40,638 bases of DNA, from positions 1 to 40,638 of the forward strand of contig LJUI01000046.1 of NCBI GenBank assembly GCA_001303705.1. Reading direction: 5' to 3'. The translations under genes were made by a program, and so were the position numbers. Origin of the DNA: a candidate division TA06 bacterium SM23_40 (GTDB taxonomy: Bacteria > LJUI01 > SM1-40). The notes below the pieces were generated by a model, which saw only the letters and a list, made by a program, of their open reading frames with translations, had not been told where the DNA came from and ran no database searches. Shown piece after piece: positions 1 through 40,638 of this stretch (position 1 is the stretch's first letter; every line of letters begins with the position of its first letter).

Positions 1-1
1 G

Positions 2-358
2 GGCGCGACGGCAACCGTCAAGGGCGTCACGGTGATGTCAAGCCGGGTGGACGTGGAGAGTAAAGAGATCATGCGGGAGATGGCGGATGCGATGAGACGC
101 GAGCATCCCGAGGCGATGGCTGGAGTGCTGGGCGCTCTGATCGAAGGGAAGGCGGTTTTTGTAGCGTTCGTAAGTGAGGATCTGGTGAAGGCGGGGAGGC
201 TCAGGGCAGGCGACATCGCGCGGGAGGTGGCGAAGATCGCCGGAGGTGGTGGGGGAGGCAAGCCTCATCTCGCCGAGGCCGGCGGAAAGGATGGAGTGAA
301 ACTCGACGCGGCGCTGAAAGCGGTGCCCAGGGTGATCGGTGAACTCATCGGCGACTGA
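2..358 (+). CDS. alaS: Alanine--tRNA ligase, C-terminal DHHA1/C-Ala domain (5'-truncated by window)
   Basis: Frame open from the window edge; ends with AGDIAREVAKIAGGGGGGKPHLAEAGGKD, the typical AlaRS C-terminal GGxGGG-P-xA-AGG motif. Confidence 0.9.
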   Translation, partial: GATATVKGVTVMSSRVDVESKEIMREMADAMRREHPEAMAGVLGALIEGKAVFVAFVSEDLVKAGRLRAGDIAREVAKIAGGGGGGKPHLAEAGGKDGVKLDAALKAVPRVIGELIGD

Positions 359-673
359 CGGGCCGCGCCCGATGGCCGGCTGCATCAGGCCCGTGATGGA
401 GTCCGGAATATGCGCCGGCAGGTTGGGACTGTCATCCCGATGGGACTCGACATCCTCGAATGGGTCGCCGCGGGGCAGTTCCGAGCGTGGCGCCCGGTCC
501 TATCGACTCCGGGACAGGGCACCTGCGCCGAGGGGGCCGGACCTCGGAGAGATCGGGCAGCGGGGACTGTACACCATTGAGCGGATCGTGATCCAGTATA
601 TCGGGAGCCTCGGTTGACTGCTGAGCGTTATCGCCCGGCAGCGATGGAGATTCGGCAGAAGGAAGGCGGAGAT

Positions 674-1765
674 ATGGGGGCGATCAGAAGAAAAGAGACG
701 AATCGAAGCACGAATGTCAGATATTCGTTTCTGAAGATTTTGACGGGATCGGATCTGTCGCGCAGACGCCTGCCCTTCATGGCAGCGGAGAGTTCCCGGC
801 CGGGTCCCGTCCTCTGGGTGACTGCCTGTGGTCATGGTGATGAAGTGGGAGGCGCCGTCATCATCCAGGAGATCTTCAAGAGAATACGTCGGTCAGGCCT
901 GTCGAGAGGTTCTCTCTATTCGTTTCCCCTGATGAATCCAATCGGGTTCGAGACCAGTTCTCGGAACATCACCCTCACGAAAGAGGACCTCAATCGATCT
1001 TTCCCGGGAAACGTGAGCGGATCTCTGGGTGAGAGAATAGCAGATAAGATATTCACGTCCATTATGCAGACGAATCCTGCGCTCGTCGTAGATCTCCACA
1101 ATGACTGGATACGATCCATCCCCTACACCGTCATTGATCCTGAGTCGGACATTCAACGCGAACAGGTGTGTGAGAAGGCCAGAAGCTTCGCCGGCAAGAC
1201 GGGGCTCCTGATCGTCCGCGAGACCGACGGGCTGGAAGGAGCCTTGACCTACAACTTGCTCAAGAACGACGTGCCGGCACTCACACTCGAACTGGGGGAG
1301 TCCTTCGTTGTCAACGAGAAGAATATCCAATATGGAATCGAATCCCTCGGGAATATTCTATCTGATCTGGAAATGATGGAGCCGGGGGACGAGCCTTTTG
1401 CATATCCACTGCCAGAAGCATATGAGGGGAGGATCTTGGCATATTCTGATAGACCTCTCTGTTCTACGAGTGGCATTATCAGATTCCGGGCTAAACCGGG
1501 CGACCTCGTCAAGGCGAGACAGCCGATAGCTAAAATATACAATGCCTTCGGGAGATTGCAGGAGACAGTCCTCGCTCTCAGCGATGGTATTGTCCTGGGG
1601 CACTCCGATTCATCGGTGGCCTTCCCGGGTATGCCAGTCATGGCGTTCGGCGTTCCGAGGGAGCATCTTCGGACACAGGACGATGCGAAACGGGTTGGGG
1701 GTGAGAGGAGAACGGCTGAACGACATATCGGTGGGGCGAAGAGAGGTCGTCCTCGGACAGGTTGA
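674..1765 (+). CDS. Succinylglutamate desuccinylase/aspartoacylase family (M14-like Zn peptidase/deacylase)
   Basis: Motifs ACGHGDEVGG, DLNRSFPG, VDLHND, LTLELGE and a C-terminal barrel-sandwich segment (GIIRFRAKPGDLV). ATG 674 follows a purine-rich RBS. Confidence 0.88.
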   Translation: MGAIRRKETNRSTNVRYSFLKILTGSDLSRRRLPFMAAESSRPGPVLWVTACGHGDEVGGAVIIQEIFKRIRRSGLSRGSLYSFPLMNPIGFETSSRNITLTKEDLNRSFPGNVSGSLGERIADKIFTSIMQTNPALVVDLHNDWIRSIPYTVIDPESDIQREQVCEKARSFAGKTGLLIVRETDGLEGALTYNLLKNDVPALTLELGESFVVNEKNIQYGIESLGNILSDLEMMEPGDEPFAYPLPEAYEGRILAYSDRPLCSTSGIIRFRAKPGDLVKARQPIAKIYNAFGRLQETVLALSDGIVLGHSDSSVAFPGMPVMAFGVPREHLRTQDDAKRVGGERRTAERHIGGAKRGRPRTG

Positions 1766-1792
1766 CACGATAGCCATCAACCGCGGTAGGAT
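1762..1792 (+). promoter_or_regulatory. Possible sigma70 promoter for the methyltransferase-ATP-grasp gene
   Basis: TTGACA (1762-1767), 19 nt, TAGGAT (1787-1792); the spacer is long. Confidence 0.35.
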
Positions 1793-1978
1793 AGCGGTGA
1801 GGTTGAGTTCACAGATCGCAGAGGAGTGGGGTGTTCGGCGAGGCATACTCTCTGGAATCGTGTTGCGGTAGACTCCCGCTGGCTGAAACGAAGAACGAGG
1901 GAACAAAGAACGGAGTTCGGGCGTTGCGGATTTCGTCCTCAGTGCAGAGGGCGCGCATCTGACGGCAGGGGGAGGGAG

Positions 1979-3958
1979 ATGAAGGAAGAGACACCGAGAA
2001 ACAGGCGTTCCCAGAAGGCGAAGGCTCCCTCAGCGGCGACGAAATCACTGGGGCCTGTTTCGAGCCTGGAAGAGCATGTGCACGCCGATTGGTGGCGGCG
2101 GATTTTTGGCTCAGTCTACCTGAAGACGGACGCCGATGTGATCGACGATCAGCGGATCACCGCGAAGGAGGTCGACCTCTTCGGAGAGATACTGAAGCTG
2201 ACTCCCGAAGATAGGGTCCTCGATCTGTGCTGCGGCCAGGGACGGCACAGCCTCGAGCTCGTGAGAAGGGGGGTGCGGAACGTCGAGGGTCTGGATCGCT
2301 CCCACTACCTCATTCAGAAGGCGAGATCGCAGGCCAGGAAGGAAGGACTGACCATCAGATTCAGGGAAGGAGACGCGAGAAAACTCCCGTACCCTGCCGA
2401 CACGTTCAGTGCCGTGATGATTCTGGGAAACAGCTTCGGCTATTTCGAGACTGCCCAGGACGATATGCGGGTCCTGAGGGAGGTTCAGAAAGTCCTCAAA
2501 CCCTGGGGGCGCGTTCTCATCGATGTCGCCGACGGGAAATACCTGAGGCGGGAGTTCCAGCCCCGGTCGTGGGAATGGATCGACAAGAAGCAGTTCGTCT
2601 GCCGGGAGCGCTGCCTGTCAGTGGATGGGCAGCGGCTCATCTCACGAGAGGTCGTGACTCACGTGGAAAAAGGTGTGGTCGCGGACCACTTCTACGCTGA
2701 GAGACTCTACAGTCGTCAGAGCTTGACCGAGCTGCTGGAAGCGGCTGGCTTCAGCGACGTAACGTTCCATGGAGAGATCTCGCCCGAGTCCGAGCGGAAC
2801 CAGGATCTGGGGATGATGGAGCGGCGGATTGTCGCGACTGCCGTGGTGAGAAAGGAATGGTCGCCTGTGAGGCGCAGGAAAGAGCAAGCAAGCCATATCG
2901 TCGTGGTGCTCGGCGACCCCACGAAGCCCGATCTGCTGAAGCCGTCGAAGGTCTTCGACGAAGATGACATCTACACGATCGATCAGCTGAAGAGCGCTCT
3001 TCGAGATATGCAGGACTATCAGTTCACGTATCTGGATAACCACGACACGTTGATCCAGGATCTGTTAAGGGCGAAGCCGAAGATCGATATGGTCTTCAAT
3101 CTCTGCGATGAGGGTTTCAGCAATGACGCCACGAGGGAGCTTCATGTGCCTTCCTTGCTCGAAGTTCTGGGAATCCCGTACACGGGTGCCGGCCCGCAGT
3201 GTCTCGCGTACTGCTACGACAAATCGCTCGTCCGGGGAATCGCGAAGGAGATGGAGATCCCTGTTCCGGAGGCGTTCTTCATCAAGCCTGAAGACAAGGC
3301 ATTCGAGCTTCCCTTTGCGTTTCCTGTGATCGTCAAGCCGAATGTCGGCGACTCCAGCTTCGGGATAACGCAGAGGAGTGTTTGCCACAGTATCGAGCAG
3401 CTCGTCGACGCCATCTCAGAGATACGAGAGAGATTCGGCTACGAGAAGCCGATCCTGGTTGAGGAGTTCCTGACCGGAAAGGACCTGAGCCTCGGCATCA
3501 TCGGGAACCCGCCCGAGTCGTACAGGACCCTTCCGATCATCGAGGAAGACTATTCGACGCTTCCCCCCGAACTCCCTCGAATATGCGGGTACGAGGCGAA
3601 GTGGATGCCGGATTCGCCGTACTGGAAGATACGATCGATACCCGCGGAGCTGCCGGATGAGACCGAGAAGCTCATCATCGAGTGGTGTCTCAAGCTCTTC
3701 GAGCGACTTGAGTGCAGGGATTACTGCCGATTCGACTGGAGGCTGGATGGGGCCGGCAACCCGAAGCTGCTCGAGGTGAATCCCAACCCTGGATGGTGTT
3801 GGGACGGGCATCTGGCGAAGATGGCGAAAACGGTGGATATCCCCTATGCGGAGATGCTGGATGGCATACTGCGGGCGGCCGAGCAGCGATTGAGACTGCA
3901 GTCATCGCGCGGGGAGAGGGAGGAGAATGCCGCTGCAGATCCGCCGATATCGACATAG
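1979..3958 (+). CDS. Class I SAM methyltransferase fused to a D-Ala-D-Ala-ligase-like ATP-grasp domain
   Basis: N half: VLDLCCGQGRH, EGDARKLP, LKPWGRVLID. C half: VFNLCDEG, GIPYTG, DKSLVR, FPVIVKP..GDSSFGI, LVEEFLTG, YCRFDWR, LLEVNPNPG. GGAGGGAG directly precedes ATG 1979. Confidence 0.9.
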   Translation: MKEETPRNRRSQKAKAPSAATKSLGPVSSLEEHVHADWWRRIFGSVYLKTDADVIDDQRITAKEVDLFGEILKLTPEDRVLDLCCGQGRHSLELVRRGVRNVEGLDRSHYLIQKARSQARKEGLTIRFREGDARKLPYPADTFSAVMILGNSFGYFETAQDDMRVLREVQKVLKPWGRVLIDVADGKYLRREFQPRSWEWIDKKQFVCRERCLSVDGQRLISREVVTHVEKGVVADHFYAERLYSRQSLTELLEAAGFSDVTFHGEISPESERNQDLGMMERRIVATAVVRKEWSPVRRRKEQASHIVVVLGDPTKPDLLKPSKVFDEDDIYTIDQLKSALRDMQDYQFTYLDNHDTLIQDLLRAKPKIDMVFNLCDEGFSNDATRELHVPSLLEVLGIPYTGAGPQCLAYCYDKSLVRGIAKEMEIPVPEAFFIKPEDKAFELPFAFPVIVKPNVGDSSFGITQRSVCHSIEQLVDAISEIRERFGYEKPILVEEFLTGKDLSLGIIGNPPESYRTLPIIEEDYSTLPPELPRICGYEAKWMPDSPYWKIRSIPAELPDETEKLIIEWCLKLFERLECRDYCRFDWRLDGAGNPKLLEVNPNPGWCWDGHLAKMAKTVDIPYAEMLDGILRAAEQRLRLQSSRGEREENAAADPPIST

Positions 3959-4076
3959 GGAGGGTCTCTCTCGGAGCTGACGTCTTCTCCCGGAGCCGGG
4001 CCGATTGCGAGTCGGGGACCAGGTCTCGGTCGCGGTTGGCGCCGCCTTCCGGAAGGAGCGCCTGTATCAGGTAGAG

Positions 4077-4110
4077 CGAGGCGCCGGGATTTCGCGCTCC
4101 CGGCGCCTCG
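4077..4110. terminator. Perfect 13-bp inverted repeat between convergent genes (probable bidirectional terminator)
   Basis: CGAGGCGCCGGGA, 8 nt loop, TCCCGGCGCCTCG; no U tract. Confidence 0.6.
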
Positions 4111-4125
4111 TCGTGCATACAGCGG

Positions 4126-4581
4126 CTATCCTGCCTGGAGCTCGGAGGTGCAGAAAGCGCAGCGGGTGGCCTTGAGGGGAATGGCGGAGAAGCAGTAGGG
4201 GCATTCTCTGGTAGTCGGTTCCTCCGGAGGCGCTTCCTCCTTCCGCTTCAGCCTGTTGAGGTAGCGAATGATGAGGAAGACTGAAAAGGCGATGATCACG
4301 AAACTGATGATCGTGTTTATGAAGACACCATAGTTGATCGTCACGGCGCCGGCTGTCTGGGCGTCGGCGAGAGACGCGTAGGGGCCGGCGGTCGCGCCTT
4401 GTCTCAGTAGCGCGAACATATTGGTGAAGTCGACATTGCCCAGGAGAAGGCCTACCGGCGGCATGATGATGTCCGCGACGAGCGATCTGACGATGGTGCC
4501 AAAGGCGGCGCCGATAATGATACCGACGGCCATGTCCACAACATTGCCGCGTACCGCGAACTCCTTGAACTCTCTGAACAT
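4126..4581 (-). CDS. mscL: Large-conductance mechanosensitive channel with C-terminal zinc ribbon
   Basis: [27 protein letters not shown]...[18 protein letters not shown], followed by CPYC-x10-CAFC. Confidence 0.97.
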
Positions 4582-4636
4582 TTCCGGATCCCCCTTTCTC
4601 CACCTGCCAGATTGATTTCGCGGTGTGATGCGTGAA

Positions 4637-4665
4637 CTGATAGCAGGTGCGGCCTCGAATGTCAA
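4637..4665 (-). promoter_or_regulatory. Putative sigma70 promoter for mscL
   Basis: Minus strand TTGACA, 17 nt, TATCAG with an extended -10 TG. Confidence 0.5.
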
Positions 4666-5031
4666 GGCGAAAGAATATCGACCCAATCGAGTCTCGAGAT
4701 CCAGGGACGCCGCTGGTGCTCCCGCTGTCCATCGGGGTCCCGTGTATGAATGCCGATCAGAAGTATTGCAGATCGGGATGCATTCGTGCTACCGTGAAGG
4801 CGAGCCGTTTTGAAATGATCGGCGCATTGTCGTAGCCCGCTTGCCTTTGTCGCCGCGCTTCGGATCCTCGTGGCGTTCGACTCTTCATTCCCCGTTCGGT
4901 GGCCGTGGAGAGAGGCGGGCCCGTGAGCAGCGGGGCATGACGCGGGACTTCGGGGAGGAGTGAGTGGCGGGGGCGAGCGCAGCAGCGTCTGTTACTGAGA
5001 GTACTGAGAGGACTGCAGCCGGAGGAATGCT

Positions 5032-6687
5032 ATGAACGGAGAGGTCTTCACGTTCTTTGTCGGGGGGAAAGCAGGAGCCGGTGTGAAGAAAGCAGGATCT
5101 GTCGCAGCACGGCTCTTTTCTCAGATGGGTCGCCGCGTCTTCGAGATGGATGACTACCAGAGCCTCATACGGGGCGGGCACAGTTACTCTGTCATCAGCA
5201 CGGCGACACGGGACGTCACGAGCCACCACATGCAGGGTCATGTTGTCGTAGCCCTGGACAAGAGGAGTTACGACATCCATGCAGGTCATGTGGCTGACGG
5301 GGGGATCCTCGTCTATAACTCTGATCAGGTGGACGATGGCGACGGCATCGGGGTCCCGTTCACAACGGAGGCGAAGAAGTATCCGAAGCCCGATCTGAGG
5401 CTGGGGGTGGGGGCAGTGGTGGCGCTGGCGGTTGCCATCGGGATGGAGAAAGAACGTCTGGGGAACTTGATCGAGAATGAGTACGCAAGAGATGTGGAGA
5501 GCAACCTCAACTATGCCAACGCCGTGTACGACATACTCTACCCCGAGATGGGCGGGAGATTCGCCGTGGAAGAGGGGGATCACGCGCGCCCGCTCCTGAC
5601 GGGGAACGAGGCCATCGCGCTGGGAGCGTCGGCAGCAGGACTGGACGTCTATTTCGCCTATCCCATGACACCTTCGTCGTCCATTCTCCACTACCTCGCC
5701 GCCCACGACAGGGACCTCGGCGTGACGGTCGTTCATCCTGAGAGCGAGATCGCCGTGATCAACATGGCTATCGGTGCTTCATTTGCCGGTGCACGGGCAA
5801 TGGTCGGCAGTAGCGGCGGCGGATTCGCGCTCATGGAGGAGGCGTTCTCTCTCGCGGGCATGGTGGAGGCGCCTCTTCTCTGTGTGCTATCGTCGAGACC
5901 CGGGCCGTCGACAGGTGTGCCCACATATACGGAGCAGGGGGATCTGAGATTCGCGTTGGGCCAGGGGCACGGCGAGTTTCCCGGGATCGCGGGATCACCC
6001 GGGAGCGTAGAAGAGGCATTCTATCTCGCTGCCGAAATGATGGGTCTTGTCTGGCGGTTTCAGACTCCGGGCATTCTTCTCACCGAGAAGCACCTATCCG
6101 AGAGCACGATGACAGTCGAGATCGATCTATCGAGGGTGGAGCAGGCAGAGCCTGAGATGCACGGCCAGGGCGAATACAAGAGGTATCTCGACACGCCTTC
6201 CGGGGTATCGCCGCTCCTCTTCCCTCCATCAGATAAGCTGATCAAATGGAACAGCTATGAGCATGATGAGTTGGGGATTACGACCGAGAAGGCGGAGCTG
6301 ATCGCGAAGATGCACGAAAAGAGGAGAAGGAAGGGCGAGGCGCTGGCGGAGCACATGAGAGGAGTGCGAACCGTCAATGTCTATGGGAAGGGAGGTCCGG
6401 CGATCTTCGCCTACGGCTCGACGACGATGAGTGTCCTGGAGGCGCTGAGGGTCGGTGGCATAGAGGCGACGGTAGTACAGCCGCGGTACCTGGAGCCGCT
6501 CCCGGTCTGGGAACTCGAACGGTACAGGGGCAGCAAGGCCATTGTCGTAGAGCAGAGTTGCCTGGGAACGTTCTCCTCACTGCTTCGGGAGAAGGCCGGT
6601 ATCGAGCCGACGGCGACGGTCAAGCGATACGATGGCAGGCCTTTCGAGCCTGCCGAGCTCGCCGACGCAATAAAGAGGGAGAGTTGA
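5032..6687 (+). CDS. korA: 2-oxoacid:ferredoxin oxidoreductase alpha subunit (gamma-alpha fusion)
   Basis: GGKAGAG, YQSLIRGGHS, GNEAIALGA, YPMTPSS, ESEIAVINMAIGA, RPGPSTGVPT; SD GGAGG. Confidence 0.93.
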   Translation: MNGEVFTFFVGGKAGAGVKKAGSVAARLFSQMGRRVFEMDDYQSLIRGGHSYSVISTATRDVTSHHMQGHVVVALDKRSYDIHAGHVADGGILVYNSDQVDDGDGIGVPFTTEAKKYPKPDLRLGVGAVVALAVAIGMEKERLGNLIENEYARDVESNLNYANAVYDILYPEMGGRFAVEEGDHARPLLTGNEAIALGASAAGLDVYFAYPMTPSSSILHYLAAHDRDLGVTVVHPESEIAVINMAIGASFAGARAMVGSSGGGFALMEEAFSLAGMVEAPLLCVLSSRPGPSTGVPTYTEQGDLRFALGQGHGEFPGIAGSPGSVEEAFYLAAEMMGLVWRFQTPGILLTEKHLSESTMTVEIDLSRVEQAEPEMHGQGEYKRYLDTPSGVSPLLFPPSDKLIKWNSYEHDELGITTEKAELIAKMHEKRRRKGEALAEHMRGVRTVNVYGKGGPAIFAYGSTTMSVLEALRVGGIEATVVQPRYLEPLPVWELERYRGSKAIVVEQSCLGTFSSLLREKAGIEPTATVKRYDGRPFEPAELADAIKRES

Positions 6688-6688
6688 G

Positions 6689-7528
6689 ATGGGTGATCTC
6701 ACGACCTATGCCGAGAATACCTGGTGCCCGGGTTGTGGCAATTTCGGGATACTCAACGCGTTCAAAAGGGCGGTCGGGAGACTGGAGGAGCAGGGGATCG
6801 AGAGACAGAGGATCATGATATCTGCCGGGATCGGCTGCCATGCGAAGATATTCGACTACCTCGAGTTGAGCGGACTCTACTCCATCCACGGGAGATCTAT
6901 GGCGACAGTCCAGGGGATGAAGGTCGCGAACCCGGAATTGAAAGTTGTGGCATTCGCAGGTGATGGTGATGCCTTCGGCGAGGGGATCGCGCATATGATC
7001 TTTGGCGCCAAGCGGAATGCCGACATCACAGTTGTGGTCCATGACAACGGCGTGTACGGATTGACGACAGGGCAGTACACGCCCACGAGTGAGAAAGGAT
7101 TTCGGGGCCGTTCTACTCCGCGAGGGAGCATTGAGGAGCCGCTCAATCCGCTGACCCTGATGCTCGAGGCCGGGGCGACCTTCGTCGCCCGTGGCTATTC
7201 GGGTAAGGTCGACCATCTTGCTGAAGTCATGGTCGACGCCGTTGTCCACGAAGGATTCTCCTTTGTGCAGGTACTCCAGCCCTGTGTGACTTTCCATGAC
7301 ACGTACAAGGAGTACAACGCAAAAGTAGAGATAATGGAAAGCATACCGGCGAGCTTCGAGGATGCTGTCGCTATTGCCAGGTATCGAGATCGCCTGCCTA
7401 TAGGTGTCCTGTACAGGACAGAGAAGCCGGTGTACCATCGGGAGCTGCACGGGGACTGGAATCCTGTCTCCGGGCGCCCGGCCCATGGGGACAGGGTAGA
7501 GAGGATCCGGCGCCTGGTCGCGCCGTGA
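6689..7528 (+). CDS. korB: 2-oxoacid:ferredoxin oxidoreductase beta subunit (TPP-binding)
   Basis: TWCPGCGNFG, GIGC, HGR, GDGD...N TPP motif, YGLTTGQYTPT, QPCVTF; starts immediately after the alpha stop. Confidence 0.94.
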   Translation: MGDLTTYAENTWCPGCGNFGILNAFKRAVGRLEEQGIERQRIMISAGIGCHAKIFDYLELSGLYSIHGRSMATVQGMKVANPELKVVAFAGDGDAFGEGIAHMIFGAKRNADITVVVHDNGVYGLTTGQYTPTSEKGFRGRSTPRGSIEEPLNPLTLMLEAGATFVARGYSGKVDHLAEVMVDAVVHEGFSFVQVLQPCVTFHDTYKEYNAKVEIMESIPASFEDAVAIARYRDRLPIGVLYRTEKPVYHRELHGDWNPVSGRPAHGDRVERIRRLVAP

Positions 7529-7650
7529 GCATCTATGCCTCCGGAGAGTGATGTGAGGGCCGCAGTGGCGCAGTTGCGGCGCGGGATATCACCGGCGGGT
7601 TCCGTTTGTCCTTACGCATCGATCTTCGCGTTGTCCGGGAGGGCGCGGTT

Positions 7651-8076
7651 GTGAAGGCAATCCGGATCCTGTTGCACGGCTTTGTGCTGGCAGTGACAAA
7701 CATCGTTTCGGTCGTAGTGGGATTCGGCGTCTATCACCTCGTGGGGACGGCCGGCCAGATCGCTGTCCAGGTCCCGGTGGCTGCGGCCCTCACTCTGGCG
7801 GCGTTCGTAGTATGGAGCCTCTTCGTGCGGCGGCTTGCTCGCGATAGACTGTCGCTGCGGGTGAGGGATGAGTTCGCTGCAACCTATCTCCTGGCTATCG
7901 TGTGGAGCCCGCTGATATTCGTCCCCCTGCACTATATCGCGCGAGGCTATCTCACATCTTTTGGCAACATAGTGGGGATGTGGTTGTTTCAGCTGCCGGC
8001 CAACTTGTTGGCGCTCTTCGCCGCCATGAAGGTTATGGGCATGGAGGGGGGAGCGATGGCACGCGAGTCGGACTGA
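7651..8076 (+). CDS. Hypothetical membrane protein (about 4 TM helices)
   Basis: Four hydrophobic stretches; GTG 7651 preceded by GGGAGG. Confidence 0.7.
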   Translation: MKAIRILLHGFVLAVTNIVSVVVGFGVYHLVGTAGQIAVQVPVAAALTLAAFVVWSLFVRRLARDRLSLRVRDEFAATYLLAIVWSPLIFVPLHYIARGYLTSFGNIVGMWLFQLPANLLALFAAMKVMGMEGGAMARESD

Positions 8077-8165
8077 CGCACCTTGACGTACCTTATGGGC
8101 GGCTGCAGAAGGGATCTATGGCTGGCATCGGCCGTGAGGTGCTGTGCGGATGGCGGAGGTTCGTC

Positions 8166-8720
8166 GTGAGTACGATACCCCCGAAAGGGTATGGATTGAA
8201 GACCGGCGAGGAGGTCCTCGTGAGAAGCGCTGAGCCCGAGGATGCCTCCGGACTCGTCGATGCGAAGCGAGGGATCGTCGAAGAAGGGCGATTCACGCTC
8301 GTCGAGCCCGACGAATTCGAATCATCTGAACAGGATGAGGAGAAATCGATCAGGGGCCACGCAGAGAAGCCGGGCTGCATCTATCTTGTTGCCGAGGTCG
8401 GCGGTCAGACGATAGGATTGCTCGAGTTCGAGAACGGGCGGTACAGGCGTACCGCTCACAGCGGGATGCTCTCGATGTTCGTCCGCAAAGAATGGCGGGA
8501 CAGGGGGGTGGGGGCCGCCCTGCTCCAGGCCCTCATCGACTGGGCGGAAGAGAGTCCTCTCGTAGAGAAGATCACCCTTGCTGTCTTCTCTACAAATGCG
8601 AGAGCTATCGCACTGTACAGCAAGTTGGGATTCGAGGAAGAGGGTAGATGTCCTAAGGACATGAAGGTGGCTGGTGGCACGTATCTGGACAGCGTGTTGA
8701 TGTACCGGTTTGTCGGCTGA
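8166..8720 (+). CDS. GNAT family N-acetyltransferase
   Basis: VRKEWRDRGVGAALL acetyl-CoA motif and NARAIALYSKLGF; GTG start after GGAGGT. Confidence 0.9.
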   Translation: MSTIPPKGYGLKTGEEVLVRSAEPEDASGLVDAKRGIVEEGRFTLVEPDEFESSEQDEEKSIRGHAEKPGCIYLVAEVGGQTIGLLEFENGRYRRTAHSGMLSMFVRKEWRDRGVGAALLQALIDWAEESPLVEKITLAVFSTNARAIALYSKLGFEEEGRCPKDMKVAGGTYLDSVLMYRFVG

Positions 8721-8799
8721 TCGCCGGCGATCTCGATGGCCGGTCCTGCCCCCACCACGAGGAAGCTGCGGATCCGGGCCCGCGGCGTTGGAGGAGCCG

Positions 8800-9273
8800 A
8801 TGCCCAGCAGCGAGGGAAGCAAAGAGGCAACTGTCAGCGGACAGGGTACGGTTCGGTTGCCGAGGAGGGAGGATGCGTCTCGTGTTGCCGAGCTGTACCA
8901 CCAGCTGGGGTACCGCGTATCCCGGCGCGAGGTGTTGCGACGTCTCGAGGAGATTGAGCAGAACGAGCATCACGTCGGCTTCGTGGCAGAATCGTCGCAC
9001 GGTGAGATCGTAGGCTTCGTCCACGCCTACCTTCGCCTGCTGATAGAGAGCGGGCTGCGTGCAGAGGTTGGGGGGCTGATCGTCGATGAGGAGTATCGGC
9101 GGACCGGGATAGGCCGACTTCTCATGGAGACTGCCGAGCAGTGGGCTCGGGACAGGGGGTGTTGGGCAGTCCATCTCCGGTCCAACGTTGTCCGGGAGGG
9201 GGCTCGCGTCTTCTACGAGAAGATCGGGTACACGGTCATTAAGAAGCAGCAGGTGTTCCAGAAGGTCCTCTGA
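8800..9273 (+). CDS. GNAT family N-acetyltransferase
   Basis: LIVDEEYRRTGIGRLLM and ARVFYEKIGY; SD GGAGGAG. Confidence 0.9.
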   Translation: MPSSEGSKEATVSGQGTVRLPRREDASRVAELYHQLGYRVSRREVLRRLEEIEQNEHHVGFVAESSHGEIVGFVHAYLRLLIESGLRAEVGGLIVDEEYRRTGIGRLLMETAEQWARDRGCWAVHLRSNVVREGARVFYEKIGYTVIKKQQVFQKVL

Positions 9274-9341
9274 AGGGGGGACGAAGACCTCCGCCCCTCA
9301 CGTTCAGCGAGGATGTGAGGTCGTTCTCCGCTGCGTGTCAG

Positions 9342-9392
9342 GGGAGACTGCCGAGTGGGATATGGGATACTGCGCAGTGGAATATGGGAGAC
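9342..9392. repeat. Short imperfect ~22-bp tandem repeat (about 2.5 copies)
   Basis: AGTGGGATATGGGATAC (9354) and AGTGGAATATGGGAGAC (9376), preceded by GGGAGACTGC. Confidence 0.55.
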
Positions 9393-9483
9393 CAGCATAG
9401 GTGCACGGCTCCGGCAGTCACGGCCTCTCGGAGGGAACTGGGGTCGCAGGGATAGGTCATTCTAGAGGATGGGAGGGAAAGAG

Positions 9484-10371
9484 ATGAGAGTCATGTTCGC
9501 TGTGCTCGCAGGCATGTGGGCCCTGGTCGCGGCCTCGTCAGTCCCGGCAGAGCCGTGGGCCCTGGCCGTCGACGCAAATCTCATGCTGACGCAGAACGCC
9601 TACAGCGACAGCTGGGTGGGTGGAGAGGCCGGGTCTATCTCTTGGGCATTCAACTCCAATTCGCTTGCAGAACGACAGCTGTCCGACCGATTCCACAGCA
9701 AGAGCACGCTGAAGCTCTCGTTCGGTCAGACCCACAGCCAAGACAGCGAAACCAAGCATTGGGCCAAACCGCAGAAGGCGACAGATCTCATCGAACTCGA
9801 GTCGGTCCTTCGGCTCACGCTCGGAGCGTTTGCAGATCCCTTCTTGGGTGGCAGAGTGGAGACACAGTTTCTGGATGCGAGCGATCCGACAAAGGACCGG
9901 TACCTCAATCCAGTGACGCTCACCGAGACGTTCGGCGTGGCGAGGGTTCTGATCGGGGAAGAAGGTCGGGAGTGGGTGGCCCGCCTCGGTGCCGGTTCGA
10001 GGCAGTACATCGACCGCGACGTGCTTGTGGATACCCTTGCCGAGCGGCGCGAGACCCAGACCGCTTACGATGGCGGACTCGAATTCGTGAGCGATTTCCG
10101 GACTTCGTTCGCCGATGAGCAGATGACCTTCGCCAGCAAGTTGACCGTCTTCAAGGCCCTATTCTATTCCGAGTCCGACGAGTTGGAGGGCCTGCCGAAC
10201 GAAGATTACTGGAAATCCCCCGATGTCGACTGGGAGAACATCTTGACTGCCAACATAAACACCTACGTGATGGTGAACTTCTACATGCAGCTCCTCTATG
10301 ACAAGGAGATCGATCTGAGGTCGCGGTTCAAGCAGACCCTGTCTCTGGGGCTGACATACAAGCTCATCTGA
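9484..10371 (+). CDS. DUF3078-like outer-membrane beta-barrel protein
   Basis: Signal peptide, TQNAYSDSWVGGE motif, alternating beta-strand pattern, terminal QTLSLGLTYKLI. Confidence 0.8.
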   Translation: MRVMFAVLAGMWALVAASSVPAEPWALAVDANLMLTQNAYSDSWVGGEAGSISWAFNSNSLAERQLSDRFHSKSTLKLSFGQTHSQDSETKHWAKPQKATDLIELESVLRLTLGAFADPFLGGRVETQFLDASDPTKDRYLNPVTLTETFGVARVLIGEEGREWVARLGAGSRQYIDRDVLVDTLAERRETQTAYDGGLEFVSDFRTSFADEQMTFASKLTVFKALFYSESDELEGLPNEDYWKSPDVDWENILTANINTYVMVNFYMQLLYDKEIDLRSRFKQTLSLGLTYKLI

Positions 10372-10435
10372 TATTCTCTCCGGTGGTATCCCCCACGGGG
10401 ACTCCACACGAAGGCCGACTGAGCGATATACCGCC

Positions 10436-10464
10436 TTGACTTGTCCTCCCGCGGCTGGCACAAT
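10436..10464 (+). promoter_or_regulatory. Putative sigma70 promoter upstream of the GGR-GGGPS cluster
   Basis: TTGACT, 17 nt, CACAAT with an extended -10 TG. Confidence 0.5.
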
Positions 10465-10813
10465 GGGTCATCGACTCCGGCCGGCCTATTCGCCCTGACA
10501 CCCCGTACGGGCCGGGTGTGATCTACGGGCGACCCTGTCCGATCTGTTGTTGACTGGGGCCGAGCCCCTGGGATATACTCACGTTCGCCGTGAGCATATG
10601 TGGGTTCCGATTGCCGGCTTTGCCACGGTTAGCAGCGCCGTCTGCGACCGAGATCCCGGCTCGCGCCATGTCGAACGCCGGGAACCGGTTCCGGGCATCT
10701 CGCTCGGCCACGGTACACGCAGTCCCAATCGCATGACAGGGGACGTGCACCTCGGATGTTGGCCGAAGGGGCAGCAGAGAGACGAGGAATCGTCGGAGGA
10801 TATTCGAAACACG

Positions 10814-12034
10814 ATGCCGCAGACGACGGATTCACCGACGCGGGACATCTCCTGGACGGAAGCGTCGCCTCACGATTGTGTGGTCGTGGGAGCAGGCCCG
10901 GCCGGGTCGATGGCCGCCAGGGCGGCAGCCGAAGGCGGGGCCAGTGTCCTCCTCATCGAGGAAGACTGGGAGATCGGCGTGCCCCTCGTCTGTGCCGAGG
11001 GGGTGGGAAAAGAAACGCTCGCCCAATTCGTCGATGTCGACCCGAAGTGGGTAGCATCGAGGGTGGAGGGAGCGATCTTTGTCTCTCCCAGCGGCCGCCG
11101 TGTCCGCGTCAACTATCCGGATGCCGGGTACATCCTCGAGAGAAAAGTCTTCGATCGCGATCTTGCGGCCCTGGCAGCCGCGGCTGGGGCGCGGGTACAG
11201 GTGGGATTGGAGGCGGTTGGGGTCAGCCCCGGGGAGAATGGACTCCACAGGGTCGAGGTTCGGCGCGGCGATGAGAAGGGGACCATCGAGGCGCGCCTGG
11301 TCATCGGGGCTGATGGGTTTCGTTCCCGAGTCGGGCGATGGGCCGGGCTCGATACGAGGCTGAAACCCGGGGAGATCCACAGCTGCGTGCAATATCTGGT
11401 GGCCGGTGCGGACGTTGAAGAGCACTACCCGGAGTTCACGGCGGGGAGAGAGATCGCGCCGGGAGGGTACGCGTGGGTCTTCCCCAAGGGAAGGGGGACG
11501 GCGAACGTCGGGGTGGGGATCTCGCCGGTCACGGCGAAACAGAGCGCGCTCGAATATCTCGAGCGCTTTCTCGATCAGCGGTTTCCGGGGGCGATGAGAT
11601 TGGAGCGGATGGTGGGAGGCGTCCCCGCGAAACCCCAGGAGCGCCTCGTCGGCAACGGTCTCCTTCTCGTCGGCGATGCCGCTCGCGTCGCCGACCCGAT
11701 CTCGGGCGCCGGTATCATCAACGCCCTCGCGTCGGGAACAATGGCAGGGCAGATCGCCGCAGCGGCACTGCGCGAGGGGGATGTCTCCGGGAGGCGCCTC
11801 GCCGCCTACCAGGATGAGTGGGAACGCACGATCGGTAAAGACATCCGATTCCGCGCCCGTATCCGCGATGTCTTCCTCAAACTGACAGACGCGGATTTCG
11901 AGGCGATCCTCGATGTTGGAAGTAAGCTGTTCGCAAAAGGGGATGTCCGGTCGATCGATCCATACCAGGTAGTGAGGGCAATCATCACATCGAGTCCGCG
12001 TTTTCTGAAGATCGCCAGACACTTGCTGCAGTAG
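10814..12034 (+). CDS. Geranylgeranyl reductase family flavoprotein (resembles archaeal DGGGPL reductase)
   Basis: VVGAGPAGS FAD motif, IGVPLVCAEGV, ILERKVFD, APGGYAWVFPKG (PxxYxWxFP), LVGDAARVADPISGAGI. Start codon uncertain. Confidence 0.9.
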   Translation: MPQTTDSPTRDISWTEASPHDCVVVGAGPAGSMAARAAAEGGASVLLIEEDWEIGVPLVCAEGVGKETLAQFVDVDPKWVASRVEGAIFVSPSGRRVRVNYPDAGYILERKVFDRDLAALAAAAGARVQVGLEAVGVSPGENGLHRVEVRRGDEKGTIEARLVIGADGFRSRVGRWAGLDTRLKPGEIHSCVQYLVAGADVEEHYPEFTAGREIAPGGYAWVFPKGRGTANVGVGISPVTAKQSALEYLERFLDQRFPGAMRLERMVGGVPAKPQERLVGNGLLLVGDAARVADPISGAGIINALASGTMAGQIAAAALREGDVSGRRLAAYQDEWERTIGKDIRFRARIRDVFLKLTDADFEAILDVGSKLFAKGDVRSIDPYQVVRAIITSSPRFLKIARHLLQ

Positions 12035-12125
12035 CGCCATCCATCCGTCTGCGTGGGAATATCGACCGGCTCTATCGGCTGCCGACTGCAGCGCAGAGAG
12101 TGGGCTCTGCTCCGGGAGAGAAACA

Positions 12126-12881
12126 ATGGGGGGACGACCATCTGTCTTTGAGAATCTGATGGATGTGGCTCGTGAGAAGGGCGCTGGTTATCTGGTCCTC
12201 CTCGATCCCGACCGACTCGATACCGCAAGGCTCCGTGCTATGGCCCGAGAGGCGTCAGACGGTGGTGCGGATGCAATCCTCGTGGGGTCGAGCCTTCTCC
12301 TCTCAGATGAGTTCGACGAGATAGTCGCTGCCGTGAAGAAGGCGGCGACGGTTCCCGTCATCCTGTTTCCTGGCAGCGCCAGTCAGGTGTCGCGCCATGC
12401 CGACGCCATCTTCTACCTGTCGCTCGTGAGCGGCCGGAATCCGGATCTGTTGATCGGTGAACATGTGAAGGCAGCGCCACTGCTCAAGCGGTACGAAGTA
12501 GAGGTGATTTCGGTGGCGTACATGATCGTGGAGTCCGGTACGCTGTCGAGCGTGGGGTACATGAGCCACACGCTGCCGATTCCCCGGGACAAGGCGGACA
12601 TCGCCATGGCCCATGCGCTGGCCGGGGAGTTTCTGGGGATGAAGATGGCGTATCTCGACGCAGGGAGCGGCGCCGGTCACAGCGTTCCCACGGCGATGGT
12701 CGAGGCCGTGCGCTCATATATCTCCATTCCGCTTATAGTCGGTGGTGGGATCAAGACACCCCAACAGGCCGGTAAGATAGTGGAGGCAGGAGCAACGTTC
12801 GTGGTAACAGGCAATGTCCTGGAGGAGGACGCCGATCGCCTGCAGGAGTTCGCCCGTGCGATCCACCGTGAGGCCAGTTAG
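12126..12881 (+). CDS. Geranylgeranylglyceryl/heptaprenylglyceryl phosphate synthase (group II GGGPS type)
   Basis: LVLLDPD, DAILVGSS, PVILFPG, ADAIFYLSLVSGRNP..LIG, YLDAGSGA, PLIVGGGI, VVTGN. Confidence 0.95.
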   Translation: MGGRPSVFENLMDVAREKGAGYLVLLDPDRLDTARLRAMAREASDGGADAILVGSSLLLSDEFDEIVAAVKKAATVPVILFPGSASQVSRHADAIFYLSLVSGRNPDLLIGEHVKAAPLLKRYEVEVISVAYMIVESGTLSSVGYMSHTLPIPRDKADIAMAHALAGEFLGMKMAYLDAGSGAGHSVPTAMVEAVRSYISIPLIVGGGIKTPQQAGKIVEAGATFVVTGNVLEEDADRLQEFARAIHREAS

Positions 12882-12943
12882 CTGCTTACTCGCCAGGAGA
12901 CGAGACGCGGTTCTCCTCTTGCACTAACGGAAGGAAGGGATCG

Positions 12944-13675
12944 ATGAAAGGTGTCATCCTTGCCGGAGGGCTCGGGACGAGACTCTTCCCGCTCACCAAG
13001 ATCACGAATAAACACCTGTTGCCGGTGTACGATCGGCCGATGATCTACTATCCGATCCAGACACTCGTCGACGCGGGGATAGAAGATATCATGGTCGTGA
13101 CAGGCGGGACGAACGCGGGCGATTTCCTCCGCCTGTTGGGAAACGGGCGAGAGTTCGGACTGAAGCATCTGCGGTATGCTTACCAGGAACGCGAAGGTGG
13201 CATTGCCGAGGCGGTCGGCCTTGCCGAGCACTTTGTTGAGGGGCAGCCGATCGCGGTGATGTTGGGGGACAATATCCTCGAGCGCGGCATCGGCGACGCC
13301 GTGGAGGAATTCCGGCGACAGGGATCCGGGGCGAGAATTCTGCTGAAGGAGGTGGAGAACCCCGCAGCGTATGGCGTTGCCGAGCTCGTCGGGAATCGGA
13401 TCATCAACATCGAGGAAAAGCCGAAGGAACCGAAGAGCAATCTCGCGGTCATCGGGATATACATGTATGACAATCGAGTCTTTGAGATCATCAGGACACT
13501 GGAGCCATCGGAGCGAGGGGAGCTGGAGATCACCGATGTGAACAACGCGTACATCCGTGATGGGTCTATGCACTACTCGATCCTCGAAGGTTGGTGGGCG
13601 GACGCGGGCGAGTCGGTGGAGATGCTTCACGAGGCGAATGTCCTGGTCGCGCGGCAGCGGAGGGGAAAAGCGTGA
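12944..13675 (+). CDS. Sugar-1-phosphate nucleotidyltransferase (glucose-1-phosphate thymidylyltransferase, short SpsI/RmlA type)
   Basis: MKGVILAGGLGTRLFPLT, KHLLPVYD.PMIYYP, LGDNI, EEKP, SERGELEITDVN. Confidence 0.93.
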   Translation: MKGVILAGGLGTRLFPLTKITNKHLLPVYDRPMIYYPIQTLVDAGIEDIMVVTGGTNAGDFLRLLGNGREFGLKHLRYAYQEREGGIAEAVGLAEHFVEGQPIAVMLGDNILERGIGDAVEEFRRQGSGARILLKEVENPAAYGVAELVGNRIINIEEKPKEPKSNLAVIGIYMYDNRVFEIIRTLEPSERGELEITDVNNAYIRDGSMHYSILEGWWADAGESVEMLHEANVLVARQRRGKA

Positions 13676-14517
13676 GGGTCCTGTTGACGGGGGCGCGCGG
13701 TATGTTGGGAACGGACCTCTCTGCCCTGATCCGGGAGCGGCACGAACTCCACCCGATCGACATCGAGGAGGTCGATATCACCGATGGGCCGGCGACGATG
13801 GCTCTCATCGAGAAGATACGGCCTGATGCTATCATTCACACTGCGGCCTACACTGATGTTGATGGCTGCGAGTCTCATGTCGATCAGGCATTTCAGGTCA
13901 ATGGGGAAGGGACACGCCACGTTGCGGAAGGGGCACACCGCTCCGGAGCATCGATGCTCTATGTGAGTACGGACTATGTATTCGATGGGAAGAGTGCCAG
14001 CCCGTATCGGGTGGAGGATGAGCCGCGGCCGATGAGCGTGTACGGGAAGTCGAAACTCCGTGGTGAGGTGTATACTCGGGAGCTCGCGGCGCAACACTAC
14101 ATAGTGCGCACCGGATGGCTGTACGGTGAACACGGGGCGAACTTCGTGGAGAAGGTCATCGGCCTCGCCCGGGATCGGCCGCGACTGGAGATAGTGGACG
14201 ATCAGGTGGGCTCCCCGACCTATTCGAAAGATCTCGCCCCCGCACTCCTCAGGCTCGTCGAGAGCGGGCGGTTCGGCACGTATCATGTGACCAATGATGG
14301 AAGTTGCTCGTGGTTTGAATTCGCCCGACATATCCTGGATCTCGCCGGCATCGAAGACATTGAGGTGGTACCCACGACCTCAGAACGGCTGGCGAGGCCG
14401 GCGCCTCGTCCGCCATATTCAGTGCTCGACAATTCGGCGTGGCGCGAGGTATTCGGCAGTGGCCTGCGCCACTGGCGGGAGGCGATCGAGGAGTATGTGA
14501 GGCACCGGCCTCGGTAG
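13672..14517 (+). CDS. rfbD: dTDP-4-dehydrorhamnose reductase
   Basis: TGARGMLG, HTAAYTDVD, STDYVFDG, YGKSK, DQVGSPT, RPPYSVLD; GTGA overlap with the previous gene. Confidence 0.96.
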   Translation: MRVLLTGARGMLGTDLSALIRERHELHPIDIEEVDITDGPATMALIEKIRPDAIIHTAAYTDVDGCESHVDQAFQVNGEGTRHVAEGAHRSGASMLYVSTDYVFDGKSASPYRVEDEPRPMSVYGKSKLRGEVYTRELAAQHYIVRTGWLYGEHGANFVEKVIGLARDRPRLEIVDDQVGSPTYSKDLAPALLRLVESGRFGTYHVTNDGSCSWFEFARHILDLAGIEDIEVVPTTSERLARPAPRPPYSVLDNSAWREVFGSGLRHWREAIEEYVRHRPR

Positions 14518-14572
14518 CCTTCATGGCGCGATCCCGCTGTGGGTAACGGAACTCCTTTACATAGGTCTTGCC

Positions 14573-15078
14573 GTGGAAGAGAAGATCGAAATCGTGCGGG
14601 CCTCGTTGCGCGAGAGCGCCAAGCTCAAGGAGGAGCTGGCGGCCAGCGCATCAGATGTGATCGCCGCCATCGCGGTCGCGGTCGTCGAGACCGTGCGCCG
14701 AGACGGGAAGATCCTCCTCTGCGGCAACGGCGGGCTCTGAGCACCAACAGCTCTGTGGTTACTGCGGTGGCCAATGACCGCGGATGGGAGTGGGTATTTC
14801 TGCGGCAGGTGGAGGCGTTGGGAAAACCAGGAGATATGCTCTTCGGGCTGAGCACAAGCGGCCGCTCCGAGAACGTGATCCGAGCCATAGCGAAGGCTAA
14901 AGAGATTGGCCTGGCGACTGTCGTCTTCACGGGCCTCGGGGGAGAAGAACTCGCCCGGCAAGCGGACTGGTCGATTGTCGTCCCCTCCCGCGACCCACAG
15001 CGGATACAGGAGGCGCACGTCGCGGTAGGACACGTCATCTGCACTCTGGTTGAGGAGGAGGTCGCCCGTTGGGGGTGA
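14573..15078 (+). pseudogene. gmhA: D-sedoheptulose-7-phosphate isomerase with an internal deletion and frameshift
   Basis: Frame A (14573-14740) reads ...DGKILLCGNGGL*. Frame B resumes at 14734 with ALSTNSSVVTAVAND...STSGRSENV...QRIQEAH. The segment normally between GNGG and ALxT is missing. Confidence 0.85.
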
Positions 15079-15953
15079 TGCGGCTCGAGTCGTTTGCGAA
15101 GGTGAATTTCGGATTGGAGATAGTCCGCCGGCGCCAGGATGGTTATCACGACATCCGAACCGTGCTGACTACCATAGGTCTGGCGGACGCGATAGAGATT
15201 GAAGCGATAGACGGACCTCAGCTTGTCGTCGAGTGTGATGATCCAGAGATCCCCACTGATGAGGGCAATCTAGTCGTACGGGCAGCACGCGCCCTGTCCG
15301 GTGCCGCGGGATCGAGGCGCGGTGCGCGCATCAGGATCGAGAAGAGGATACCGGTATCTGCCGGCCTGGGCGGGGGGAGTTCCAACGCCGCCACCGTCCT
15401 CCGCGCGCTCAATCTGCTCTGGTGGGCCGGGCTCGATCATTCGAAGATCGCCCAGATTGCGGCGACTGTGGGTTCTGACGTCCCGTTTTTCCTCCGTGGC
15501 GGGGCTGCGGTCGCCAGTGGCAGAGGCGATCGTCTGGAACCGATTCCCGACCCCCCTCCGCTCTGGATAGTGCTGGTCAATCCCGGCATCCAGGTCAGCT
15601 CAGCGTGGGCATACGGCGCGTATAGACGGGCGAAAATGGAGTTGACAAACGCTGGTGCCCGGATTAATATGGCGATCAGCGGGTTCCGGAGCAACGATGC
15701 CGCTCGCATCGGAGCCGGTATGTATAACGCTCTGGAACCTATCGTCTTCTCTGAGTATCCGGAGCTTCGCTCGATCAAAGAGGAGCTCCTCTCCTTCTCT
15801 GCGCTGGGCGCATCCATGTCTGGCAGCGGCTCCGCGATATTCGCGCTGGCAGAGGATGAGGAGTCTGCACGGGAGATCGGGCAGGCGATGGAGGACCGCG
15901 GACATCGCACGTGGGCGCTCAGCACCTGTCATGAGGCGGCTCGTCTCGAGTGA
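15078..15953 (+). CDS. ispE: 4-(cytidine 5'-diphospho)-2-C-methyl-D-erythritol kinase
   Basis: AKVNFGL, DGYHDI, KRIPVSAGLGGGSSNAA, GSDVPFF, MSGSGS; TGATG overlap with gmhA. Confidence 0.97.
   Translation: MRLESFAKVNFGLEIVRRRQDGYHDIRTVLTTIGLADAIEIEAIDGPQLVVECDDPEIPTDEGNLVVRAARALSGAAGSRRGARIRIEKRIPVSAGLGGGSSNAATVLRALNLLWWAGLDHSKIAQIAATVGSDVPFFLRGGAAVASGRGDRLEPIPDPPPLWIVLVNPGIQVSSAWAYGAYRRAKMELTNAGARINMAISGFRSNDAARIGAGMYNALEPIVFSEYPELRSIKEELLSFSALGASMSGSGSAIFALAEDEESAREIGQAMEDRGHRTWALSTCHEAARLE
15642..15670 (+). promoter_or_regulatory. Near-consensus sigma70 promoter inside ispE
   Basis: TTGACA (15642-15647), 17 nt, TAATAT (15665-15670), upstream of tRNA-Gln and prs. Confidence 0.65.
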
Positions 15954-16017
15954 GACAGCAGTGCCGCAATGCTTGATGGTGAGGCGTGAGGTGTGATCTT
16001 CCTGCTATTCATGCGGG

Positions 16018-16091
16018 TGGGGCGTCGTCAAGTGGCAAGACACAGGACTTTGGATCCTGCATCGGAGGTTCGAATCCTCCCGCCCCAGCCA
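16018..16091 (+). tRNA. tRNA-Gln(TTG) with encoded CCA
   Basis: Acceptor TGGGGCG/CGCCCCA; anticodon arm CAGGA-CTTTGGA-TCCTG; T arm GGAGG-TTCGAAT-CCTCC; canonical position between ispE and prs. Confidence 0.97.
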
Positions 16092-16151
16092 GAGTCACTG
16101 TTTCAGCCGACACACGATCCATTCTGACTCATTTCCGGGGAGGGCAGTCTC

Positions 16152-17090
16152 GTGCCTGATGAGTTGAAGGTGTTCTCGGGGAGTTCGAATCCGGAGTTGG
16201 CGAAGGAGATATGTGACTTCCTCGGGCTGACTCTGGGTGATGCGTCTGTCAGTCGGTTCACCGACGGTGAGATCAGGATCAAGGTCAATGAGAACGTGCG
16301 TGGGACAGATGTCTTCGTCGTGCAATCGACGCACCCGCCGGCCGATAATCTCCTCGAGTTGCTGCTGATGGTCGATGCGATGAGGCGAGCGTCTGCCTGG
16401 CGTATCACTGCGGTAGTGCCGTACTTCGGCTATGCGAGACAGGATCGAAAGGACGAGCCGCGGGTCCCCATCTCGGCGAAGCTCGTCTCTAACCTGCTCG
16501 TCACATCCGGTGCGAGTCGCGTGTTGACGATGGATCTGCATGTCGAACAGATCATGGGTTTCTTCGACATACCAGTCGATCAGCTCTATGCCTCGCCGGT
16601 GATCATGGACTACTTCCGCAAGAAGGATCTGACCGATTTCATCATCGTCTCTCCCGATCCAGGAGGTGTGCGCCGATGTCGCGCGTTCGCTAAGCGATTG
16701 GGGAATCTGCCGCTCGCGATCATCGACAAGCGGCGTCCCGAGCCGGATAGGAGCGAGGTGCTCAACATCATTGGCGAGGTGAATAGAAAGAAAGTTGTGA
16801 TCGTCGATGATATTCTGAGCACGGGGCGGACGATGTTCGATGCGGCCGCGGCTCTGAGAGAGAAGGGCGCGGATGAGATCTACGGCAGTTGTACGCACGC
16901 GCTGTTCGCCGGTGATTCACTGGAACGACTGAACGGCAGTGTCATGAGAAAGATCGTTGTCACGAACACCATTCCGCTCGCGGCCCAACTCGACTCGCCC
17001 AAAATCGAAGTCCTGTCAGTCGCCTCCCTTCTCGGGGAGGCCATCAACCGGATTCACAGTGAGGAGTCGGTCAGCACACTGTTTGAATGA
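16152..17090 (+). CDS. prs: Ribose-phosphate pyrophosphokinase
   Basis: FTDGEI, VRGTDVF, PYFGYARQDRK, VSPDPGG, IVDDILSTGRT, ESVSTLF. Confidence 0.98.
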   Translation: MPDELKVFSGSSNPELAKEICDFLGLTLGDASVSRFTDGEIRIKVNENVRGTDVFVVQSTHPPADNLLELLLMVDAMRRASAWRITAVVPYFGYARQDRKDEPRVPISAKLVSNLLVTSGASRVLTMDLHVEQIMGFFDIPVDQLYASPVIMDYFRKKDLTDFIIVSPDPGGVRRCRAFAKRLGNLPLAIIDKRRPEPDRSEVLNIIGEVNRKKVVIVDDILSTGRTMFDAAAALREKGADEIYGSCTHALFAGDSLERLNGSVMRKIVVTNTIPLAAQLDSPKIEVLSVASLLGEAINRIHSEESVSTLFE

Positions 17091-17182
17091 GATGCCTCCG
17101 GCCCGGAGCCCTGAGTCCGACCTTCGGGAACAGCGGGCACGGGCTGATTCGGGCGGGGGCGTGGAAGCGTAAGGGGTGGAGA

Positions 17183-17875
17183 ATGCTGGAAGAAAGATTG
17201 GAGGTCGAGCTCCGCGAGGAGACAGGCAAGGGCGTGGCAAAGCAGCTGCGCCGGGAAGGAAAGATACCGGCGATTGTCTATGGTGCCGGTGAGGAGACGG
17301 TCCCTCTGTCGATCGATCTGCGGCGATTTGTTGCGATGCTCCAGAGAACCGGCGGCGAGACCGCTCTTATCGATCTCGCGGTTGTCGGACAGGGAAGGAA
17401 GGAATGGAAGACGATCTTACGGGAGGTGCAGAGGGATCCGAGAAGCGGCAGACTTCTCCACATTGATTTCCAGCGGATCTCGATGACTAAGGAGATCACG
17501 GTGGGGGTCGCGCTCCGCATCATGGGAGAGGCGTTCGGTGTGAAGACACAGGGCGGGCTCCTCGATCACCACCTCCGCGAGGTGGAGGTGCGCTGTCTTC
17601 CCTCAGACATTCCCTCACATTTCGATGTCGATGTCTCCGAGTTGAAGATCGGCGACACGATCCACGTTTCGGATCTCCAGATAGAGGGTGTAGAATTCGT
17701 GACAGATCCCATGACGGCCGTCGCCAGCGTACTTGTCCCGACAGTTCATGTTGTCGCACCAACCCCCGCCGAGGCACCTCCTGAGGAAGTTGCTGAAGAA
17801 GTTGGCGAGGAAGCTGAGGCACCGCCTCCTGAGGGCGCTCCACCTGAGGAGGAGAGGGAAGGAGGTCAGGGCTGA
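17183..17875 (+). CDS. rplY: 50S ribosomal protein L25 (Ctc/TL5 long form)
   Basis: GKGVAKQLRREGKIPAIVYG, LHIDF, GVKTQGG, acidic Pro/Glu tail. Confidence 0.95.
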   Translation: MLEERLEVELREETGKGVAKQLRREGKIPAIVYGAGEETVPLSIDLRRFVAMLQRTGGETALIDLAVVGQGRKEWKTILREVQRDPRSGRLLHIDFQRISMTKEITVGVALRIMGEAFGVKTQGGLLDHHLREVEVRCLPSDIPSHFDVDVSELKIGDTIHVSDLQIEGVEFVTDPMTAVASVLVPTVHVVAPTPAEAPPEEVAEEVGEEAEAPPPEGAPPEEEREGGQG

Positions 17876-17907
17876 GCGAGGAGGTTCCGTGGGCGGCTCG
17901 AGAGGCG

Positions 17908-18486
17908 TTGCTTGTCGGGCTCGGGAATCCCGGCAGGGAGCACTTTCGTACCCGACATAATCTGGGCTTTCGTGTCGTCGATCGGCTGGCGAGCCGCCTT
18001 GCCGCTTCTTTCTCTCCCGGCAGGGGGCGGTACGTTCTGGCGCGGGCGGCCTGGGAGGACAGGATCCTCTTCCTTCTGAAACCGCTCACGTTCATGAATG
18101 CGAGTGGTGAGGCGGTTCTCGAGGCCATCGATCGCTACGGCTTCGATCTCACTGAAGTGCTCATCATCTGTGATGACTATCAGCTGCCGCTCGGCAGATT
18201 GCGGCTCCGCTCGCGCGGGTCGGACGGCGGGCACCGCGGCCTCGCATCGGTTATCTACCACCTTCAGTCGGAAGAGGTGCCCCGGCTCAGGATCGGAATA
18301 GGTCCTTTGCCTGAAGGAATAACTTCCACTGACTTCGTCCTCGGGGAGTTCGCCCCGTCCGAGGAGGAGATAGTGGAGGCGATCCTTCCCCGCGCAGAGG
18401 ATGGGGCGCTGTTGTACGTGGCAGAAGGAGCGATGAGGGCGATGTCGATCATCAACGACCCGGCGTTCCCCGACGAATGCGAGTGA
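17908..18486 (+). CDS. pth: Peptidyl-tRNA hydrolase (start may be CTG 17872)
   Basis: VGLGNPG, TRHNLGF, KPLTFMNASG, GSDGGHRGL, RLRIGIG, DFVLGEF. Confidence 0.96.
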   Translation: MLVGLGNPGREHFRTRHNLGFRVVDRLASRLAASFSPGRGRYVLARAAWEDRILFLLKPLTFMNASGEAVLEAIDRYGFDLTEVLIICDDYQLPLGRLRLRSRGSDGGHRGLASVIYHLQSEEVPRLRIGIGPLPEGITSTDFVLGEFAPSEEEIVEAILPRAEDGALLYVAEGAMRAMSIINDPAFPDECE

Positions 18487-18503
18487 GGTGAGAAGGGGCT
18501 AGG

Positions 18504-20552
18504 ATGACAGCAATACTGATTGCTACAGCCGCAGGATTGTTGGGGATGTTCTTCGCTGTGGTCACGGCGGTAAGGGTTATGCGCAAGCCCGCAGGCAGCG
18601 AGGAGATGGTGGCCATCTCGGACGCCGTGCACGAAGGTGCGATGGCGTTCCTCCACCGCGAGTACAGGGCCATCGGGATCTTCGCTGCTGCAGTCTTCCT
18701 GGTCCTCGTCTTCGGACTCGGGACTCAGGGGTTCACGTCATCGCTCGCCACCGGAGTGGCGTTTCTCGTCGGGGCGCTCTGTTCTGTCACTGCCGGGTAC
18801 TTCGGGATGCAGATTTCGACGAGAGCGAATACGAGGACGGCTGAGGCGGCCAAGATCGGGTTCGGTGAAGCTCTTGCCGTCGCGTTCCCGGGTGGAGCCG
18901 TGATGGGTCTGACGGTTGTAGGGATCGGTCTATTCGGCCTCTCTCTTCTCTATTTCATCTACATCGAAGTGTTCGACGGCGGCACCGTGATGGAGCAGGT
19001 GTTGCGCGCGACCGGGGTGATCGCGGGGTTCAGCATGGGGGCGAGTTCGGTTGCGCTCTTCGCCCGCGTTGGCGGCGGAATCTACACCAAGGCGGCAGAT
19101 GTCGGTGCTGATCTTGTGGGGAAGGTTGAACGGGGCATTCCCGAGGATGACCCGCGCAACCCGGCGACGATTGCCGACAACGTGGGCGATAATGTCGGCG
19201 ACGTCGCGGGTATGGGAGCGGATCTCTTCGAGTCGTATGTCGGTTCGATCATCTCCGGGCTCGTAATCGCGGCGGCCGTGTTGCCCGAGGGCGCCAGGCT
19301 GCGCGGCATACTGCTCGTCTTCTTCTTCGCCGCGATCGGTCTGGTCTCGTCGCTCATCGGGGTCTTTTTGGTCAGGAGCAGGGGGAATCCCCAGGCTGCA
19401 CTCAGAAACGGCACCTTCGGCAGCGCGTTCCTGTTCATCGTCGGGTCCTTCGTATTGAGCGCTGTCTGGTACGGCGATCTGCGCGTCTTCTTCGCCACAC
19501 TATCCGGCATCGTGGCCGGGCTCGTAATCGGAGCTGTCGCCGAATACTACACATCAGGACGTTCGATACGCGAGATAGCGGAGGCCTCGAAGACCGGCAC
19601 AGCGACCAACATCATCGCCGGACTCGCAATATCGATGAAGAGCACGGTCATTCCGCTCATCGTCATAGCAGCGGCGATAATCATTTCGTTCAAATCGGTG
19701 GGATTCTTCGGCGTTGCCCTCGCCGGCATCGGGATGCTATCTATTGCGGGGATTACAGTGGCGGTCGATGCGTACGGGCCGATCGCAGACAATGCTGGAG
19801 GCATCGCCGAGATGGCGCACCTGGCGCCAGATGTGCGGAGGATCACCGATTCTCTCGATGCGGCGGGAAACACCACGGCAGCCGTCGCAAAGGGATTCGC
19901 CATCGGATCGGCCGCGCTCACAGCCCTCGCTCTCTTCTCTGCGTTCACGCAGGTCGCACCACTGCGCAGCATAGATATCATGGATCCGCGGGTCATCGGT
20001 GGGCTCTTCGTGGGGGGCATCGTCCCGTATATCTTCGCATCGATGACGATGCGCGCGGTGGGCCGGTCAGCGTTCCGGGTAGTGGAGGAGGTGCGGCGGC
20101 AGTTCCGGGAGATTCCCGGGCTGGCGGACGGGACCGGGAGGGCGGAGTACGCGAGGTGTGTCGACATCACTACGGCTGGCGCTCTCCGCGAGATGATCGG
20201 GCCGGGGATAATCGCCGTCCTCATCCCGATCGCCATGGGGAGTCTATTTGGATTCGAAGCGCTGGGCGGCATGCTCGCGGGCTCGCTCGTCGTGGGAGTG
20301 CCCCTGGCGATCTTCATGGCCAACGCTGGTGGGGCATGGGATAACGCTAAAAAATACATAGAAGCAGGGCATCTCGGGGGCAAGGGATCAGACTCGCACA
20401 AGTCAGCCGTTGTCGGCGACACCGTCGGCGACCCGTTCAAGGATACGTCGGCACCCTCAATGAACATCTTGCTCAAGCTCATGGCCGTGGTCTCACTGGT
20501 CTTCACGCCTCTCATAGTCGTCCTGAACGGATACATCGGCATCTTTCGCTAG
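18504..20552 (+). CDS. hppA: Membrane-bound Na+/H+-translocating pyrophosphatase, K+-dependent type
   Basis: [52 protein letters not shown] has Ala rather than Lys, the established K+-dependence signature. Confidence 0.97.
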
Positions 20553-20617
20553 GAGGCCGGCCGAAGGTGCCGGATCAACCCTGTGCTCGTGACTGAGCGT
20601 GCGATCGGTGCTGTCAC

Positions 20618-21712
20618 ATGATGCGTCTCGGCATCATAGGATTGCCGAATGTCGGCAAGTCGACGTTGCTCAACGCGCTGACGAAGGCCGACGCCGAAGT
20701 CGGGGCATATCCGTTCACCACGATCGATCGGAACATCGGGATCGTAGAGGTGCGGGACGAGCGGCTCGACCGACTGGGGGAGCTCCTCAAGCCTGAGAAG
20801 CTGACTCCGGCCCGGGTCGAAGTCGTCGACATCGCCGGCCTCGTGCGCGGCGCGTCGAAGGGTGAAGGACTGGGGAACCGATTCCTCGGCCACATCCGGG
20901 AGGTCGATTGCGTACTCCATGTCGTTCGCCTGTTCCGGGATGAGAACGTGGCGCACGTGGAGCAGGGCATAGATCCCCGTCGCGATGTCGAGATCATCAA
21001 TCTGGAACTCGCACTGGCCGATCTCGATACCGTCGCCAAACAGATCGAGAAGACGAGGAAGGCGGGCAAGACCGGGGACGCCGGGGCAGAGAAGAGACTC
21101 GAAGCCCTGGGACGGATCGAGGCTGCCCTCAATGATGGCACGGCGAGCGCCGCGGCGCGGGAGGATGATGAGATCGCGGGAGTGGCACGCGAGCTCTTTC
21201 TCCTCACCACCAAGCCGACACTCTACGTGGCAAATTGCGGCGAAGAAGATCTCAGTGCCGGACAGATAGAGGGTGTCCGGATACTGGAGGAGTTAGCGGC
21301 GTCAGAGGGGAGGGGGGTCGTCGTCGTCTCCGCGAAATCCGAGAGCGAGCTGGCTGAACTCTCTCTCGAGGAGTGTGGTCGGTTCCGCGCGGAGCTGGGG
21401 CTCGAGGAGTTCGACGCCGCTACAGTGGTGGAACGGGGGTACTGTCTTCTCGACCTGATTACCTTTTACACGATCGTCGGCACGGAGACTCGCGCCTGGT
21501 CTCTCATCAGAGGTACTCCGATGGTGGAGGCCGCGGGCCGGATCCATACTGATATGGCGAAGGGATTCATCAAGGCGGAGGTCGTCTCCTGTGATCGCCT
21601 GTTTGAACTCAGCTCATGGGAGGCGGCGCGAGAACATGGTGAGCTGCGCATTGAAGGTCGTGATTACGTCGTGCAGGACGGCGATGTCGTCCATGTAAGG
21701 TTTCATGTCTAG
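20618..21712 (+). CDS. ychF: Redox-regulated ATPase YchF
   Basis: GLPNVGKST, YPFTTI, DIAGLVRGASKGEGLGN.FL, AAGRIHTD, EGRDYVVQDGD. Confidence 0.97.
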   Translation: MMRLGIIGLPNVGKSTLLNALTKADAEVGAYPFTTIDRNIGIVEVRDERLDRLGELLKPEKLTPARVEVVDIAGLVRGASKGEGLGNRFLGHIREVDCVLHVVRLFRDENVAHVEQGIDPRRDVEIINLELALADLDTVAKQIEKTRKAGKTGDAGAEKRLEALGRIEAALNDGTASAAAREDDEIAGVARELFLLTTKPTLYVANCGEEDLSAGQIEGVRILEELAASEGRGVVVVSAKSESELAELSLEECGRFRAELGLEEFDAATVVERGYCLLDLITFYTIVGTETRAWSLIRGTPMVEAAGRIHTDMAKGFIKAEVVSCDRLFELSSWEAAREHGELRIEGRDYVVQDGDVVHVRFHV

Positions 21713-21741
21713 TTCCACGTTGGAAAGGAGGCGCCAGTACA

Positions 21742-22179
21742 TTGCCAGGCACAAGGAGGTATGAGATACTCTTCATCCTGGATGCAGGGCTCGAGGACGC
21801 TGCGTCGAACGAGAAGATCGACAAAGTGACGGCGATCATCAAGGACGGAGGCGGAGAGGTCGTTTCGATCGATAAGTGGGGAAGGCGGGAGTTGGCTTAC
21901 GAGATCGACAAGAAGCGCATGGGGTTCTATGCACTGATCCAGTTCGAGGGATCTAAGCCGATTCTCGACGAGCTCGACAGATTGCTGAAGCTCGATGAGG
22001 CATTCCTGCGCTACCTAACGACCAGGACGATCGAAAAGGGTGCGCCGGCGCAGCGCGAGGAGCGCGGAGAGGGGGAGACAGGCGACGACGCAGAGCCTCC
22101 TCCGGCTCCCGCCGAGCCCGAGCCCGAGGCAGAGTCCACCCCCGTCAAGGAGGTCGATGGATTCGGCGCCATCACCTGA
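21742..22179 (+). CDS. rpsF: 30S ribosomal protein S6
   Basis: RRYEILFIL, WGRRELAYEI, LRYL; TTG start after AAGGAGG. Confidence 0.95.
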   Translation: MPGTRRYEILFILDAGLEDAASNEKIDKVTAIIKDGGGEVVSIDKWGRRELAYEIDKKRMGFYALIQFEGSKPILDELDRLLKLDEAFLRYLTTRTIEKGAPAQREERGEGETGDDAEPPPAPAEPEPEAESTPVKEVDGFGAIT

Positions 22180-22344
22180 TTCGAGCGGACTGCCCGGTAT
22201 CGCCGGGCGAGCGACCCTGCGGCCGTTCCGGCGAGAAGGTCGCCGCAGCGCCTGTCGTCATGAGTCGCACGCCGGGAGGTTCGCGCAATGGGAGAACCGG
22301 GTGTATGTCTGTCGCATCACGAGCGGTGAGATGTGGAGGCCATC

Positions 22345-22788
22345 ATGGCTGATCTGCGATTGCCTACGTTGAACAGGGTGTTACTGACCGGGCGGCTGAC
22401 GCGCGACTGTGAGTTGCGATATACGCCGAGCGGCGTGGCTGTAACGAACTTCTCCATCGCCTGTAACCGTCGGTACAAAGATCAGAGTGGGGAGTGGAGG
22501 GACGAGACGACCTTTGTCGGTATAGTGGCGTGGCAGAGGCTTGCCGAACGCTGCGGGGAGTATCTGCACAAAGGGAGCGCAATAATGGTCGAGGGCAGGC
22601 TCCACAGCCGAAGCTGGGAGACTGAAGACGGCCAGCGCAGGAGCATTCTCGAAGTGAGAGCTGACCGCGTGGAATTCCTCGATCGGCTCGGAGCTGAGGA
22701 GAGGGCGGCGGCGACAGCGACGACAGAGAGTCCGAAGGCGGATGAGCCCGAGACCACGCCCGGAACCGATGATGACGTTCCATTCTAG
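22345..22788 (+). CDS. ssb: Single-stranded DNA-binding protein
   Basis: LNRVLLTGRLTRD.ELRYTPSG, VEGRL, C-terminal DDDVPF. Confidence 0.97.
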   Translation: MADLRLPTLNRVLLTGRLTRDCELRYTPSGVAVTNFSIACNRRYKDQSGEWRDETTFVGIVAWQRLAERCGEYLHKGSAIMVEGRLHSRSWETEDGQRRSILEVRADRVEFLDRLGAEERAAATATTESPKADEPETTPGTDDDVPF

Positions 22789-22865
22789 GAAATAGTGTCA
22801 CGTGGCCTCTGTCTGTGTTATCCTGCCGGGCGGCCCCCAAATCGATGATGTCGAAGGAGGGATAG

Positions 22866-23099
22866 ATGGCATTTGAACGACGTTTTCGCAAGAAGGTCTG
22901 CAAGTTCTGCGTCGAGAAGATCAAGGAGATCGACTACAAGGACGACAAGCGTCTGCGCAGATTCATGACTGAGCGTGGACGCATCGTGCCCCGCCGGATC
23001 ACCGGGACGTGCGCCAAGCATCAGCGACAGCTGACGATAGCGATCAAGCGGGCGCGGCACATGGCGCTCCTCCCGTATGTGACGGAGTACTATCGGTGA
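22866..23099 (+). CDS. rpsR: 30S ribosomal protein S18 (Zn-ligand-retaining form)
   Basis: [40 protein letters not shown]. Confidence 0.98.
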
Positions 23100-23256
23100 T
23101 TGGAGAGGTGGGCGTCCGTTGCGGTCATTGAGCGACGGTGCGGCGGGCTGAACAGAGGAATCGGCGCCACGTCTCCCCTACTGAGGTGTTGGGCCGTGGG
23201 GGCCGGCAGATGTGGCAGCAGGGCACCACGAAAGATACTTGAGGGACGACGAGACT

Positions 23257-23700
23257 ATGCAAGTGATTCTGCTGGAGGATATCGATCGCCTGGGGAAGCG
23301 TGGATCGGTCGTTACGGTGGCCGATGGATACGGGAGGAACTATCTCCTCCCGCAGCGGAAGGCGGTAACTGCGACGCCGGGTAACCGAAAGTGGTTCGAG
23401 CAGGAGGAGAAACAGGCCGGCGTTCGCGCCGAAAAGGCGCGTCGCGAGGCCGAGAGGATCCAGAAGAAGGTCGAAAAGCTGTCGTTGACGGTCGTCGTCC
23501 AGGCAGGAGAGGATGACAAGCTCTTCGGGGCTGTCACCTCGCAGACCATCGCTCAGTTGCTCAAGGATCAGGGAGTGGAGATCGACAGGCATAAGATCAT
23601 TCTCGAGGGACCGCTCAAGGAACTCGGCGTGTACACGATTCCCATACGGCTCCACAGCGACGTCGAGGCGCACGTGAAACTCTGGGTCGTGCGCGAGTAG
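23257..23700 (+). CDS. rplI: 50S ribosomal protein L9
   Basis: MQVILLEDI..LGK.G, VADGYGRNYLLP, KLFGAVT, LKELG. Confidence 0.97.
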   Translation: MQVILLEDIDRLGKRGSVVTVADGYGRNYLLPQRKAVTATPGNRKWFEQEEKQAGVRAEKARREAERIQKKVEKLSLTVVVQAGEDDKLFGAVTSQTIAQLLKDQGVEIDRHKIILEGPLKELGVYTIPIRLHSDVEAHVKLWVVRE

Positions 23701-23834
23701 GTGTGCCCGGTCGATCTACCTCTGCGCGTATGGGATGAGTGCCTGGACGAGTCGGGAGAGCGTGAGAGGTGATGGTCGGGATCGGGGAGGCGGCCGGGAC
23801 GCCTGTTCACCGGTAGTGAGCCGGGAAAGGAGAT

Positions 23835-25385
23835 GTGGCTATGGTCGATATAACGGTCTTCGATCGCCGCATCGATCGCCGCACATTCATACGAAGAGGG
23901 ATCGAGGGCGGGATCTGCCTGGCTCTCGCGCCGATCGTGATCGAGCAACTCCGGAGCCCCGGGGCACTCGCTGAGGAAATCGCGGTCGAGGAGTCGGTGG
24001 CCCTGCTCGGCAAGGAGGAGCTCGAACGCCTGCTCGCGATCGCCCTCGAGCATGGGGGAGACTTCGCTGATGTCTACGCCGAGCGCCGCATCAGGCGCAG
24101 CATCTCTCTCGAAGAAGACAGGATCACGGCGGTCCAGTACGGCATCGATCGGGGCGTTGGCATCAGGGTGACGACGGGACTGACGACGGGATATGCATAC
24201 TCCGACGACTTCTCTTCCGACAAACTGGCGGAGGCAGCTCGGACGGCATCGTTCATAGCCCGCAACAAGCCGAGGAGCGAGGTTGTCGGCCTCACCAGGC
24301 GCGAGCCCCCGCGCTACATCTGGGCGGACATCAATCTAGAAACGGTCGCCGAGAGGGAACGGGTCGCGGTGATGCAGCGGGCGAATGAGGCGGCCAAGGC
24401 GTACCATGGCAAGATCCGCCGCGTCTCAGTCTCGCACGATGAAGAGACGAAGCAGATATTGGTCGCGAATTCGCGGGGCGTCTTCGTGGAAGACACACAG
24501 CCGCTCATCTACTTCACCGTTCATGCCTTCGCACAGGATGGCGGTGCGCGGCATCGCGGCAGGCACCGCGTGAGCGGACATATGGGCTTCGAGTTCTTCG
24601 AGAAGTACCGGCCCGAGGAGGTGGCGAACGAGGCGGCGAGGGAGGCGGTGACGATGCTCGAGGCCGCACCGGCCCCCGCCGGCGAGATGCCCGTCGTCGT
24701 CATCCAGGGATGGGGAGGCGTCCTCTTCCATGAGGCGGTGGGTCACGGGCTCGAGGCCGATGCGATCGTCAAAGGGAGTTCATACTACAAGGGGAAGATC
24801 GGAGAGCGGGTTGCATCCGATTTCGTGACGATGGCCGATGATGGCTCGATCCCGCGGCTGCGCGGCACGACGAACGTGGACGACGAGGGCACCCCCACGC
24901 AGCGGAACATCCTGATCGACCGGGGGATACTGCGCCGGTACATGACCGATATCGTATCGGCACGGGCTCTCAAGGCCGAGCTGACCGGCAACGGGCGGCG
25001 GGAATCGTATCGCTACTACCCGCTCGTGAGGATGACAAACACGTTCCTGTTGAAGGGCAAGGACGACCCCGAGGAGATCGTCAGAGCGACGAAGAGCGGT
25101 CTGTACGCCCGCGCCTTCTCCGGGGGTGTGGTCGATACCACGTCGGGGAGTTTCACGTTCACGGTGCGGGAAGCGTACCTGATAGAGAACGGCAAGATTA
25201 CGAGGCCGGTGCGCGGAGCGACGCTGATCGGCAACGGACCGGACGCCCTGAAGAGCATCGACATGGTGGGGACGAACCTCGAATTCGGGCCGGGGACATG
25301 CGGGAAGGGGCAGTGGGTCCCCGTCACGTCCGGCCAGCCGACGATCAGGATGGGAAAGATCACGGTCGGAGGAACCGCAGTCTAG
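23835..25385 (+). CDS. tldD: TldD family metalloprotease with an N-terminal twin-arginine signal
   Basis: GGDFADVYAE, GVLFHEAVGHGLEAD, DDEGTP, TGNGRRESY, RMTNT, CGK; N-terminal DRRTFIR. Confidence 0.93.
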   Translation: MAMVDITVFDRRIDRRTFIRRGIEGGICLALAPIVIEQLRSPGALAEEIAVEESVALLGKEELERLLAIALEHGGDFADVYAERRIRRSISLEEDRITAVQYGIDRGVGIRVTTGLTTGYAYSDDFSSDKLAEAARTASFIARNKPRSEVVGLTRREPPRYIWADINLETVAERERVAVMQRANEAAKAYHGKIRRVSVSHDEETKQILVANSRGVFVEDTQPLIYFTVHAFAQDGGARHRGRHRVSGHMGFEFFEKYRPEEVANEAAREAVTMLEAAPAPAGEMPVVVIQGWGGVLFHEAVGHGLEADAIVKGSSYYKGKIGERVASDFVTMADDGSIPRLRGTTNVDDEGTPTQRNILIDRGILRRYMTDIVSARALKAELTGNGRRESYRYYPLVRMTNTFLLKGKDDPEEIVRATKSGLYARAFSGGVVDTTSGSFTFTVREAYLIENGKITRPVRGATLIGNGPDALKSIDMVGTNLEFGPGTCGKGQWVPVTSGQPTIRMGKITVGGTAV

Positions 25386-25488
25386 TCTCCTCCTGCCGTG
25401 GTGTCTTCGGGATGGTTCGAGCAGATGATCGGGTCCGGAGAGATATATCAGACGGTAATGAGTCATATGAGCGATGGGAGATCTTCCA

Positions 25489-26826
25489 ATGGACCATGAG
25501 ACATTCGCAGAACAGACCCTTCGCAGGCTGAAGAGCGCCGGGGCAGATAGTGCGGAGATCTTCATCGAGGAAAGTGTCAGTCTCGAGGCGGGCGTCCGGG
25601 AGGGAGAGATCGAGACGTTGCGGCAGTCGTCACCCATGGGATATGGCATCAGGGTATTCAGGGGCGGACGGATGGCGTTCGTCGACTCGACAGACTTCTC
25701 TCAGGCTGCCACGGATGACGTCATAGACAAGGCTATCGCGCTCGCCCGGGAGGCGGGCGAGGATCCGCACCACGGCCTGCCCGCAGGGCCGATCCGCCAG
25801 CCGATGCGGCGGATCTTCGATGCGGGCCTGGAGCGGGTCTCGCTGGAGGAGAAGGTCGAGCGGTGCCGCAGGGCCGAGCAGATCGGGCTCAAGTACGATC
25901 GGCTCATCAAGGCGTGCGACGGCGCATACTACTCGGAGACGCGGGGCCGCACAACAATAGCCAACACTCGCGGAGTACTGGCCAGCTACCAGAGGACAGA
26001 CTGTTCGGTCGGAATCGAACTCGTGGCTGAGCGAGGTCCTCACAAGCAGCCTGGCGGGTATGGCGCCGGTGTCCGATTCTACGGTGATCTGCCCCGAGCA
26101 GGGGAGATCGCCAGGGAGGCGGGATATCGTGCGGTTTCACAGCTGGCCGGAGAGCCGGTGCCGAGCCAGAAGGCCCCCGTCGTCTTCGACCGACGGGCCG
26201 GGGCGAGGCTCCTCCATGGCATCGGTTCGGCCCTGAACGGGCTGTCGGTCTATCAGGGAGCATCGTTCTTGGCGGGAAGGGTGGGTGAGCGGGTCGGGTC
26301 GGAGCTCGTCACGATCATGGACGATGGCACGATGCGGAAGCGAACCGGGACGACACCTGTCGACGGCGAAGGCGTGCCCACCTCCCGGAAGGTGCTCATC
26401 GATCGGGGGATCCTCAAGGGATACATGTACAACACGTACGCCGCCAACAGAGCGGGGACGAGGTCGACGGGCAACGCATCGCGCTGGTGGTATGGCGGGC
26501 TGCCCGGGATCGGGACCACCAATTTCTATCTGGAAAAGGGGACGACATCGCGCGATGAGGTGATCGGTGGCGTGAAGGAAGGGCTGTTCGTGCTCGGGAC
26601 GCTCGGATTCGGGGTCGACTCGGTGAGCGGCAGCTTCTCCACGGGGGCGAGCGGGCTCTGGATCAAGAACGGCAAACTGACCGATCCCGTCGGGCGGGTG
26701 ACCATCGCCTCGACCCTGGACGAGATGCTCATGGGTATCGATGCCGTGGGCGACGACCTCATCTGGCTCGGTTCGATGGCAACCCCCACCTACCGCATCA
26801 AGGAGATGACGATCAGCGGGGTGTAG
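25489..26826 (+). CDS. pmbA: TldE/PmbA family protein
   Basis: GADSAEIF, SFLAGRVGERVGS, DGEGVP, STGNASR, SGSFS.GASG; lacks HExxxH; follows tldD. Confidence 0.9.
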   Translation: MDHETFAEQTLRRLKSAGADSAEIFIEESVSLEAGVREGEIETLRQSSPMGYGIRVFRGGRMAFVDSTDFSQAATDDVIDKAIALAREAGEDPHHGLPAGPIRQPMRRIFDAGLERVSLEEKVERCRRAEQIGLKYDRLIKACDGAYYSETRGRTTIANTRGVLASYQRTDCSVGIELVAERGPHKQPGGYGAGVRFYGDLPRAGEIAREAGYRAVSQLAGEPVPSQKAPVVFDRRAGARLLHGIGSALNGLSVYQGASFLAGRVGERVGSELVTIMDDGTMRKRTGTTPVDGEGVPTSRKVLIDRGILKGYMYNTYAANRAGTRSTGNASRWWYGGLPGIGTTNFYLEKGTTSRDEVIGGVKEGLFVLGTLGFGVDSVSGSFSTGASGLWIKNGKLTDPVGRVTIASTLDEMLMGIDAVGDDLIWLGSMATPTYRIKEMTISGV

Positions 26827-26929
26827 TAGCTCAGCGGGGTTTAGCAGCTCAACGGAGTTTGGCAGCTCAGCGGGGTCTAGGAGCTCAAGGGGGCTCAGCA
26901 GCTGAGCGGAGTTTGACAGTTCAACGGGG
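26813..26929. repeat. Degenerate 18-bp tandem repeat, about 6.5 copies
   Basis: TCAGCGGGGTGTAGTAGC, TCAGCGGGGTTTAGCAGC, TCAACGGAGTTTGGCAGC, TCAGCGGGGTCTAGGAGC, TCAAGGGGGCTCAGCAGC, TGAGCGGAGTTTGACAGT, TCAACGGGG. Confidence 0.9.
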
Positions 26930-27140
26930 CCGGGTGGCTGTACCGTCCTCAGTGCGCTTTCATCTCTTGTATGGCGCACCTCACATCGCTCTCTACGCGA
27001 CTTCTTTGCGTCCAGGATAATGCGCCGCGGCCTCCGTAGACCGCGGCATTGTCATTACCCCCGCGAAGATGATCGCAGCAGTGTCGCGCTGCGCCATCTG
27101 GCGCGGAGGCGCGTTAGTACTGCTGCTGAGGGCTTGCCAC

Positions 27141-27189
27141 AGAAGAAGGAGCTGAGGCGGATCTGCGTGGTGCGTCCTCGCCTCAGCTC
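27141..27189 (-). terminator. Hairpin plus pyrimidine tail, likely terminator of the candidate sRNA
   Basis: GAGCTGAGGCG (27149-27159) and CGCCTCAGCTC (27179-27189) form a perfect 11-bp stem, followed on the minus strand by CTTCTTCT. Confidence 0.6.
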
Positions 27190-27287
27190 GTGTAGTTGAA
27201 TGGGGCCGTTGCTCAGGTGGCGGAGCACTCAGCTACCGAGGAGGTGGCGTACTCGGCAGCCTACCGGCCCCATAAGCTGTCTGATCA
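27141..27287 (-). ncRNA. Candidate novel structured small RNA (three-way junction with twin CGCCACCU loops)
   Basis: Lies between a near-consensus promoter and a terminator-like hairpin, with no credible ORF. P1 TGGGGCCG/CGGCCCCA; hairpins GCTGCCGAG/CTCGGTAGC and TGCTC/GAGCA. Confidence 0.6.
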
Positions 27288-27293
27288 ACTTGT

Positions 27294-27322
27294 AGTATAT
27301 AAGATAGAGTCGAGAGTGTCAA
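27294..27322 (-). promoter_or_regulatory. Near-perfect sigma70 promoter
   Basis: Minus strand TTGACA (27322-27317), 17 nt, TATACT (27299-27294), in an AT-rich island. Confidence 0.8.
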
Positions 27323-27340
27323 GTGTGAATCTGAACGAGT

Positions 27341-27530
27341 GCTGGTCACGGCCGGTGAAGGCCAGCGGCGGCCGGCAAAGACCAACAATGGTCAGCAAGG
27401 ACGAACAAAGGCCGGTGAAGGCAAGCGAGAGCCAGTCGAGGCCAACAGACGCCACCCAAAGTCAGGAATGGCCAGGAAAGACTGGCAGGAGCCGGCGACG
27501 GCCGACAAAGAGCGTGAGAGGCCAGCCGGG
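27341..27530. repeat. Degenerate 10-bp tandem array, about 19 units, consensus GCCRGCRAAG
   Basis: In-register units include gccggtgaag, gccagcggcg, gccggcaaag, gccggtgaag, gccagtcgag, gccaggaaag, gccggcgacg, gccgacaaag. Confidence 0.75.
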
Positions 27531-27666
27531 GGACCTCCCGTGAGCGTTGATCTAGGTCTCTGCTCCAGGTTGATTCCAGCTGATCGATCCCGATGGGAGA
27601 TTCTCGCGTTGCCCGGCGCCAGAGAGGCGCGCACAGCGATAGCAGCCACGATTGGGAGAATGCCGC

Positions 27667-28980
27667 CTACCGATAGAAGGCGTGAGGGGGCCAGCCGGCC
27701 AGGACGAGGAGAACGGTGATGAGGGTGGTGAAGAGGACGGCCGGGATCAGGAGGCGGTACACACGGCCGAAGTCCGCGCCGAAGTAGCCCTTCGTCAAGA
27801 CGAGACAGAGGTGGACGGGGGATGCGATTACACCCATGAATCCGCCGGAATAGGCGAGCATGACGTATGTGAGGTTGATGCCGTTCGGCGCGAGGAGATG
27901 TACGAGTATCGGGAACGCGATACCGATGTAGGCCACAGTCAGTCCGGTAATGAGCCCGACGGCGAACGGAACGGCATAGATGACGATGAGAGGAGAAATC
28001 CCGATCGACACGAGGAACTCGGGGATCACGGTCACCGCTCCCGATGCCTCGATCATCGTCTTGAAGACCATCACTCCGAGGATGAGCAGGACGAGCTCCG
28101 GAGTGACGGAGCTGACGATGATGCGCCGCATATCGCGCCAGGGTATGCGCGTGATGGCGATCAACAGTATGAGTGCGCCGACTAGGGAAAGCGCGAGAGG
28201 CACACGAAAGCCGAGCGTGGCGACGATGACGAGCACAACGGGCCAGACGGCGACGAAGAGACTCTTCAGGTGTCGGGCAGACTTGTTCGAGAGCGGTGGC
28301 GCGGGTTGGTTTGCCTCACCGAGCGACGGTGAGGCCTCGCGCGCCACAGCGACGTTCGACGCGGGCGCCGGCGAGGATGCCGGCTCCGGCCTGGGGAGGG
28401 GCCGCAGATAGAAGAGGAGGCCGGCGAGAATAGCGGCGAGCGTGAGGGGGAACTGGGCGATGACGACGTTATTGAGCGGCACACTCAGTACGGCGACGGT
28501 CAGGACGATACCGGGATAGAGCGGGAAGAAGTACTCCCAGACGTGGCGGAACCAATAATTGATCAAGGTCTTCTGTTCCGGGTTGAGCGGGTACCGCGTC
28601 GAGACCTCCTCGACCATGGGAGCCGAGAGCATGGCTCCGCCGGGCATCGGGAGGAAGCCGACGAAAGCGGCAGCGGCCGCGGCGACGAGGCGCAGATCGC
28701 GGAACAGCCCTTCCATGGCCACGATGAGCCGTTTCAGGTTCTCGATGTGCTTGAGGACCGCGCCGAGGATCGTGATGAGGAGCACGGCGGCCAGGAGGTT
28801 GAGGGTGGCCGGGGCGATGGCGGCTGATATCCCTGTCCTCGCGATCAGGGGCGGTGACATCCGAAACAACAGTCCGAGAATGAGGGCGCCGCAGAGAAGA
28901 ACATAGCCGATCCGCCACTTCAGGCGGATGAGGACGATCATGACGGCGAAGACGGCACCTATCTTCAACAGCTCGATCAC
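27667..28980 (-). CDS. DUF401 family membrane protein (putative transporter)
   Basis: Many TM helices; GFLPMPGGAMLSAPMV, INYWFRHVWEY.FPLYPG, SPVHLCLVLT..YF. Confidence 0.9.
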   Translation of the reverse strand: MIELLKIGAVFAVMIVLIRLKWRIGYVLLCGALILGLLFRMSPPLIARTGISAAIAPATLNLLAAVLLITILGAVLKHIENLKRLIVAMEGLFRDLRLVAAAAAAFVGFLPMPGGAMLSAPMVEEVSTRYPLNPEQKTLINYWFRHVWEYFFPLYPGIVLTVAVLSVPLNNVVIAQFPLTLAAILAGLLFYLRPLPRPEPASSPAPASNVAVAREASPSLGEANQPAPPLSNKSARHLKSLFVAVWPVVLVIVATLGFRVPLALSLVGALILLIAITRIPWRDMRRIIVSSVTPELVLLILGVMVFKTMIEASGAVTVIPEFLVSIGISPLIVIYAVPFAVGLITGLTVAYIGIAFPILVHLLAPNGINLTYVMLAYSGGFMGVIASPVHLCLVLTKGYFGADFGRVYRLLIPAVLFTTLITVLLVLAGWPPHAFYR

Positions 28981-29091
28981 GCTCTTCTCACTTCCTGCGG
29001 AGCCGGCGGCCTGCTGCCTCGCCCTCCCGGCGGACGGGGTCGAAGCAGAGTCCAGGTGGGGAGAGATGCTGCGAGGCTGTACAGTCCGCTT

Positions 29092-29601
29092 CTAGAGGTT
29101 CGGGGGGAGCGGATGCCCCGGCGCGAGCTGGTCGATGATCTTCATCACCGACACCCTGGGGTCCACACCGATAGCCCTGGCATAGGAGACGCTCTTCGAT
29201 AGTTTCTCTTTGAGATACCGCTCCAGGGGCTCCCGCTCGAAGACAAGCTCCCTCCCTTCCATGTTGTACGGGACGAACATCGCCGCGAACTCCCTGATCT
29301 GATTCCGGTGACTGGAGAGGAGATAGAGGAGAAACGGGTAGCGCTGCTCCAGGCGCCGGAACCATTCGCGCACTTCGGGGATTTCACGCGGATACCGATC
29401 ATCTCCCTCGAATCCCTGGAATTCGAGATAGATCTTGTGCATCAGAGCGCCGCCGCGGCTCTGACGGGCGATGAGGCCGTCGATCTCTGTAGTGATGGGC
29501 GAGATGTCGCAGCGCATCATATCGCGGCGCTTGACGGTCAGCACGATTACTCCGTGGGGCATCTCCCCGGGATTTCCATTCGCCGCTGGGACGGGGGCCA
29601 T
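29092..29601 (-). CDS. CRR6/DUF1817-like domain protein
   Basis: GFEGDDRYPREIPEVREWFRRLEQRYPFLLYLL matches the CRR6 D-R...EIPEVRxWF.RL...YP motif; SD GAAGGAG. Confidence 0.7.
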   Translation of the reverse strand: MAPVPAANGNPGEMPHGVIVLTVKRRDMMRCDISPITTEIDGLIARQSRGGALMHKIYLEFQGFEGDDRYPREIPEVREWFRRLEQRYPFLLYLLSSHRNQIREFAAMFVPYNMEGRELVFEREPLERYLKEKLSKSVSYARAIGVDPRVSVMKIIDQLAPGHPLPPNL

Positions 29602-29691
29602 TGCGGATTCTCCTTCAGTTCGTTCCTCGGTTCGTGTCGATCGGATCTCCGATAGGCGATACGGGCCGGCAGGCGAAGCCAGCCTCGGCAT

Positions 29692-30726
29692 TCACTGGGG
29701 TCCAGAGCCTCGGGCGAAGAGCCTCGCAACCTCATCCACGTCGAATCGATCGAGCGGCCTCGTGCTGTCAGCGGACGAGATCGTGAGTCCGTGTCCGCGC
29801 TCCTCGATCGTTCCGATCCGGGCGTAAACGATCCCCTCCCGGTCGAACGCGGAGGCGATCGCATTCGCCTTCTCGGGCGGCGCCGTTACGAGAAGAGCGC
29901 CGGATGCGATGAGGCCGAGTGGGTTCAGATCGAACGTTTCGCAGACGGCACGGCACTCGGGCAGTACGGGGATCGCCTCCTCGTCGATCGCCAGCCCGAC
30001 TTCCGATGCAGTCGCCAGCTCGAGGAGCCCCGTGGCCAGCCCGCCCTCCGTCGGATCGTGCATCGCGCTGGGGAGAGCTGTATCACAGGCGATGAGTGCC
30101 TCTCGCACGACGCTGATCCCCGGGGTATCGAGGAGGGAGGCGGCGCTCTCGACGACTCCCTCGCCCCTGGAATCGATCAGCTCTTCGCGCTTCTCTCTGG
30201 CGATGATGGCTGTGCCCTCGATCGCGATGCCCTTGGTGAGTAAGATCGTGTCGCCGGGACGCGCACCCGAAGAGGTGACGATGCGGTCTCGCCCGACCTC
30301 CCCGATCATCTGTCCCACGGCGATGGTGCGCTCGAGACCATAGGTAATCTCTGTGTGTCCTCCCGCCAGGGTGATATCGAGCTCCCGGCAGGCGTCCGCG
30401 ACCGCGGCAAAGATCCCCTCGACATCGGCTGCGCTCGTCCGGCCCTGGGGGAGGAGGAGCGTGAGCAACAGGTATCGGGGCCTTCCTCCCATCACAGCGA
30501 TGTCATTCGCATTGATGTGGACGACATACCAGCCGATGCGATCGCTTGCGAAGGTGATGGGATCGGTGGCGATCACCTCGCATCCCGGGGACGGGCCGAG
30601 TACAGCTGCATCCTCGCCGACCTTCGGCCCGACGAGGAGCCGTTTGTCAGGTCGGGAGTATTTCGCGAGAAGATCGGACAGCATGGTCCGATCGAGCTTT
30701 CCCACAGGCAGAGGATCGGCAATCAT
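29692..30726 (-). CDS. AIR synthase-related (PurM/HypE/ThiL superfamily) protein
   Basis: GPKVGEDAAV, TDPIT, VHINANDIAVMG, GGHTE, MHDPTEGGL, LIASGALL. Confidence 0.9.
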   Translation of the reverse strand: MIADPLPVGKLDRTMLSDLLAKYSRPDKRLLVGPKVGEDAAVLGPSPGCEVIATDPITFASDRIGWYVVHINANDIAVMGGRPRYLLLTLLLPQGRTSAADVEGIFAAVADACRELDITLAGGHTEITYGLERTIAVGQMIGEVGRDRIVTSSGARPGDTILLTKGIAIEGTAIIAREKREELIDSRGEGVVESAASLLDTPGISVVREALIACDTALPSAMHDPTEGGLATGLLELATASEVGLAIDEEAIPVLPECRAVCETFDLNPLGLIASGALLVTAPPEKANAIASAFDREGIVYARIGTIEERGHGLTISSADSTRPLDRFDVDEVARLFARGSGPQ

Positions 30727-30792
30727 CGGTCGATCCAGGCGATAGCGTGATGACGCACCATCCGTTATCTCTCATCAGGAGGAACTGGGTCA

Positions 30793-30822
30793 AGACTAAC
30801 GTTCAGGAGGGATGTTTGTCAA
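30793..30822 (-). promoter_or_regulatory. Putative promoter for the AIR-synthase-like operon
   Basis: Minus strand TTGACA, 18 nt, TAGTCT; lies within a TCAGGAGG..GTCAA direct duplication. Confidence 0.45.
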
Positions 30823-30919
30823 CACTCAAACAGGCGCCATGCTCACGGAGGAGCATCGCCTTTCGCTGAGGTACGCGTGGCCTCGTGCGGGGGATAGCTG
30901 TCCCTCGCTGCGAATCTCT

Positions 30920-30948
30920 TTGATTTTCACGTGCGTCGAACCTATAAT
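30920..30948 (+). promoter_or_regulatory. Putative sigma70 promoter for the methyltransferase
   Basis: TTGATT, 17 nt, TATAAT. Confidence 0.65.
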
Positions 30949-30986
30949 TGGGCACGTTGCTCCGGTAGTTCAGGAGTCAGAGCGCA

Positions 30987-31676
30987 ATGGTACGGAGAGC
31001 ATTTCTTCGCCTCATGGTTCCCCTCGTGGGGAGAACATTCGCAGTGCTCTGGTGGCGGCGATCGGGCCGCACAGAGGTACGTCCGGTAGTCTGGGCGATG
31101 CGTGCCTGGTTCGGATCGATCGCGCGGATGTACGAGCCGATGGCCAGGAGGCTCGCCGGCGGCTCCTACGATGGCGCGCTGGTGTCGGCGATCTGCGCCC
31201 TGCAGGAGTTCGGCGCACTGCGCGGCCGGGAAGCCGCAGATCGAGATGGAGAGTGGATACTCGACGCCTGTGCCGGATCGGGGGCCGTGGCCCGGCAGCT
31301 TGCTGAAACGTTTCCCGGGGCTGTCATCGTATGCGCGGACATTTCGGGGCGCATGCTGTGCGAGGTGCGGCGGCGGTGGCGGCCGGGGGACGGCAAAAGA
31401 CCATATCTCGTCCAGGCCGATGCTACGCGGCTCCCGTTCCGCAGCGACATCTTCGGCGTCGTCTTTCTCCAGAACGCGCCGCCATACGTTGAAGAGATGG
31501 TGCGGGTGGGACTACCTCGTGCCGCAGTTGCGCTTATCTATACGTTCGGCGCAGTGGTCCCGGAGAGATATGAGACATTGATAGCGACCAAGTGCAAGCA
31601 TGCCGGATTGGCGACCGTCCAGGTTGTGCGGACTGGAGGAGGCGCATACGTCATCGGGGAGAAAGAGGCGAAGTGA
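30987..31676 (+). CDS. Class I SAM-dependent methyltransferase
   Basis: ILDACAGSG, CADIS..ML, QADATRLPF; SD AGGAG. Confidence 0.8.
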   Translation: MVRRAFLRLMVPLVGRTFAVLWWRRSGRTEVRPVVWAMRAWFGSIARMYEPMARRLAGGSYDGALVSAICALQEFGALRGREAADRDGEWILDACAGSGAVARQLAETFPGAVIVCADISGRMLCEVRRRWRPGDGKRPYLVQADATRLPFRSDIFGVVFLQNAPPYVEEMVRVGLPRAAVALIYTFGAVVPERYETLIATKCKHAGLATVQVVRTGGGAYVIGEKEAK

Positions 31677-31679
31677 AGG

Positions 31680-32701
31680 TCAGATGATATCGAGGCGCCT
31701 TGCCTGCCGATACCGATTCTGCGTGTTGCGAGCTTGAGCACGCCCCGTCCGAGCATGAACGAGAGGAGGATCGGACTGAGGCAGAGGATGACCAGATAGG
31801 CGGCCCCCACCAGGGCGGCGAGAGGGATGCCGATCAGGGTGGCCGCGAGCGCGATCATGAGGAGCGGCATTCCGACGATGGTACAGAGAGATGTGAGGAG
31901 ACTGGCGAGCGGACGGGCCGAGAGTGTCTGAGCCGTGACGGTGGTGAACTGTGGCGCTAGGCCGATCAGGACGAGCCCGACCAGGAAAAGAGAGAGGAGC
32001 CCGACGACTCGCGAAATCCTTCTTGCATGGACCAGTACGCGACGTGGTGTATCGGGTGGGACCGTGTGCTGGATCGCGCCTCTGATCTCGACGCCCTCGG
32101 GGATCGTGGCTGCCTGATACGAGATGTAGGAGAGGTCACCGTCGATCCTTGTGCCGGGAAGGAAGGTGAGCGATTCCGCAACGAGGAGTTCCACGTCGCC
32201 GGCGATGTGACCGCCGATGGTCGTTTGTCGTGCGACGCCGCGCAGGTCACCGATGATCGTCCCGAACATCTCGCAATCGCCGGTGACGACGCTGACCGAT
32301 CCGCCGATCTCCGAGCCAGGAGCGAGCCGAAGAGAGGAGCACCAGGCGTCGAGGTTGCTCGCGACAAACGTGCCCACTCTGGCGTTGGCTGAGACGATTC
32401 GCGCATCATCGTAGACCGTTCCGTCGATGTCGACGGTTCGGGCGATGGCGAGAATATCTCCGGCAACGGTTCCCGGAAAGTGGGCCACGGCGCCCATGGC
32501 CAGAACGTCTCCGTATACCGTTCCTGCGACCTCGACAGAGCTTCCCAGGAGGGTGATGTCGTCCTGGATGGTCTGTCTGGCCTCGACCGATTCGCCGGAG
32601 AAGCGGGGCGATATGAACCGCAGGTGTTCCCAGCGCGGGGCCTGGCTGTGCGCCTGGCATGCAGCCAGGAAGAGAACGATGATTCCCAGGCACGTTCGCA
32701 T
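31680..32701 (-). CDS. Secreted/membrane protein with bactofilin-like (polymer-forming beta-helix) repeats and C-terminal TM helices; apparent frameshift near the 3' end
   Basis: Signal peptide, repeated xGxVxGD/IxGxI units, then hydrophobic helices. The ORF track runs to 31538 through the convergent gene, but an alternative frame ends RRLDII* at 31680. Confidence 0.75.
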
Positions 32702-32812
32702 ACTATGAGCCTTTCGAGGATGGCGATCCCCTCTGGTAGTGGCCTTGCGCCTTGTCGACAGCCGATTGGCGATAGCCGATTGGATCGAGAGCGGTCCTCG
32801 GTGCGGGCACAG

Positions 32813-33049
32813 GATAACGCCCGCACGCGACTACGTCTGCACCAGACCGTGTCCGTGTGAGATATTGTCCGCACCAGACAAAGCCCATCCGAGACCACGT
32901 CTGCACAAAACGATGTTCCTATGAGATTATGTCCGCACATTATGTGCGCGAGCGATAACGTTCGCACAAGAGCACGTTTGCAGAAGATCACGTCCGTACA
33001 ACAGAGCATCGGCACAGGATGACGTCCGCACAGGGCGACGTCCGAGAAG
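32813..33049. repeat. Degenerate 16-bp tandem array, about 15 units, consensus GAYNACGTCCGCACAA
   Basis: Units include gataacgcccgcacgc, gactacgtctgcacca, gatattgtccgcacca, gaccacgtctgcacaa, gataacgttcgcacaa, gatcacgtccgtacaa, gatgacgtccgcacag. Confidence 0.85.
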
Positions 33050-33191
33050 GACGGTCGGCCCTGAGGAGAAGTCCTGGAATCGATTAGCGCTGAGTGTAGT
33101 GACAGACGCGGCAGGTGTCAAGGTGATTCAGTTCTTTCAGGCAGTGGCGGGCCGGACAGAGCGTGCTGGCGGGGTCGAAGGATCTCCGGGC

Positions 33192-35468
33192 GTGGAAGCC
33201 CGGAGAGCGATGGTGCTCGGCGCGATTCTCCTTCTCGCTCTTGCCCTTCGGATCGTCTACCTCGTCGAGATCGCGGATCAGCCGCTGTTCGACACCCCGA
33301 TGGGCGATCCCTGGTATCACGATGAATGGACCAAGCGGATCGCCACAGAGGGGTGGCTCGGGACTGAGTCCTTCTTCAGGGCACCGCTGTACCCATACCT
33401 CCTGGCCCTCATCTTCCAGGTTTCGGATCACAGTTACCTCGCGCCCCGGATCGTCCAGATGGCGATGGGTGTTCTCGGCATCTTCCTCATCTATCTTCTG
33501 TCGAGAAGGCTCTTCTCCGATGCGCGGGTCGCTCTTGTTGCATCCCTCATGGGGGCCCTGTACGGCATACTCATCTACTTCGAAGGGGAGCTGTTGATAC
33601 CTTCGCTCCTCGTCGTGCTCGACATCGGAGCGATTCTGGTCCTGCTGGGCGCCCATCGCCGTCCACGAATGTGGAAGTGGATCGGCGCCGGCATCCTGCT
33701 CGGACTGTCAGCCATCGCCCGCCCAAACATCCTCCTGTTCCTTCCCTTTGTACTGGCCTGGATCTGGTGGAGTGCGGGCGCGGGAGCGCGAAGCGGTACG
33801 GAGAGCGGCGAGACATCGGCCCCAGTCCGAATAAGCAGCCGGAGGCGAACCCTGGCCGCACTCGCCCTCTGTCTGTGCGGGGTGGGAGTGATCGTGGCGC
33901 CGGTGACGATCCGGAACTACATGCTCGGAGGGGATCTGGTGCTCATCGCATCACAGGGTGGGATCAATCTCTATCTCGGCAACAACCCGGTTGCCGACGG
34001 GAGGACCGCGCGGATGCCCCCTGGACAGGTCCCAGAGCGGCTTATCCGCGCTGAGCAGATCCGTCTTGGCAGGCCCATGACGTTGTCGGAGCGATCACGC
34101 TTCTGGTACGCGAGGACTCTGAACTCGATAACAGAGGATCCGATCGCCTTCGCCCGGCTGTTCGGGAGGAAACTCTACTTTCTGGTCAATTCATACGAGA
34201 TACGCAACAACCAGGACATCTACTTTTTCCGTCGGTACTCGACGCTGTTCAGGCTCCTGGTCTGGCGCCTCGATCTGCCCGGGCCGTTCGCGCTCGGGTT
34301 CCCCTTCGGATTGCTGCTGCCGCTCGCTCTCGCCGGAATGGTACTTGCCGGGAGGCCTGAGCCGGAACACCTCATCGTCTATCTCTTTCTCGCCTCATAT
34401 GGGCTGTCGATCGTGCTCTTCTTCGTCTGTGCGCGCTACCGCGTCCCGCTCATCCCGTTCCTTATTCCATTCGCCGCGCTCGCTGTCGTGAGGGGAATCG
34501 ACCGTGTGCGGCGCAGGGATCTCCGGCCTCTCATCGTGCCCGCCGTCGTCTTTCTGGGGACCTCGCTAGTGGCAGATAGCCGGCTGGCCGGAGTCGATAC
34601 CGATACGTTCGCCCAGCAGCACTTCTGGAACGGGAATGCGTATGTGAGAAGGGGAGAGTATCGAGCGGGGTTGGAGGAATTCGCCGCCGCCCTCGAGATC
34701 GAGCCCGGCTTCCCGCTCGCCCACCTGAACCGGGGAGCGATCTTCTACCGCCTGGGGAACGAGAACGAGGCGCTGGCGGAGGTCCGCCGCGAGCTCGAGG
34801 TGAATCCCGAGTCGGCAGAGGCACACCACCTGCTCGCCACCATCCTGCGCGAGACGGGGAGGCCTGATCAGGCTGTCGGTCATGCGCTGTCGGCATGGGA
34901 ACTCGATCCCTGGATGACCGAGGCCGAAGTGAACCTGGCGCTCGTCTATTTCGATCTCGGCAGGCTCGACGAGGGCGAGGAGATCCTCATATCGCTCGCC
35001 CAGCGGCGGCCCGACGAGGCCGGCGTGCACGAGGCATTGGGAAAGGTCCTCGCCGCGAGGGGTGATGTGAGGGGAGCACTTGCTGCGTACGCCAGGGCGG
35101 TAGAGCTCGAGCCGGAGAGGGACTCCTATCAGTACCGGTTAGGACTGCTGTACGGGCGCCTGGGTGACTTGCCGCAGGCGGAGCGACACCTGGCGAGGGC
35201 AGCGGCGCTCGATCCCCTGAGGGCGAAGTATCATGCCGATCTGGGGACGGTGTACCTGCGGCAGGACAACCTGGCCGCCGCTCAGGAGGAGCTGGTGCGG
35301 GCACGCGAACTGGCACCGGACCAGGCCGAGGTGGAGCACAATCTCGGCCTCGTGGCCCTCCGGCAGGGCCGTATTGCCGAGGCGCGGGAGCACTTCCTCC
35401 GTGCGCTAGACCTCGACTCCGGACTCGATGCGGCCCGCGAGGGATTGCGCATGACGAGTGAACGTTGA
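33192..35468 (+). CDS. GT-C (GT39/ArnT/PMT-like) membrane glycosyltransferase with C-terminal TPR repeats
   Basis: D..YH..W, FFRAPLYPYLLA, RPNILL, RNY, GGINLYLGNNP, RYRVP, then multiple TPR units. Start codon uncertain (33099-33210). Confidence 0.85.
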   Translation: MEARRAMVLGAILLLALALRIVYLVEIADQPLFDTPMGDPWYHDEWTKRIATEGWLGTESFFRAPLYPYLLALIFQVSDHSYLAPRIVQMAMGVLGIFLIYLLSRRLFSDARVALVASLMGALYGILIYFEGELLIPSLLVVLDIGAILVLLGAHRRPRMWKWIGAGILLGLSAIARPNILLFLPFVLAWIWWSAGAGARSGTESGETSAPVRISSRRRTLAALALCLCGVGVIVAPVTIRNYMLGGDLVLIASQGGINLYLGNNPVADGRTARMPPGQVPERLIRAEQIRLGRPMTLSERSRFWYARTLNSITEDPIAFARLFGRKLYFLVNSYEIRNNQDIYFFRRYSTLFRLLVWRLDLPGPFALGFPFGLLLPLALAGMVLAGRPEPEHLIVYLFLASYGLSIVLFFVCARYRVPLIPFLIPFAALAVVRGIDRVRRRDLRPLIVPAVVFLGTSLVADSRLAGVDTDTFAQQHFWNGNAYVRRGEYRAGLEEFAAALEIEPGFPLAHLNRGAIFYRLGNENEALAEVRRELEVNPESAEAHHLLATILRETGRPDQAVGHALSAWELDPWMTEAEVNLALVYFDLGRLDEGEEILISLAQRRPDEAGVHEALGKVLAARGDVRGALAAYARAVELEPERDSYQYRLGLLYGRLGDLPQAERHLARAAALDPLRAKYHADLGTVYLRQDNLAAAQEELVRARELAPDQAEVEHNLGLVALRQGRIAEAREHFLRALDLDSGLDAAREGLRMTSER

Positions 35469-35618
35469 AGTAGACCCCTCCTGCCCCGTTCTCCTCAATC
35501 GTTGCACGATCCCGTTTCACTCTGCAGTGGATGTCGCGCACTCTCCTGGGCCATCAGCCAGGCCACGTCCGACAGGAGCCATCTCAGGCGGGCGGCGTCC
35601 CGGGAGCTCGTCGGCCGG

Positions 35619-35910
35619 GGACGCGTCTGTGCGGTAGCTCGCCGGCGACGCGTTCGTCCGGTGGCTTATGGGAGACACGTCCATCCGGTAGTTCGTCGGC
35701 GAGGCCTTCGTGCGGTAGCTTATCGGCGATACGTTCGTCCAGTAGCTTGTCGGCGACGCGTTCGTCCGGTAGTTGGCCGGCGACGCGTTCGTCCGGTAGC
35801 TGGCCGGCTACACGTTCGTCCGGTAGGTTGTCGGCGACGCGTCCAGCCGGTAGCTCGCCGGCGACGCGTTCGTCCGGTAGGTCGCCGGCGATACGTCGTT
35901 CCAGTAGGTA
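35619..35910. repeat. 27-bp tandem repeat, about 11 copies, consensus CGACGCGTTCGTCCGGTAGYTNGCCGG
   Basis: Contiguous units start at 35619, 35646, 35673, 35700, 35727, 35754, 35781, 35808, 35835, 35862 and 35889, with no spacers. Confidence 0.95.
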
Positions 35911-35950
35911 TAAAGAGCCCCGCTCTTCCCTCATCGGGGAATCGCGGGGC
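35911..35950 (-). terminator. Probable terminator of the matrixin operon
   Basis: GCCCCGC/GCGGGGC plus an inner TTCCC/GGGAA stem, followed on the minus strand by TCTTTA. Confidence 0.5.
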
Positions 35951-36009
35951 CCTGTTCATGTCTGGCGTCAGCGTGTGCTGTCGATCTCGGCCGGCTTTCC
36001 TCCCCGCGG

Positions 36010-37023
36010 CTACTCGAACAGCTCGCCGGTCGCTGAGACCGTGGTCAATCCCCGGGCACGTGCGGGGCCGGTATTGTCGCCGGACATAGTCACTGTAAAC
36101 GCGAAGTGCTCCATATCCCACTTGTCATAGGTATACTGGCCGATGTACCCGTTGTACATGAAGTCGCCGCACGGAGCTGCATTCGGTATCTTGTGTTTGA
36201 GCGTGCCATTCTTCGTCTGACTGGGCGAGAAATTGACGTTGAACGGCCCGAAGACATCGTACAGGCTGCCGTTCGGGAGAAAGGCGGTCGTCCAGAACGT
36301 GCAGCTCACTGAGGAGCTCGAGTTGTTCGTGGCCGTGACGTCGATCTTGAGGGTGTCGCCTCTCGCGATAGTCGTCGACTGCGGCTGGAACTGGATGATG
36401 ATGTCCTGGCTTCCGGCCGATCCGTACAGCGCCACGATACCATTGATGTCGTCGAAGTAGAGATCGCGCTTGTAGGTCTCGCCGTACGAGGCGTAGGCAT
36501 ACATCGTGGCGGCCGAATACGATGAGTGGTCGAGGCAGAGGAAGTGCCCGAACTCGTGTGCCGCGATGTTCCAGACGTCCATCTCGTTGGAGAGGGGCCA
36601 TCCATCTGCGTTCCAGGAGTAGGAGTAGTCGTTGAAGATTACATCGCACTCACTGATGTTATATCCGCCCCAGATGTAGGTTGTCGCGATCGACCCGGTG
36701 TTGTAGTTGACGAAGGAGGCAACGTTGTGCCCGTCGTGAATGTTGCCGACTATGCTGGTACGCCCGCCGTACGTGAAGATGAAGTCCGCGGTGCCCTCGT
36801 TGTTCCATGCCTCTAACCCGTTGAGGTATGCCTCGAGCTGCTGATTCTGTGTCCCCACATTGGGGTCGATGCAGTTCGGGTTGAGGAGGACGTCCTCGCC
36901 CATCGGATAGGTCTGCCAGTTCCAGCTCATGTTGCAGAATGCGTACCCGAGGGCGGAGGAGACAAGGAGCGGAGCGACGAGGAGGCACCCCGCAACGAAA
37001 AGACTTCGAGATAGTGTGCGCAT
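36010..37023 (-). CDS. Secreted matrixin-family (M10-like metzincin) protease with a C-terminal Ig-like domain
   Basis: Signal peptide, ECDVIFN, AAHEFGHFLCLDHS, Met-turn ATMYAY, DDINGIVALYG. Confidence 0.9.
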   Translation of the reverse strand: MRTLSRSLFVAGCLLVAPLLVSSALGYAFCNMSWNWQTYPMGEDVLLNPNCIDPNVGTQNQQLEAYLNGLEAWNNEGTADFIFTYGGRTSIVGNIHDGHNVASFVNYNTGSIATTYIWGGYNISECDVIFNDYSYSWNADGWPLSNEMDVWNIAAHEFGHFLCLDHSSYSAATMYAYASYGETYKRDLYFDDINGIVALYGSAGSQDIIIQFQPQSTTIARGDTLKIDVTATNNSSSSVSCTFWTTAFLPNGSLYDVFGPFNVNFSPSQTKNGTLKHKIPNAAPCGDFMYNGYIGQYTYDKWDMEHFAFTVTMSGDNTGPARARGLTTVSATGELFE

Positions 37024-37033
37024 CGTCGCTCTC

Positions 37034-37525
37034 CTATTTCTGGGCTGCGAGGATCTCTTCGATCCTCTCGATGAACGAGTCGAGAGACATCCCGTATTCG
37101 ACCACACTGTTGGCGTGGTCAACTGTCGCTTTGCCCTGGTGCCAGCCGACCAGGTCCATCTCGGCATACTCCGAGGTGAGAAAGAGGACGGCGCGGTCCC
37201 CCACACCGAACCACGGAGTGTCGGAGACGGTGAGTGTGACGTCGCCCACTGTTCCACCCGGTATCCGGAACGTGAGCTCGTCAGCAACGTCTGGATTCTT
37301 GATGTACTCATCGACTGCGACAGTGATGCTGGTGTAGATGGTGCGGTGATCCGGAGTCCAACTCGATTCGACCTCGATTACCTCGCCGAGAACGATTCGC
37401 TCAGCCTCTGTCGTGAGGGCTGTGAGATCCTTATACTCCACAATGGCGAATGTGCTCTGGGCGAGGAGGACGATCAGAGTCACCACACCTATGCCGTGCA
37501 GCAAAGGGGAGAAGACACCTTTCAT
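37034..37525 (-). CDS. Small secreted protein of the type often found N-terminal to bacterial matrixins (possible TIMP/NTR-like OB fold)
   Basis: Signal peptide; L..LT.EAERIVLGEV, IYT.ITVAVDEYIK, IPGGTVG, TPWF.VGDRAVLFL; stop 10 nt upstream of the matrixin ATG. Confidence 0.75.
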   Translation of the reverse strand: MKGVFSPLLHGIGVVTLIVLLAQSTFAIVEYKDLTALTTEAERIVLGEVIEVESSWTPDHRTIYTSITVAVDEYIKNPDVADELTFRIPGGTVGDVTLTVSDTPWFGVGDRAVLFLTSEYAEMDLVGWHQGKATVDHANSVVEYGMSLDSFIERIEEILAAQK

Positions 37526-37652
37526 GATTCCGGCCCTCCTGTCTCACGTGATGAATAAGTAGCGGCACAACGCGGGCCCCTTCGTCTCGTCCGCACCACC
37601 GTATGGGCTTCCCAGCCTGTGCCGTGCCGTGCTGCGCCAACGACCCACCACT

Positions 37653-37682
37653 ATGATACCGTAGTTTAGAACCGCATGTCAA
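37653..37682 (-). promoter_or_regulatory. Putative promoter for the partner-matrixin operon
   Basis: Minus strand TTGACA, 18 nt, TATCAT. Confidence 0.6.
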
Positions 37683-37835
37683 GGAGAATCGTTCCCTCCA
37701 CCTCTCTTCTGGCCACTGAGTACGAGTCAGCACTCGAGAACCGGCGCAGATGTGTCTTACGGAGGGGTCGGGGAACTTCCGGAGTGCCGGGATGTTATTG
37801 GGTATGAGTAGAACGCGCTGGGTGGACTTTTTTTC

Positions 37836-37865
37836 TTGCCTTCACGACCTCAGTTGTGGTATAGT
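37836..37865 (+). promoter_or_regulatory. Putative promoter for the C1 peptidase
   Basis: TTGCCT, 18 nt, TATAGT with an extended -10 TG; T-rich tract upstream. Confidence 0.55.
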
Positions 37866-37977
37866 GATTGGGCAGTTAGGTATACTTGGAATCAGTCTGG
37901 GGGTGGTCGCATCGTTGGCGGCCGCGCCCGGCAGCGAATGGTGAGAGATGCCGTTTCTGGCCTGAAGGGAGGATATC

Positions 37978-39906
37978 GTGAGACAGGGAGTCGTTGCTGT
38001 GCTTTTCTCCGCTGCGTTTGTGCTGGCCTTCGTGGTCAGCATCGGTGCCGAGACGGCCTACTGGGCTGAGACGACTTCGCTGGACCTGTTGACTGAGGGG
38101 GTCGTCGATCCTGAGCGTGTGGCGGAGGCAGCCGAAGCCTGGATGGACGAGGCCGTGCAGCGGATGGAGCAGTTCGAGGCTGAGGGGGAGGCCGGCCCGA
38201 TCGAACGAGAGGTGCTGACGTTCAATCGAGGAGCTACGGCAGGCATGCCCAGGCTCATCTTCGGTGAAGATGGGCCCCTGGGCTGGTTTGTGCCGATGGT
38301 CAAGGACGGGGGGATCGTCGGGTTCTTCGTCTTCGATGCATACAGCGGTTCTCTCAAGGCGACGCCGTGGTGGGGGCCCGGCGGTACGGCCGGGATCAGC
38401 ATGCGCGAGCCCGAGTGGAATGAGCTCGAGGCCATCGTCGCTCCCTGGCTCGGCGCCCACGAGATCGATCAGGCCCGGCTCATCATAATCCCGCAGCGGG
38501 AGAGTGCAGTGCTCTATGTGGCGAGTCCGGGTCCGGCCGGCGTCGTCCGGGTCGACGTCAGTTCCCTGTGGAGCCGTGCGGGGCTGATCCCGCGCCTGCT
38601 CGAGGCCAGACCTCTGTTCGAGCACAAGGATGGGGTGCCACCTCGAGAGACGCGCGACAGCGCCCCGGCGGTGAGCGGGCACGGACGTGACCTGCTCGAC
38701 CTGCCGACGCAGTTCACCCTGGATGTGGTGCCGCAGGTGAAGGACCAGGCCGTGTACGGAAGCTGTACGGGCCACGCCGCCCACAGCGTGCGCGAGTGGT
38801 GGGAATGCGGGATGATCTGCTACGAGGGGACGGGTAACTCCGAACTGTACAGTTGCGACTGCCCCAAGGGATGGCAGGGTGACTGCGCATGCATCAGCAC
38901 GCTGTTGAGCCGCGAGTTCATGTACGATAGAGCACGGAGCCGGGGGGGAGACGACTGCCAGCTGGCGGGCTTCTGCGCATCACGATACTGTGCCCAGATC
39001 ACGTGCACCAATCTCTTGGTCACGGACGGGGACATGATGTCTGACAATCCCTACTGTGGTTCGTGTGGGGGTGCGGGTATTGATGAGGCCAAGACCGCGC
39101 TGCTCAGCGATGGCTGCTGTACGGATGCGTGTCAGCCCTATCCGGGATACGGGTACGCCGGGCCGCAGCACGCCGGGTGCACGAACGGCGGGAGGACCAC
39201 CTGCACCGGCGTCTGCCCGAACGTGGGCGATCCGTGTGGCGACGATTTCGTGCTCGCGGAGTCGTATCAGCTCTGGACGAAGGAAGATATCTACGATGCG
39301 CTGTACCACCGCGGGCCGAGCTTCTTCGGAGCCAATCTCTGTAACCCATGCTGGGTCTTCAGTTCGTGTATGTGTCACACCTGCCCGTGTACTCCGTGGG
39401 GAGGTCACGCCATGATGTTCTGCGGGTACAACAACGAGGGTTACACGCCTACATTCTATGTGCAGAACAGCTGGGGGACGAGTTGGGGCACGCAGGGAAG
39501 GGCGAATACCAGCCAGAATTGGTGGGAGCTTTTCCATCACAGCGGTGACACCTATGCGTTCCTCGGTGTGAAGATCCTCGACGTCACGCTCGAGCCCCAT
39601 AGCATTTCGTATCATCGAGGCGAGACACTCTCCTATACGGGAGAAGTGCGGAATCTCACTGATCAGCCACAGACCTTCTATATAGAGGCAAACGTGACGC
39701 TGCCGAACGGGAATCCGTACCCCAGGAATCCCGTCCTCGGTCCGATCCAGGTTACGCTCCAGCCGTACGCGGTGTTGAGCCGCGACCGCTCGCATTTCAT
39801 CCCGTACAGCGCACCGTTTGGCTTCTATGGATATAGTGTTGTAGCGTACAATCCGCCCAACACCGTGTACGACGAGGATAACTTCGGCTTCTCCGTTATG
39901 CCGTAG
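37978..39906 (+). CDS. Secreted papain-like (C1) cysteine peptidase, Cys-rich, with a C-terminal Ig-like domain
   Basis: Signal peptide, LPTQFTL, VKDQAVYGSCTGHA, GGHAMMFCGY, VQNSWGTSWG.QG; SD GGGAGG. Confidence 0.88.
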   Translation: MRQGVVAVLFSAAFVLAFVVSIGAETAYWAETTSLDLLTEGVVDPERVAEAAEAWMDEAVQRMEQFEAEGEAGPIEREVLTFNRGATAGMPRLIFGEDGPLGWFVPMVKDGGIVGFFVFDAYSGSLKATPWWGPGGTAGISMREPEWNELEAIVAPWLGAHEIDQARLIIIPQRESAVLYVASPGPAGVVRVDVSSLWSRAGLIPRLLEARPLFEHKDGVPPRETRDSAPAVSGHGRDLLDLPTQFTLDVVPQVKDQAVYGSCTGHAAHSVREWWECGMICYEGTGNSELYSCDCPKGWQGDCACISTLLSREFMYDRARSRGGDDCQLAGFCASRYCAQITCTNLLVTDGDMMSDNPYCGSCGGAGIDEAKTALLSDGCCTDACQPYPGYGYAGPQHAGCTNGGRTTCTGVCPNVGDPCGDDFVLAESYQLWTKEDIYDALYHRGPSFFGANLCNPCWVFSSCMCHTCPCTPWGGHAMMFCGYNNEGYTPTFYVQNSWGTSWGTQGRANTSQNWWELFHHSGDTYAFLGVKILDVTLEPHSISYHRGETLSYTGEVRNLTDQPQTFYIEANVTLPNGNPYPRNPVLGPIQVTLQPYAVLSRDRSHFIPYSAPFGFYGYSVVAYNPPNTVYDEDNFGFSVMP

Positions 39907-39942
39907 TACAGTTGTTGGCGCGCACAATATCAACTGATCGCT

Positions 39943-39983
39943 AGCAGGTCCGGGCACTCTAGAGAGGGCGGACCTGCTTTTTT
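39943..39983 (+). terminator. Rho-independent terminator
   Basis: AGCAGGTCCG/CGGACCTGCT stem followed by a T run. Confidence 0.8.
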
Positions 39984-40152
39984 CGTGCCGGGCGAGCCGG
40001 GCATGCGGGACGTGCGAGTCCTGTGCAGGCCGTGATAGCCGGAACCGCGAGTCCCCTTCCGCTCGATGCCGGTCTGACTCCACAGCGATTCCGCGCCGTT
40101 GGTTGTGTCTTCCGGGATGATGCAGGCATGGAGGCGGTCCGGCGGGGGAGCC

Positions 40153-40182
40153 TTGCCGGCAGACCGAGAGATGTGGTATGGT
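40153..40182 (+). promoter_or_regulatory. Putative promoter, same architecture as the one at 37836
   Basis: TTGCCG, 18 nt, TATGGT with TGTGG before the -10. Confidence 0.45.
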
Positions 40183-40291
40183 AGTGCAGCACTTGGCTCC
40201 GGGCAGCCAATCGAGAAGCGGTACGGAGGCAGTGACTGTGCGTGAGCGTACGCGCTCTGCGCCCTCGTACGCAGTGAGAAGGGAGGGCATC

Positions 40292-40638
40292 ATGGAACGG
40301 GGAGTCCGAGCAGCACTCATCTCCGCTGGTTTCGTCTTGACTATCGTCCTGGGTGCGGGCGCCGAGACGGCGTACCGGACTGAGGTGACTCCTGTTGCGA
40401 TGTTGACGCAGGGGATCGTCTGTCCCGAGGAGGTCATCGAGACAGCGCAGGGCTGGATTGACGAGACGGTGCAGCGGATGGAGCAGATGGTCGCCGGAGG
40501 GCAGGCCGGTCCGATCGAGAGGGAAATGCTCGCGTTCTATCGAGGAGCAACGGCCGGGACGCCCCGCCTCTTCTTCGGCCAGGAGGCGCCGCTCGGCTGG
40601 TTTGCTCCCGCGGTGAAGCGGGGCGACATCGTGGGTTT
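40292..40638 (+). CDS. Paralog of the C1 peptidase N-terminal region (3'-truncated by window; absent from the ORF track)
   Basis: MERGVRAALISAGFVLTIVLGAGAETAYRTEV...AGPIEREMLAFYRGATAGTPRLFFGQEAPLGWF aligns with MRQGVVAVLFSAAFVLAFVVSIGAETAYWAET...AGPIEREVLTFNRGATAGMPRLIFGEDGPLGWF. Confidence 0.9.
   Translation, partial: MERGVRAALISAGFVLTIVLGAGAETAYRTEVTPVAMLTQGIVCPEEVIETAQGWIDETVQRMEQMVAGGQAGPIEREMLAFYRGATAGTPRLFFGQEAPLGWFAPAVKRGDIVG

Follow-up and report, generated by a model that had tools for sequence, protein, structure and literature searches.

The DNA analyzed here, which we call the window, is a stretch of 40,638 nt from the candidate division TA06 bacterium SM23_40. It contains a gene for a geranylgeranyl reductase (GGR)-family flavoprotein at positions 10814 to 12034, which is followed after a gap of 91 nt by a gene for a predicted group II GGGP synthase (GGGPS) at positions 12126 to 12881. 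Both open reading frames are located where a sequence-only reading of this DNA had placed them and are on the + strand, as are the promoter matches and the four downstream genes described below. The bacterial setting that this reading had claimed for the pair is borne out by the surrounding genes, which include tRNA-Gln, prs, bL25/Ctc, pth, an H+/Na+-PPase gene, ychF, rpsF, ssb, and rplI. The source genome is a MAG that is 89.8% complete and that represents the sole species of its phylum in the genome set searched, and DNA of this organism is present in metagenome runs from marine sediment, seawater, and estuary. None of the runs listed for this stretch was an RNA data set. GGR and GGGPS are also joined on independent contigs assembled from public runs (Logan contigs; X1 record 1 and X5 record 11).

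The 442-nt gap between the upstream DUF3078 gene and the GGR start contains two sigma-70-like promoter matches (positions 10436 to 10579), TTGACT-17-CACAAT at 10436 to 10464 and TTGACT-18-TATACT at 10550 to 10579, both of which are consensus matches only. No known RNA or riboswitch was detected in this 442-nt leader at Rfam gathering scores, and no ferredoxin ORF was found within it. The 91-nt gap between GGR and GGGPS has no terminator-like or promoter-like match. The longest ORF for the GGR begins with a TTG at 10547, and the product in the protein database (P0003) is 478 aa long. Homologs among the matches listed are mostly about 380 to 395 aa, and a GGAGGA is found 12 nt upstream of the ATG at 10814. 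Based on the homolog lengths, the lack of ferredoxin-like cysteines in the extension, and the GGAGGA site, we took 10814 as the start, which gives a protein of 406 aa (P0001). The possibility that positions 10547 to 10813 conceal a ferredoxin domain was rejected, since there is no CxxC in this region, no Fer4 match in P0003, and no ferredoxin ORF. The closest database relatives of the GGR are P0004 (92% identity), P0005 (78%), and P0006 (66%).

P0001 matches Pfam GGR_cat (E 2.4e-23) and PF22578 (82.3 against a cut-off of 27) and scores 214 bits on the NCBIfam model TIGR02032 (GG-red-SF; cut-off, 158.8), which upholds its earlier assignment as a geranylgeranyl reductase. The best PDB match is the Thermoplasma acidophilum DGGGPL reductase 3oz2 (224 bits, E 2.8e-65, over residues 19 to 372). 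Motifs of the GGR family, as given in the available passages of PMC10821996, are GxGxxG, a conserved Cys (Cys47), RxxFD, PxxYxWxFP, and LxGD. All are present in P0001, as GAGPAG, PLVCAEG, RKVFD, PGGYAWVFP, and LVGD, and are shared with 3oz2, in which PVRCGEG aligns with PLVCAEG at the Cys47 position. However, the window enzyme is bacterial and scores only 231 bits on the Thermoplasmatales DGGGPL-reductase model, which has a cut-off of 780. It is in fact under all of the DGGGPL-reductase equivalog cut-offs (NF041160, NF041080, and NF041385, with 231/780, 137/580, and 81.5/700, respectively), and this counts against an ether-lipid function. On the basis of these comparisons, P0001 is classed as a protein that resembles archaeal DGGGPL reductases without being an equivalog member.

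The sequence-only reading would have been undermined if this reductase had grouped with MenJ- or ChlP-type enzymes. P0001 reaches none of the cut-offs of these subfamilies (BchP-ChlP, 130.9 against 343; ChlP, 80.3 against 505; MenJ, 72.5 against 700), and both its 231 bits on the Thermoplasmatales model and its 224 bits against 3oz2 exceed all three of these scores. As judged from profile and structure matches, P0001 is thus nearest to the euryarchaeal lipid reductases and unlike MenJ or ChlP. It is the only GGR-family gene product in the genome that scores above the cut-off. Unlike many relatives, it has neither a fused ferredoxin domain nor an adjacent ferredoxin gene. Methanosarcina acetivorans has a GGR of the same reductase family that depends on ferredoxin (Isobe et al. 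2014, cited in PMC7852524).

GGGP synthases couple a C20-type prenyl diphosphate to glycerol phosphate by an ether bond. The 251-aa product of the second gene (P0002) matches Pfam PcrB (E 1.5e-46) and passes the cut-offs of two GGGP synthase models (TIGR01769 GGGP equivalog, 213.3 against 161.55 bits; NF003198, 288.2 against 247). Its matches to the group II structures 4mm1, 4jej, and 5nf1 are at about 178 to 180 bits (E about 5e-52 for 4mm1 and 4jej), and those to Methanothermobacter thermautotrophicus GGGPS (4mm1, a hexamer) and Flavobacterium johnsoniae GGGPS (4jej, a dimer) are nearly full length. In contrast, the group I structures give 42.3 bits (PcrB, 1viz) and 40.6 bits (AfGGGPS, 2f6u), and the score on the heptaprenylglyceryl phosphate synthase model NF003197 is 29.4 against a cut-off of 260. 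These values agree with the earlier group II call, and P0002 is predicted from them to be a group II GGGP synthase. An aromatic anchor at the ring interface (W141 in mtGGGPS) is described in the available part of PMC7888582 as the hexamer hallmark of group II GGGPS. Tyr145 of P0002 aligns with W141 and so supplies an aromatic residue at a position where the F. johnsoniae enzyme has none. The closest database relative of P0002 is P0123 (83% identity), and the nearest named relatives are from Zixibacteria, Latescibacteria, and Gemmatimonadota (55 to 58% identity).

As the sequence-only reading had noted, the window lacks both a DGGGPS and a G1P dehydrogenase. When the rest of the genome was searched for the remaining steps of the pathway, a DGGGPS-like UbiA was found, but CarS and G1P dehydrogenase were not, and the polyprenyl synthase is atypical for a GGPP synthase. 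The DGGGPS-like UbiA, which adjoins uppP on another contig (C90), weakens the earlier idea that the product is a mono-ether. It is encoded on the minus strand at L001:1432-2274 and scores 229.8 against 269 on PRK12884 and 183.9 against 296 on the DGGGPS model PRK12882, and its position below the DGGGPS cut-offs again counts against the ether-lipid reading. A UbiA tree had very long branches and gave no resolution for this enzyme, and pairwise scores were used instead: it is 37 to 41% identical (E 1e-49 to 2e-68) to the UbiAs of UbiA-GGR-GGGPS clusters and 26% identical to the MenA-like paralog of the same genome. The presence of this MenA-like prenyltransferase makes a prenyl-quinone substrate for the reductase possible. 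CarS (PF01864) had no match in the 89.8%-complete genome, while the control matched in all four archaea. The search of this genome for a G1P dehydrogenase (EgsA/AraM) gave one PF13685 (Fe-ADH_2) match, on contig C45, which is a generic Fe-alcohol dehydrogenase (best models, choline dehydrogenase, ErcA, and lactaldehyde reductase). Since the genome is 89.8% complete, failure to find a gene in it is weak evidence. Bacterial lipid genes are present, namely, two CdsA-family genes, PlsY followed by GpsA, and a KAS.

The genome has one trans-polyprenyl synthase gene (PF00348). Its product, P0244, has similar scores on the solanesyl, heptaprenyl, IdsA, and octaprenyl models and is under all of the equivalog cut-offs. 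Its DDxxD motif lacks an insertion and is preceded, at -5 and -4, by Ala and Thr instead of an aromatic residue, and the enzyme therefore fits the rules for neither type I nor type II GGPP synthases (PMC9385802). The proposal that GGPP is supplied from the MEP pathway is weakened: IspE, the MEP-pathway enzyme that was checked, is present, but the sole polyprenyl synthase is unlike a typical GGPP synthase.

Conserved adjacency of GGR and GGGPS, on which the sequence-only reading had in part depended, turned out to be a minority state. Of the 65 related loci with enough sequence for a judgment (at least 1200 nt upstream of GGGPS), 8 have GGR as the immediate upstream neighbor in the same orientation, a count that leaves out the closest relatives P0004 (92%), P0005 (78%), P0006 (66%), and P0123 (83%). 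The relatives from the metagenome scan are 47 to 60% identical, and a further 7 loci came from scanning the genome collection. With L016 added, GGR is upstream in 9 of the 81 loci having at least 400 nt upstream. The commonest upstream neighbor of GGGPS is alaS (35/65). In six of the GGR-GGGPS loci, a DGGGPS-like UbiA is located just before GGR, and loci of this kind also carry bacterial genes (hrcA-grpE-dnaK-dnaJ, rpsF-ssb-rplI-dnaB, and GspD). As in the window, GGR directly precedes GGGPS in L031, L038, L058, L060, L072, L028, and L054, but the GGRs of these loci are Fer4-fused proteins of 457 to 498 aa that have an N-terminal 2x[4Fe-4S] domain and fall in another GGR clade.

Trees of both proteins (quick search, LG+G4) place the window's pair in branches other than those of the further GGR-GGGPS loci. 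In the GGGPS tree, from which L054 was left out because its ORF, at 195 aa, was too short for the length cut, the window falls in a 91-row clade (SH-aLRT 98) that excludes 7 of the 8 GGR-linked rows, the eighth being L033. (L033 was considered as a second GGR-GGGPS-RmlA locus and was rejected, as the ORF upstream encodes nothing more than a 2x[4Fe-4S] ferredoxin of 75 aa.) The GGR tree puts the group to which the window belongs outside the 19-row clade (SH-aLRT 99) in which the GGRs of those loci are found. Based on the separate branches in both trees, the pairing probably arose more than once, seemingly on two or more occasions, and such repeated formation argues for a functional link.

The genes downstream of GGGPS are an RmlA-like gene, RmlD, a GmhA-like gene, and IspE, which are co-directional as had been claimed, save for a break in gmhA. 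The first (12944 to 13675; 243 aa) encodes a short RmlA-like sugar-1-phosphate nucleotidyltransferase (NTP_transferase, E 5.9e-55). It is under both of the relevant cut-offs (rmlA, 239 against 361; rmlA_long, 238 against 320), and its rmlA_long match is confined to model positions 1 to 235 out of 353. Homologs (68 to 84% identity) are directly 3' of GGGPS in L008, L032, and L033. The GTG start of the dTDP-4-dehydrorhamnose reductase gene RmlD (13672 to 14517; TIGR01214, 331.9 against 224) overlaps the stop of the nucleotidyltransferase gene (GTGA, 13672 to 13675) and has a GGAGGGG upstream.

The GmhA-like SIS-domain gene (14573 to 15078) is there, as the sequence-only reading had said, but the window copy is interrupted: its N- and C-terminal parts are in different frames, with a break at 14733/14734. 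About 28 residues are absent as assembled, corresponding to homolog residues about 52 to 79 or 59 to 87 and including the SAADxQHxAxE stretch. At this break, two Logan contigs (X1 record 3 and X5 record 14) have 79 additional bases (1 mod 3). We therefore set aside the possibility that this is a genuine pseudogene; a fault in the assembly or a difference between strains is the most likely cause of the break. On TIGR00441, the gene scores 121 against 209 as assembled, and nine GGGPS-adjacent GmhA homologs score 130 to 209, all below the cut-off of 209.45.

The fourth gene (15069 to 15953) encodes IspE, the CDP-ME kinase of the MEP pathway (TIGR00154, 247.1 against 138.7), and is the first gene of a conserved ispE-tRNA-prs-ctc-pth block. 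No ispE homolog was found near GGGPS in 92 related loci, which suggests that the link between IspE and GGGPS is probably positional only. The dTDP-rhamnose set of the genome is incomplete: RmlD is clear (332 against 224), the RmlA-like protein is short and below its cut-off, an RmlB-like gene on contig C145 scores 354 against a cut-off of 365, and the search for RmlC in the 89.8%-complete genome gave a best score of 32 against 156, with an in-frame TAG. We also considered an NDP-heptose pathway around GGGPS, which was unsupported, as the PfkB neighbor looks like a ribokinase and not like HldE, and the nucleotidyltransferases belong to the RmlA type. Among the matches listed in a text search of the literature, there was no tie between GGGPS and gmhA or phosphoheptose isomerase.

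Taken with the gene content of the genome, the sequence comparisons lead us to consider it rather probable that the pair is central to a branch of lipid synthesis by which this bacterium makes isoprenoid ethers of archaeal type, like the one described for FCB-group bacteria. GGR and GGGPS would be co-transcribed from a promoter in the 442-nt upstream gap. P0002 would join a prenyl chain to glycerol phosphate by an ether bond, the DGGGPS-like UbiA would attach a second chain, and P0001, as a flavin-dependent enzyme, would saturate the prenyl chains of the synthase products. The resulting diether may be activated by one of the two CdsA-family enzymes, which we propose for this step because CarS is absent; E. 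coli CdsA has been shown to activate such a diether. Since no G1P dehydrogenase was found, the backbone would be either G3P or G1P from some other source. Since the PlsY/GpsA/fatty-acid route is retained, the ether lipid may be a minor component or part of a mixed membrane.

The sugar genes downstream suggest another product, which we regard as unlikely, namely, a minor non-phospholipid prenylglyceryl ether (mono- or diether) that is dephosphorylated and sugar bearing and that, instead of being a bulk membrane lipid, anchors or accepts a glycoconjugate containing rhamnose or heptose, with the reductase only tuning the chains. In the window, the RmlA-like, RmlD, and GmhA-like genes come after GGGPS, and neighboring genes are either close together or overlap. 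L081 and L083 have an RmlA/RmlD/GmhA trio after GGGPS with a PHP phosphoesterase gene between, and L081 has a true rmlA_long (474 against 320) and a true RmlD. In G004 (L008), GGGPS, a short RmlA gene, and RmlD have overlaps of 4 nt. In 21 of 58 loci, one of the first two genes after GGGPS is GmhA-like, and genes for CpsB/CapC-type PHP phosphoesterases, Wzx-like proteins, and Wzy_C proteins recur 3' of GGGPS. The missing CarS and G1P dehydrogenase would also fit, and according to excerpts of PMC7888582 and PMC6431249, there is a precedent in Bacillus subtilis PcrB, which yields a dephosphorylated, modified mono-ether. However, the non-lipid genes recA-recX-alaS are still more constant neighbors, with alaS at 35 of 65 loci, so that inherited gene order suffices to explain the sugar-gene neighbors. 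Profile searches found no glycosyltransferase in the window's cluster, no RmlC was found in the genome, and the RmlB-like gene is on another contig. Loci with GGR upstream of GGGPS, the window excepted, have no downstream GmhA-like gene, and the genome does have a DGGGPS-like gene. The earlier suggestion that the lipid is glycosylated is weakened by the same observations, in that its support comes from the neighborhood, RmlA/RmlD or GmhA-like genes follow GGGPS in other phyla, and alaS is more constant. It is quite unlikely that in the TA06 lineage and several related phyla alike the GGGPS product is not a bulk phospholipid of the archaeal style but a saturated isoprenoid glyceryl ether that anchors a surface glycoconjugate with rhamnose or heptose. 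If true, this would explain why GGGPS remains in operons with RmlA/RmlD, GmhA-like, PHP-phosphoesterase, and Wzx/Wzy-type genes, why the cell can do without CarS and G1P dehydrogenase, and what purpose a bacterial GGGPS serves.

That the adjacency is incidental, with the reductase acting on a menaquinone side chain, a polyprenol, or a carotenoid-like lipid in the manner of MenJ or of archaeal prenyl reductases, seems to us distinctly improbable. P0001 is far from MenJ (72.5 against 700) and ChlP (80 against 505), the closest enzyme of known structure reduces lipids (3oz2), no other GGR-family gene is present in the genome, and the GGR-GGGPS pairing repeats in separate lineages, six times with a DGGGPS-like gene. 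These points are to be set against the presence of a MenA-like prenyltransferase and a medium- or long-chain-looking polyprenyl synthase in the genome, the 57 of 65 GGGPS loci that have no nearby GGR, and the roles in quinones and polyprenols that are proposed for archaeal GGR paralogs in the accessible part of PMC10821996. For FCB bacteria without G1P dehydrogenase, Coleman et al. raise the idea of reverse or salvage activity in the available text of PMC6431249. Such a reversal of the enzymes, or salvage by them of archaeal lipids taken from sediment, would be in keeping with the lack of a detected G1P dehydrogenase in the genome and with the occurrence of the organism's DNA in marine-sediment and estuary metagenome runs, but we consider it very improbable indeed, as a double-bond-saturating reductase has no obvious role in breakdown, the Cloacimonetes homologs are synthetic in E. 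coli (excerpts of PMC7852524), and profile searches found no lipase or etherase genes in the cluster.

The bacterial ether-lipid branch that we favor is one for which the gene content is already published for FCB-group bacteria, as is plain from the available portions of Coleman 2019 (PMC6431249) and Villanueva 2020 (PMC7852524). What is new here is one more lineage and one gene arrangement for a described kind of system. The genome has, by gene content, the FCB-type set of a group II GGGPS, a DGGGPS-like UbiA, a euryarchaeal-type GGR, and PlsY, GpsA, and CdsA, without CarS or G1P dehydrogenase, and in this it is like the Cloacimonetes and other FCB bacteria of the same two studies. In the excerpted text of PMC7852524, Cloacimonetes MAGs are described as having Euryarchaeota-like GGRs and no CarS or G1P dehydrogenase, and their GGGPS and DGGGPS yield unsaturated archaetidylglycerol in E. 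coli. B. subtilis PcrB/AraM provides another bacterial example of a prenyl-glycerol phosphate ether bond (PMC7888582 and PMC6431249, both in part), but P0002 scores 29.4 against 260 on the HepGP synthase model, and no AraM-type G1P dehydrogenase was found in the genome.

Archaeal-type ether-lipid genes in bacteria touch on the "lipid divide" and on the origin of isoprenoid ether lipids in sediments, and the list of carriers gains a deep and otherwise unsampled lineage. The GGR-GGGPS pairing, which elsewhere is part of a UbiA-GGR-GGGPS trio, has formed in bacteria outside the Cloacimonetes. A compact two-gene unit together with one UbiA gene is well suited to tests of chain saturation and backbone stereochemistry. 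In the Cloacimonetes, GGGPS adjoins DGGGPS and a polyprenyl synthase, whereas here it adjoins GGR and the UbiA gene is on another contig. The co-localization of GGGPS and DGGGPS in bacteria seemed to be restricted to the Cloacimonetes in the 2020 study (PMC7852524). The order in which GGGPS is next to DGGGPS and a polyprenyl synthase is also present in five of our loci (L065, L066, L078, L080, and L088).

The window has a G+C content of ~61% and makes up all of contig C164 of its MAG (2.88 Mb in 189 contigs, 89.8% complete, 1.3% contaminated). The sequence-only reading had placed an archaeal-type GGR beside a GGGPS in a bacterial context, and both points were borne out. The two genes are co-directional ORFs on the forward strand, a 406-amino-acid (aa) GGR at 10814 to 12034 (Pfam GGR_cat, E = 2.4e-23; NCBIfam GGR family model, 214 bits versus 158.8) and a 251-aa GGGPS at 12126 to 12881 (Pfam PcrB, E = 1.5e-46; TIGR01769, 213.3 versus 161.55; NF003198, 288.2 versus 247). 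They are followed on the same strand by genes for an RmlA-like nucleotidyltransferase (243 aa, 12944 to 13675) and RmlD (GTG start at 13672, overlapping the preceding stop; 332 bits versus a cutoff of 224), a GmhA-like SIS gene split at 14733/14734, ispE (its start overlaps the SIS gene stop; 247 bits versus a cutoff of 138.7), and tRNA-Gln(TTG) at 16018 to 16091, beyond which lie prs, bL25/Ctc, pth, a membrane pyrophosphatase gene, ychF, rpsF, ssb, and rplI, in that order (rpsF-ssb-rplI at 21742 to 23700). Upstream of the GGR are genes for 2-oxoacid:ferredoxin oxidoreductase subunits, two GNAT acetyltransferases, and a DUF3078 protein. A 710-aa ORF at 1826 to 3958 combines a class I SAM methyltransferase domain with a D-Ala-D-Ala-ligase-type ATP-grasp C-terminal domain.

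A 442-nt noncoding gap (10372 to 10813) separates the DUF3078 gene from the GGR; it contains two sigma-70-like promoter matches, from which the leader would be ~230 nt, and it matched no Rfam family. The 91 nt separating GGR and GGGPS contain no terminator-like or promoter-like match, and this junction is bridged by Logan contigs from two public DNA sequencing runs, X1 (record 1, 10400 to 13049, 1 difference) and X5 (record 11, 11112 to 12221, 7 differences). Part or all of the stretch occurs in 12 DNA runs, which come from marine sediment, seawater, estuary, and other metagenomes.

The GGR frame is open upstream to a TTG at 10547, and the database call for this gene (P0003) is 478 aa. We kept the ATG at 10814 because homologues among the matches listed are mostly ~380 to 395 aa, the N-terminal extension (10547 to 10813) lacks a ferredoxin-like cysteine pattern, and a GGAGGA lies 12 nt ahead of this ATG; the database call probably begins too early. 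Among solved structures, the GGR matches best to 3oz2, a digeranylgeranylglycerophospholipid reductase of Thermoplasma acidophilum (224 bits, E = 2.8e-65, residues 19 to 372); the Sulfolobus enzyme structure scores 85 bits. The GGR is under the equivalog cutoffs of all the NCBIfam subfamily models compared, of which the Thermoplasmatales lipid-reductase model scores highest (231 bits, versus 131 for BchP-ChlP, 80 for ChlP, and 72.5 for MenJ). The archaeal GGR motifs named in a 2024 review (PMC10821996), which are GxGxxG, the Cys47 position, RxxFD, PxxYxWxFP, and LxGD, are all found in the window GGR. The sequence-only reading had tied its claim to the GGR not grouping with MenJ/ChlP, and based on the 3oz2 match, the top-scoring model, and these motifs, we conclude that it does not. 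By profile search, it is the sole GGR-family gene above the cutoff in the MAG. The GGGPS scores ~180 bits against the group II structures 4mm1 and 4jej, versus ~41 bits against group I PcrB and AfGGGPS. Its Tyr145 aligns to W141 of the Methanothermobacter enzyme, and an aromatic anchor at the W141 position is a mark of hexameric group II GGGPS (PMC7888582).

The sequence-only reading had allowed for a mono-ether product and had called for a genome search for the remaining enzymes. The MAG has four UbiA-family genes, one of which, on contig C90 next to uppP, is DGGGPS-like and scores under the cutoffs (best on PRK12884, 229.8 versus 269; DGGGP synthase model PRK12882, 183.9 versus 296). The C90 UbiA is 37 to 41% identical (E = 1e-49 to 2e-68) to UbiAs in UbiA-GGR-GGGPS clusters of other bacteria, versus 26% for the MenA-like paralogue in the MAG, a likeness of pairwise scores, the UbiA tree having given no resolved placement. 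The other three genes resemble MenA, decaprenyl-phosphate phosphoribosyltransferase, and a UbiA of no assigned type. In the search for EgsA/AraM, the sole Fe-ADH_2 match in this 89.8%-complete MAG is a generic iron alcohol dehydrogenase; according to a 2026 paper (PMC13400652), there is no known alternative route to G1P. CarS was also not found in the MAG, which does contain two CdsA-family genes, a ketoacyl synthase gene, and, at the end of a contig, plsY and then the beginning of gpsA. The one trans-polyprenyl diphosphate synthase found (contig C76, L102:1402-2388) has similar scores, all under the cutoff, on the solanesyl, heptaprenyl, IdsA, and octaprenyl models. It has Ala and Thr at -5 and -4 ahead of an uninterrupted DDxxD and does not match the GGPP synthase rules given in PMC9385802 for type I or for type II. 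We found no separate gene for an FPP or GGPP synthase in the MAG, though its MenA-like gene and its GGGPS each require a prenyl donor. Each of these absences is weak evidence, because 10% of the genome is missing.

In a phylum-limited search, this genome was the only one in the set, and all 40 relatives compared share only its domain; 5 of the 40 have a GGGPS (46 to 52% identity). Named matches at 55 to 58% identity are from Zixibacteria, Latescibacteria, Gemmatimonadota, and a Deferribacteres-labelled MAG. We compared 92 GGGPS loci (5 from the relatives, 7 from a genome-collection scan, and the best 80 of 578 confirmed metagenome matches) after dropping weak matches L012 to L014 and clustering neighboring ORFs; the counts overstate how independent the loci are, as some nearly duplicate one another. 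Among the 65 loci with at least 1,200 nt upstream, the first upstream neighbor of GGGPS is alaS in 35 (usually with recX and recA ahead), GGR in 8, and UbiA in 5. The order recA-recX-alaS-GGGPS (e.g., L022, L024, L043, and L081) is the commonest around bacterial group II GGGPS, and it is often followed by a CpsB/CapC-type PHP phosphoesterase gene, a GmhA-like gene, and Wzx-like or Wzy_C genes. At a threshold of at least 400 nt upstream, GGR is the first neighbor in 9 of 81 loci, the added locus being a Poribacteria MAG. For adjacency in relatives, proposed as a check on the pair, the loci gathered show GGR directly upstream as the minority state.

Six GGR-linked loci (L028, L031, L038, L058, L060, and L072; ~1 to 4750) have, in this order, genes for a CehA/McbA-family metallohydrolase, a DGGGPS-like UbiA, GGR, and GGGPS, and their GGRs, 457 to 498 aa long, carry a 2x[4Fe-4S] domain at the N terminus. 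The GGR-linked contigs are bacterial, carrying hrcA-grpE-dnaK-dnaJ, rpsF-ssb-rplI-dnaB, a eubacterial ribD, or a GspD secretin gene. Trees were made by quick search (LG+G4, SH-aLRT support). In the GGGPS tree (102 rows, one of them a Nitrososphaeria outgroup row; L054, a 195-aa ORF, fell under the length cut), 7 of 8 GGR-linked rows make two basal groups, and the window sequence and an 83%-identical relative lie on their own long branch within a 91-row clade (support, 98) that is mostly alaS linked. L033, the remaining row of the eight, falls within the 91-row clade too; it was rejected as a GGR-GGGPS locus, its "GGR" being only a ferredoxin. In the GGR tree (37 rows), the window GGR and its closest homologues P0004, P0005, and P0006 group together (support, 100), loosely with Stahlbacteria-, Zixibacteria-, and Limisphaerales-labelled rows. 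The GGGPS-adjoining GGRs form an 11-row clade (support, 99) nested in a 19-row clade (support, 99) that also contains Methanothrix, Methanocellales, a Euryarchaeota row, KSB1, and Latescibacteria. On a literal reading, the trees suggest that the GGR-GGGPS pairing arose at least twice, which we read as support for a shared pathway. The pairing may also descend from a very old shared neighborhood, with rpsF-ssb-rplI near GGGPS as a remnant, since these genes directly follow GGGPS in L054 (2462 to 4042) and L072 (4983 to 6534), both Fer4-GGR-GGGPS contigs, and lie ~9 kb downstream of it in the window.

Orthologues of GGGPS and DGGGPS occur in all 12 FCB-group phyla surveyed by Coleman et al. (2019; PMC6431249), with G1PDH only in Fibrobacteres and Cloacimonetes. 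Cloacimonetes GGGPS and DGGGPS gave unsaturated archaetidylglycerol in E. coli, and Cloacimonetes MAGs have Euryarchaeota-like GGRs and MEP genes without CarS or G1PDH (Villanueva et al. 2020; PMC7852524). Based on the gene content in these two studies, the window gene set is a further instance of a described kind. Bacterial GGGPS-DGGGPS co-localization seemed confined to Cloacimonetes (PMC7852524); the six UbiA-GGR-GGGPS contigs, whose own taxon is not established, also have DGGGPS-like and GGGPS genes together, in an order unlike that of Cloacimonetes. The main text of that paper, to which our search was confined, yielded no mention of a GGR-GGGPS order. What is added here is a new lineage, the GGR-GGGPS order, and the UbiA-GGR-GGGPS trios in other bacterial contigs.

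We consider it fairly probable that the pair forms the synthase-reductase unit of an archaeal-type ether-lipid branch in a bacterium. GGGPS and GGR would be transcribed together, the DGGGPS-like enzyme encoded elsewhere in the MAG would complete the branch, and bacterial CdsA would stand in for CarS, with either glycerol-phosphate stereochemistry possible. The sequence-only interpretation as a whole is partly supported. It had also raised glycosylation, and the main rival, in our estimate an unlikely one, is that the product is an ether lipid that is minor and carries sugar. GGGPS is followed by RmlA-type and RmlD genes in L008 (4-nt overlaps), L081, and L083, as in the window, and by an RmlA-type gene without RmlD in L032 and L033. 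The window's RmlA-like protein is under both rmlA cutoffs and aligns to the long-RmlA model over positions 1 to 235 of 353 only. Elsewhere in the MAG, an RmlB-like dehydratase (contig C145) scores 354 versus a cutoff of 365, and the only RmlC-like match (contig C101) is weak (32 bits) with an in-frame TAG; therefore, a full dTDP-rhamnose route with the window RmlA-like protein and RmlD is not shown. Downstream of GGGPS in one GGGPS clade (L067, L079, L092, and L095, also L050, L061, L068, and L073) are genes for a ribokinase-like PfkB kinase, HPr, PTS enzyme I, and a sugar-1-phosphate nucleotidyltransferase.

A GmhA-like gene is first downstream of GGGPS in 17 of 72 loci and within the first two genes in 21 of 58; nine such neighbors reach 130 to 209 bits with the gmhA equivalog model, each short of the 209.45 cutoff. 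Among the loci gathered, none besides the window has GGR upstream and a GmhA-like gene downstream of GGGPS, and IspE is near GGGPS in 0 of the 92. In the window's GmhA-like gene, the 5' part aligns with homologue residues 5 to 51 or 7 to 58 in one frame, to base 14734, and the 3' part with residues 80 to 189 or 88 to 196 in another frame from 14734; as assembled, it is without ~28 middle residues, including the SAADxQHxAxE stretch. We compared Logan contigs of four DNA runs with window positions 10400 to 15300. X1 record 3 (3,128 nt) and X5 record 14 (2,901 nt), each spanning both sides of the 14733/14734 break, carry 79 additional bases there, a length (1 mod 3) that would restore the frame. 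X1 may be the source sample, and X5 is from a different study and has scattered base differences. Because both contigs carry these bases, the break most likely reflects misassembly or strain variation rather than decay of the gene.

What the first reader, a model, noticed from the sequence alone, without database searches (positions are those of the whole stretch)
27141..27322. Orphan transcription unit: candidate novel sRNA with twin anti-Shine-Dalgarno-like loops
Seen on the minus strand: TTGACA-17-TATACT, then UGGGGCCG-GUAG-GCUGCCGAG[UACGCCACCUC]CUCGGUAGC-UGAG-UGCUC[CGCCACCU]GAGCA-A-CGGCCCCA, then an 11-bp hairpin with a CUUCUUCU tail, and no downstream gene. Both loops contain CGCCACCU. 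The first extends to CACCUCCU, identical to the canonical 16S rRNA 3' anti-SD. An A-C mismatch on the plus strand is a G-U pair on the minus strand, supporting this orientation. The 72-nt core is closed by an acceptor-like stem. Established analogies only: C-rich-loop sRNAs (6C, cuckoo/CcsR) and RNase P-processed phage antisense RNAs (P4 CI, P1 c4). I do not recognise the family. Inference: a trans-acting RBS-blocking or protein-titrating RNA.
Basis: partly seen in the sequence, partly recalled or inferred. Interest (0 to 1): 0.8.

Follow-up and report, generated by a model that had tools for sequence, protein, structure and literature searches.

The report
Promoter-driven small RNA with C-rich loops
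This is most likely a real, previously uncatalogued small RNA gene of an uncultured sediment bacterium, one of a few sister copies in that genome, shaped like a mirror-image tRNA and carrying a loop that imitates the ribosome's mRNA-docking sequence; what it regulates is still unknown.

Summary
The window is a housekeeping chromosome contig of a 2.88-Mb MAG that stands alone in its phylum in the held genomes.

- **Position:** the unit lies in an 840-nt gap between convergent pmbA/tldD-like and DUF401 genes.
- **Known families:** no Rfam 15 family matches it, including tRNA, C4 and 6C.
- **Copies:** the genome holds two further intact copies with promoters, plus two decayed copies and one hairpin-only remnant. 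P2 and P3 keep pairing through compensatory changes: 6 pairs changed on both sides, 90% of cells paired against 32-47% in slid controls.
- **Strand:** G-U pairs favour the minus strand.
- **Loops:** loop 1 (GCCACCUC) is conserved in 4 of 5 copies. The identical "twin" loop 2 occurs only in the window copy.
- **tRNA mirror:** a covariance model of the family hits one place each in 22 of 150 unrelated genomes. All 9 places examined are the antisense strand of a tRNA gene.
- **Limits:** no homologue was found outside this species, no RNA-seq run is available, and sites complementary to the loop are not enriched at start codons.

Verdict: a real, new sRNA family of a familiar kind. The anti-SD mechanism is plausible but untested. 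The scan's earlier notes hold nothing like it.

The parts
27294..27322 (-). Sigma-70-type promoter, TTGACA-17-TATACT. The -10 hexamer ends 21 nt before the core, so the predicted start is near 27287 (inferred).
   Evidence: 11 of 12; one of 107 matches of 11/12 or better in the genome, 83 of them in crude non-coding DNA. The same 21-22 nt spacing from -10 to core is seen at the two intact paralogues, which have different promoter sequences.
27273..27291 (-). 5' leader. The motif GAUCAG/AGCU is shared with the paralogues.
   Evidence: Alignments.
27201..27272 (-). 72-nt Y-shaped core. P1 is 27272-27265/27208-27201. P2 is 27260-27252/27240-27232 with loop 1 UACGCCACCUC (27251-27241). P3 is 27227-27223/27214-27210 with loop 2 CGCCACCU (27222-27215). 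The junctions are GUAG, UGAG and A.
   Evidence: fold. (covariation in 5 copies). (antisense-tRNA cross-hits).
27149..27189 (-). Conserved hairpin with 11-bp perfect arms. Its sequence is nearly invariant in 4 copies and also survives in the hairpin-only remnant on C160. It may be a U-tract-less terminator or a 3' protective or functional domain.
   Evidence: arms. (helix 4: 11 of 13 pairs never vary). (C160 remnant). (not a canonical terminator).
27141..27148 (-). Pyrimidine tail CUUCUUCU.
27340..27530 (.). About 19 head-to-tail decamers (minus-strand consensus roughly CTTTGNYGGC) ending 18 nt upstream of the -35 hexamer. This could be phased, bent DNA or an array of binding sites for the sRNA promoter (inferred).
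   Evidence: lag-10 identity 0.54, lags 20 and 30 also high, 0 of 5000 shuffles as high; the only such array in the genome apart from N runs, dinucleotide repeats and two stretches with no lag-10-specific periodicity.

Best explanation
This is an independently transcribed small RNA gene on the minus strand. The transcript is about 145 nt from the promoter to the conserved hairpin, and may be trimmed to the roughly 72-nt Y-shaped core. It is one member of a small family of sister sRNAs in this genome.

The closing stem P1 and the short P3 hairpin give the core the outline of a mirror-image tRNA. That shape probably stabilises the RNA and may direct its processing. The long P2 hairpin presents the conserved C-rich loop GCCACCUC, which copies part of the 16S anti-Shine-Dalgarno sequence.

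The most likely action is base pairing of that loop, helped by the C-rich loop 2, with G-rich Shine-Dalgarno-like sites (GAGGUGGC) in mRNAs or RNA leaders. Pairing would block ribosome access or change leader folding.

- **Shown:** the sequence features, the structure conserved through compensatory changes, the promoters, and the absence from Rfam.
- **Inferred:** transcription, the RNA ends, processing, and the pairing mechanism with its targets.

My odds are about 0.7 that it is a genuine structured transcript and about 0.35 that it works by SD-like pairing.
For: **Promoter.** Quality and the genome-wide intergenic bias of this consensus support it.

**Copies.** There are three intact copies: window, C88:37348-37494 and C185:5483-5627. 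Each has a 10-11/12 promoter ending 21-22 nt before the core, although the promoter sequences differ. Decayed copies lie at C185:3183-3356 and C73:30-98, and C160:20844-20925 keeps only the hairpin.

**Structure.** 90% of cells are paired, against 32-47% when partners are slid. Six pairs changed on both sides (4 in P2, 2 in P3). The covariation score is 0.195 against 0.114 shuffled, with 0 of 500 shuffles as high. Fold z = -4.4.

**Strand.** G-U 12 against A-C 4.

**Loop 1.** GCCACCUC is kept in 4 of 5 copies while the stem beneath it changes. The organism has a canonical 16S 3' end, and GGAGG is about 4-fold enriched before crude starts, 328 of 2286 against 82 of 2334 random positions.

**Context.** Neighbouring genes differ at every copy, as expected for a trans-acting RNA.

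**Precedent.** C-rich loops pairing with G-rich RBSs are established for 6C sRNA (PMC6486639, passages read).
Against: - No transcript evidence exists.
- No homologue outside this species was found, so all covariation comes from 5 related paralogues, and relatedness inflates the shuffle test. The alignment was also fitted to the model's structure.
- The core alone folds only modestly better than shuffles (z = -2.7, -1.3 and -1.2 for the three intact copies). The single-sequence MFE of the C185 copy differs from the consensus.
- The hairpin lacks a U-tract, although U-tract terminators exist in this genome.
- GAGGTGGC is not enriched before start codons (39 of 244 against 32 of 244). Roughly 30 candidate RBSs with GAGGTGG or AGGTGGC share no theme.
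- The CCU that extends the anti-SD match in the window copy lies inside the P2 stem.
- Loop 2 is not conserved in sequence.
Confidence: 0.4

Rival explanations
1. It is a decoy that binds protein or ribosomal factors. The RNA would display a copy of the 16S 3' end (CACCUC) and conserved junctions (GUAG, CUGAG, CAACGG). It would titrate a factor that normally recognises the anti-SD region or a tRNA-like shape, and would not pair with mRNAs.
For: The junction nucleotides and the hairpin sequence are more conserved than the stems (helix 4 has 11 of 13 invariant pairs). No target enrichment was found. The core has a tRNA-mirror architecture.
Against: No partner protein is encoded nearby at any copy. 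Sequence conservation among recent paralogues is weak evidence. There is no precedent in these data.
Confidence: 0.15
2. It is the upstream module of a repeated regulatory cassette, not a free-standing regulator. The ancestral unit would be sRNA1, then a second promoter, then a roughly 150-nt structured leader (E2) with a U-tract terminator, then a secreted beta-helix/NosD-like or other secreted-protein gene. The sRNA or its hairpin would insulate E2 or interact with it. The window copy would be an orphaned solo copy.
For: On C185 (twice) and C160 the hairpin is followed within about 10 nt by the E2 promoter. C160 keeps only the hairpin. E2 occurs at least 6 times, and in all 5 copies whose downstream DNA I read it lies ahead of a predicted secreted-protein gene. 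Loop 1 of the C185 copy pairs with its adjacent E2 at -29.4 kcal/mol, with 0 of 400 random 180-nt segments as low.
Against: The loops of the window copy show no special complementarity to any E2 (p of 0.13 or higher in 12 comparisons). With 36 comparisons the single strong hit is marginal after correction, and that query included stem bases. The window and C73 copies have no E2 nearby, and the C88 copy is followed by a different leader.
Confidence: 0.15
3. It is a tRNA-derived relic. An inverted, remodelled tRNA gene would have been copied along with tRNA 3' ends by segmental duplication or integration events. It would keep helices for historical reasons and have no regulatory role.
For: Model R2 hits the antisense strand of tRNA genes (22 of 150 genomes, 9 of 9 places examined). 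One copy sits directly after tRNA-Glu. Another follows a copy of that tRNA's last ~12 nt. A third follows a tRNA T-arm-like fragment. The reverse complement of the window core resembles the 5' half of the genome's own tRNA-Lys(UUU), 22 of 27 positions.
Against: The tRNA model and ARAGORN reject both strands. Similarity to the genome's own tRNAs is borderline for the window copy (score 27 against shuffled 19.6 +/- 2.2, maximum 28) and absent for the other two. Three copies keep strong promoters at a fixed distance, and compensatory changes maintain P2 and P3, which argues for selection on the RNA. No integrase was found among the ORFs I scanned on C185, C88 or C73.
Confidence: 0.15
4. It is not a functional element. 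A chance promoter-like site would lie next to GC-rich palindromic intergenic DNA.
For: GC-rich intergenic DNA folds readily. This genome is rich in dispersed intergenic repeats (earlier notes e1-4889838 and e1-2860204).
Against: The unit is not one of the high-copy repeats: only the paralogues match. Promoter, covariation and fixed promoter-to-core spacing recur in three copies.
Confidence: 0.08

Closest known systems
C4 antisense RNA of phages P1/P7 (Rfam RF01695) and its bacterial multi-copy relatives. P4 CI RNA is a recalled analogue.
   Same: Both have a core of 70-odd nucleotides made of a closing stem P1 plus two hairpins, with exposed loops thought to pair near ribosome-binding sites. 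Both have a 5' end of P1 starting GG. Multi-copy families within one genome are known in Acinetobacter. C4 is cut from a longer transcript by RNase P (PMC5320573, passages read; P1 c4 annotation and fold).
   Different: There is no model match in either direction. Rfam gives no hit at E of 10 or less, and R2 scores P1 c4 at 1.5 bits. P1 is 8 bp here against 17 bp in the c4 MFE, and P2 is 9-11 bp against 4 bp. No complementary target sites lie just downstream in the same transcript. The context is not a phage or prophage.
6C sRNA of Actinobacteria (RF01066) and other C-rich-loop sRNAs. RsaE/RoxS, CcsR/cuckoo and LhrC are recalled, not checked here.
   Same: Stem-loops carry C-rich apical loops in a GC-rich organism. 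The proposed pairing is with G-rich, SD-like sequences. Sister copies in one genome are typical of CcsR and LhrC (recalled). The 6C mechanism is shown in PMC6486639 (passages read).
   Different: There is no Rfam match. The loop motif is GCCACCUC and not a C4-6 run. The hairpins are enclosed by an acceptor-like stem to form a three-way junction. The organism belongs to a different phylum.
tRNA (RF00005), read on the antisense strand.
   Same: An 8-bp GC-rich closing stem is followed by a 1-2-nt linker to a 4-5-bp hairpin with a 7-8-nt loop, the mirror of the acceptor and D arm. The motif CGGUAGG mirrors the junction of T stem and acceptor. Model R2 hits antisense tRNA genes at 19-34 bits.
   Different: It has only two arms, with one long P2 in place of the anticodon and T arms. 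The tRNA model and ARAGORN recognise neither strand. There is no CCA after P1.

Membership tests
Any Rfam 15 family | Covariance-model score at or above the family's gathering score. | tested here: not met
   the whole window gives only tRNA-Gln at 16018; 1.1 kb at E of 10 or less gives nothing on the unit; in the 96 nt around the core, the best match is GABA3 at 17.6 bits against a threshold of 57.
C4 antisense RNA (RF01695) | Match to the family model. | tested here: not met
   No RF01695 row at E of 10 or less. Reciprocally, model R2 scores phage P1 c4 at 1.5 bits, E = 1.1.
C4 antisense RNA (RF01695) | A roughly 77-nt RNA made of P1 plus two hairpins. | tested here: inconclusive
   The outline and size are the same (72-74 nt). 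The helix proportions differ: P1 is 8 bp against 17 bp and P2 is 9-11 bp against 4 bp.
C4 antisense RNA (RF01695) | Loops complementary to sites a2/b2 just downstream in the same transcript, with b2 over an RBS. | tested here: not met
   in the window, the longest Watson-Crick complements of loop 1 within -700..+900 are 8 nt, at +887 and -184. Neither adjoins the RNA. The best duplexes are within the genomic background (-18.7 against a mean of -19.7 kcal/mol).
C4 antisense RNA (RF01695) | 5' end made by RNase P at the base of P1. | not testable with these tools
   This needs an in vitro RNase P assay or 5'-end mapping. The feature is described in PMC5320573 (passages read).
6C sRNA (RF01066) | Match to the family model. 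| tested here: not met
   No RF01066 row.
6C-like C-rich-loop sRNAs (functional class) | Two or more apical loops rich in C that pair with G-rich RBS regions. | tested here: inconclusive
   The loops are C-rich in all intact copies. Pairing is untested, and complementary sites are not enriched at starts.
tRNA (RF00005) | Cloverleaf recognised by the tRNA model or ARAGORN. | tested here: not met
   Searches give no tRNA call on either strand at the locus. Only a mirror-image resemblance is seen, through R2.
Intrinsic (Rho-independent) terminator | A GC-rich hairpin immediately followed by a U-tract. | tested here: not met
   The hairpin is present, but the tail is CUUCUUCU and the scan finds 0 terminators. 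True U-tract terminators occur elsewhere in the genome.
Dispersed intergenic repeats (REP/TIR-type) of this genome | Many near-identical short copies across intergenic regions. | tested here: not met
   Only 4-6 places in 2.88 Mb match. blastn-short of the 1.1-kb region finds nothing else repeated.

The most novel reading that the evidence does not exclude
The family is a mirror-tRNA sRNA. It would have been born from an inverted tRNA gene and still be handled by tRNA-processing enzymes, in the way RNase P handles C4. Its P2 arm would have been rebuilt to display a copy of the ribosome's anti-Shine-Dalgarno sequence. Its sister copies would control, by loop-loop contacts, a second uncatalogued leader RNA (E2) that gates a family of secreted beta-helix proteins. 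Together these would form a two-tier RNA circuit in a phylum with no studied RNA biology.
Probability: 0.1. Interest if true: 0.65.

Novelty: new member of a known kind. Interest (0 to 1): 0.38.

Why it matters
Regulatory RNAs of uncultured candidate phyla are almost unknown. This locus gives a concrete, testable sRNA family with clear promoters, a covariation-supported fold and an anti-SD-like loop.

It also shows an sRNA scaffold that mirrors a tRNA. That bears on how new sRNA genes arise and how they are processed.

The neighbouring E2 leader family, found in passing, may be a new cis-regulatory RNA for secreted surface proteins.

If the sRNA is only a typical RBS-blocking regulator, it is an ordinary addition to a familiar class.

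Tried and rejected
**Homologue hunts**
- blastn against phages and plasmids gave no match.
- blastn in 40 other genomes gave 0 of 40. G000 is the only genome of its phylum held.
- A YchF search of 400 genomes gave a best identity of 55%. The phyla of the two best handles hold 1 and 3 genomes, with no hits.
- The pattern scan of genome contigs gave 11 loci. All scored 15.9 bits or less with R1 and are chance matches.
- The pattern scan of metagenome contigs gave 12 loci. Three are this genome's own contigs. Five are 99.9-100% identical copies from other assemblies. Four are chance matches, among them a coding region.
- The pattern scan of viral contigs gave 8 loci, none passing the model.

**Expression and variation**
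- No RNA holder is listed among the 13 listed runs.
- Laying contigs of 4 runs gave no useful variation over the RNA.
- The other assemblies are too close to this one to show selection.

**Alternative fold**
- RNAalifold preferred pairing GGUAGGC with GCCACC. I rejected it as the main fold because all those pairs are invariant, whereas P2 has 4 compensatory pairs. It remains a possible alternative conformer.

**Small peptide**
- A 14-codon ATG frame in the window and a 15-codon GTG frame in C88 both end at the TGA of GCUGAG. A 1-nt deletion breaks the frame in the C185 copy, and there is no SD (read).

**Ribozyme**
- The junctions GUA/G, CUGAG and AA look vaguely like a hammerhead by eye, but the G8/A9 and G12 equivalents are missing. 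No ribozyme family appears.

**Targets**
- k-mer enrichment, an RBS list, cis-targets and pairing with E2 gave no convincing target for the window copy.

**Other**
- The long minus-strand ORF 26137..26979 has no Pfam hit and overlaps the well-supported pmbA gene on the opposite strand.
- Earlier notes of this scan hold nothing by sequence or by words.

Full report
**Setting.** The window is the whole of contig C164 of a 2.88-Mb, 189-contig MAG, 89.8% complete. The held collection has no other genome of its phylum. Pfam shows ordinary chromosomal genes. These include prs, the L25 gene, pth, H+-PPase, ychF, rpsF-ssb-rplI, two tldD/pmbA-like genes and sugar-nucleotide enzymes. There is no sign of phage or plasmid, and blastn against phages and plasmids finds nothing. 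The finding lies in the 840-nt gap between a pmbA/tldD-like gene (25474..26826 +) and a DUF401 membrane-protein gene (27667..28980 -). It sits downstream of the DUF401 gene on the same strand and converges on the pmbA-like gene.

**Observation.** All features are present as described.
- The promoter TTGACA-17-TATACT is at 27322..27294 (11 of 12).
- The 72-nt core at 27272..27201 has P1 (8 bp), P2 (9 bp with one G-U; loop UACGCCACCUC) and P3 (5 bp; loop CGCCACCU).
- A perfect 11-bp hairpin lies at 27189..27149, followed by the tail CUUCUUCU.
- The 150-nt unit folds into exactly this shape at -66.1 kcal/mol, z = -4.4, with 0 of 200 shuffles as good.
- The organism's own 16S rRNA ends GGAUCACCUCCUUUCU, so the CACCUCCU match is real for this species.
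- The consensus promoter is meaningful here. Of 107 matches of 11/12 or better in the genome, 83 lie in the roughly 12% of DNA outside my crude ORF calls, and they include one in front of a tRNA-Met gene.
- The hairpin is not a canonical terminator (0 found).

**Not a known family.** Rfam 15 gives only tRNA-Gln at 16018 for the window. It gives nothing on the unit at E of 10 or less in 1.1 kb or in the 96 nt around the core. ARAGORN agrees. tRNA, C4, 6C, cuckoo and the ribozyme families are therefore all unmatched.

**Paralogues.** blastn and two covariance models find further copies in the same genome.
- C88:37348-37494 scores 167 bits with R2 and lies directly after tRNA-Glu(UUC).
- C185:5483-5627 scores 150.5 bits and is preceded by a copy of that tRNA's last ~12 nt.
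- C185:3183-3356 scores 43 bits. It has a 47-nt insertion in P2 and no promoter.
- C73:30-98 is a core-only copy at a contig end. It is preceded by a tRNA T-arm-like fragment and is divergent from a dtxR-feoB-fur/feoA operon.
- C160:20844-20925 keeps only the hairpin.

The two intact paralogues have their own promoters, TTGACT/TTGACG-18-TATATT (10 of 12), embedded in a palindrome. These differ from the window's promoter but end at the same 21-22 nt before the core. Several copies lie near contig ends, so more may be unassembled.

**Structure support.** I scored the five copies on the model-fitted alignment.
- 90% of cells pair, against 32-47% with slid partners.
- Six pairs changed on both sides, 4 in P2 and 2 in P3.
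- The covariation score is 0.195 against 0.114 shuffled, with 0 of 500 shuffles as high.
- P1 varies on one side only.
- The 3' hairpin is almost invariant (11 of 13 pairs).

Two caveats apply. There are only five related sequences, and the alignment was fitted to the structure. RNAalifold alone preferred pairing GGUAGGC with GCCACC. Those pairs never vary, so I treat this as a possible alternative conformer only.

**What is conserved.** Loop 1, GCCACCUC, is kept in 4 of 5 copies over different stems. Loop 2 is C-rich but variable (CGCCACCU, AGCCCCC, AGCUACC, AGCCGCC, UCGCCG). The identical twin loops are therefore peculiar to the window copy. Only CACCUC of the anti-SD is common to the family. 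In the window the extra CU is part of the P2 stem.

**Mirror-tRNA shape.** Model R2 was run over 150 unrelated genomes and hit exactly one place in each of 22 genomes, at 19-34 bits. All 9 places for which loci were returned lie on the strand opposite an annotated tRNA, mostly tRNA-Met(CAU) but also Lys, Trp and Ala. The other 13 were not examined.

The matching parts are P1 (acceptor), CGGUAGG (the T-stem/acceptor junction) and P3 with its 1-2-nt linker (the D arm). The reverse complement of the window core resembles the 5' half of the genome's own tRNA-Lys(UUU), 22 of 27 positions. The score is borderline, 27 against shuffled 19.6 +/- 2.2 with a maximum of 28, and the other two copies show nothing. 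The architecture is therefore tRNA-like in mirror image, and descent from an inverted tRNA gene is possible but unproven.

In the sense orientation P3 (5 bp with a 7-8-nt loop) sits where a T arm sits. This gives an acceptor/T-arm-like stack, the kind of shape RNase P accepts in C4 RNA (PMC5320573, passages read).

**Comparison with C4.** I fetched phage P1 c4 (77 nt). Its MFE has a 17-bp P1 and two short hairpins. R2 scores it at 1.5 bits, and Rfam's C4 model does not see our RNA. C4's targets lie immediately downstream in its own transcript. Here the flanks hold no such sites. The resemblance is in outline only.

**Targets.**
- GGAGG is about 4-fold enriched upstream of crude starts, so the organism uses SD pairing.
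- The extended complement GAGGTGGC is not enriched (39 of 244 sites are followed by an ORF start, against 32 of 244 for the reverse complement).
- Roughly 30 candidate RBSs with GAGGTGG or AGGTGGC share no functional theme (a few rows there are contig-edge artefacts).
- No target can be named.

**A linked second RNA (E2).** On C185 (twice) and C160 the hairpin is followed within about 10 nt by a promoter (TTGACA-17-TAGACT or TAAACT). A conserved structured RNA of about 150 nt follows, ending in a U-tract terminator. An RBS and a gene for a protein with a signal-peptide-like N-terminus come next. These proteins have beta-helix/NosD Pfam hits or are repeat proteins. Further E2 copies lie on C28, C128 and C117. 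None has an Rfam hit at gathering (for C185) or at E of 5 or less on L004 and L010.

Loop 1 of the C185 copy pairs with its adjacent E2 at -29.4 kcal/mol, with 0 of 400 random segments as low. The window copy's loops show nothing (p of 0.13 or higher), and 36 comparisons were made. This is a lead, not evidence.

**No outside homologues and no expression data.** See Tried and rejected. The family is so far confined to one species. The other assemblies that carry it are 99.9-100% identical to this one.

**Conclusion.** The unit is most likely a genuine sRNA gene of a new family in Rfam terms. I made no literature search able to show that it is undescribed. The searches concerned analogues only. 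Its kind is familiar: a promoter-driven sRNA with C-rich loops and sister copies. Its unusual traits are the mirror-tRNA scaffold, the anti-SD-like loop, the links to tRNA genes or fragments and to the E2 cassettes, and a unique decamer array upstream of its promoter. The mechanism remains inferred.

The names RsaE/RoxS, CcsR/cuckoo, LhrC and P4 CI are recalled and were not checked in any call.

Noticed in passing
Own genome: C185:3392-3560 and C185:5665-5830 (L002, L004), C160:20961-21130 (L010), C28 near 3010-3180, C128 near 10470-10640, C117 minus strand near the contig end: A second uncatalogued RNA family (E2) with at least 6 copies. Each has a consensus promoter, a conserved fold of about 150 nt (a closing stem around a covarying hairpin and a small GCC-CGGU-GGC hairpin) and a U-tract terminator. 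In all 5 copies whose downstream DNA I read, an RBS and a gene for a predicted secreted protein follow; the 2 scanned with Pfam gave one beta-helix/NosD hit and one no hit. It looks like a riboswitch-like or attenuator leader. There is no Rfam hit.
   Followed up: partly
window 27340-27530: About 19 head-to-tail decamers (minus-strand consensus roughly CTTTGNYGGC) ending 18 nt upstream of the sRNA's -35 hexamer. Lag-10 identity is 0.54, with 0 of 5000 shuffles as high. It is the only such array in the genome apart from N runs, dinucleotide repeats and two stretches with no lag-10-specific periodicity. It could be phased bent DNA or a protein-binding array.
   Followed up: partly
window 26813-26929: An 18-nt tandem repeat with 6.5 copies (also read as a 54-nt period) starts inside the last codons of the pmbA/tldD-like gene and runs into the intergenic gap. 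It is not found elsewhere in the genome.
   Followed up: no
L004:1441-1487 (C185) and the equivalent at L003 (C88): The promoters of the two intact paralogues are wrapped in a palindrome (GCCTAGGG...CCCTAGGC) followed by TATTATATT. This gives a sub-threshold match to Rfam Acido-Lenti-1 (24.9 bits against a threshold of 37). It may be an operator, and it raises the question of whether that Rfam motif is partly a promoter element.
   Followed up: no
C73 (L059) minus strand about 100-130, and C28 about 2930-2960: Two copies of the same decayed tRNA 3' fragment (a T-loop GGTTCGAGT followed by CTGCCCGGGGAGC) lie directly upstream of an sRNA core (C73) and of an E2 promoter (C28). C185 carries the last ~12 nt of tRNA-Glu before its sRNA copy. 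The RNA modules appear to have spread together with tRNA 3' ends.
   Followed up: partly
L003:1700-1735 (C88): A canonical hairpin-plus-U-tract terminator lies about 110 nt downstream of the conserved hairpin of the C88 copy. That copy's transcript may therefore be about 260 nt long.
   Followed up: no
L039:1452-1716: In another assembly, the DNA upstream of the C185-type sRNA copy continues as a full tRNA-Glu-like sequence and does not follow the C185 flank (88.8% identity to C88:37223-37488). This is either a strain variant or an assembly chimera across the repeat.
   Followed up: no
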